A stretch of 59,035 nucleotides of DNA, filler included, from Sluysia triapertura (Eukaryota), in NCBI GenBank assembly GCA_046118255.1. It is 4 parts of 4 records of this genome, joined end to end, with 100 filler letters (N's around TTAATTAATTAA, not from the genome) between each part and the next. Parts side by side here need not be neighbours in the genome. Positions count along the whole stretch, not along the records: positions 12,547 to 31,503 come from JBJNIA010107537.1; 3 more parts are not named here. The stretch is one strand, 5' to 3'. Both the position numbers and the translations under genes were made by a program. Shown here piece after piece: positions 1 through 59,035 of this stretch (position 1 is the stretch's first letter; every line of letters begins with the position of its first letter). The notes beneath the pieces are model-generated. The model ran no database searches. It had not been told where the DNA came from and saw nothing but the letters and a program-made list of their open reading frames with translations.

Positions 1-1146
1 ATTAGTATATGAAGTATATAAAGTACACTATCTATTTACGCAGATAGACAAAGCATACTATCAAGCAAATTGCAATTCTTGGAAATAAACTAATATTCAC
101 AAAAATAAAGTGTTCTGCTAAATACATTAATTCAAATTAGACATTTTGTTGGTGTTATCGTTTGAATTTAAATACATTAGTTAATTTTACATAAGTTTCA
201 TTCATGTAAGTTATGTAAGATGTGTAGTAAAATATAGTAATAATTTTGAAAGAGCTACTTTAATACAACTGATAAAATCTTTTCTAAAATAATTCTAAAA
301 TTATTATTAATTCGGATAAAAATTTATTCAATTTTCTTTTATATAATCTTGCGTCCGTTTTATTACATCTGTTACTATTTTATTTAACTTATATGAAAAT
401 AATCAAATGCGTTTGCCTATAGTATACTATTTACAAGGGTTATTCCTGACGTATCTCTGGGAAAGTGAAATCTATAATACGAGTCTAGAACTCTAACTTT
501 TGAAATTATATTAGAAAATAATAACTACAGAAAATAAATGTGCTACACTGTTTGTTGCTTCAGAAAAGTATAAAAGAATGCAAATAAATATTTTAAAGCT
601 AAGCTTATTTAACTTTCAAATACAATTTGATTTTAGGAACAATAATAAAAGTGCTTAGAATTAATATATAAATGTGTAATCTATATATACATATATAATT
701 GTTTCAGTACTAATTTAATTTATGATATAAAATCTAGGGTTATTTAACTTATATAGTTTCAATCCGTTAAAGTTTATCGTTATTTATTTTCTAGAACCAT
801 TTTAAAATGGTTCATAAAATCAATATTTTCACAATCCTGATTTTAAAACGATTTAAAATTTTATAATTAAACACTCATTATTAAGAGCAGCAGATCATTT
901 AATGGCTTCATAAAATCAAATTAAATCCATAATTAATATCAATTAACTTTACTGATCTTTGCAAACCTTTCTTATAACGTTACGTAAGCAGGCACTCTCG
1001 TCATGTATAAGTACATACATTGATCTCCATAAGTTCTTAATTGTATAAGAATCGGATCGCAAATGAACTCACCGATACAAAGTTTATTTTATGATTGTAA
1101 ATTAAACATATTCAAGCAAAACTACATCACAATTAATTAAATCTTA

Positions 1147-1147
<1 letters not shown>

Positions 1148-1205
<58 letters not shown>
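1148..1205. repeat. (ATT)n microsatellite
   Basis: Perfect ATT run. Similar runs occur at about 9143-9199, 24585-24637, 39666-39720, 43030-43071, 44434-44480, 45321-45390 and 58638-58678. Confidence 0.95.
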
Positions 1206-1206
<1 letters not shown>

Positions 1207-1964
1207 ATAATGTTCAAAGAAAAAATTCATTTATCAAATTTTTAAATATAATTTAAAATCTATTTAAAATAAAATTTAAATCACTGAGATTATAATGCTT
1301 TTATATTGATATTGCATAGATTTAGTATAAATTTAAAATTTAGTAACAAATAACAATAAAGTTTAGATCAAAATTGCATAAATAGTCATTTTACAGTGAG
1401 ATTCTATAAAAACAATATATTAAAATTTATAAACATCAAATCTCATAATTATAGTTAATAAAATTATTTTCAATTAGGAATCAATAAAAGTAATATGAAA
1501 GCAAACTTTAAGAACATAAAATCCGATTAGAATAAGGTAAATCATATTAAATTGAGATTAAATAGAACTAGTATGTAATTAAAAATTAAAAACATTCTTG
1601 ATCAAAATTAACTTAAAATAAAGATTTGATAAAATATACCAAAGTTATGTGTTATCGGCAAAAATCATCCTAAATTTTAGGTGAATAAAAACAATATAAT
1701 ATTAAAATTTAATAGCATAAAATTTGTCCGAACTTGAGGTAATTATTAATATATGAACTATTACTAATATATGAACTATTATTATTTTGTATAACGAACT
1801 ATTATGTTCTAAATAATTTGTTAACATTATCGTTAATAGTAATGATTTTCTAATAATAACATTAATTATATTATTATTGTGTTTTAAATATTTTGCTAAT
1901 TAGATGTCTTCTTATTTAGTATTCTTTATTATTTGTATAACATTATCGATTACTTTGTATAATA

Positions 1965-2362
1965 TTGATTTGATTTAATGTAACACCTTATCTTAAGGAA
2001 TTACATTGGTTGCCGATAAAAGCAAGAATCATAAAAAATCATGACAATAATTTACGCAAGTCCCGGATATATTTTAGAAATAATACGAAAATTGGAAACC
2101 AAGATGAATATTTCATTGAGGCATGATAATCTATACAAAAACCCACAGTGATAGGTTGTATACCGCTTATGTTTCAAAAATATACAACCAGTTACCAGAG
2201 AATGTCAAACTATTGGAAGATTATGAAATATTTAAGAAAAAGGCAAAGTTCTTTCTGTTTCAGAAATATTATTGAGAATGATTTACCTTAAGCGCTTTTG
2301 AGTACTTAGAGTAGAAATGAGCGCAATATAAATTAATATATTATTATTATTATTACTATTAC
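1965..2362 (+). mobile_element. 5'-truncated L2/CR1-group LINE, 3' end
   Basis: Frameshifted translation NVTPYLKELHWLPIKARI...ASPGYI...SKIYNQLPENVKLLEDYEIFKKKAKFFLFQKYY* matches the L2 ORF2 C-terminus (L..LHWLP, WN.LP, FK..LKT.LF). It is followed by the L2-type 3' motif AAGCGCTTTTGAG...GAAATGAGCGCAATATAAAT and an (ATT)n tail. Confidence 0.85.
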
Positions 2363-4648
2363 TATTTTTATTTGATTTATAAATGGGATCAATAAGTATA
2401 TAAATAGAGAAAAACAGAAACAAAATTCACAGTAGTAATTGATCAAATTTGGAAAGTTCTTTGTTAAATTTTGTTTAAGCTTCTCGATGCAAGTGTTTTA
2501 TCTAAAAACTTTAACTTAACTACACTACAAAATATCTGATGAGTACACGCTTTATATCAATTCTGGAGATCCGTTATAAGGATTTATACTTATCAAAAAA
2601 CTTAAAGTTTTAACTCAATCTACGTATACTTAATCGGCTTACAATGAGTGTGTTTAATCTTAAATCAATTATACTTAAGATAAACTTATAATTAATCAGT
2701 CTAACTGCTCTTTACAAATTTAAAATATGTTAATATACTTACACTAACCTTTTTAAGGTCTAGTTCAATGAAATTATAAATTACGCAAGACTTTTTAAAG
2801 TTTTGCACAAAATTAATTAATGAATTTATTTAATTTCTCTACCCTTTTTAAGGTGTAGATCAAGAGCTATTATTATATTTTAGAGATTTCACCAGCCGTA
2901 TTAAGGTCTAGTGGCAAAAAATGATTTTAGTTCAGTAATAATAAATTAAACAAACTTATTAACGTATATTATGAAACTAAACTTATAAAAGAATCTTATA
3001 CAGTTTTATACAAAAAAATTATAATAAATATAACGAGTTTAACTGTTCAACCTCAGTTGACTGCTTCACTGATTTTAAAAAAATTTGTTGCGCAAGCCTT
3101 ATTAAGGTCTTGAATAAAAAAACAAAATAGTTTTCGTGGATTTTAAAATTTCCTTAGAAGGTGAATTTGACAAACTTAAAAATAAAAAATTACTTCATCA
3201 TGGACATCAATAAAATATCTTATAATTTTTTTTCTAAAATTTTATTCTGTTTCACCTAAAATTTTCTAAAATTTTTGTTGTCTTATTTAATTAAAAACTT
3301 GCCTATTTATACCAAATTGATATACTCCATCTTGAAATATTTATTTATTTATTAAGTTACTGCATTAAAACAATTTTCTTTATAAATGTATTTTAAATAA
3401 ATTTTAGCATTATTTCAATATTGAATTTTATATTTTAAATAAATAATTTTTTTGCATTATTTTAACATTGAATTAGACTTTATTTTAAATTTGTTAAAAA
3501 AATAATCATTTAGATAAAAATATCGTGCAAAATATACAAAATAAAATTTATAATTATACAAACATATATAATATTCGCACTCTGACATCGACAACAAATA
3601 TTGAACGAAAGTGAAATATGTTTATAACCGTATTTACTACATTTGGCTAAACTTTTCGATAGAAGATATTGAACTGTCATGAATATACTTATAACCATAT
3701 TTAATCACGTAATAATTATTTTAAGAACGGACATTTATATTTAAATAAAATAATTATTTTTAATTGTCTTATTAAATGTTTTTATGATTTATAAAAATAT
3801 TTAATTTATTTGAATAAAAAAATAAAATATAATTTCTCGTAATTTTACTTAAGCGGAAAGAGATTGGAAATAAGGATCGGGGTTAGGCATAAACAACAAA
3901 ATTAATAATATTATAAAGTACATTAAGAAATTTAAGTTAAATTTCGATTTTACAAAGCGAATTAGACAAGTATGATAAATTAAAAAAATTTTTTATAATA
4001 TTAATGTTGTGCCTTTATACTAACAAATCAATATCGGATAATTTATTTAACAAGATCTCTATAATTTCGATAATCACTAATCCAATATAAAATTATCACA
4101 ATTTTTCTTATTTTATAATTGTTTTTTCAACCAAAAAATAAAGCTTTTAACATCAAATTAGTAACAACTCTATAATTTAATGATTGCAAAAATGAAATAC
4201 AAATTACTATTATAAGTCTTAACTGAACAGTAATAATAATGTCTAAAATTATAGGATTAACAATAACGTTTATAATAATATTAAGGGCACAATAGTATAA
4301 CAAAACCAGGAGTGACGCAACAAATATATGTCATCAAACAATAAACTAACGACTTTTTATTTTGTCTGGGATAAATCGAAGTCAACTCTGGAACGAAACT
4401 TGCAAAAATCTTTGTTAAAAATTTGAAAAAATAATTGCGTTGATATTGAGAATTTTATTGCTATTTACACTGATTTATAGAGTTGATCTTGATTTAGGTC
4501 AAACAAAAATTAACTAAATAATTTAAATTATAAAAATTTGTGAAATAATTTAATTATAAAAATATAATTAATATTAAAATTAATGAAAAATGAAATAATT
4601 AAATAATTTTATAAAATAAAAATAAGCTAACATTTAATAAAAATAACA

Positions 4649-7600
4649 TGTTAATTCCAATTAATTGTTTAATGTTCAATAATAAATCAATTCGACAATA
4701 ATAATAATAAATCGATAAATAAATCAATAATTGATTAAAATAATAACTTAAAATTGTGTGTTTTAATAATAGTAACATAAAATTGTGTGTTATGTGTTAG
4801 TGTAACATAACTCCCCCGATTAGCAAAATTGGTATCCAACTTTTGAATATTAAAAATTCATATCAATGACGTCCTCGCAGTCAAAATATTCGCCATCTTC
4901 CAATAAGTAACTAAGGTTTCCGAAGTCTTCGTCAAAATCGGTACCCACGGTTACACATTCTTCCTCGTCGTCATCGAGGTCTATGGATTGTTCCAATCTT
5001 TTACTTCTTTATAGCCTTATAGAGTCTGTCACAAATTTGTTGTTATTTGATATATGTAATTCAGGCGTGGCAAAATTAAAGATATTACATTTATTATTTG
5101 TGCAGCATGTGGTTTTTGTAAGATCTTGTAAAAAAGGAGACGAAGGCATAAGTATTAATTAATGATAAAAATGAGTGGTAATTAGTGTTAAAAATGACTC
5201 GTCTTTTGCACTTTTGATATTAAATACGGATATCGAGACTTTAATAGTGAACCGATTATTTAAGCAGCACCTAATGGATAAACTTATTAGTTTCTTATCT
5301 ATTTCCTTTGCAATGACTAATATTTCATCTATATTAGCTTGGATAGTTAAGTGTATAAAAGTTTTCCTTACTTAACTTATTCGTTGCCATTTTAAGTGAA
5401 TCAGCAGTGGCTCTACAAGTTAAACAAATGCATAGTAAAACTGATAACATTTGTATTTCACCATAATGATTTGGTAATCTTAAATCCGTGCCGTAATCAC
5501 ATAATGGTGATGTCATTATTGGTGGTAATGGTATTCCTGGAGGAGCAGAAAATCTATTAACTCTTGGAATAGAATAATGATTTTTATCATCATTATTAGA
5601 ATAGGAATATCATAATCATTAATAAGGTTATGATTAAGGTAATAATAAATAGTGTTGAAGCAATTATTAAAATAGTTATTGATGGATCTCATTTTGTGTA
5701 TCTATAATCGTAGCTTCCTTCTTATTTCCTTGTATGGTAAAATGAACTTGTTTAATAATTTTAGCCTGATTTTTTTATAAATATTATATGTCTATCTTCA
5801 GAATGTAAATAGTCCTTACAAATTTTTACAGGATATTCCGTATTAGGTAAAACATGTTTGTGTATTTCCCATGTACGAAAATTAAATCTTGCTGGACTAA
5901 TACATATATAATGTGCTTTAATGTTAGTTTTCGTCATTTTAACTTGTATTTCTGTATCATAATTTTAGAAGTCAAAATATTTTGATCTATAGATTCTTTG
6001 TGACGCATCCGTAATCGAAATCAGTGTTATTAAGGTAAGTAACACATTTTTTGCAACGTATTATTAACTTTCATTATTCTGTTACAAGTAATTATGTAAA
6101 TAGCATTTATATTATAGTAAATATAACAGGTCTATTATAGAAGCATTTTGTATGTCCAATTTATTTTTTCTGACATTATTAGTGGTGCTAATTACTTTAC
6201 TTGTTGTCATTGTTGACGGTATAGTAGTTTATTTATTGATATATGATGTTTATTATAAAGTATATCCATTAAATTTATGGTATTGATTTATTATACAAAA
6301 AAAATACTATCATTGTAGTGTAGTAAATTGAATGTTCACATTTAAAAATATTATTTATTAAGGAAGGTTTCTTTATTGATAATGGCTCAAAATATATACA
6401 ATACATGTCTAAGTTATAATTAGGAACTTCATTTCTATTATCAATTTCTGCTGCCCAAAATCGATTAAAAGTATTTGATAAGAAAATATCTTGTTTAGTA
6501 TCCTTATACTCTGTTAAATTTGATGGATATGATGTTATCATTATCATCAATTGAATAAATAATAATTTACAAATTGTTAATTAAGACAATTTATTACTTT
6601 GAATTCCTCATATAAACATTATACTACTGCTGTTACTACTACCATTATTATCATTATTATATGTTTCTATATCGGATGATGTTGAAGTGATTGTAGAATC
6701 CCACCAATCAAGGTTTTCCCAATTTGGAGTTGGTGTTGGCGATCGTGGAGGATTTAATGGAGAAATTTGATAATTTTGCTGGGCTGGTAATGGTGACATT
6801 GCTCTTGTTAATGATAGTAACACTAATTGTGGTAGTACTATATGTGCTCCTAATGGTATTTTAAGATATCCTAATCTACCATGAACTACAACGTTTTCTA
6901 ATTTGCTTAATACATTCATTCCTATTATTACTTCATAAGAGCATCTATCTCATACCAATATTGTTACAAATATGTCTATGTTTAAAATTGTTAATTGACT
7001 TTGTATTATTCCATTAAATTCGATATTTGAACCATATAATGAGAATAATCGTATACCAGCTTGTTGTAACATAGTAATTTCCAATGTATTTAATGTATTA
7101 TAATTAATAATAGTATTATTTGATCCAGTGTCTGTAACGAATCTTACCCACCTTTGATTAAATTTAATACTAAAAGATTTTGTACAAAGAATATGTTATC
7201 ATGTTTGCTATACATATTGGCTTATATGTTAATGGTTTAGATGGTGCGTTTATTGATTTAGGTAGTTTATCCCTATCTTTAATTCTTGGTTTGACTTTTA
7301 AAACGCTTTTTGTAACTTTCCTATCTCTTAAATTATATTCATTATTCGGTGTAATATACAACGATTTACGTACACAACAAAAGTTTCAGCATTCATATCA
7401 TTTTGTTTTCTAATGTATAAATTAGTAGAAGTCGTTTTCATTACTTCATATGGTCCCTTAAATAGTTTATATAGTTTTGGAGAATGTTCTGGTTTCGCTA
7501 TTGGATAATCTACTAATCATTTTTTGATCATTTGACCCGTCAACAAAAATTATGCGTGCTATATAAATTAAAGAAATTTTAAAATGCTATCATAAAGAAT

Positions 7601-7670
7601 GCAGAAATCTAAAGCACAAAAACGTTATGATGTTCGTTATAAAAGTCGTTTTTTATTAAAAGGATAATCA
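4649..7670 (-). mobile_element. Degenerate Gypsy-type LTR retrotransposon 3' portion: integrase C-terminus, aspartic protease, TM-containing accessory/env-like region, PPT and start of 3' LTR
   Basis: Minus strand reads LVDYPIAKPEHSPKLYKLFKGPYEVMK...FVVYVNRC (GPY/F integrase tail, about 7515-7355). Next comes WVRFVTDTGSNNTII...EVIIGMNVLSKL (retropepsin, DTG at 7124-7132), then a hydrophobic run at about 5600-5690 and an acidic end at about 4850-5000. The PPT ATCGGGGGAG (4811-4820) is followed by TGTTACA at 4807. The left LTR end is uncertain. Confidence 0.8.
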
Positions 7671-8379
7671 AGATTATATCAAAAGTGCTTATTTTATTTA
7701 AACATGCAGAACATAAATATAAATTTGGAAACAGAACCCATTAGTACGAACCTGAAATTATAAAAAATAATAATAAAAAATTAGTATTAATTATTTTCCT
7801 AAGAAATATAATAGATACAATTTACTAAATGTACAATTATATATGTACATTTACTAAAATAATTTCAATTTTATTTAATGAAATTAATCTTACCGAAAAT
7901 ACCTGGACTAATATTTACCAAGAATTCGCAAATTGTAGATCACAGTTAGATCCATATTTACGTGATTGCGAGTTTATTCCACGTCGCAAACTGCAAGTTT
8001 TTCAAATGAAATATTATCATGTAAATAATAATAATTTAAGAAACGTTCGAGTAACGGATATAAGTGTACGTATTTTATTATATATCGTTGTTTTATTTAT
8101 TTCTTTTTTAATGAAACATTCGTTAAGTTGATTAATATTTTATTGTTAAAATTTTTCAATTTGTTTTTTAAATAGGCTAAAATTAAAATTAAAATGTTAT
8201 TGTTTTATCTTAAATTTTTCTTAAATTATATAATTAAAATAATGCTCTAAAAAATACATACACAATTTCAAATTTAATGTAACATTCCGCATTCAAAAGT
8301 TATTCACAAAATGTATTTTTCCTTAATTAAGTTGATTAAGATTTTAATTAATTAGTCTATTTTAGACTTAATCTTATTT

Positions 8380-8730
8380 TGTGTTTAAAGGTTTTTATTA
8401 AAGTCCTAAACTTATTTAGTAGTTTATAAGGTATTCACGAGGCTCTAGATGTTTTCACCTTAACCTCTCTGATTCTATAATTAACTCCTTCATTATGTTA
8501 ATTATTACCATAACAATGATTTTATTTCTCAAATATTCTAAAGATTTTAAATACTTTATAAGGTTACTAAAGGATCTCAAATGCTTATCGATGTTCCAAG
8601 AATACCTAAATGTAACCAAGGTCTTAAACAATCTAAAAGTTCACAAGTGCAAAGGCACATCAATGTTTCGAAAGGTTTTCTAAATCCATCTCAAGCTTCC
8701 ATAAGGTCTTTGGAACTCGAAGGTATTCTT
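8380..8730 (+). pseudogene. Possible decayed collagen Gly-X-Y segment
   Basis: 9-nt periodicity. In VTK-GSQ-MLI-DVP-RIP...CNQ-GLK-QSK-SSQ most first positions are Gly or one base from GGN (GTT, GAT, AGA, TGT, AGT). Confidence 0.4.
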
Positions 8731-9141
8731 TAGCTATTAACATAATTATAAATGTTTTCATTTTCATGATTCTTATTCCAACAATGTTTATAATGTTCAC
8801 TCCATCATTTTGTATCAGATCTTCCTTCATTTTATAGTTCTATATGTTTCTTACTTAATTCCTGATCTGGAGTTAGGTAATCCCAACATTAAAATACATT
8901 TAAAAATTTTGAATAAATAAACCTTAAAGAAGTAGAACTTTTGAAGAAAATTATTAAAAATGTTCACACTTACAAATAAGACAAGTACAAAGTATAAATA
9001 TTATCAAAAGAGATTTTTATTTTATATTAGTAAATGAGGAAATATACAACGTTTAGTAAAACTTAAGTGCATTCAAAACAAAATAAAATAAAATATACAA
9101 GAATAAAATTGCATACAAAATAACCATTTTAATTTTTTACA

Positions 9142-9198
<57 letters not shown>

Positions 9199-9490
9199 TA
9201 TATTTTTGATAAATTTTCATTACATTTCCTTGAATCAGTTTTTTCTTTTAAATTACGATATATTAACTCCTTATAATGTTAATTTCCATTCGGATCATTG
9301 GTTATATATTTTATCACGTGTCATGTTGATTTTGGTTTTCAAAGCATTTAATAAAATATTCAGCTTCTACTTTTTTCATAATTTCTTGATGATTTTAACC
9401 ATAATTTGGCAAAAATATAGATCAAGTTCAAATAAGTTTGAAATTTAAAATTTAATTTATTAGAATATTTGTTTATTTTCTTTAAATCAG

Positions 9491-9784
9491 ACGATGCAGA
9501 AGAAGAAAATATAGAAAAAGACTTATCACAACATATCGATAAAATTATCAGTTCAGTAAATTACATTGCTTTATATTTGCAAAATGAAGATAATTATGAA
9601 CAGGTTATTATTTTTTTTACTTTATCATAAATAATTTCCTTAGGCATTGCACGATTGGAAATATGTAGCATCAGTAATCGATAGACTTATGCTTATTCTA
9701 TTTGCCACAGTGACTGCCTTAGGATCTATAGGCATTTTGGCAGACATGGAAAATCCTGATTCCAGCAAATATAAAATTCAGTGA
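9491..9784 (+). CDS. Nicotinic acetylcholine receptor (Cys-loop) subunit, last two exons (9491-9603, 9644-9784; 40-nt GT-AG intron); upstream exons not found in the window
   Basis: Spliced translation DAEEENIEKDLSQHIDKIISSVNYIALYLQNEDNYEQ|ALHDWKYVASVIDRLMLILFATVTALGSIGILADMENPDSSKYKIQ* gives the MA helix plus the DWKYVA.VIDR-M4 signature of nAChRs. Confidence 0.92.
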
Positions 9785-9947
9785 TCATATTTAAGGTTGA
9801 ATTAACTGTAATCATTTCAATGCTAATTTCTTAAAGAATAATATTTGATCCCATTAAACAATGAAATCTGTAATGATTTAAGTAATGAATTGTGATTTAA
9901 ATATACTCTTATAATACCGAAAGGCTAAATATATACAAATATATATA

Positions 9948-10092
9948 TGTTGGGATACAGGCCTAAGGTGCCATAGTGTAATTGAGTATAATAATCTAAA
10001 AATTGTTAGATGGGGCCGATAGCTCAGTGGTAGGGCATCGAACTGCGCAGCGAGAGGTCCCGAGTTCGTTCCCGGTCAGTCCATTTTATGAA
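9948..10092 (+). mobile_element. tRNA-containing LTR-like element, copy 1 (diverged, 3' end eroded)
   Basis: Starts TGTTGGGATACAGGCCTAAGGTGCCATA, shared with the copy at 24338-24435. A tRNA-like unit at 10012-10083 has an A box (TAGCTCAGTGG) and B box (GAGTTCGTTCC) and is followed by TTTTATGAA. Confidence 0.7.
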
Positions 10093-10339
10093 AAAGATAA
10101 AATATTGGAATGTCATTACGGAACTCCGCATTTATTTGACAAATGAACTCTGAAATAAGAAATAAAATTTTAAATTTTAAAATTTTAAATCTGAAAAATT
10201 GCATTAACCAGCATTTTCTATTATTACTTTATTAATTTTAAGATTTAGTATGTATATTTTGCTCCTAATTTGTATACCTGTTGTTTATTCGATTGTAGGT
10301 TATTTATTTAGAACAATATATTGAATGTTTTGTAACGTA

Positions 10340-10560
10340 ATGGCTGCAAGAAGCGTAACACGGCACTCTGTATTTGGCGATGCCAGTGAACTTCCTCACA
10401 ATGTACTTCCAACAAATCTTCAAGTTGCACAGCATTTCTTGCTTATGAAGAAAAGAAAGAATGATTCAAAGACAAATACAGAGCTGTGTCAGATGCTATT
10501 ATCAGTCTGTGGAACAAAGCTTCCATTCCAACGATGCATTTCCAATCTATAATCAATGTT
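10340..10560 (+). mobile_element. N-terminal fragment of a cc8K15.2-like putative DNA transposase (possibly hAT-related)
   Basis: MAARSVTRHSVFGDASELPHNVLPTNLQVAQHFL, then after a frameshift AVSDAIISLWNKASIPT. This is the LPT...W.KA.IPT pattern I recall for the N-terminus of that family. Confidence 0.55.
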
Positions 10561-10759
10561 GTGGAGGTTTAATGATTATTATGTTTCTCAAGTTGAGGTT
10601 AAAATCAGAATTAAACTTGAATTTATATTTATCTTTACAAATTATACTATTAGGTTTTGTTAATATTTTTTGATTTAAAATTTGTAAATCTAAACAAATT
10701 GCTAATTTCCTTTATACAAGAGTTGAAAATAACGACAAAATTTTACTTATTAAAAATTT

Positions 10760-11400
10760 TATTTTTGATATTTCGCTCCTACGTATGATTCTTCTTGTTG
10801 TTTCACCTTCTAATAAAAAATAATAATAATAATTGATAACACAAAGGATATAAAAATTGTTTACCTTAATGTTGTAGTCCATTAAAATACTATCAGACGA
10901 AGTAGTAGAGGTAACTAAAATACTCTTAAGTAATTCTGGAATTCTTTGTAAATGATTATTGCAACCCGCTTCATTCTCTTCATTTAGCTTTAATTCATAA
11001 ATAGAATGAACGTGGCGGCAGTATATTCCGTGCATTAAGCATATTCCATTGTTGCCGGTAGAAGCTGGACACAGAGCAGTTACACGAGCAATTTTATGAT
11101 CGTTGAACTTGTAATATTTATGTTCATTATCGTTAAGTTTAAAGTCATTAAGTTTATAATCATTAAGTAAGCAGAGATTATTATTATTGTCGTTCACTCC
11201 ATAAACCTTAGATTTATCTTCATTAAATTCATAGATATTATTATTATTAATAAATTCACGTACATTAAATTTATAATCATCATGTACGTGAATATTAATA
11301 ATAATGTTAAATTCGCAAATCTCGAATTAATATTCGTTACATTTGTGAATATTATTATAGTCATTAAAAAGATCGCGTACATTAAATTTATGAACATATA
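10760..11400 (-). pseudogene. Asn-rich repetitive ORF (N-D-x-K-L/F motifs) with a Cys/His cluster and a probable spliced last exon; one internal stop
   Basis: YVHKFNVRDLFND...*...LNDYKLNDFKLNDNEHKYYKFNDHKIARVTALCPASTGNNGICLMHGIYCRHVH...DYNIK|gtaaac...ttttattag|KVKQQEESYVGAKYQK*. No family recognised. Confidence 0.4.
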
Positions 11401-12446
11401 TTATTTTTATATAACTGTCTTCGAACTACTTCCTAAGGAAGGATAATGCCTTTTATACGCTAATTCATTAAATCTATGCATTTTTATACTAGATGACGTA
11501 ACGGAAGATACAAAATATCTATTTTATTTCCACTATGCGTAAAAAAAATTTTACATAATCAGTTCGACTACCTTGTACTGGTGCCATTCTGCTGTTACTA
11601 AAAAGCCTTCATTAACAATTCATTAGTAAATGCATCGGTTTGTTTATTTCAAAACAATATAATAAGCATTAATGAAATAATAAACTTTTTTTAAAAATTA
11701 AATAAGTGATAAAAATGTTAAAGAAATTATGAAAAATTTTTTGGCAAATAATTTTATGTTCACGATTAATAATCTTTTCTTCAATGAAATGTAGCTAATT
11801 CATATTTGATTTTTAGATTTTTGACCATTTTAGAGTTTATCATTATTAACATTATTATTATTAAATAATAAATGTAAATAAAAATAAAATATTTTTACAT
11901 TAAATGTTAAGAATTTTAATACAATGTTCGCAAAAATACAAAAGGAAAGTATTCGATGGTTTGCGAACGCGTGATTTCAAAGTGAATTTAATGAATTATG
12001 TTGTGATATAACTTTAAGATACTATAAATTATAAAATGTTTGAGTTTGTTGATGAAATGGTTCGATGAATAATATGTATTAATTGATTGTAAAATAAGGA
12101 ATCATTAGATGTGTAGTTAAAATCAGGAGTTACGTTAGATTTGTTGTGAGTTATAGGTTAATTATGTGTAGTAAAAGAATACGTTATGAATTGAGCCAAG
12201 TTTAGTGTTGTTTTTTCCAAAGTATAGTTTTATCTATTTTAAAAGAACTTTGATTTGATAAAGTATTTTCTAGTTCCATGGCACAAAGTGATACTTGTTT
12301 AATTATGGTAGAAAAGCTGATGGTAAAACACATTGTTGTGAGGGCGTTCATATTGTTGAAGTAATCTAGGGAATGCTTGAAAAGTTTATACATAATAGCA
12401 AATGTAATGGGATTCGAGAGTGAATTGATTAGTGTACGAAAGTGTA

Positions 12447-12546
12447 NNNNNNNNNNNNNNNNNNNNNNNNNNNNNNNNNNNNNNNNNNNNTTAATTAATT
12501 AANNNNNNNNNNNNNNNNNNNNNNNNNNNNNNNNNNNNNNNNNNNN
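12447..12546. other. Assembly gap with synthetic linker
   Basis: N44-TTAATTAATTAA-N44; the linker places stop codons in all six frames. Confidence 0.97.
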
Positions 12547-13409
12547 CGTTTCAAAAACTTAAACCTTCAACAAACTTTCATAAACCAAGCTAAACATCTA
12601 ACTTACTCTACATTCTCATCCCTTTTATCACTTTCATTTCTATCTCCATCTTATAGTATTACATATGTCAGAAGAAAGAAAAGAAAACAGCAAGATCATG
12701 TTTTTCAAAGAACCAAGACTTTTATGTGTTTAATTATATATATTCTCTTTATTATTATCACTTTTATTATTACTTCTATTATTATTATCCTTATTATTAT
12801 GCATTATTATTACTTTTCATCATTTTAATTATTATTATTATTAATTACTATTATTAGTCTTATTATCATCAATTACTTTATTATAATTATTACGCCATAT
12901 CTGTACTGTTATTTATTATTATGTAATAATTAAATGCACTACACTTCAACATCCATATGGAATTATTCACAACCCAATCAGAGTACACATTATCTACCAT
13001 CTTTCAATTACTCTGATTGGGCATACTAAAATTAGTGTTGATAATGAGATAAATTTGATTGGTTATGTGAAAAAAAGTAATTACATGCAAAAATAAAGAG
13101 TCATCAAAAAAAAGTAGACAAAAAATATACATACAAAGAGATTAAGAAAAGAAATTAAAAATACAAACCGAGAACAAAGACAGCAAATCAAAAAGAGGAG
13201 CAGCCATACTGAAACGAAATAAGAAAACAGAAAACACAAAAAATTATCTCACGTAAAGAAATAATCTACTTTGGTGAAAATACTACAATTTGAATACGAT
13301 TAACAATACTTGTTCATAACTAAAATCAGACGGCCATCTTTTGCAGTATTTAGTAAAAGATAGAGTAAAAAGTAATTTAATTAGTACACCAACTTCTACA
13401 TTGTTAACG

Positions 13410-15005
13410 ATGTCGAATACCGATCTAGTTAACAATCACTACGATAATTTAAAGAATGATTTGTCAAATCGTAATAAATCATCAACAATTTGCTTGCGAA
13501 ATTTAAGCAATTGGACCAAAAGTGTTCTGATAATCAATGAAATGGATAGTTTTAGACATGATACACGTTTTGTTAAAGTCTTAGATCTTGTTTCTGGCAA
13601 GGTTGGTGACATACTAAAATGGAATAAAGCAGGAGTTGGCCACGTTACATTTTTAGACATTGCAGAAGTTCCAGTTAAAGAGAGTCAAGCAAGATACGAA
13701 AATCGTAAATGTTTATTTTCCGCAGATCCTCACTGTATGGATTTTACAAATAACAATTTCAGCGAAATGTTTAATTGTGAATACGATATTTTAGGCTGCC
13801 AGTTTACATTTCACTATAGCTATGAATCTAATGATCAAGTTTATTCGACAATTAATAATATTTCGAAGGGTTTGAAGCCAAATGTTTTTTTCATAGATAA
13901 AAGACCAAAGTCAAATTCTGTTTATTCTGTTAAATTCAAAAGTATGAATCGTGTAAATAGTCCGAAATGTGATATGAACCATATATTTGGTATCGACATA
14001 AGCATGAACCATGTAAATAATTCGAATGGCGATATGAACCATTTATTTAGTATTGGCATAAGCACGAATCGTATAGATAGTATGAATGATAATGCGAGAC
14101 ATATATTTAGTGTTAGTGAAGGTATCATTTATGTCATTAGTCTGAACGATCATACCAATTGGGTATTTAGCGTCGGTGAAGGTATACATCATGTGAACAG
14201 TCTGAGTTGTGACACAAACCATCAACCTAGCGTTGGCAAAGGTACACAAAATCATAAAGGAGGTATATATTTTTTTAAATGTAATTCAAGTTCAAAAACG
14301 TTTAACTCTTTTCATAATGATATTATTATTTTTTGTAACTTCAGATATACCAACCTGTATCTTGGCAAAATTGGATCCAGTAACGAAGACGAACGATCCA
14401 GCTGCGCACGACTTAACAAATATATGAATCTTGTAAATATTAAAATTTTAATAAATGTTTATTTTAAACGTTTTAAATTCAATGTCTTTAACACTTGCTG
14501 TAAACGATATAAATTAACTAATTTTAACATTCGTCTTAAATGTTTGAAATATTCAGTAGTTAATATAAATGAAAATGTGAATAACCATGACAAAAGTAAG
14601 AATAACACTGAACGCAAAAACTCTATAAGTCTCAAGGACTCTGACCTCAGTCCCGCCAAAGCTCCCGTGAATTTCGAATATTACAACGGCATCAGGTATG
14701 ATCTCATCACCTGCAAAGCTAAATGTAATAGGTGTATTCTAAAAAATGAATTCTCACATCATAAATTGTTACTCAATAACCCGACCGGGTTTAATATATA
14801 TGTTGCCGAATTCAATAACCTTACAAAAGTCGATACTCTATTCGACCATAATCTTAAATTGCGTATTCCGCTAGATGTTTCACTCGACCACATCCATCTT
14901 TATCTGCAGATCATTACGCCCTCTAACTTTGTCATGGCTTTCATTCGTTATAAAACACCAAAGCATAAAAATAATAAAATTTTAAACTCCATACCAGTAT
15001 TATAA
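13410..15005 (+). CDS. Intronless chimeric ORF (531 aa from ATG 13410): degenerate mRNA cap guanine-N7 methyltransferase (RNMT/Abd1-like) domain, 20-aa repeats and an unknown C-terminal region
   Basis: VNNHYDNL, LRNLSNWTKSVLI, VLDLVSGKVGDILKW, FLDIAEVPVKESQARYE, CQFTFHYSYES, LKPNVFFI and NSVYSVKF are RNMT motifs in the correct order. The SAM-binding glycines are replaced and the RNMT C-terminal part is absent. Confidence 0.8.
   Translation: MSNTDLVNNHYDNLKNDLSNRNKSSTICLRNLSNWTKSVLIINEMDSFRHDTRFVKVLDLVSGKVGDILKWNKAGVGHVTFLDIAEVPVKESQARYENRKCLFSADPHCMDFTNNNFSEMFNCEYDILGCQFTFHYSYESNDQVYSTINNISKGLKPNVFFIDKRPKSNSVYSVKFKSMNRVNSPKCDMNHIFGIDISMNHVNNSNGDMNHLFSIGISTNRIDSMNDNARHIFSVSEGIIYVISLNDHTNWVFSVGEGIHHVNSLSCDTNHQPSVGKGTQNHKGGIYFFKCNSSSKTFNSFHNDIIIFCNFRYTNLYLGKIGSSNEDERSSCARLNKYMNLVNIKILINVYFKRFKFNVFNTCCKRYKLTNFNIRLKCLKYSVVNINENVNNHDKSKNNTERKNSISLKDSDLSPAKAPVNFEYYNGIRYDLITCKAKCNRCILKNEFSHHKLLLNNPTGFNIYVAEFNNLTKVDTLFDHNLKLRIPLDVSLDHIHLYLQIITPSNFVMAFIRYKTPKHKNNKILNSIPVL
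13944..14243 (+). repeat. Coding tandem repeat, 5 x 60 nt (20 aa)
   Basis: MNRVNSPKCDMNHIFGIDIS / MNHVNNSNGDMNHLFSIGIS / TNRIDSMNDNARHIFSVSEG / IIYVISLNDHTNWVFSVGEG / IHHVNSLSCDTNHQPSVGKG. Confidence 0.85.
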
Positions 15006-17422
15006 AGAATTCAAATATTTTAAGGTGTTAAATGCTCGTTAATAGTGCGTAAAATATTAAATGATCTCAAAGTTCATAAATACTTTATCAAAGATAATTT
15101 AATGCCTCCCGACTTTTCCTAAGCTTATCTCAAGCCTGCAAAAGATCTCAACACCTTATAAAGTGTTTTGGAATTCTTTATCTCCCAACATCATCATAGA
15201 TGCCTTCACACTCACCCTTTTAATCCAACAATATTTATAATGTTCTATCAATCCATTTTTATGAATTATTCATACAATTCCATATGGTTCCTTCCCATTT
15301 TCTGTTCCACAGTTGCGCAATCTCAACAATATAAAGTAAAAGGTTATATGAAATCTGTTGCATTTGGAAAAAGGAACATTATGTGATTTGTAACGAATAT
15401 TGTGACTAAACAGTTAAATCTTGTAATTAATGGTTAAATCTTTGTGGTTTGAAAAGAAGGAAAATAGGATTGTCTAATGTGTGATTAAAATTGCATCTTA
15501 TATGAATTGTAAAGCTAGTATATGATGATACCTAACTTTATGCATTATGAATTGAGCTAAGGTGACTCATTTACTTTGATTTTTCTAAACTGCACTCAAT
15601 GCAATATTTTGTAAAATCACATCTGCATTAACTTTTATGATTTCCTTCATATTTTAATCTTTTAATTATGAAAATCATTTACACTGTATATCATACTCAG
15701 ATCATACATCTAGAGGTTCGTTTTAGGATATGTTTCTAGCATATTCGAATAATCTACGGCGTGAGATTTTTTGTTATCACGTATATTTCATTAAAACAAT
15801 ATTTTATACTCAGATCTCGAATACTTATCAAATACTTTACAAAATTGACTAAGAGAATTTCTTGCAAGTACAGTTTTCATTGAAAGTAACACGCACGTTT
15901 CAATAGCGTAATTTGCATTTGAATTATTTTTGTCATGTGAGTTTAATATTCCATTAAATAATTCATTTCATTTCGAATTTGAGCAACTGCTGAGTAAATT
16001 TTAACTGACTTGACATAAATTCATGCTCCACTTTCATTCATACAATAACATTACAAAATAACGGTGACAAAACCAAAATATATACTTAAACCCTTCGCTC
16101 CCAACCACGAATATACTCATGATACGCAATATAGATTATAACGTACAACTTGTGGAGAGCTTACAAACATTTTATAGCCACAAACATAAACTTGACACGA
16201 TGGCTACAAATAAATTGTTTTTACAAAAATTCTACTTTATTTATTAATTTGTTATGTTTACACCTTCCCAACTCAGTTAGAGTCAAATTGTTCAATATTA
16301 CATAATCCCGTTCTCTAACACGAAATAGAATCCAAGTAATCTTTTTCAAATTTACAGAAAGTGTCCCGCTTTTCAGTATTTTCATACTCTTTAAAAATAC
16401 TATATTTGTGTAATTCATGATGTTTTTTGCTTAAACGTGTGTGCAAATAAGAAAAAGGATATCGAGTCTTCTTCCATTCATTCCCATTGTCAACCACACG
16501 AGCATACTCGTGTTCGATGATTATTTGACAAAATGTGTGGAATTTATATTGATATAATAAATCTTAGATAAACAACACTCAAAACAGAAATGGCAAAGTG
16601 AATAACTTCATACAATTTAAGACTGGCAACGAATGGATTAAAATAAACGATCAAATAAGCTTCAAATTTCGTTAGTTCGTACAGACACGAGCACAATAAT
16701 AGTGATGATGATTTCAATGATACAGAAATTACACAATGCATAAATATGTTTTAGTTCTAGCTCCTAGATTTAATTATAAAATGCATTGGCCTATCCTACA
16801 AAATTAGAACCAAATGTTTGTAAAATTCATGGAGCAAGTTAAATTTAATCAAACCTGTTTTAAAAAATATATTTATTATAAATCAAACAAGCACAATCAA
16901 GCAACAGCAAAATTCAGAAAATTTTTTACAAGTTTAAAAACAATTCACTTAATGACAAGACTATGGAAAATTTAAAAATACTCAAAGTTAGAAAATCAAT
17001 TGAAAAATCCAATTAAAGTTGCTGACGATTTGATTGTCGTTTAACTAGGAAAAGAAATAAATTGTTTAAATAGGACAAACTGTTTTTGATTTAGGTAAAT
17101 TAAAAATGTATCTATATACTGATTCTATATAATTTCTGAATTTTTCACGAAGAAGCTATAATATCTATCTCAATTAACAAACATAAGTACTATAAGTGAT
17201 GCACATACAGACAGACAGACAGACTCCAATATTACATTTTTATTTGACAATCAGAATTTAAAAATAAACGTGCATTATTATTTATTATTATTATTATTCA
17301 ATTTTGTACGTTTTGAAGGATTGCAAATAAACAAATAATTGCACACACAAATCAATTGAATAAAACTAAAAGAACGTCGGGTTGAAGTAGAAATCACAGA
17401 TTACGTAGATTATCTTCTTTCA

Positions 17423-20400
17423 TCAAGCATTTTCATCCGATAAGGAATGAAGAGTATCATCTTCATTCTGCAATTCCATTTCTCGAACTAAACTGCTCAA
17501 TCGAATTCCTTCGTCACTGTCGCCTTCTCTTTCTTGTACTGGTGATATATTAGTAGTAATCGCTTCACCATCAGCATTAACAACAGCTTCTTCAAGTTCT
17601 TCCGAAGACGCTAATAAAGCATCTCCTTGATGAAGTAATGAAACTGCTTGATTGTCTACTGTGATTATGTATTCTGGATTGGGTGGTTCTGGAAGAAATT
17701 CCACACCAGGAAGCATTTTATTGATTATTGCATTGGCCTAAAATATTTAAAAAAAATGTAATATAGACCACACAAAATATTTCGATCACTCTCGAACTTT
17801 AAATATCGTTTTGGAATTACAATGGATCAGAATGCCGGATAAAGGGGTGACTGCCTGGGGTGCCACTATAAAATATTTTTTTAGATTTTATAAATTAAAA
17901 TCGATCTTTTTCGTGAGACATCGATTTTTTATCAAGAAATAAATTTTTTCTTTAATACTAAATAAAGGTCACAAAGTTAATTATTTTAATATTGTGAACT
18001 GTTTACAAACTTATTTTCAAAAAAATTAATTTAATTAACTATAATATTGAATTTTTCACAAATAGCATTACAAAAAATCTTGTATGTCACACGTATGTAA
18101 CATAAATAGCATAAACCCTAGATCGGGCCCTGGATCCGAAAATGTTTAATGAAATAAATCTGGATATATTCTTAATTCGTTGACAGAACAAATAATTTGA
18201 CAATATGCTTATCTAATCACATTAAATAATCACATATCACACATCATCGAAACCATTTGTTCACAATTTTATTATTTTCCTTTATTTTAACTATAGAAAC
18301 CATTATACTAGAACACTTGCACACACACAAGGGAGATTATTTTCTTATATTTAATCCAACCTCATTAAAGCAAGTATCCAACTCCAGACCATCTAATTGG
18401 CTGCTCACTGATTGAATATAAAAACCGAGTTTCTCTTTTTTGTCTTCTGATTGCTGTTGTTGCTGTATTGATTCGTGTAAAGTGAAATTGAAATCAACAT
18501 CAATATCCGAATAATCAGGCAATGAAAAGAAACTCTGAAAAAGAATTGATGGCTTTATCGAACCGGGATTACCGATATCGTCTGAAAATATTATAAAATA
18601 TAACATAAAATATCATAGAATATCAATAGATGTAAATAGTTAATTTCAACCAAACTATTATTATTATTATTATTATTATTATTTAGTGTTTATTCCAAAA
18701 TAAGTGTTAATTACTACTAGCTCTATTCAAAATGATTGTCTCATTTGACATATGTTGCTAACTTAACAATATAATAAGATGATAATGAGTCATTTGTTTA
18801 TGAACAATAGAGAATTATAAAATAATTTTTGGTAAGTAATTATTCAATAATTATAATAATTTTATAAATAACTACCAATTTCTGGAATTTGTAATTTTTA
18901 GCTGTGTTCAAAAACAACTCGCTGCTGTTTTCTTTTCAGTCCAAATAACTTTAAATCATGGAATAAAGCACATAAATTTAAGTGTACGAGAGAAATGCCA
19001 TCCTGAAAACACTTCTGGTGCGATATAACAATAAAAAATTGCCAAAAGGATTATAAAAAATGAATGGAATTATTAACTTAATTTGTCAGCCTCCTAAAAG
19101 TCCACATTTTAATGTACTTGATTTAGGATATTTCAATACAATTCAGTCTATTCAATATCAAAAATATTGACGATCTTCTTGCCGTAGTTCAACGTACTCG
19201 GAGGATCATGCTGTCGAAAAAGTAGAAAATATTTTCTTGACTCTTCAAAAAGACTTCGAAAGTTCAATGTTAGCTGGAGGAGGCAATAATTATCTACTAG
19301 CACATCTTGGGAAAGAAGCATTGCGAAGAAATGAAGAATAAACTTCCAGAAATTGGGAAGCAATTGAAACTGCTGACAATGTCTGTGATATAATATAATT
19401 TGTAATAAAATATTTTCATGAATAAAGACGATCATTTTTGAAAGGGGATAGTATTACTTTTAAGTGACTGCATTATATAAATATTCCTTTTTCTTTTAAA
19501 ATTTCCGTGAATGACACCGAACTCTTATTTTGACGTGTGCATTCATAATACAAACTGCTTTAAATCCTATTCAAATCCGACAAAAAATGTTTCTGTCAGC
19601 AGCTGCATAATTGTACACGTATTTTGTGATTTTAAGAATTTATTTATTAAATTTATAAAAAATGCAATTTAAATAGATACTATTATTTATTATTGATAGA
19701 AAATAAGAAACTCGAGCATTCGCTCCCACAGAATTTCTGACGAAGTAATGATTCGTCAGATAAACTGGTCTCGTATTTTTCATAAACACTCAGTACATTG
19801 AATTAGAAAAGGTGATTATCGTACTTATTTCAAATCTACAAATTTTACAAATCTGAAAAGTAAAAAGTATAAAGTATATTTCTGTTTCACATTTAACTAT
19901 ATTTTCTTCATGGAAAATTCTAATTATATAAACATACCACGTTTCAAACTTTTTATTTAAGAGACTACACAGAATTAGTATTTTATTGATATTCCCGTTT
20001 TTTTCAATACCTTTAAACACCTTTTTGTCATCGAATCAATCAATGTATTTACTCTTTTTATTTCAATCTTTTCCAAAACATCCAACATTGATTTTTTAAC
20101 TGAGATATATTGTTATACTGTTTGTCTTGATAATTGAGACCATAAATTTTCTATTGGATTGAGGTCAGGAGATCTTGCTGGCCACTCTGACACTTTTCAT
20201 CCATCTTTACTGAACTTATTATGTGCAGTTTTAGATGAATGACAAGGAGCGCTATCCTGTTGAAAGATTGCATTGATAATTTCTGGAAGTTCGACTTACC
20301 GAACTACTACTTCTTTTATCAATCATAGTACTTATCACTATTACGAGTTGATGGAACCACACTTAAAGCTAGCTTTTTATCATAAATTATGGCAACTCGT

Positions 20401-23243
20401 AACCGTAACTGATCCCCCACCCCAAATTCGCTCAGAAAATATTTCTTTTGAATCCTTTAGATGCCAATTCTTTCACGTTCTACTTCATTCATTTTTCTTT
20501 TAAGAACAATTTTTTAAACCGTCAATAAAAATATACCTGTGTCAATAATATAGTCTTTGAAATAATATAATGTATTATGAAGATGATATTACGTCTTATT
20601 ATAGTTTTATCTCTACTTTTTTACATTTGTATCCTGCTACAAACGTTTTGCCGGTGTTTTTCTTATTTTAATTTGGTAAGCAAAATATCATAGTGGGTTT
20701 TTCTATAATGTACGCTTTATACCTAATAATAGGAGACGCACGTAGATAGAGCAATACTTTTTAAAATTAGTTTGAATGAGGGTCACTCTGAAAAACTATT
20801 TCTTTTAAAAACTGAAAAAACTAAGTTAATAATTTTAATTATTAGCACACTAAAACGGTTAAACAAAACTAGAAACAATATAATAATAATAATAATAACA
20901 CATACTGTATTATTTTAATTAGATTTTTTGATTTGTTTAAACTAACCTTATTACTAATAAACATACAAATTTATAAATAAAAAATCCCGGATAGGACGTA
21001 AAATTTTGATATATTGATTACTACACAGTATGTAACTCGAACTGAACCTGAAAGAATATGTTTCCAATTTAGTTACTGGTTGAAAAATTATCTTGACGTC
21101 TTGATTGTAGGTGTGCAATTTCTTACGTGTCTTATATAAAATTTACTCTTATTTATATACTGCTTTGTTAAGTGCTTAGTGTTTGCAAAAACATATAATG
21201 AATTTAATTTAATGCATTTCCTATTTGCTTAATTGAATTTTGTTTATTCTGTAATTTGTTTAAATTTATTTTAAACTTTAAATTTTTTAAATTTATTTTA
21301 AAATTATCTTAATTATTGTTTATTTTTAATTAATTTTACTTAAAGTTTAATTTTTATCATTGCATGAGATTGCTTTTACATAACCGCAAACTTAAATAAA
21401 AATTAGATGTCAAAAACAACAAATGTAATTTCTTCTTTTATGTCATTTTATGTTATATTTATTTTCTTCTGCGAATAGTAATCTTTGTAATGACTTTTGT
21501 TGTGTGATCTTATTGATTTTGTTTTGACGTCATTGCTTGTTTTTTGTTCAGCGTGCGCTTCTGGACCCTCATTCTGAAAAATGCAGCGAAGGACTTTAGA
21601 TTGAAACGAACATATCTTCGATATTAAGAATTACTATGCAAGGATTAGCTACAAGCATGTTGTAAAAAGATGGGAAGCAAACTCAGAAGACTTGCACTGA
21701 GTAAGTCGACAATGTTCAATCTTGTACCCAAATTTGAAGTAACTGGAAGTGTCAAATGCTCATAAAGAAGGTTATCCGAAAACAGTTCGTTCATCTGAAT
21801 ACAGGTATAGAGTGGCAGCTGTATTTGTTCATTCTCCTAAAAATCTATCCTCCACACATCGAAAGAGCTGAAAATTTCTCGAACCTCACTTTACCGTATA
21901 TGGTATGACATTGGTCTAAAACCATACTGATCTCGTCTTCTTCATGCCTTAAGTAAGGATAACCCGGATAATTTTTTACTATTTTGTGAATAATCACCAG
22001 ATTTTCCAGATTTCAGAGGAAACTTGCTAGAAAGTATGTTGCAGTGTTGTCAAAAGATGTTGAATATTTATAAATACTAAATATAGCTATTAAATTTGTC
22101 GTTTTTGTAATCTAATTTTTATTTAAGTTTGCGATTCGGTTACTTTTGGGACACCTTGCATATATAAAAGTTTGATGATATCAAGGATTGTATAAGAAAA
22201 TGATTTGTTAAATAAGATATGTATTTAACTATCATTCTGTAGATCCAAGTTCATATGCAGAGATGTACTTAAAACAATAGCCAACATTGAGCCTAATTTC
22301 ATTGTACCGACTGTGGCATTGTCACTAACAATCACTATTCTTTGTAAATTTAAATAAATATTGCTTCATTGAAACAAAAGCTGTTCTGATATTGCAAAAC
22401 ATTTGTCAAATAAATTGACTCATTTTATCGATTCAAAATACAATAATTAACCCTTTACGGACCTATTGTATTTCCATTGAATCCTCTGCAGGTCCTACTT
22501 AATTCCAGCGAAAACACAAAATTTTCACAATTAAACGCCTGATTCAAAAAAATATACGTTTATGTTATATTTATGAATATAGCGTCGGGATCACCTCAAA
22601 GGGTTAAGGTCGCACGCTTTTCGAAAGAGTATACATTAAAATGGTATTGTTTAATAAAATAATACTTACATTTCTGAAATAATTGTTCAATGTACGATGA
22701 ATACAGTTCTCGAGGTGAATCGCGCTCGTCGAGTGAAGTAGCGATAAAGTGAACTATATCTAAATGAACAACAAACATTAATTTCATAAAACATATGGTG
22801 TGTCTGGGTTAGTCGAATTATATCATTTAGCCAATAAAAACCAATACTCGATTTCTTATCCAATAAAATTTCAGAGTCAATGTGTGCAATAAAAAATGAT
22901 AAAAGTTAACAAAATAAGAGAAGGTGTGCGAAGTTAAAGAAAAACACAATCAATTATCAAGTATTGAATATTATTCATAAATAATAATTGAATTACGAAT
23001 TGCAAGCAGATCTTAGCAATATTAAGAACGAATGAATTTGTTCAGCATTGTAAATAAATTGATAGATAATATTATTACTTTCTAGAAAAAGCACTATTTT
23101 TTAATCCATTGTTACATGAAATAACAAAATCTAAAAAATGACTCACATAATTCGGAATTGTCATTGTGCCTCTTTTCAACAGGCAGTTCCAACAGTATGA
23201 TGGGTTGTGTGGTATTATCTCGATACAATGGCAAAAGCAATAT
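17423..23243 (-). CDS. CHM: Rab escort protein (Rab geranylgeranyltransferase component A, REP/CHM homologue), four 3' exons: 23243-23147, 22759-22670, 18581-18361, 17737-17423
   Basis: Phase-compatible GT-AG splicing gives ILLLPLYRDNTTQPIILLELPVEKRHNDNSELY-IVHFIATSLDERDSPRELYSSYIEQLFQKY-DIGNPGSIKPSILFQSFFSLPDYSDI...LELDTCFNE-ANAIINKMLPGVEFLPEPPNPEYII plus an acidic tail. This is collinear with the REP1 C-terminus (VRVIEL, YLVHL, KPRILW, F.PPPPNPEDII). Confidence 0.85.
17828..18132. mobile_element. hAT (Tip100-like) non-autonomous element in a REP intron
   Basis: Imperfect TIRs: left CAGAATGCCGGATAAAGGGG; reverse complement of the right end CAGGGCCCGATCTAGGG. No clean TSD. Confidence 0.45.
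18717..19451 (+). mobile_element. Internally deleted DD39D (plant-mariner/Stowaway-type) Tc1/mariner element
   Basis: NLICQPPKSPHFNVLDLGYFNTIQSIQYQK...IDDLLAVV...ENIFLTLQ...GGGNNYLLAHLGK. The TIRs are TA-flanked: left CTAGCTCTATTCAAAATGATTGTC, right (reverse complement) CTATCCCCTTTCAAAAATGATCGTC. Confidence 0.85.
19975..20500 (-). mobile_element. Tc1 (DD34E-type) transposase C-terminal relic
   Basis: AIFQQDSAPCHSSK...EWPARSPDLNPIENLWSQL...LIDSMTKRCLKVLKKTGISIKY*, with stops and frameshifts. Confidence 0.9.
21380..22158 (+). mobile_element. Internally deleted Tc1/mariner element, DD41D(rosa)-like
   Basis: The inverted repeat CGCAAACTTAAATAAAAATTAGAT lies near both ends, and the right terminus reads CAAGGTGTCCCAAAAG on the reverse strand. 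The interior encodes an HTH N-terminus: SKSTMFNLVPKFEVTGSV...PKTVRSSE...SPK...ELKISRTSLYRI...GLKPY. Confidence 0.8.
22165..22435 (+). pseudogene. Possible decayed C2H2 zinc-finger array
   Basis: Frameshifted pieces KFICRD, FHCTDCGIVTNNHYSL and CKTF. Confidence 0.3.
22451..22603. mobile_element. piggyBac-derived MITE (153 bp)
   Basis: TTAA-CCCTTT...AAAGGG-TTAA termini. Confidence 0.75.
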
Positions 23244-24337
23244 CTAAATAAAATTAGAAATTATTTTTTAAAATAATAGTTCATGTGCGATTTGTCTATG
23301 GTTTTATTATCATTCTCGAATAATATTAATAAGAAATAATGGCCTCTTTTGAACCACAATACCCAGGTAACGTTTTATTGTTTTTGATAGTAATATAATA
23401 TAATATAATATAATCAATAAGAAATTAAAAGTAAAATGTCAGATAAATAAACATAATTCTCCTCCGTCTCGTCCTCATCTGGCTCCGCAAAATGATGACA
23501 CTATCAAACACTCTCACAACATCAACGATTTACTTTCAATTACTCATTTTTTACATATTCACATCCACACACACCACATATTTCAATGATCTCTACATGA
23601 ACATCAAATATTCTTCATTACATTATAATTTACCATTGTTATTATAATGTAATGTTACGAGTCAATTTACCCTTCTAATACTTCTCAATTACTTAAAGTA
23701 ATTGACCTACAATCATAAATGAACAGAATATCAAATTAGTGCGTTCATCTGCGACCCAAGACTTACAAACTGAATGGCTTGTTCAGAGAATTTTGATGAA
23801 AGAATTATATTAAAGATTGTGGAAATCAAGTTATATATCTATGCCATTTGAGTATATTTAGTCGTACTAATTGGGTCTGTAACTCCTTAACACCGAGGAT
23901 CAACATGGATGCTAATAAAAATACCAACTAACTAATAAGGTGGATGCAAGGGACTCGTAATTACACTTATAAAGTTTTAAGTATTGTCAGTGAACAAAAG
24001 TTCGATTAATAAACGAACATTGATACGTTAAATATATACAATACTTTTTCCCGAATAATCGTAGCAAGCTTTATTTTAATACCCAGAACAATGGATATCC
24101 AGTGAACCTCAACCCAATCGATCTGATGGAAAAGGAAACCGATGTTAGATAGAGAATTAACTTCAGCAATAATGTTTATAACGAAGATCGAATCCTTGTA
24201 AAGGTGTTTTAGAGGTACTTGAAGAATCTACCAAGTTGAATCGATCAAGCCAAGCAAAATTATAGTAAAGTGTTATGTATTACTATATTACTATACTACT
24301 AAATAGTTTTGTCGATGTTATATATGGGACATCCATC

Positions 24338-24448
24338 TGTCAGACTTCATAAAATTGACTGACTGGAATAGAACCCAGCCACATTTAGCAATTTTATTTT
24401 ATTATTATATGGCATTTTAGGCCTGTACCACAACACCTCCCCACTTTT
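24338..24448 (-). mobile_element. tRNA-containing LTR-like element preceded by a polypurine tract (5' half of the tRNA deleted)
   Basis: Minus strand: AAAAGTGGGGAGG | TGTTGTGGTACAGGCCTAAAATGCCATA...TTGCTAAATGTGGCTGGGTTCTATTCCAGTCAGTCAATTTTATGAAGTCTGACA. Confidence 0.7.
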
Positions 24449-24586
24449 AATGTATATTTTGGTTTAGACAAAAAAATAAATCTTTTATTTTATATTGTTA
24501 GAGCGGGAAAATCAATGTCGAAATCGATAGTTTAATACTAATGATAATACAATATAACAATTATTCTAAATAATTATTTTAGTAAT

Positions 24587-24639
<53 letters not shown>

Positions 24640-38355: not shown

Positions 38356-39664
38356 ATATACACGATATAATTTTATTTTATAAGTAACATTTGCATAAAT
38401 AATTGATTTGTATAATATTGTTGGATTTAAAAATTCTTATAATGTTTCTAATTCTTCGTAAAACTCAAACCGATTCTAGATGCTTTATTATGTCATTGAA
38501 TTTATATCTACTAACGTATTTTATCTATACTTACGACAAAAGTGAACAATTAAACTTGTCAATGCAAATTTTATAGACCTTTATTAATGCGTATTCTCAA
38601 TAAGTTTAAACTTCTTTAGTTACGTAAAAATATTACTAGTTAGCAATAGTTTAAAGTCTCTTATCAGTTATCTTACTTTTCATCGTCTTATCTATAAATT
38701 AGTTTTATATAGAAGCGTGAGCTCAGATACTCGTTCCGGTGACCGGGAATGGAAACGCGAATATTTTATTTTTAGAGATAATTTTAACTTTATCCAAATA
38801 AACATTATCGGCAGGCTTTGACTTTGATTAAACTTGAATTATATTTTATTAAAACAAATATATTATTTGAAGTGTGATTTCAGTAGTCTCTTGTTTGGGG
38901 CGCTATTTCCAATAAAAAACTCAAATTCAAATAAGATTTATTAACTAAAATTTTTTAAGATTTATCGACTAAAATAGTAATAATAACACTGATTTTTCAA
39001 CTATAAAAATTGTATGTTAAAAATTTATTAACTTTAAACAAATAACAGTAGTAAACAACAATAATAGATTTTTTAATTTATAATTAATTTTAGAAAGTTA
39101 CAAATAAAACACAACAATGATAGTGCTTTAATTACAAAATAATCGCAGTTAATTTGAATATTTTTTTCCTTTTAATTTTTTGGATTAAAAGCACAATATA
39201 TGTCACTTACTTTAACAAAATTTATATATTATAAGATTCGGATTCTTGTAATAACTGGAGATTTGTGTCCTTAATTCTTCTTTTGGTGTGATTGCCGATG
39301 CCTTCGACTTCACAACAATCAAAATTGAAAACAATTGTACTTTTTATATTTCAATCTTAGAATACTTTTAATCACTTGACGATATTTTCTATGGATTCTT
39401 TCTATTTCGCGACAATTATTATTATCAAATTATGGTGGGCTGTTATACTTCTTCAATTATTGTATATTATTGATCAAATTTTTAATATGCAATATAATTT
39501 CCATTAATAATCTGATAGGTAAATTCTTGTATATGCAAAATAATATTATAGTTATATGAACTTGCATAAGTTCTATTAATAGTCTAATATACAAATAATA
39601 TATAATTAAATTCTATTCATAATTGAATGCAGCATAAATTTGTTCAATACGTTATTTCATGTGG

Positions 39665-39722
<58 letters not shown>

Positions 39723-42264
39723 ATAGTTTTGTCAATAATAATGGCATATGCCACTTTTAGTCCAAATATTTATGTTTTATTAAATTTTGATTATATGTAA
39801 TTAGTATTCAATCTTATTTTAATATAAATTTTCTCGATTATAATGCTCTTTAATGTTGAAATAGTTTTGACATTACATTATTCTTTCTGTTCGGCCCAAT
39901 CTTTAATTTATGTTGATTGTAATCGAAATTAATGTTATTAATTTTTAATTACATATTAGTTTTATTCAATCTCAATAATCTTTATTAGAACAATATTCTT
40001 AGAGTTTAATATTACATTGTCTTTATGGAAATTTGTTTAATTTCAGTTCCAAACTAGTTACTATTTGTTATTATATTTTGAATTTATATTAACTCTATTA
40101 AATCTCATTTTAAATTATACTCTTAATGATAATGATTTTAATTTTACTTTGAAATAATTTTATTGTTTTAATTAAATAAATTTTAGATTTAATTTGAAAA
40201 TTTGAAAATCAAAATAATAGAAAAATTAAAAAAATGAAAAATTGAATATTATATTACAATTATTGGTTATTTTAATTTCGTTTATTTTAATTTTGTACTA
40301 TTAGGATACATAATAATGGCTTGAAACGGCGTCCAATGCATTATTTAGCATGTACTCTGTATTTAAAGCACAATTAGCTTTAAATTACAATACATCTGAG
40401 ATACTTTCATTGTCAAAGCATTCTGGTTCACTTTCTAACTCTGTGACTGACTACAAGATTCTGATTGTGATTCACTTTCAGACAATCTTCCTCCAAGTAA
40501 GATTTTATTAGAAATTATAAAAGCATTTCTCCATTTGCCACACAATATCCACGACAATGACTTAAAATAATGAAAACTCCGCAAAAATTTTGGAATCCAG
40601 TGTGACTTACAAGACATTCCAGAGGACAACTATACGGTCATTTTTGAATGATTTATAGTTAATGGTTTTTAAACATATTTATTAGTAAATGTAGATCGGT
40701 TTTCATGTTTTTTGTATATCTAGAAAAAACATAATTCTCTCTACTTTGTAACTTGTAAATGAAAATAGAACACTCCCAAAAAATAAGCCCTGCGATATTT
40801 TCGGGGAAACACAGTATTATCAAAACAGTATGTAGTAGTATAATTCGATATTTGAATCTGCTGAACATTGTAAAAATGTGGACTTGCTTGAAAATAAATA
40901 AGTTAATTTGGAATCTTTGAAACCACATTTCCGACACGAGACGAGTCAAAAGCACTCGCAATAACGCATAATTCATAATTGCTGTGGTTTTTTCTAACTC
41001 TTAACCTAGGGAAAACTATTTTTGAGGAGTGTCCAGCTACAACAAACGATTTACAACGTATAGTGGGCGCTCCTGTAATTTTATAAGCTAATAATTATCA
41101 GTAAATGCTTCATCCTTCTCAATTTCGAAACCAAAGTTATCGTAACTAATAATGCTGAGACTATAAAGTCAACAAACTTTATTAAACATTTGCACAATTA
41201 TTGATTTATCACTTAAAGAGTGAAGAAAAACAAAATGTTTGAATATATAATTAAAGCTGTAAGTTATATTATCTGGATTTTAGTTCTCAATAAATCGGGG
41301 AAACTTAATTTTTCTTTTGAAACTGATTTTACGTTGATTTCATAATACTAATTTCCTTATACACGGAAATCTGGTTCTGATAAACTAAATAAGTATCCAT
41401 ACTTTTCAATGATATTTTTTCAAAGTAACTGAGAATGACTGATGTCACACGAACAAAGTCTTGAACATTTTAAAATGGCGATTCTCATTAAACTCATGCT
41501 AGTTTATATACTAGAACATTAACATCATGTTCCCCGGCTTCATAACGATCACCTAAATTAAAATCATCACATAAATTATAATATTTTTTTTAAATTTTAC
41601 TTCTTTCGATTTTTGGTTGATGACGGTGACTTTGGATACTTTCAAAATTATACCTTTTGGATTTCAACGATGCACGTGTCGCTTTAATTCTATTATTGTA
41701 ATGAAAAATGATGGGTTTAAGGTGTTGTAATTGAGTCGAATGTATCGAGTAGATAATTTCGAATGTAGTTGTTGTTTGATTATTATGAATATTGAGTAAC
41801 GTGTTTTTGATGGATTTGTTGGTGTAAATTGGTGGTATTGAATGTAAATGTCAAGTGTAAGTTATAAGATTGTGAATAAGATAATGTGTGAATATTAGAA
41901 TGTTAAGGGTTATTTTTATCAAATTTTAATAATGTTAAGGGTTGACCACCACATTTTTATTTCATTTTAAGTCATTGTTTTAAAAATGTTTCATTTCTTT
42001 AAAATATTGGTTTAGTGTATCATCAAAGAAACTTCAATGGTAATCAATGCCGACTCCAATAACTCTATCATTCTAGAGATTTGAATTATATATTTAATTA
42101 GTTTAGTTTCACAAAATGTTTCGAACACTAGTTTATTCACTTTGATTTCTAAGACCAGCCTCAACATTAATTTACCAAGTCTGGCTTCGAACGCTCGATT
42201 AATTAATTTAATTTTTCCTTTGGGTTTTACAAATAGTTCGTTTTTGTACTTTCATTCACAATAG

Positions 42265-42901
42265 GTGAATGTAATTTAACGAACAACTTGTACAAAAAAA
42301 TAAAAGCGATAATAATAAAATAAAACACAAATTCATAATATTAAAAAGGTCAAACACAGTTAATCTGCTTGACCTTTAGCCTTCAGATAATCACAGGTAA
42401 ACCCGGATGGCTCAGGATACGAATTTGTTTGGGACACGTTTCCAGTTGCAGCATATGTAGGATTAGTATCAGTTACACCACAAAATTCTCAAGCACAGGT
42501 AGCATCTCCTTCATACGTACAGGTTTTAACTGACCTTGAAGTTCCACATTTTAGGATTCCAGAATTTCCGTTTGAATAGCATTCGACTTCGACTGTGACG
42601 ACGGTTTTTATTTGCTGAGTTTGACCACCTAATAGTGATCTGATCATTCGACTTGTCGATGTAACATATAGCAAAGTAGATTTATCTGGATATTTTGTAA
42701 TCTTAGCCATACTTTTTATGCCGAGCCCAATTTAAAAATCTCAGTATTTATAGTTCTAAGTGAGACTGGGGCTAACTTTATCGTCACACCAAGACAGTCA
42801 TTAACTCAAAAATGCATAAATTTCTATTAAACTTTGGAAAGCTCTCTAAAATACGATCATTTAAGAACAGTAAACAGTAAGAAGTAAACATTTAAAAACA
42901 T
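42265..42901 (-). pseudogene. Disrupted secreted/GPI-anchor-like Cys/Thr-rich surface protein
   Basis: Signal-like MFLNVYFLLFTVL, core ...VEVECYSNGNSGILKCGTSRSVKTCTYEGDATCA*EFCGVTDTNPTY...GFTCDYLKAKG, then after a 1-nt shift the hydrophobic tail SRLTVFDLFNIMNLCFILLLSLLFF. Confidence 0.45.
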
Positions 42902-43027
42902 TTCCTTATTACTTGTAATTTTTCTTGTAATATTTATAAATCTAATTTTCTCTGTTCGATATCTTTTCTGGTAAATTGTCTAAATAAAATATCTGACTAA
43001 TTATTATTATTTTTATTTTTATTTTTA

Positions 43028-43071
<44 letters not shown>

Positions 43072-44432
43072 TTGTAAATTTAATGAAATTTTTTGTATTT
43101 AAAAATGTTGTATTAAATATTGTTCGCAAAAGTTAAATAATTTTAGGTAAAATGTTTATAATTTGTTTTTCTATTTGTAATTAGAAATTTGATTTTTCGT
43201 TGATTATCATTTGAAGTACGTACTTAACAAAATACTCAATAAAACTTGAACTAAATTGTTTAAGTAAAAAATGCATTGCTCATTAAAAATGTGCTTAATG
43301 TGATTGATAAATAGAAATCTAATGTTTGTTTTATAAAGTGAAATGCTTTCAAAAACGCTATTTTCTTGATTTTATTGTTTTTATATTTTACATTTGTTAC
43401 ATTCTTTTATGAAATTGATGTTAATGAATTGATCAATTTTGTCATTACAACTTCCAGATGATTGGGTTATTCTTCAAATCATTTAACGTTGGTAATTATA
43501 ACCATTTCAAACAAAATTTGTTTAAGAATACTAATGTATTTTCTCAAGTATAGTATATGAAATTTTAATTATCTATTACTTTTAATTTAATGTATGCTTT
43601 AATGATGCAAAAGCAAATAATATAATTTTCATTCAGAAAAATATACTCTATAGTCTTTAGAGTAGTACCAACTGCTACATAATTTAAAAATGTATTTATT
43701 CACTTATTATTCTTGCAGAAAATCATGATACGTAGATTCAAAATTTTTTTAAACGCAATCTCTGAAATAGTGTTGTAATAGTGACGTAAAAAGGTAATAG
43801 TATTAATTAAATTAGACCATCCATTTTTCTTCTTTTAACATCATTGCACTTGTCATTTTTCCTAGTGCACGAAATAATAAATTTCTTCTGCTAAGCAATG
43901 TTGATGAATTTGTACGAACATTGTTATTACTGGCCTTTGTACTTTATGTTTCACTTTCTATGGTTTTTTTATCGCATTATAGTAATTTACATTCTAATTG
44001 ATCAATTTCTTGTTAATTTCTTCATATCCTGTACTATAAACCTCATTTAAAGATGACGTTGCCTTGACAAGATACCATAATAGATAAACCAGGAATCTAG
44101 GAAATGCTTTATTTTATTACATATGATTACTTTGGTCAGGTTACTTAACATATTTATGTATTTTTTATAGCAAGCTTAACTTAATGGATACTTTTGCCTT
44201 CTTAATTCATTATGTCCTAGGAATTTTTTATTTTCATGCAATAAAATCAATGTTACATGAAATAATTTCTAATGAAATTAATTCCAGTAATTACTTATGA
44301 ACACAAATAAAAAATAACAAAATTATTTTTTGTGTATAAATATTTGTAAAGGGATCAAACATGATATTAGGTAAACATTGAAGTCTAATTAATTCTTGAA
44401 CATAAATCTTTAGTTTTAATTTTATTATGATT

Positions 44433-44486
<54 letters not shown>

Positions 44487-45319
44487 AATATTATCTTAAA
44501 AAATTTTTAAATGATTGTAGTTAATAATAAATTTAAACTTTATTTTATTTTGATTTAATTTATGCTTTTTTGTATTTTTACTACTTATTTTTTCGTTCAA
44601 ATCAATTAAAAACTTATTCTTTTATAATTCATTTATTAACTTAATACTAAATTTTACTTGATTACTCATTATTATGTAAATCTAGTTTGCAGACTTAAGT
44701 CATTACTCGTCTCTTGTTAAAAAATATAAGTTCCAATTTTGTATATTTCTAGTCTGAATCGTATCTTTCAATCCTCAAATCAATGAAGTTTAGTCTAAAG
44801 AAACTCTATTTATAATAGACTGTCTTATCAGTTAATGATAATAAATAAATTCATTTACAAAATTATTGTTAATGATCTATTTTATTTTAAATATTGTATA
44901 CTTGCTCGTTCAATATTTATCAATGTTACAATTAAATGTTCAACAAATAATGTTAATCTATGTTAAGCAATATTTCCTATCAAATAAAGTTTGTTAAAGT
45001 AACCTTTCCAATAGGATATTAATTAACTGCTAAAGCAGTGTACTGTCACAGTTAAAATAATGTTTATTTCACTGAAAAAACTCCTTTTACATAGTAATTT
45101 TCAACGTATTTTTCTCTAGTTAATGTTTTACTGTGCTAAACCTGTGTTATTCAGCCATACAAAATTATTACAGACATAAGTTTATCTCATTTCACTTAAT
45201 ATTTATTATTTCGGTTTATCTCATAAAATCATTTTTTATATGAACAGCCATTTCAATTTCATACAAAATTATTATTTATATAGACAGGCAATTTATTTCA
45301 GAATAATAGCATAACATTG

Positions 45320-45390
<71 letters not shown>

Positions 45391-45490
45391 NNNNNNNNNN
45401 NNNNNNNNNNNNNNNNNNNNNNNNNNNNNNNNNNTTAATTAATTAANNNNNNNNNNNNNNNNNNNNNNNNNNNNNNNNNNNNNNNNNNNN
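45391..45490. other. Assembly gap with synthetic linker
   Basis: N44-TTAATTAATTAA-N44. Confidence 0.97.
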
Positions 45491-45591
45491 AAAGTTAGAC
45501 GGGGCTGATAGCTCAGTGGTAGAGCAGTCCGACTGCGCAGACGATGGTCCCGGGTTCGATCCCCGGTTAGTCCATTTTAGGAAGTCTAACA
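45491..45591 (+). mobile_element. tRNA-containing LTR-like element with a complete tRNA-like unit (45502-45574); probably not a functional tRNA
   Basis: The acceptor stem (GGGCTGA/TTAGTCC), D arm (GCTC-AGTGGTA-GAGC) and T arm (CCGGG-TTCGATC-CCCGG) fold. The anticodon arm does not pair canonically. It is followed by TTTT and AGGAAGTCTAACA. Confidence 0.8.
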
Positions 45592-46280
45592 TAACGATAA
45601 TAATTTTTTAAAATATAATAACACAAAATTGAAAGAAAACTGGGGTGCATTTATCGAGAGCCACAAAAAAACTTCAGAGTTGCAGTTTGGCCATCCCTAG
45701 CATATGGTGAAAAGCAAATTTTTAATACGCTCGATATCTTACTGGAAAAACATAGTTTTCGAAGAAATAAAAAACACTTTCATATTATATTTCGTTTTTT
45801 AAAATCATTATCAAAATTTAACACTGAATTGTGGAAATAAGAGCGAGTTATTACATTTTATTTTACGTACTACAATATAGCCAAAATAACTGAAGCAAAG
45901 AGTATCAACATGGAAAATTGAAGACTCAATTACCATAAAATTGCTGACCTATTTCATAACCACATAATTATCAACACAAAATGAATTGGATAAAACTGAA
46001 ACACAGATGATTTACAACATTCCCAAATTGTATGGCAAATTTGAATGGAGCTGCCAATATTAAAATATAACAGAAAATTATGTTACACTAAATGCCCAGA
46101 TCTGAATGCTTGGATTTTAATAACTATAAAAACAATTTAAGAATTCGTAAAAATTAAATGTTATTAATATATAATAATAGATACATTATCCACAATGATA
46201 ACAAGATAGGTTTGTTTAAAAGTGTTAAATTACTAGAATATTATGACATATTTAACTTCGTTCTACTTCAAAATTATTGT

Positions 46281-47069
46281 CATTATTCCTCTTCATAAGC
46301 GCTACATTTTAAAGAAACATTTAGTGATTTGTTTTTAATTTTGACATGATAATTTTGTTTTAATATTAATTGTTTATGAAAAACTTTCATTGGACCTTAT
46401 TTATGGTAAAACGAAAGTATGTAAAGTTAACTGTTATTGAAAAAATTGAAATTTTGAAGTACATTGAATATTATCCCGTATATTCAGATAAAACAGTAGC
46501 AGATGTTTTCTCAGGTAAATTTAAAAAAGAACTTTCAAGAACTATCAAGAAACAAATACTTTTTGATTCAAAATGCTGATCTTGGGACACAAAAGTGGTT
46601 GGTGAATTCAGTTTTAAAGTTAAATGTTTAGGCAAACACTTGTCCTCATGAATTGATAGACTTGAAGAGGCAGTTCAAATGGTAGACAAGATTTTAAATT
46701 CTCACAGGGTTGTTAAGAAGTTAAGGAAATAAATTTGTTGATGTCATGTGCCATGTCAACCATACAGACTGAAGATTTTTTAATTGAACAATATAGATCT
46801 GAAAATGTTTACAAGTAATGACAATGTAAGTTTTATTTTGCTATTTAATTATTAAAAAATACTTTCACATGTTTGATTTTAAAGCTATTTAAGGACTGAA
46901 TCTAGTCTTAGAAGTCTTGAAGAAAAATAAAAATATTTGCACACTAGACAATTGGATGATAAAAATGTTGATTTGATATTTCTTTATTATTTTTCTGACT
47001 AAAAACACTCCTCTCACCCGCCACGTTTTTCAAATTCCCCCAAAGTGGCGGTTGGGTCGAGGATTACTG
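46281..47069 (+). mobile_element. pogo/Tigger deletion derivative
   Basis: MVKRKYVKLTVIEKIEILKYIE...SDKTVADVFSGKF (CENP-B/psq-type HTH) and the C-terminal TLDNW. Right TIR (reverse complement) CAGTAATCCTCGACCCAACCGCCAC versus left CATTATTCCTCTTCATAAGCGCTAC. Confidence 0.8.
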
Positions 47070-48633
47070 CAACTACACTACTGATACCACATGATCAAGA
47101 CGTGTATTGACATTAAATAGAAATGGTAATACATATAATAATAAATTAGTCTCTTTTTACAATGTTTGTTGATTGTATTAAATTTTCACATTTAAGCTCT
47201 TGACTTAATCTATTTTTGAATATTAAAAAAGCGCTCAGTTAAATTCGGTACAGTCAGACTGAAAGACTCACAATATTTCCAGTTATTTTCTTTCCTCTAA
47301 ATAAAAAAAGAACCATACAATGTAAATTTATTTCAGATATATATATAGAGAGAGAGCTATGTACAGTTAAAAAACTTTTCAAACATACAAAAAAGAAGTC
47401 AACCAAAACAAAAAACACACGAAAAATTCGTAATAGTTAATAAAAATATTTCCAAAGCACTAATTAAAAAAAGTCACATTATCTGTGTTTAAGGCACCAT
47501 CAAAAATCGAAACAAAAAATTCAATTCCAATAAATCTATTGTTAATGCTCCACGAAAACCAAGCAACCATTATACATCACTCATGTTGTACTTATTCAGA
47601 TTAACAATTAAAATAACAAAGGATAATGTTTTATTGTCCATGTTATAATCATCAATAATACATGTAATAACAATTAATAATGAAAGTCGCTTTATCCAAT
47701 AAGTTTATTTATTTAGTTTATATGCAATTACGTTTAATATGCAATATTTTAATATGTAATAAATATGTATTTATTAAGCTATTTAAATGTTTGATACATC
47801 CTCATACGAAAGAGAAATTAATGATTGAAAAATGTAGTGTTATCACGAAATATAAAACATTTATTGTGATAAAAATGTATAAAAAATTCAACGTACGACG
47901 GTGACGGTCGTAAAGAGTCAACCAGAGGCAGGTAACGATAACGCCGCTGCAACTCTATACATTTCTATCTTTCGTAAGGTCTTTAGTTTATCTAATAATG
48001 AAATTCTCATGAAAAAAGGAAGGAAAGGCTGAGATAAAGCCATCATACCTAGGCCAACAAATGCAACCGAAATTCAGAATGCTGTTGATCAAGTGTTGAG
48101 CAGCTGCAATGAAAACAAGATGAGCAGTTATTTGATGCTGGTAATTAACAGATCACAGTTTATATAAATATTTCGGCAATTTTTTGTTAAAATTTTGTAT
48201 CTTATTTGTTTCCGACGATTATTTTAATGCTAATTTTCGAACCTTTTCATAAATATTTGGATTTTTTAAACATTTTTATCACAATGTTTTATATTTTGTA
48301 ATAAATCATTCGTCTGAAAATTTGCTACAAATTCTGTCTTTCACACAAGCTGTATTCTCCAAAAACATTTAAATATAGAGAATAAATTCATACAAATCAT
48401 AGATTAAACAAATAAATAAACTTTGGCTAAAACGATTTTCTGAAATGTTATACAGGATCGATCAATCATGAATCAAAATACAAATGTAAAAAATACATAA
48501 ATTATAAAATATTTCCAAATTAAATTAAAAAATCAGAAAAAATTCCTAACAACAGTTCTTTTCGTTCTTACATTTCTAAAAGTTTCAGTAGTTTAAAATT
48601 CGTTTACTACGAAACTTGAATTAAATATCTTAA

Positions 48634-48975
48634 TGTAACACAATACATACACGTGATGGAAATTGTCTGGAAATTTCATAATTATCTATAGAATAATGTT
48701 GAAAAGTATTAGAATGATTAGAAATATGCATAATTAAACATCTGCAACCTATTGGGTCTGTATAAAAAAGACTTCGTCAGAACATGTATACAATTTTCAT
48801 ATTCAAGGTGCAACAAAAAAGAATACAAATATTTTAACAGTTCACCTAATTGTCAATAGCTGTTCTATCTTGGATTCGAAGATCCCGTCTGTTTTTCATG
48901 TGCTCAATTATTATCTTTGATTAATGTTGAAACAAATAAAATACTTCAATCAGATTTCATAAAATAAATATCACA
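48634..48975 (+). mobile_element. Probable solo LTR
   Basis: TGTAAC...TATAAAA...AATAAA...ATCACA organisation. No TSD seen. Confidence 0.4.
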
Positions 48976-50502
48976 TTTCTACTACAAATTTGATCGCTCT
49001 GGATAAATGAAACAAACTCGAAAGACTAAATATTTTATAAATAAAACGTAATGATGGACAAAAAAACAAAATTAAAAAGTAATTTCACTGAATTTCAAAA
49101 ATATTAATCAAACAGATAAACGTTTCAATTGTTCATATTCATAATATCATATTAGAATGTAGAGCACAGATTTCAACATAGAGACAACATGATTTTGATT
49201 CAAAATACTTATTCCTCGGATTAATTATAATAATCATTATCAAAATTATAATTCATAACCTTAGGAGCAACCTTATCTACTTAAAACATCTGTAGAAAAA
49301 AGATAATCATTTTGAGATACTCTTAATTTTTGCTTAACTTTGGATGAAGAACCTATTTTCATTAATGATTAAACAGAAACATAATTAATCCAAAATTGTA
49401 CTTCTCAAAAGCCTACATTTAAAATCTACATCTGGATCCCAGTATGTATCTTAATACGTAATCTTACGAACGAGCCCGGTATATTAAAGTATAAAGGTTT
49501 TAAAAACAAATAAACCATAAATGAATCGCTGTTAGTATCCATATAGACTAAAAAACCGCCCATTTGGCTGTCTCCGGAAGAATCAAGATAGTTATTTAAT
49601 AAATCTGATGATAAACACTAATAAAATAAAATAATAATACTACCCAGTAATATCCTTATTTGAAATAAATAAATAAATCCGTAAGCACCAACTTGGACAA
49701 GAAATAATTGAATCTTGAAAGTGTTCAGGGAATAGTCAAATTTATTTAAAATCGATTACCCACGAAAATTGCCTAAGAAACTAAATTGTCAAAGTCTTTT
49801 TATATCATTCTTATACAAGTCCAACTAAAACTTATCGTAGAGAAAGCTTTAAAGTAGAACGACAAAATCAGAGCATAGCAATTTCTGCAAGTTTAATAAC
49901 CATTCTTTTCTGACGAACACGAAAAGTAAATATTTCTGTTTTCTTTTTTTACAAACAAGCTTCAAAATTAAAAACCTAATCAAAAGTGTGCACTGAATCA
50001 CAGAAACAATTAACAATTAATTGAAACACAAAACGATTGTTCTCATTACGCATATTTCTTTTGATTTTAAAAAAGATATTACGTGATTAAAAATGTGCCA
50101 AGATTAAAAAGGTCCACCTTTGAGATGGCCCACTGAAACGAAACAATTTTAAAGGGTTTAATGTTAATGGTAGACCAACTCCGACATAAAGTTTTTAAAA
50201 AATGTTAATAATTAATAATCAATAATCAATAATAATGGTAATTATAATGATAAATATAGGAATAGCAATGAGAATAATTAGAATCAATACAAATAATCGT
50301 CGTTACAATCACCATTCTCTGCATACATTCGCGGAAATGAGTACAAAAAAATTAAACAAATTGAAAATATAAAAGAACAAAGAAAAAAAACTTCATTTTT
50401 GGTTTATGAATAAAATTTTAACTTAATTTAGGCACTTGAATATATATATTTAAAAAAAAATGATAAATGAATCAACAAAGTTAATTCGTTACTCTCTAAA
50501 CC

Positions 50503-51556
50503 TTATTCATCATTAAAATTAGTTCCCAAACTACTCGAATCATCGGGCCCTAAATTATTAATACTAGGTGCAATTTCTTTAACAAACGATTTAGAACTGT
50601 TACTGTTATCTAAACCAATCCAAACCGTAGAACCAGCAGGAACCTTACTGCAACGCGGTCTTCTTGTTGATTGGCACATACGTTTTTCGTGACTAATAAG
50701 ACTATGTTTTTGACGAAATCGTTTACCACATTTTGTACAACCGTGCGGTTTTTCACCGGTATGACATCGTAGATGTTGAATAACGTGACATTGTTGACGA
50801 AACAATTTACCACAAATACGACAACCAAATGGACGTTCTCCGCTATGCACTCGTTCGTGTGTTTGTAATTGAGCTTTTAATTTAAAGGCACGACCACACA
50901 CATCACATTCAAATGGACGTTCGCCTGTATGTAACTTTTCATGTAATTCTAGGCCAGATTTATCGGTAAATGTACGTGGACAGTCTTTACACTTTAACAA
51001 TGGTTCACTTTCATTATCACTTAAATCACCTATTATTGTAAATGTATTTGGCATTGATAATTCTTTTTCAGTTTTAGTAGAATTAACTTGTTCCACGGTT
51101 TCTGTTGCTGTATCACTTGTACACTGAAATGAGTCATAATAAAACTTTTCAAACACAAACCTGAACATTTGTTATACTTATTGTGCTTTCTTCTTGCTTG
51201 AATTGATCTGGAAACACTGGACAATAATCCATTAAAAATGAATTCGATTTTGGTTCCACATCGTCAGCAGTTGAATGGGCAATGTATTCATTATCATTAA
51301 CATCAAATATATGCTCAATACTTGATAATTTACTCACTGATGTTTTGAGAAAATTAGAATAAAATAGTGCTTGATTAATTTTGTTTTTTAATTCCACAAT
51401 ATCGCTAGATATTTCATCATTTAAATTTTCTAATGCTTTTTTCTGATCACTTATACTGCTAAAACCATCAGCTTTTAAAAAATTGACGTTTTTAGGTTCA
51501 AGAGTATCGGGAAATTTTACATTCCAAGTTTTTATAAACGCATTATAAAAATTCAT
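50503..51556 (-). CDS. Two-exon gene (51556-51161, 51123-50503; 37-nt intron; 338 aa): BCR-like N-terminal oligomerisation coiled coil plus 3 C2H2 and 1 C2HC zinc fingers
   Basis: Exon 1 FYNAFIKTWNVKFPDTLEPK...SISDQKKALENL...IVELKNKINQALFYSNFLKTSVSK resembles BCR 1-70. The junction CAG|GTTTGT...TTTCAG|TGT is phase 0. Exon 2 has TGERPF, SGERPF and TGEKPH linkers. Confidence 0.85.
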
Positions 51557-54500
51557 ATCTAAAGTTTAATATTTCATAATATAAAATATGACACTAAAAG
51601 TAAAATTTTACAGTAAAAAATTAAAATAGAAAATAAAATAAAAGTAAAAAATAAATATAAAAATAAAAACAAATATACAGTATTAATTCAATTATTACAG
51701 TGTTGTAATTTTTTTAAATGATAATATTTATTTTTACTATATTTAAATAATTTCGCGTAATCGTTTAATTTATTAAATTACCAAATTTGTTAAAACAATA
51801 TATAAATAAAATGCTAAATACAATTTTTTAATATATCTAAGTTTAAAGTTGTTAATGTTTGATTATGTATAATTATTATTAGGTTTTCTAATATTGAGCT
51901 TATGCAATATAAGATATTGTAATGATAAATTAGTATAGCATTTTTTTATCAAATGAATGAATTTTAATGTCTTTAAATTACGCTTATTTCACTAATTTAA
52001 TGCTAATAAGATATAGACTAATTATTTGAATTTACGCTGACTGATAACTACATGATCAATTATTGTGATTAAGCTTGTTTGATACGTCAACTTACCATAT
52101 TCTTGATATTATATATTATGAAATTGTAATGTTAGGTACAAATTGGGATTTACTCTTTTTCATTTAATATGAACGAATGTTTTTATCTACAAAAATTGTA
52201 TTATTTTTGTAGCGTTTGAAATATCGCTTCTAAACTATCACATTCTTAATTGATAGATTGTGTGGTAATGCAATATATATTACATTACCAAAATATATAT
52301 TACATTACCAAAACCTACAGCAAAATATTTTTGAGTGGGGTATAGTTACAGTAAGCGTCTTATGTTGTGAAGAGGTTTGTTTCTATAACAATAAGTTAAT
52401 AATTACCTACAAAGTAATTACTTTATTTAATAAATTCTGGAAAAGTAATATAATTAAATTATTATATAATTATGATGTAGAAAATTTCTAACATTTTTAT
52501 TAAATATTTAAATATATTAAATATTTAAATTTATTATCAATATTAAAAAAATAAAATACTTTTATGTTTAAAAATTTTATTTTAAGATTATAAAATTTAA
52601 AACAAATAAAGTTTATCAATATGTTTATCAACATGTCACTGTAACAACAATAAACAAAGAAATATATAAATAGTAAGTATGTTATAAATTTCATTCATTA
52701 AACAATTAAGAACGTTTTAGAAAACAAATTTTTAGAAGTGTAACAGTTCTAAACGAAGACTATAACTTGAGAATTGAAAAAACAAATTACATTGGAAAAC
52801 GGAGATTATAGTTTAAGATTTAGTATAGATTATATTGGAAGTTAGATCGAATTAATTTGATTAAAAGCAGTTATTGATTTGGAGTGACTATATTAAGCTA
52901 ATCGTTAGTTTAATTATTTTTTAAAAGATTTTTTTAAAAAAATTATAAAAGACAGGTAATATTAAACTCAAATTGTCTCGTAATTTCTATTAGTAAATAA
53001 AATCAGTTTTAAAAAATACCAAACAAATATTAATTAATAAAATTAATATTTATAAATACTTGTATAACTTAAGTAACATTGTTAAAATGGGATATCTGAC
53101 GTATTAAACTAAAAACTAACATTGTCTTCCATAATTCATAGATAAATTAAAGTGGAGTTAAATAAATAATTTTCTTTTTATATATAGCGTTTAATATATT
53201 TCTTTTTATTTACTGAATTAGTTTATATTCTGTGTTATTCGTTTTATAGTTTTTGTTCTATATCAAATTTTGACATTAATTTAGTTAACTCGCCTTCGTA
53301 TAATATTTGTTTATTCGTAATTCAAGGTGAGCTTAAATCGTGTATTCCATTTTTACAAAATTGCCAAATTAATATTTTGTAATAGTTACTAAATTATAAT
53401 AAGCCACGTGCTAAGGATGATCCAGTTAATTGACAGAGTTAATAAAAGTTATAAACAAAGAACCTCCAGTAATTATCTTTCGTTAAAACTGCAAAATTCC
53501 ATGTGCTGTCCCTTAATTGAATAAGCCCAGTATCATAGAGGACTCGCATTTAAAACCATATTTAGTTTAATTTAATTTAACTACATTAAATCCTCACATG
53601 TATTTTGATTTAAGATTAATTTGCTTTCGCTGATTGTAAGTACTTATTTTGATTTTAAGACAATCTTTGCTAATTTTAACATTATTTTTATTATTATTGT
53701 TGTTTTTTTAATAATCACTTAAAGTTTATGTAGTTAAAAAAATCAATAATTTGTAAATTAATAATTTAGTAATTGTAAACTTTTACGCGAAATTAATAAT
53801 TATTTATGAAATTAATTTTATTGTTAGAAATGTACATATTTATTTTTTCAAATGTATACATTTATATGATACCCCTAGAATGTATCCTTGCAGATTTATG
53901 ATTCCAGTATTTCTTGGATATAAACTTCTTTGAAATATTTAACTTTTATTCATGATGATTAATATTTATTGTGATTGCTGATAAATTGTATTAATTGTGC
54001 TATAAGTAATCTCAGATTCAATCTTATTTTGATTTTTTGAGTTTTGTATTTCAAGTTATTAAATAATTAAATTATTACTTATAACCAGCATTTTGAAACT
54101 TATCAAAATTTTCTGTGATTATTACGGATTCATGTATTTAAAAAAATTAAATTTTTTCTTAGTTTAAATTTTTAAAACCACAGGAGGTAATGAATTCATA
54201 TAAAACAATTGTATTTATCCCACTGAAAATTGTCATTTTTTGAATAAATGTTTCCAGTTGATTAAATTTAAATGTAGAGACATCAAAATTTTTTTCTCTC
54301 TAGTCAATTATACACAATCTACGTGCACCTCTTAAAATTACTCTTTTGTAAGAATTACCTTCTTTTCAAATAATAACAAATACAACATAACAATAAATAA
54401 TGTATTTAATACATATTTAGAAATACTTTGAAGACGAAATAATATCTACCTTTATTTTTTCCCAAAAAGTTCATCAAAATGTATAAGAATAATTGTTTAA

Positions 54501-54731
54501 AATCAGATAATAAATAAATTGAGCATAATAAATACTTAAAATGTTTGACTTTAATACCTTAAATAAAAACATTCATTTTTATTATTCTTAGAGATAAAAA
54601 AATATAATAAAATATAGCTGAAATAAAATTGACAAAAATATACTATTTATAATAATAATTAGTTGATAAATTGTATATTCAAAATAATGATAATAAAATA
54701 TAATTATCATTGCCTATTAACAGGATCATTA

Positions 54732-57700
54732 TCAGTTACTGTTTGATTTTTGTAAAGTATTAGCACTAGTATCCATGGAATTGTGTAAAGCGCGAAAAAG
54801 CAAATTATTTGATGTTGCCATTAACTTACGCACCAATTGATAACTAGATTGCATATAATTGTCGTGGTCCAATATAAATGTGGGATCATTACGGTGTTGA
54901 GCCAAGGAAAATAAAAGAAGAATAAGCATAAAAAGGAGTATAATTAAGAAGAGAAAAAATAAAAATAAGAATAAACAATAACTAAGAGTACGTAATTGGT
55001 GTTTATATATTTTAGATGTGTTAGTAATAGAAGAAGCATGATGAATTGTTGGATTTAATTTACTTTCTACCAATAATTGTAAAGGTCGATCACTAAAATG
55101 GGTTGCTGCAGAAACACATGCCGACTGTAAATGCTGAATTGTAGCTGTTTCTTCTCTGTTAGTGAAATTAGATTTACTTGAGTCATCAGAATTGAAACTC
55201 TAAAATGTAATTATAATTTAAAGAATTGTTAAATTTTATTACTTAAGTGTAACAATGAATTATATGTCGAAGCAATAAGATATTGTATTAAGGGCGTGTA
55301 GAGTTTATTACTTAAAATGAAAAACTAGTCTTTTAATCTAAGCTTAAATTAGACTTAGGACTATTTAATCTATATACTAATTATTAGTAAATCTTACTTT
55401 ATAATTATTCAATAACGTTAAGCAAATTTTGCTCAAACAAAATTTTCCACATACAATGTTAAATCGCATTTTTAACATACTTCTGGTTATTTTTATCCAC
55501 TTTATTTATTTGGTATTTTCTATAGTGTTATTATATTTGCTATAGTATATTTAAATCCAACTTAATTTTATTCTACACTGTGTATCTGGTTTATTATTTA
55601 CTTCATGTTTTTTCGCTTTTTGAGTGGATTTATGAATGGTTTCCTTGCCATCTTCACATTTTTTAGAGTTTGTTGATGTTTTTGATTTATTAAGAATTTA
55701 TTTATTTTTATTAATTTTTTTTTATTATTGGCTTAATGATTATTCAATAAAATTTGAGTTAATCATATTTAATATTCAATATTCTATAATTTTTCTTTTA
55801 CTAAATAATTCAATTGTTAAAATATAGAATGCCAAGCCTAAATTCGGATTAGGATCATATTGATTATAATATTTTTCGTTTTTTAAAACCGTGGCCGTAT
55901 AATATTTATCTAATATAAGTATTTCTTTTAAATTATTTTCGCTTTTGAAATATATCTGATGGCTTAGACTCCATGAAAAAATTATGACACCAATAGGTCA
56001 AGGTACCTTCCACACATTTTTAATAATTTGCAATAATTTTTAAAGTTAAATAATAATCTTGTAATGATAAAGGTAAAATAAATTGTCAAAATAATAACAT
56101 CAACATAACAAAAATTATAAAGTCAAAATCGTAATAAAAAGATGTGTGAACGTAGATAAAAAGTGAAAGCATTCATTCAACCAAATAGAGTTTTAGTTTT
56201 AAAAATAAGTAAGAGAATAAAGATATTTAATCGGACGAAACAAACAATAAAAATTAAACGATTTTCGAACTTTCGAAAAAATTTAAGTTTATTACAAATA
56301 TAACTACTTATTATATTTCATTTCACAAGCAGTTCTTCAAAGACTAATTGCCAGGAACAAATACAGCGGTTCAAATATTTGGAATTGACGAAAATATGGT
56401 TCTTCAATTTTTCAAGCGATAATCGATTAAAGAAAATCCATTATTTTCATAAGTGATGAAATACACTCAAATTTTTATCTATGTTTATTTTTATTTATAG
56501 CTTGCGTATTTCTAGCTATAAAAAGCAATTCCTTAATAATATAAATTAATTATTATATATATTATTGTTGAGCACCTGCTTTTACGTAAGATTTTTGGAT
56601 ATCATTGTATAAATCATTTTTCGTATAATTTGTCGTATCAAAATGATTTTTTATATTTACCGAGTCACCGACAAAATTGCTTTCTTCAAATTAATGCACA
56701 TGCCCGAATTAGCTAGGTATGAATCGTAACTTGAATAACGTAAAAAATAGGTTTAAAATGGGTTTAATAATTTTTTTATAATTATATTTTTTATATATTA
56801 TATATTTTATATTTATTACATTACATTTATTTACATTATATTCTTACTTTTAAAATAATACAGATAGAATGTATATCAAAATTCTTTATTTCTAAACATT
56901 CATTTTGATAATTTAATTATCACATTCATTTTTGTTTTGTATCAACATTATTTATTTTATACTTTCGATTTTTTATTCCCTACTTTGGTGATATAGTAAA
57001 GAGCGGTATGTATTTGTTTACATAAATATAATATATAAAAAGCTACTGATAATATACTAAAACTATTCATAAAAATGGTCAGTTTGTTAATAAGATTTGT
57101 TAATAAGTTGTGCCTACTTTACTTGATCCACTTTTAGATCAAGGATATTGCCTTCATACTGATAATTTTTACACAACTCCACAACTTGATGAAATTTTAA
57201 TAAACCACTTTACAGATATTTATGAAACCATTCCAAGCAGCCAGAATCGCAAAATAAGAAATTAATGATAGCAATTCAGAAGGGAAAGATAATGGTAATA
57301 AAATGGCGTGATAAAAAAGACATTTATCTATTATCCACTGTAGAGTAACATTAGGTAAGACATAAAAATGGAAATTTAGTTGCAAAACCAAAATTAGTAG
57401 TAGACTATAATAATAGAATTGGGAGGGGGGCGTTAATCATCTTGATCAACATCTTCAAGATTATCAAGTTATTCGGAAACGTGGAAAAAAGTATTATAAT
57501 AAAATATTTTTTCTTCTTTTTGATACGTGAATTTGGAATTCATTTGTTTTTATAAGATAAATGGAGAGTTTCATAATTTAAAGTTCAGAATGACTCTAGT
57601 GGAAAAAATTATTGAAAAGTATCATATTAGTGTAAAAAAGATAGATCGTCCTAGAAAAACAAGACCCTTAAGATTAACGGAACGGCATTTTCCTGAATCC

Positions 57701-59035
57701 ATACCTACAGAAAAAAGTTTGTTGTAGATAATAAAGAAGTAAAAGTAAGGCGAAAGCCGCACTACTACTGTAGTTCGTGCACTGTTGTATTGTGCATCAC
57801 CTTGTTTTACTGTTTACAAACGGGAAAAAAGTTTTAATTTTGTTTATATATACATATTTTTACAATTTTTTATATTTTACTCATAAGAACATATTTAATT
57901 CTATGTTATACAATATCAATAAAACAGAGGACATAAAGTTTTTTTATTCAATTAATATTAAATTTCTCATTTTTAACCGAAAAACTCTTTTCTTTTATTG
58001 TTGTGACTTGTTATTAATCTAGGCTAAAAAAGTGATCATTTTTGACGGTCTTGTCGAAAAAAATTGTACATTAAGTAGTTAAAGACATTTTTATTATAAT
58101 ATTTAGTACACATATTTGTTTTTAACAACATTTTTGTAATATATTTAATTACGTTATTTAATTAATAATTCTTTGAAGATAAGCAAAGAATTTGATCATT
58201 GAATAAATTCGATTAGTTACAGATAGTTATGAGAGATAAAACAGTTTATTGCTTTCAATATATAACGAAAATTAGTAGACAAATAATTAATAAATGGAAA
58301 TTGCACGAATAAGTTAAACCATTAGAAAATCAATAGTCTAAGAGTTATTTAATATATAATAGTGAATAAAAGATAAGCAACCGAAATGAATTCAGTAAAA
58401 GAAAATATATCCTGAGAATGAATTAGGTTAGAGAAACATTTCAAATATAAAGAATTCCGTAAAAAATCCTATAAGTACGTCTCTCGAACGAGTGTAAAAC
58501 ATGAATTTTAAGTTTGATATTATTAGAGATATTAATTGATAAGTTAAAGATTATTTTATGAGAGTTAAAGTTAAATAAGTTAAAGTAAGTTAAATAAGTT
58601 AACTATTATTTAGACTAATAGGAAATATTTATTATATTTTAATAATAATAATAATAATAATAATGATAATAATAATAACAAGGCATGTTTCACAATTATT
58701 CACGTGAATAGGATACATAACTTCTTCTGTAATATTTTCTAATGAGGAATTGTTTGGAGTAGCAACATTTTGATTAGCAGTTCTCTTCCTAGTGTGTGGT
58801 GATTCGCCTGGATGAATAATTAATGAACGTGCACTGCCACTGCATTCCGATGTCATACAACAATTCTGAAATGTAGTAGTTGAAACTGGTGGACTGCCTG
58901 ATCCAGCCATAAACAGACTGTCCAGTGTGTCTTGTGTTCCAAGAATTTTACATTTTTTATAAGGATGCAAATCAGAACCGGCATAAAAATCTTGCTCTCC
59001 TATTGTAATAAGATGATTCTGTGTTCCATCTGCTT
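54732..59035 (-). CDS. Unknown protein with one C-proximal TM helix, last two exons (>59035-58680 and 55199-54732)
   Basis: Open frames and a phase-0 GT-AG join (...VNNCETCL|SFNSDDSSK...). Ser/Thr-rich region, then YCLFLFLFFLFLIILLFMLILLLFSLA and a tail of about 55 aa. Confidence 0.7.
56985..58082 (+). mobile_element. piggyBac (PGBD4-like) transposase pseudogene, 3' half, intronic
   Basis: LLDPLLDQGYCLHTDNFYTTPQL, IKWRDKK, KPKLVVDYN, HLDQHLQDY, PLRLTERHFP and a decayed Cys-rich tail; ends near TTAA at about 58082. Confidence 0.92.

What the first reader, a model, noticed from the sequence alone, without database searches (positions are those of the whole stretch)
24338..24448. LTR family with a tRNA-derived Pol III cassette built into the LTR (four copies)
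Seen in sequence: four related copies at 9948-10092 (+), 24338-24435 (-), 31426-31503 (-) and 45491-45591 (+). They look like tRNA-SINEs, but the homology extends 5' of the tRNA to a shared start TGTTG(G/T)G(A/G)TACAGGCCTAA..TGCCATA. It also stops sharply at a shared end, GAAGTCT(A/G)ACA, in three copies. The unit therefore has TG...CA termini and no poly(A) or simple-repeat tail. The 24.4-kb copy is immediately preceded by a polypurine tract (AAAAGTGGGGAGG), as a 3' LTR would be. Two copies differ by one base over about 78 nt and both sit at contig breaks, which suggests a young, high-copy family. Established: small-RNA genes inside LTRs are known from Cassandra (5S rRNA) and, as I recall, Helenus/Ajax-type non-autonomous elements. 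Inference: this is a short LTR retroelement driven by, or carrying, an internal Pol III promoter, possibly new for this lineage.
Basis: partly seen in the sequence, partly recalled or inferred. Interest (0 to 1): 0.85.

Follow-up and report, generated by a model that had tools for sequence, protein, structure and literature searches.

The report
Miniature LTR retroelement carrying tRNA-like promoter
The repeat is the long terminal repeat of a very small, gene-less LTR retrotransposon (about 400 bp) whose repeats each carry a tRNA-like unit; this type was described in 2024 as "Helenus", so this is a new, abundant family of a known kind.

Summary
Both copies in my piece exist: 24338-24435(-) and 31427-31503(-). 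A shared 27-nt motif matches twice against 0 in shuffles.

Genome-wide, copies start sharply at TGTTG and end at ..GAAGTCTAACA. The unit is a ~156-bp LTR made of three parts:
- a 66-nt leader;
- a tRNA-like cloverleaf with A and B boxes 43 nt apart;
- a run of exactly four T, then 13 nt ending in CA.

Eight complete elements were found. Each is LTR, then TT+TGGTGAGCCCAC (primer-binding site), a 47-93-nt non-coding core, TTGGGTGAGATA (short polypurine tract), then LTR. Exact 4-bp target duplications flank 6 of 8 complete elements and 9 of 17 solo LTRs, against 0-2 in shifted controls.

An ordinary tRNA-SINE and a MITE are therefore excluded.

It is not a new kind. It fits Helenus/TRIMp3 (Kojima 2024) feature by feature, but matches none of that paper's published sequences.

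The focal 24.4-kb copy is an old LTR that has lost the A-box half. A near-identical subfamily (31.4-kb copy) points to recent activity. Pol III transcription is inferred, not shown. The host organism and the primer tRNA remain unidentified.

The parts
24338..24435 (-). Old LTR copy, 98 nt instead of about 156. It keeps the leader, a B-box remnant (GGTTCTATTCC, 24365-24375), the T4 run (24351-24354) and the TG..CA ends. It has lost the A box, D arm and anticodon arm.
   Evidence: matches 50 of 51 natural LTR queries, best E 1e-10
24436..24448 (-). Purine-rich tract AAAAGTGGGGAGG abutting the LTR start. It resembles the family's tract TTGGGTGAGATA.
   Evidence: nhmmer alignments with 6 of 8 natural complete elements run 3-12 nt from the 3' LTR back into this tract. 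Such a G-rich run is very unlikely in DNA of 28% GC (my estimate).
24315..24337 (-). Diverged primer-binding-site region, GA+TGGATGTCCCATATAT.. It matches 11 of 16 positions of the family's TT+TGGTGAGCCCACATAT.
   Evidence: In all 8 nhmmer comparisons, the alignment of the LTR's 3' half continues about 15-23 nt into the query's internal region.
31427..31503 (-). 3' half of an LTR of the young subfamily, cut by the contig end. It has part of the A box (AGTGGTAGAGC), the B box GGTTCGATCCC (31455-31465), the T4 run (31440-31443) and the end ..GAAGTCTAACA. No primer-binding site follows, so it is a solo or 3' LTR.

Best explanation
**What it is.** The repeat is the LTR of a terminal-repeat retrotransposon in miniature (TRIM) of the Helenus/TRIMp3 type.

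**Structure of a complete element (about 340-410 bp).**
- LTR, median 156 bp.
- TT spacer plus TGGTGAGCCCAC.. (primer-binding site).
- Non-coding core of 47-93 nt.
- ..TTGGGTGAGATA (short polypurine tract).
- Second LTR.
- 4-bp target duplications on both sides.

**Structure of each LTR.**
- TGTTGGGG plus an A-rich leader of about 66 nt, with a TATAATAAAA-like motif about 20 nt before the tRNA-like part.
- A tRNA-like cloverleaf of about 73 nt. The A box is TAGCTCAGTGG and the B box is GGTTCGATCCC, 43 nt apart. The anticodon loop is aberrant.
- Exactly TTTT, then 13 nt ending in CA.

**Shown here.** The anatomy, the duplications, the high abundance, solo LTRs alongside complete elements, and a near-identical subfamily.

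**Inferred mechanism.**
- An autonomous LTR retrotransposon copies the element in trans. Kojima's rule for 4-bp animal families points to a Gypsy-type partner.
- The tRNA-like module supplies an internal Pol III promoter.
- Transcription would start near LTR position 67. It would have to read through the weak T4 signal of the 5' LTR and stop at the T4 of the 3' LTR.
- On that model the leader is U3, the tRNA-like part is R, and the last 13 nt are U5.

**The two window copies.**
- The 24.4-kb copy is an old LTR with an internal deletion. It has internal-type sequence on both sides, most simply explained as a remnant of a tandem LTR-core-LTR-core array.
- The 31.4-kb copy belongs to the young subfamily.
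For: **Boundaries.** They are sharp genome-wide.

**Complete elements.** Eight were found, with 6 of 8 showing exact 4-bp duplications: ATTT, AAAT, GTAT, AATA, AATG, CAAG.

**The 51 distinct full LTRs.**
- 23 are followed by TT+TGGTGAGCCCAC.
- 11 are preceded by TTGGGTGAGATA.
- 17 are solo, and 9 of these have exact 4-bp duplications. Shifted registers give 0-2.
- Every primer-binding-site motif in the sampled loci lies next to this LTR.

**tRNA-like unit.**
- ARAGORN draws a cloverleaf at LTR positions about 66-142 in 13 of 51 copies, mostly with 2- or 4-nt 'anticodons'.
- The A box is intact in 25 of 51 copies, the B box in 29, and both in 19. The spacing is 43 nt in 14 of those 19.
- The T run is exactly four in 48 of 51 copies.

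**Abundance.**
- First-look candidates: 3876 for the full element, 772 for the core, 1101 for the young LTR.
- 16,015 contig pieces of run X1 lie on one element.
- A second, differently labelled organism (run X2) holds the LTR plus the whole core, with 9 differing letters and 2 gaps over 135 nt.

**Match to the definition.** The structure agrees with Helenus, including the 4-bp duplication of animal families.
Against: - There are no transcription data, so use of Pol III is unproven.
- A TATA-like motif at about -20 would fit a Pol II start at the same place.
- The conserved T4 directly after the tRNA-like part should stop much of any Pol III transcription before the primer-binding site. A full-length template would then need read-through.
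- T4 runs are scarce on the sense strand (2 against 8.6 +/- 2.4 in shuffles; leader 1 T4 against 125 A4). The copies share ancestry, so this mostly reflects one ancestral sequence and is weak evidence.
- A and B boxes are no better conserved than the rest of the LTR.
- No tRNA gene with a 3' end complementary to at least 12 nt of the primer-binding site was found.
- No autonomous partner was found.
- The purine tract is short and interrupted.
Confidence: 0.9

Rival explanations
1. An ordinary tRNA-derived SINE (SINE2), mobilised by a LINE. On this reading the sequence upstream of the tRNA part is just shared flank.
For: The copies contain a tRNA-like head with A and B boxes, are short, and are very abundant.
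Against: - Homology starts 66 nt before the tRNA-like part, at a fixed TGTTG, in all 51 copies.
- There is no A-rich or simple-repeat tail. Copies end at ..CTAACA.
- Duplications are a fixed 4 bp.
- Copies occur as direct pairs around a primer-binding-site and purine-tract core.
Confidence: 0.02
2. A canonical Pol II-transcribed TRIM. The tRNA-like segment would be a passenger, for example an old SINE or tRNA insertion in the LTR, with no promoter role.
For: - A TATAATAAAA-like motif lies about 20 nt upstream of the tRNA-like start in 24 of 51 copies.
- A and B boxes are not more conserved than the rest of the LTR.
- The T4 run right after the tRNA-like part would end Pol III transcripts before the primer-binding site.
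- Kojima also states that promoter function of Helenus is unvalidated.
Against: - The young, near-identical subfamily keeps perfect A and B boxes at canonical spacing, and an exact T4.
- The whole element is within Pol III transcript length.
- The sense strand between the two T4 runs almost lacks T4, while A4 runs are common (weak).
- Upstream TATA-like motifs also serve Pol III at tRNA genes in several eukaryotes (general knowledge).
Confidence: 0.3
3. A DNA-transposon derivative (MITE) with short terminal inverted repeats TGTTRG..CYAACA and a 4-bp target duplication.
For: - The ends are an imperfect inverted repeat (TGTTGG against TGTTAG, 5 of 6).
- An 8-nt perfect inverted repeat, TGTTAGAC..GTCTAACA, brackets the tRNA-like part.
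- The duplication has a fixed length.
Against: - TG..CA ends with short inverted repeats are the rule for LTRs.
- 34 of 51 copies sit next to the same primer-binding-site or purine-tract core, in direct pairs.
- Solo copies alongside complete elements are what LTR-LTR recombination produces.
Confidence: 0.02

Closest known systems
Helenus (TRIMp3), Kojima 2024, Biology 13:119, PMC10886601
   Same: - Short non-autonomous element with two LTRs.
- tRNA-like sequence with A and B boxes inside each LTR, not a functional tRNA.
- Primer-binding site starting TGG, two nt after the 5' LTR, and a purine tract before the 3' LTR.
- 4-bp duplication, as in all animal families.
- LTR 156 and core 93 lie within the published ranges (bivalve families: LTR 104-193, core 87-268).
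- Solo LTRs are common.
- Abundance is of the order reported for LTR-11_DR.
   Different: - None of its diagnostic motifs (leader, primer-binding site, LTR end) occurs in the paper's sequence file, apart from isolated short-word hits in unrelated families.
- The primer-binding site fits none of the primer tRNAs the paper lists, as far as I can judge, and no matching tRNA gene was found.
- The host is an unidentified genome of about 28% GC.
- The D and T arms resemble those of bivalve Helenus-4_CVi. These arms are generic to many tRNAs, so shared descent does not follow.
Cassandra (plant TRIM with 5S rRNA in the LTR; Kalendar et al. 2008, as cited in PMC10886601)
   Same: A TRIM whose LTRs carry a small-RNA gene unit with an internal Pol III promoter and its own T-run terminator. 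It also forms tandem arrays.
   Different: The small RNA here is tRNA-like, not 5S; Rfam finds no 5S in the window. The duplication is 4 bp. The host is probably an animal (weak hint from an Mlf1IP-like exon).
tRNA-derived SINEs (SINE2)
   Same: A tRNA-like head with A and B boxes, short length and very high copy number. A SINE2 is the likely source of the module, by insertion into an ancestral LTR (Kojima's proposal).
   Different: There is a fixed 66-nt sequence 5' of the tRNA part, no tail, a 4-bp duplication, and paired copies with a primer-binding site and purine tract.

Membership tests
Helenus / TRIMp3 | Short non-autonomous element with two LTRs in direct orientation and no coding capacity | tested here: met
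   Eight complete elements: LTRs 135-159 bp, core 47-93 nt, total about 334-409 bp. Many more hits span the whole 350-nt query.
Helenus / TRIMp3 | tRNA-like sequence with conserved box A and box B inside the LTR | tested here: met
   ARAGORN cloverleaf at LTR positions about 66-142 in 13 of 51 copies. A box in 25 of 51, B box in 29 of 51, typical spacing 43 nt. The focal 24.4-kb copy has lost box A.
Helenus / TRIMp3 | Primer-binding site just downstream of the 5' LTR | tested here: met
   TT+TGGTGAGCCCAC (3 mismatches or fewer) follows 23 of 51 LTRs. All 38 distinct motif sites in the loci adjoin this LTR.
Helenus / TRIMp3 | Primer-binding site complementary to an identifiable tRNA | tested here: inconclusive
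   The pattern for a tRNA 3' end ..TGGGCTCR after a T loop gave 0 hits in the fragmented assembly. Beyond about 12 nt the site does not fit canonical T-arm geometry (my reading).
Helenus / TRIMp3 | Polypurine tract just upstream of the 3' LTR | tested here: met
   TTG(G/A/T)GTGA(G/A/T)ATA precedes 11 of 51 LTRs, always abutting TGTTG. It is short and interrupted.
Helenus / TRIMp3 | 4-bp target duplication (animal families) | tested here: met
   6 of 8 complete elements. 9 of 17 solo LTRs are exact, against 0-2 in 15 shifted registers, and six of the rest match at 3 of 4 positions.
Helenus / TRIMp3 | Sequence identity to a published Helenus family | tested here: not met
   Motif searches of the paper's DataS1.fa found none of the leader, primer-binding-site or trailer motifs in one family. 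Helenus is defined by structure and thought to have arisen several times, so this makes the family new rather than a non-member.
Helenus / TRIMp3 | Transcription by RNA polymerase III from the LTR | not testable with these tools
   No RNA run is on record for this organism. This is also unvalidated for published Helenus.
tRNA-SINE (SINE2) | Element starts at the tRNA 5' end, has an A-rich or simple-repeat tail, and has LINE-type duplications of variable length | tested here: not met
   A 66-nt fixed leader, the end ..CTAACA without a tail, and a fixed 4-bp duplication.
Cassandra / Ajax | 5S rRNA-derived sequence in the LTR | tested here: not met
   Rfam scan of the piece at E up to 1 gave no hit. 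The module is tRNA-like.

The most novel reading that the evidence does not exclude
This could be a Helenus lineage in an animal group where none has been reported. It is still active: the subfamily is near-identical and breaks the assembly at contig ends. Its LTR geometry is unusually clean: a TATA-like motif at about -20, the tRNA-like module acting as R, exactly four T, and a 13-nt U5. That would make it a natural system for testing whether an LTR retroelement can be replicated from a Pol III transcript that must read through its own terminator in the 5' LTR. Thousands of solo LTRs might also each release a tRNA-like small RNA.
Probability: 0.3. Interest if true: 0.55.

Novelty: new member of a known kind. 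Interest (0 to 1): 0.4.

Why it matters
- **Annotation.** Thousands of tRNA-like units would otherwise be called tRNA pseudogenes or SINEs. They also fragment this short-read assembly, because contigs end inside young copies.
- **Range of the type.** It adds an abundant, apparently recently active family to the small set of LTR retroelements that carry a Pol III-type promoter. Only Cassandra has been validated experimentally.
- **A testable question.** The fixed position of a minimal T4 signal 13 nt before the LTR end suggests a direct test: does Pol III make the replication template by terminator read-through, or does the tRNA-like unit only make a short RNA?

Tried and rejected
- **Rfam and ARAGORN on the window.** Neither found anything. 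The window copies are too decayed or truncated.
- **A partner LTR for the 24.4-kb copy.**
  - A pairwise alignment suggested a degenerate 3' LTR at about 24143-24300 (z 3.4 against shuffles).
  - blastn with 51 natural LTRs did not find it.
  - Its score is not above the real-sequence background of the piece (99th percentile 36.4). I rejected it.
  - Upstream similarity to the core (z 1.4) and to an LTR (z -0.5) is not significant either.
- **A blastn hit at 17273-17333.** E was 8e-6, but it is AT-rich microsatellite noise.
- **Column conservation along the LTR.** It is nearly flat, 0.82-0.97, and biased by how the copies were found. It gives no support for selection on the boxes.
- **T4 avoidance on the sense strand.** The effect is real in counts but not independent across copies, so I treat it as compatible only.
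- **Primer tRNA.** The pattern search gave no hit.
- **Autonomous partner.** No primer-binding site lies outside the TRIM in the sampled loci.
- **Organism identity.**
  - Run names are coded.
  - The best protein relatives of the cap-methyltransferase ORF are only 43% identical and unnamed.
Full-length young copies and more complete elements could not be fetched, and I did not try another tool for them.

Full report
**1. Observation**

My piece is window 12547-31503. It equals contig C107537 of a 619-Mb assembly in 263,945 contigs, with about 20-33% GC per kb.

The minus strand of 24338-24435 starts TGTTGTGGTACAGGCCTAAAATGCCATA and ends TTTTATGAAGTCTGACA. The minus strand of 31427-31503 runs from the contig edge through a tRNA-like D and T arm to TTTTAGGAAGTCTAACA. 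A 27-nt motif spanning their shared 3' part matches just these two places. It matches none in 100 shuffles.

Neither ARAGORN nor Rfam calls anything in the piece.

**2. The family in the genome**

- **Focal copy plus flanks as query.** It gave 33 other hits. They begin at query position 25-26 (the TGTTG) or end at 123-126 (the ..ACA).
- **Full copies.** They measure 126-168 bp, median 156.
- **A complete natural element as query.** It gave 3876 first-look candidates. Its 91-nt core region gave 772, and the young 31.4-kb LTR piece gave 1101.
- **Contigs of run X1.** This is probably the source sample. 16,015 contig pieces lie on one element, and 2030 of them are at least 99% alike. Summed depth rises by four to five orders of magnitude over the single-copy flanks. 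The tool warns that this is not a copy number.
- **A second organism.** A differently labelled organism (run X2) holds the LTR end, the entire core and the next LTR start on one contig, with 9 differing letters and 2 gaps over 135 nt.

**3. Anatomy**

Eight distinct complete elements were recovered. Each reads: LTR (135-159 bp), TT, TGGTGAGCCCACATATCGAATAC.., a core of 47-93 nt in all..GAATTGGGTGAGATA, then LTR. Six of the eight have an exact 4-bp duplication: ATTT, AAAT, GTAT, AATA, AATG and CAAG. The two LTRs of one element are 74-91% alike, so these sampled elements are old.

The 51 distinct full-length LTRs sort as follows.

| Context | Number of LTRs |
|---|---|
| Followed by the primer-binding-site motif | 23 |
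| Preceded by the purine tract | 11 |
| Neither (solo) | 17 |

- Nine of the 17 solo LTRs have an exact 4-bp duplication. The 15 shifted registers give 0-2.
- Six more solo LTRs match at 3 of 4 positions.
- No copy has an A tail.
- Every primer-binding-site motif in the sampled DNA adjoins this LTR.

**4. The tRNA-like unit**

- ARAGORN draws a cloverleaf at LTR positions about 66-142 in 13 of 51 copies. Nearly all have 2- or 4-nt 'anticodons'. One is called Ala(cgc) and one Arg(gcg). Like published Helenus, the unit is unlikely to encode a working tRNA.
- Box A (TRGCNNA..GG) is intact in 25 copies, box B (GGTTCRANNCC) in 29, and both in 19. The spacing is 43 nt in 14 of those 19.
- The acceptor pairing I read includes a G3:U70 wobble. 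The D and T arms resemble tRNA-Ala as I remember it. This is a lead, not a test.
- Directly after the acceptor 3' strand comes a run of exactly four T in 48 of 51 copies, never longer. It is followed by 13 nt (A(T/C)GAAGTCTAACA) to the LTR end.
- An 8-nt perfect inverted repeat, TGTTAGAC..GTCTAACA, brackets the tRNA-like part.

**5. Mechanism**

*Shown.* This is an LTR-type integration product. It has TG..CA ends and a fixed 4-bp duplication. It has a primer-binding site and purine tract in the canonical places. It forms solo LTRs by recombination.

*Inferred.*
- The core is 47-93 nt and codes for nothing, so replication must depend on an autonomous element. Kojima links 4-bp animal Helenus to Gypsy. 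I found no partner.
- If the A and B boxes work, Pol III would start near position 67. The leader would then be U3, the tRNA-like part R, and the last 13 nt U5.
- The T4 in the 5' LTR would have to be read through for the RNA to reach the primer-binding site. The same T4 in the 3' LTR would end the template, at about 330 nt.

*In favour.* The T run is minimal in length. T4 is also almost absent from the sense strand between the two signals: 2 runs against 8.6 +/- 2.4 in shuffles. In the leader of the 51 LTRs there is 1 T4 run against 125 A4 runs.

*Caveats.*
- The copies descend from a few masters, so this asymmetry is at most a few independent observations. I count it only as compatible.
- The TATA-like motif about 20 nt upstream (24 of 51 copies) fits a Pol II start as well as a Pol III upstream element.
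- Box conservation does not exceed that of the rest of the LTR.
- No RNA data are available.

**6. The two window copies**

*The 24.4-kb copy.* Alignment with natural copies shows it lacks about 45 columns, covering the A box, D arm and anticodon arm. It is a dead LTR.

- With all eight natural complete elements, the nhmmer alignment of its 3' half continues about 15-23 nt into the primer-binding site (window 24315-24337).
- With six of the eight, the alignment of its 5' half runs 3-12 nt back into the purine tract.
- Internal-type sequence therefore lies on both sides. None of the 51 sampled LTRs shows this arrangement.
- The simplest explanation is a remnant of a tandem LTR-core-LTR-core array. 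Such arrays are reported for LTR-11_DR.
- I could not find the outer LTRs.
- A solo LTR with a decayed duplication (GAGG/GATG) is the alternative.

*The 31.4-kb copy.* It belongs to a subfamily with many copies at 96-100% identity, often truncated at contig ends. One such copy in locus L022 shows that the subfamily has the same 66-nt leader. No primer-binding site follows the window copy.

**7. Comparison with the known**

Kojima 2024 (PMC10886601) defines Helenus by exactly these features. He lists families in six animal phyla, in fungi and in one plant. Animal families make 4-bp duplications. Bivalve families have LTRs of 104-193 bp and cores of 87-268 bp.

Searches of the paper's sequence file with twelve motifs from the leader, primer-binding site, purine tract and trailer found no family that shares them. 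This is a new family, not a listed one. No later paper in the library extends TRIMp3.

The host could not be named. An Mlf1IP-like exon hints weakly at an animal.

**8. Verdict**

The kind has been known since 2024, so this is a new member of a known kind. It is abundant and probably recently active. Its polymerase, primer and helper element remain untested.

I built no family consensus. The alignment tool printed one by itself, and I neither use nor repeat it.

Noticed in passing
window 13341-15005 (+): A 554-aa open frame without stops in DNA of about 28% GC. Residues 24-221 match the mRNA cap guanine-N7 methyltransferase domain (Pfam E 1e-37). The best database relatives are only 43% identical. 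The usual glycine-rich SAM motif reads VLDLVSGKVGD. The C-terminal 300 residues are a degenerate repeat rich in N, S, H and I. This may be a divergent paralogue, a retrogene, or an exon read on into an intron.
   Followed up: partly
window 26371-26685 (+): A 104-aa frame with a sub-threshold match to Pfam Mlf1IP (E 1e-6, 29 bits against a cutoff of 34.5). This is a weak hint that the host is an animal.
   Followed up: partly
LTR positions 59-66 and 149-156, e.g. L030:1445-1452 and L030:1535-1542: A perfect 8-nt inverted repeat, TGTTAGAC..GTCTAACA, brackets the tRNA-like module inside the LTR. The first arm repeats the TGTTRG of the LTR start. This could be a trace of an older, shorter LTR of about 98 bp, or of how the module was acquired.
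   Followed up: no
L027:1515-1623 and L003:140-258: Two LTR copies at different loci carry the same AT-rich insertion of about 110-120 nt in place of the A-box half of the tRNA-like part. This looks like a subfamily with a second small element nested in the LTR.
   Followed up: no
L022:1-288 (-) and L017:1501-1770: Nested insertions. In L022 a young LTR copy follows directly on a slightly truncated older one. In L017 one copy sits in inverted orientation inside the leader of another. The family therefore often lands in or next to its own copies, or in AT-rich targets. Several duplications and flanks read ATAT or AATA.
   Followed up: no
run X2 (organism B) laid on L033:738-872: A second, differently labelled organism carries the same LTR end, the whole core and the next LTR start (9 differing letters and 2 gaps over 135 nt) at high k-mer depth. 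The family is shared by at least two taxa.
   Followed up: partly
window 24585-24640: An (AAT)n microsatellite of about 55 nt lies 150 nt from the LTR copy. Similar AAT/ATT runs occur inside the leaders of some LTR copies (L017) and caused spurious blast hits.
   Followed up: no

What the first reader, a model, noticed from the sequence alone, without database searches (positions are those of the whole stretch)
50503..51556. Natural fusion of a BCR oligomerisation domain to Kruppel zinc fingers
Seen in sequence: two ORFs that the track lists separately are joined in frame by a clean 37-nt GT-AG intron into a 338-aa protein. Established: human BCR begins MVDPVGFAEAWKAQFPDSEPP...SVGDIEQELERCKASIRRLEQEVNQERFRMIYLQTLLAK, a tetramerising coil that normally sits in front of DH-PH-C2-RhoGAP and that activates BCR fusion oncoproteins. 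Exon 1 follows the same F..W..FPD..P / S..D....LE / I..L...NQ..F...L.T...K pattern, but here it leads directly to four TGE(R/K)P-linked fingers and a stop. Inference: a lineage-specific transcription factor using the BCR coil as an oligomerisation module, analogous to BTB/SCAN/ZAD, and possibly co-assembling with the host BCR protein. I know of no described protein with this architecture.
Basis: partly seen in the sequence, partly recalled or inferred. Interest (0 to 1): 0.82.

Follow-up and report, generated by a model that had tools for sequence, protein, structure and literature searches.

The report
BCR-like coil on flatworm zinc-finger protein
This is a real two-exon gene for a four-finger DNA-binding protein, conserved in flukes and tapeworms, whose first 90 residues look, just below formal thresholds, like the self-associating coil at the start of the human BCR protein, a combination nobody seems to have annotated.

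Summary
On the minus strand, exon 1 (51556-51161, 132 aa), a 37-nt GT..AG intron (51160-51124) and exon 2 (51123-50506) give a 338-aa protein with four C2H2 fingers.

It is not a one-off. Orthologues with the same N-terminal domain and the same four fingers occur in Schistosoma, Clonorchis, Paragonimus, Spirometra and Taenia. In S. mansoni the fused ORF lies uninterrupted on about 2.8-kb contigs in 189 collection blocks.

The family signal still points to BCR:
- 13 of the 20 relatives scanned hit PF09036 in one register, at 11.9-21.9 bits against a cutoff of 23.1.
- The family profile's best hit in the whole PDB is 1K1F, the BCR oligomerisation domain, at E=0.0045; the next hit is 0.31.
- Foldseek on the AF2 model returns 1K1F chains as its only matches better than E=6.7.
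- The residues of BCR's inter-chain aromatic cluster (F7, W11, F54, Y58) are conserved.

Oligomerisation itself is untested, because the complex job gave no verdict. No RNA data exist for this organism.

Verdict: probably (about 0.6) a BCR-coil-like oligomerisation module on a flatworm transcription factor. It is a new variant of the BTB/SCAN/ZAD-zinc-finger theme.

The parts
51161..51556 (-). Exon 1, 132 codons, starting at the ATG (MNF...). Holds the N-terminal domain (residues 1-90) and a short linker.
   Evidence: ORF and sequence. The MNF start is conserved in all orthologues. Exhaustive phmmer found 6 flatworm clusters at E 2.7e-12 to 3.1e-06.
51515..51550 (-). Helix alpha1 (residues 3-14), with F7 and W11 invariant and F15 in 16 of 17 members.
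   Evidence: AF2 model gives H3-14. Column counts on A4. Aligned to BCR F7/W11/F15.
51461..51478 (-). Loop motif LKADxF (residues 27-32; L27, K28, A29, D30 and F32 are invariant). It falls in a stretch that the HMMER alignment deletes in BCR.
   Evidence: Alignments A2 and A4. The 1K1F alignment shows a 6-residue gap here.
51290..51454 (-). Long helix alpha2 (residues 35-89) with a 3-4 hydrophobic repeat at positions 53, 56, 60, 63, 67, 70, 74, 77, 81 and 84. F65 and F69 align to BCR F54 and Y58.
   Evidence: AF2 model gives H35-89 with pLDDT 90-98. Column counts. The alpha2-only profile still ranks 1K1F first at E=0.046.
51124..51160 (-). 37-nt intron, GTTTGT...TTTCAG, phase 0.
   Evidence: Read from the sequence. 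Two-exon structure also in S. japonicum, where the intron is 4.9 kb and phase 2.
50503..51123 (-). Exon 2, 206 codons plus the stop codon (50503-50505).
   Evidence: BLASTP against the S. japonicum orthologue gives 53% identity over 161 aa, E=3e-59.
50674..50997 (-). Four tandem C2H2 fingers (exon-2 residues 43-150). The fourth is C2HC.
   Evidence: Pfam zf-C2H2 and zf-H2C2_2. Finger-by-finger correspondence with orthologues.
50611..50640 (-). Conserved post-finger motif PAGSTVWIGL (AGMTMWI in relatives).
   Evidence: BLASTP alignment and orthologue sequences.

Best explanation
The locus is a two-exon gene for a compact (338 aa) member of a conserved flatworm family of sequence-specific C2H2 zinc-finger proteins. 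Its first ~90 residues form a short helix, a loop and a long helix. This unit is most likely a distant relative of the N-terminal coiled-coil oligomerisation domain of BCR, and at the least it uses the same structural solution.

Proposed mechanism, all inferred. Two chains pair through an antiparallel alpha2-alpha2 coiled coil. It is clamped by the swapped alpha1 helices through an aromatic cluster (F7/W11 of one chain on F65/F69 of the other). Dimers may stack further into tetramers. This would present two to four four-finger DNA-binding units together, as BTB, SCAN or ZAD domains do for other zinc-finger factors.

Shown here: the gene model, the family, the fused transcript in relatives, the sub-threshold but consistent BCR similarity, and conservation of the BCR interface residues. 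Inferred: homology, oligomerisation, and transcription-factor function.
For: Gene model and family:
- Gene model.
- Orthologues: exhaustive phmmer with exon 1 finds only flatworm proteins that carry the same fingers downstream. The finger region is 53% identical to S. japonicum.
- Fused mRNA in relatives: the 587-aa S. mansoni ORF lies uninterrupted on 2.7-2.8-kb contigs, listed in 189 blocks of the collection, while the S. japonicum gene has a 4.9-kb intron. A 645-aa ORF lies on a 3.0-kb contig.
- Selection: over residues 1-90, S. mansoni versus S. japonicum gives dN=0.038 with dS saturated.

BCR similarity:
- The 13-sequence profile hits 1K1F first in the PDB at E=0.015. With 17 sequences this improves to E=0.0045, and the next hit is at 0.31. 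Profile positions 7-76 align to chain residues 7-65.
- PF09036 is hit by 13 of 20 relatives scanned, at 11.9-21.9 bits, always residues 5/6-76/77 onto profile positions 3/4-63 (P0005, a slice starting at family residue 5, matches the corresponding stretch).
- AF2 model: pLDDT 89.9, helices 3-14 and 35-89, against BCR alpha1 5-15 and alpha2 28-67 (PMC11247501).
- Foldseek against the PDB: the only matches better than E=6.7 are four 1K1F chains, prob 0.80-0.92, 24-25% identity. VIA-align aligns 63 of 63 residues at rmsd 2.5 A, Z 5.2. Row 1 of the Atlas shape search is a BCR cluster.
- The BCR dimer is held by F7/W11 on F54/Y58, and E52 is an odd acidic residue at a heptad d position (PMC9795542). 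The aligned family columns are F 17/17, W 17/17, F 17/17, Y/F 17/17 and E/D/Q 16/17.
Against: - The window's own exon 1 has no PF09036 hit at E<=10 and no PDB hit by phmmer.
- No family member reaches Pfam's gathering score (best 21.9 against 23.1).
- Coiled coils attract spurious matches. With alpha2 alone, 1K1F leads only narrowly (0.046 against 0.09 and 0.15), and alpha1 alone gives nothing.
- The most conserved motif of the family, LKADxF, falls in a 10-11 residue insertion that BCR lacks.
- Shape alone is unspecific: generic long helices reach Z 6.7.
- Foldseek's score includes sequence, and AF2 may remember 1K1F, so the structural lines are not independent of the sequence signal.
- The dimer prediction scored 0.07, giving no verdict.
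- The one BCR-like Atlas cluster that matched is mostly Chordata, which leaves a large phyletic gap.
- There is no RNA evidence in this organism.
Confidence: 0.6

Rival explanations
1. The gene and family are as described, but the N-terminal domain is a flatworm-specific helical module unrelated to BCR. The likeness would be convergence or coiled-coil background. Its role could be cofactor recruitment or some other mode of assembly.
For: All BCR matches are below curated thresholds. The window sequence itself does not match. The margin is narrow for alpha2 alone, and alpha1 alone gives no signal. The invariant LKADxF motif has no BCR counterpart. The shape is generic. The only BCR-like Atlas cluster found is chordate.
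Against: BCR is the top hit both ways, out of 177,635 PDB sequences and among 24,736 Pfam models, always in the same register. The E-value improved as the family alignment grew (0.015 to 0.0045). Both domains start at residue 1 with F7/W11/F15/P16 at identical numbers. All four aromatic interface residues and the unusual acidic d position are conserved (PMC9795542).
Confidence: 0.32
2. Exon 1 and the finger exon are separate genes. In this reading exon 1 is the first exon of a BCR-like RhoGEF/GAP gene, or a stand-alone 135-aa product, and the fingers form a nested gene.
For: No RNA run exists for this organism. Unspliced, exon 1 ends three codons past the junction. Several cestode and fluke annotations list exon 1 alone as a 174-232-aa protein.
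Against: The N-domain and fingers are collinear in one ORF on intron-free contigs of S. mansoni, in 189 collection blocks, and of another fluke. The annotated full-length proteins of eight or more species show the same. The exon-1-only proteins end exactly at the intron of the two-exon gene. The five other ORFs of 70 aa or more that were scanned gave no DH, PH, C2 or RhoGAP match, though small exons would be missed.
Confidence: 0.03
3. The window copy is a decaying or neofunctionalised paralogue. It is half the length of its relatives and lacks the second conserved exon-1 motif, so its N-domain may no longer work like theirs.
For: It is 338 aa against 582-717 aa in relatives. The LLPQCIASSLI..SASPLL motif is missing. 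It has the lowest identity in the family (28-41%) and is one of the members with no PF09036 hit. C73, G78 and A79, which are near-invariant elsewhere, are replaced.
Against: Both exons are open, with an intact start, splice sites and stop. All twelve invariant N-domain columns and all zinc ligands are kept. The AF2 model is confident.
Confidence: 0.05

Closest known systems
BCR N-terminal coiled-coil oligomerisation domain (Pfam PF09036 Bcr-Abl_Oligo; PDB 1K1F)
   Same: - Sits at the extreme N-terminus.
- Short helix, loop and long helix (3-14 and 35-89 here, against 5-15 and 28-67 in BCR).
- F7, W11, F15 and P16 at identical residue numbers.
- The aromatic partners F54 and Y58 and the acidic d-position E52 have conserved counterparts.
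- Reciprocal best sub-threshold hits.
   Different: - Followed by C2H2 fingers rather than the DH-PH-C2-RhoGAP region.
- A 10-11 residue insertion carries the invariant LKADxF motif.
- alpha2 is about 15 residues longer.
- Scores stay below Pfam's gathering cutoff.
- Found in flatworms rather than chordates.
- The oligomeric state is untested.
BTB/POZ-, SCAN- and ZAD-zinc-finger transcription factors
   Same: The architecture and presumed logic are the same: an N-terminal self-association module followed by a linker and a C-terminal array of Krüppel-type C2H2 fingers.
   Different: There is no sequence or fold relation. No Pfam BTB, SCAN or ZAD hit was found. The module here is a two-helix coiled-coil unit, not a globular domain or a zinc-binding ZAD.
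Flatworm-specific ZFP-1 / ZFP-1-1 family (Wendt et al. 2018, PMC5927768)
   Same: Both are C2H2 zinc-finger regulators confined, as far as is known, to flatworms.
   Different: ZFP-1 proteins have three fingers with QRSNLQR and RKDHLxR recognition helices and no conserved region outside the fingers. This family has four different fingers and a conserved N-terminal domain. It is not the same family.

Membership tests
Pfam PF09036 Bcr-Abl_Oligo | hmmscan score at or above the gathering cutoff (23.1 bits) | tested here: not met
   The window's exon 1 gives no hit at E<=10. Relatives score 11.9-21.9 bits, the best at E=1.7e-4.
Pfam PF09036 Bcr-Abl_Oligo | N-terminal alpha1 (about residues 5-15), loop, and long alpha2 (about 28-67) | tested here: met
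   The AF2 model has helices 3-14 and 35-89, pLDDT 89.9. All 63 residues of 1k1f_H align at rmsd 2.5 A. BCR helix limits are from PMC11247501.
Pfam PF09036 Bcr-Abl_Oligo | Inter-chain aromatic cluster F7/W11 on F54/Y58 (PMC9795542) | tested here: met
   The aligned columns are F7 17/17, W11 17/17, F65 17/17 and Y/F69 17/17. The window has F, W, F and F.
Pfam PF09036 Bcr-Abl_Oligo | Forms an antiparallel swapped dimer that stacks into a tetramer | tested here: inconclusive
   Complex prediction with 2 copies scored 0.07 against a mark of 0.32, giving no verdict. This needs AF-multimer or biophysics.
BCR/ABR protein family | DH-PH-C2-RhoGAP region downstream of the coil | tested here: not met
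   The domain is followed by a linker and four C2H2 fingers in the window and in all orthologues.
Flatworm N-domain + four-finger ZNF family (unnamed; e.g. S. mansoni A0A3Q0KC57, C. sinensis G7Y5I6) | MNF..F...W..KFP start, LKADxF loop, long helix with an invariant L and F, then four specific fingers and an AG.T.WI tail | tested here: met
   phmmer E 2.7e-12 to 3.1e-06 on exon 1. All twelve invariant columns are kept. The finger region is 53% identical over 161 aa.
Flatworm ZFP-1 family | Three fingers with QRSNLQR and RKDHLxR helices | tested here: not met
   The window has four fingers with TDKSGLELH, KLKAQLQTH, RQQCHVIQH and RQKHSLISH helices.

The most novel reading that the evidence does not exclude
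The BCR tetramerisation coil is not a chordate invention. On this reading it is an old bilaterian module, or alternatively one acquired by the ancestor of parasitic flatworms from a vertebrate host. In flukes and tapeworms it was wired to a DNA-binding array, giving a previously unrecognised class of oligomeric zinc-finger transcription factors in major human parasites.
Probability: 0.15. Interest if true: 0.8.

Novelty: new variant of a known kind. Interest (0 to 1): 0.55.

Why it matters
If the N-terminal domain really is a BCR-type coil, three things follow.
- It extends a domain known almost only from one vertebrate signalling protein, and famous for activating BCR-ABL, to invertebrate transcription factors.
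- It adds a fourth kind of self-association module to the BTB/SCAN/ZAD-zinc-finger repertoire.
- It gives a testable handle on an unstudied regulator present in Schistosoma, Clonorchis, Opisthorchis, Paragonimus, Taenia and Spirometra: residues F7, W11, F65 and Y/F69.

It also flags a recurrent annotation error. In several tapeworm and fluke genomes the domain exon is called as a separate 175-aa protein with misleading automatic names, which hides the architecture.

Tried and rejected
- Complex prediction, two copies of residues 1-90: score 0.07, no verdict. This is not evidence either way.
- RNA evidence: the look-up of sequencing runs found no RNA run. Laying the single DNA/unknown run showed only short contig pieces and nothing about splicing.
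- Finger-based search to carry the family beyond flatworms: it was swamped by vertebrate poly-zinc-finger proteins, 3755 hits.
- ESM-Atlas feature search: no usable hit.
- VIA-align wide search: only generic long helices, Z up to 6.7.
- alpha1-only profile of 24 positions: no PDB hits, because it is too short.
- The idea that this is the flatworm ZFP-1 family: rejected on finger number and recognition helices.
- Literature searches for PF09036/Bcr-Abl_Oligo outside BCR, and for invertebrate BCR coils: nothing relevant.
- Pfam on the five other ORFs of 70 aa or more in the piece that were scanned: nothing above threshold.
- Not done, following the operators' notes: no search or fold of the joined 338-aa product (the exons were searched apart by reference), and no typed human BCR sequence was used for pairwise or hhalign comparison.

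Full report
**1. Observation**

Searches show two minus-strand ORFs, 51149..51556 and 50503..51168. The sequence reads AAT GTT CAG|GTTTGT...TTTCAG|TGT ACA. Removing the 37 nt at 51160..51124 joins 132 codons of exon 1 (phase 0) to 206 codons of exon 2 and a stop codon.

Exon 2 carries four C2H2 fingers (zf-C2H2 8.2e-17, zf-H2C2_2 1.9e-22). The linkers are TGERP, SGERP and TGEKP, and the last finger is C2HC. The piece is very AT-rich: 25% GC overall and 33% in the coding sequence. The joined product was neither typed, searched nor folded.

**2. What it belongs to**

An exhaustive phmmer search with exon 1 against 1.84 billion representatives gave only six hits, at E 2.7e-12 to 3.1e-06. Those that carry a source name come from Schistosoma, Paragonimus and Spirometra/Sparganum. 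Three are unnamed assemblies.

Word-indexed searches added more species:
- Heterobilharzia, Calicophoron and Clonorchis.
- S. curassoni, Anoplocephala, Taenia, Mesocestoides and Dibothriocephalus.
- Cluster look-ups added many further Schistosoma species, Opisthorchis and Hydatigera.

Full-length members (582-717 aa) start with the same domain: MNF..F...W..KFP, an invariant LKADxF, then a long helix. They end with the same four fingers and an AG.T.WI tail. The window's finger region is 53% identical over 161 aa to the S. japonicum protein, E=3e-59. So this is the compact orthologue, or a paralogue, of a conserved fluke and tapeworm family. It is not a private fusion. The public names are generic ('zinc finger protein 84/182', 'C2H2-type domain-containing protein'), and the precomputed Pfam lists show only finger families.

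**3. Is the fusion real at transcript level?**

No RNA run exists for this organism, and the one run laid was uninformative. The evidence comes from relatives:
- The S. japonicum gene has the same two-exon layout: exon 1 covers residues 1-177, followed by a 4.9-kb intron.
- The identical 587-aa S. mansoni protein is encoded without interruption on 2.7-2.8-kb contigs with UTR-like flanks, and the index lists it in 189 blocks of the collection.
- A 645-aa fluke orthologue sits on a 3.0-kb contig. Both sets of contigs are best read as spliced mRNA.
- The 174-232-aa 'proteins' of Paragonimus, S. curassoni, Taenia and others end exactly at the intron. They are exon-1-only gene calls.

The idea that exon 1 belongs to a RhoGEF/GAP gene is therefore very unlikely. 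The window's intron is phase 0. The S. japonicum intron and that of the closest relative's genomic contig (L002) are phase 2 and sit right after the C-P-D-x-I/L-K motif. The window's intron lies 13 codons after what looks like the counterpart of that motif (CPVFPDQFK). That match is an eyeball reading, because the alignment does not resolve this linker. Strict positional homology of the intron is therefore not shown.

**4. The BCR question**

*Against.* The window's exon 1 gives no PF09036 hit even at E<=10 and no PDB hit by phmmer.

*For.* The signal appears at family level.
- A 13-sequence profile of residues 1-90 searched against 177,635 distinct PDB sequences puts 1K1F, the BCR oligomerisation domain, first at E=0.015.
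- After adding cyclophyllidean tapeworm sequences (17 rows), this improves to E=0.0045 and 20.7 bits, with the next hit at 0.31.
- In the other direction, PF09036 is hit by 13 of 20 relatives scanned, at 11.9-21.9 bits against a gathering score of 23.1. It is usually the top family. The register is always the same: residues 5/6-76/77 onto profile positions 3/4-63. This holds in flukes and tapeworms independently.
- Split profiles show that alpha2 alone still ranks 1K1F first, but narrowly (0.046 against 0.09 and 0.15). alpha1 alone is too short to score. In the full profile alpha1 adds about 4 bits and widens the gap to about 70-fold.

**5. Structure**

AF2 with the family alignment gives a confident model: pLDDT 89.9, helices 3-14 and 35-89. 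BCR has alpha1 at 5-15 and alpha2 at 28-67 (PMC11247501).
- Foldseek against 350,542 PDB chains returns five rows. Four are 1K1F chains (prob 0.80-0.92, TM 0.50/0.67, 24-25% identity). The fifth is noise at E=6.7.
- VIA-align aligns all 63 residues of 1k1f_H at rmsd 2.5 A, Z 5.2.
- Row 1 of the ESM-Atlas shape search is a BCR-like cluster, 100% PF09036.

Caveats apply. Shape alone is unspecific, since generic helices reach Z 6.7. Foldseek uses sequence as well as shape. AF2 may have learnt 1K1F. These lines are therefore not fully independent of the sequence signal.

**6. Function-linked residues**

PMC9795542 states that the BCR dimer's alpha1-alpha2' contact rests on F7/W11 of one chain and F54/Y58 of the other. 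It also notes that E52 is an exceptional acidic residue at a heptad d position. In the HMMER alignment these positions fall on family columns 7, 11, 65, 69 and 63. Their composition in 17 sequences is F 17, W 17, F 17, Y 11/F 6, and E 8/Q 6/D 2/A 1. The window has F, W, F, F and A.

The core positions I42, L45, V49 and L59 align to I53, L56 (invariant), I/L60 and L70. Both proteins begin at Met1 with F7, W11, F15 and P16 at the same numbers. This is the most persuasive point, because it is exactly the BCR-specific clamp, not generic heptad hydrophobicity, that is shared.

There are differences. A 10-11 residue insertion carries the family's most conserved motif, LKADxF. alpha2 is about 15 residues longer. 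The domain is under strong constraint in schistosomes: dN=0.038 over residues 1-90 with dS saturated.

**7. Mechanism (inferred)**

The domain would form an antiparallel alpha2 coiled-coil dimer clamped by swapped alpha1 helices. The dimers may stack into tetramers. This would bring together two to four four-finger DNA-binding units, in analogy with BTB-, SCAN- and ZAD-zinc-finger factors. The only direct test available here, a two-copy complex prediction, gave no verdict (0.07). Co-assembly with the organism's own BCR is pure speculation.

**8. Comparison and novelty**

The gene is not a formal member of PF09036, because the threshold is not met. It is not a BCR/ABR protein, because there are no DH, PH, C2 or GAP domains. 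It is not the flatworm ZFP-1 family, which has three different fingers and no N-domain.

Literature searches for the Pfam identifiers and for invertebrate BCR coils found nothing relevant. The databases carry no N-domain annotation for this family. I therefore rate it a new variant of a known kind, namely zinc-finger factors with an N-terminal self-association module. Moderate confidence (about 0.6) applies to the BCR-type assignment and high confidence to the gene model and family.

The phyletic gap invites two readings that I cannot separate: an ancient, fast-evolving module, or acquisition by the parasites' ancestor. The one BCR-like Atlas cluster that matched is mostly chordate, and every named family member is a parasite of vertebrates. 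The window organism is unidentified. Its closest relative by N-domain comes from an equally AT-rich genomic contig, 23.5% GC.

Noticed in passing
window 45502-45574 (+): A tRNA-like gene at the very edge of the piece. Rfam tRNA scores 45.6 bits, but ARAGORN cannot name the anticodon ('tRNA-???', anticodon (tg) at position 33). It may be a pseudogene, a tRNA-derived repeat or an unusual tRNA.
   Followed up: no
P0138, P0140, P0160 (Taenia asiatica, Mesocestoides corti, Hydatigera); P0005 (Paragonimus); P0136 (S. curassoni): In several tapeworm and fluke annotations the N-domain exon is called as a separate 174-232-aa protein. UniRef gives some of them misleading automatic names ('Component of oligomeric Golgi complex 6/8', 'DASH complex subunit DAM1'). 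These are split gene models of the zinc-finger family.
   Followed up: partly
P0015 (Clonorchis sinensis CSKR_103270, 515 aa): This looks like a chimeric gene model. Residues of about 110-200 are the N-domain, minus its first 14 or so residues. They are flanked by unrelated low-complexity sequence, and there are no fingers. The neighbouring model CSKR_103271 (P0156) carries the fingers.
   Followed up: no
Relatives, exon 1 residues ~125-177 (alignment A3); absent from window 51161-51286: A second conserved block, LLPQCIASSLI.SASPLLAA...PF.FPS...F.CPD.IK, lies between the N-domain and the intron in flukes and in weaker form in tapeworms. The window protein lacks it apart from a possible remnant (CPVFPDQFK). 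It may be a further interaction motif lost in this compact version.
   Followed up: partly
window 52352-52500: Contigs of the only run holding the locus pile up here at a summed word depth of about 210-230, against 0-20 elsewhere. One contig skips 70 nt between 52335 and 52406. This suggests a high-copy repeat in the AT-rich upstream region.
   Followed up: no
window 58632-58970 (-), including 58640-58678: A 112-aa ORF ends in a (TAA)13 microsatellite read as a poly-Ile run. It has no Pfam match and may or may not be an exon of a neighbouring gene.
   Followed up: partly
L002 (contig in SRR31175833): The closest N-domain relative (P0001, 36% identity) lies on a genomic contig of 23.5% GC with 18% GC flanks. 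It has a GTGAGT donor right after the CPDFLK motif. It comes from an unnamed organism as AT-rich as the window's, perhaps from the same under-sampled flatworm group.
   Followed up: partly
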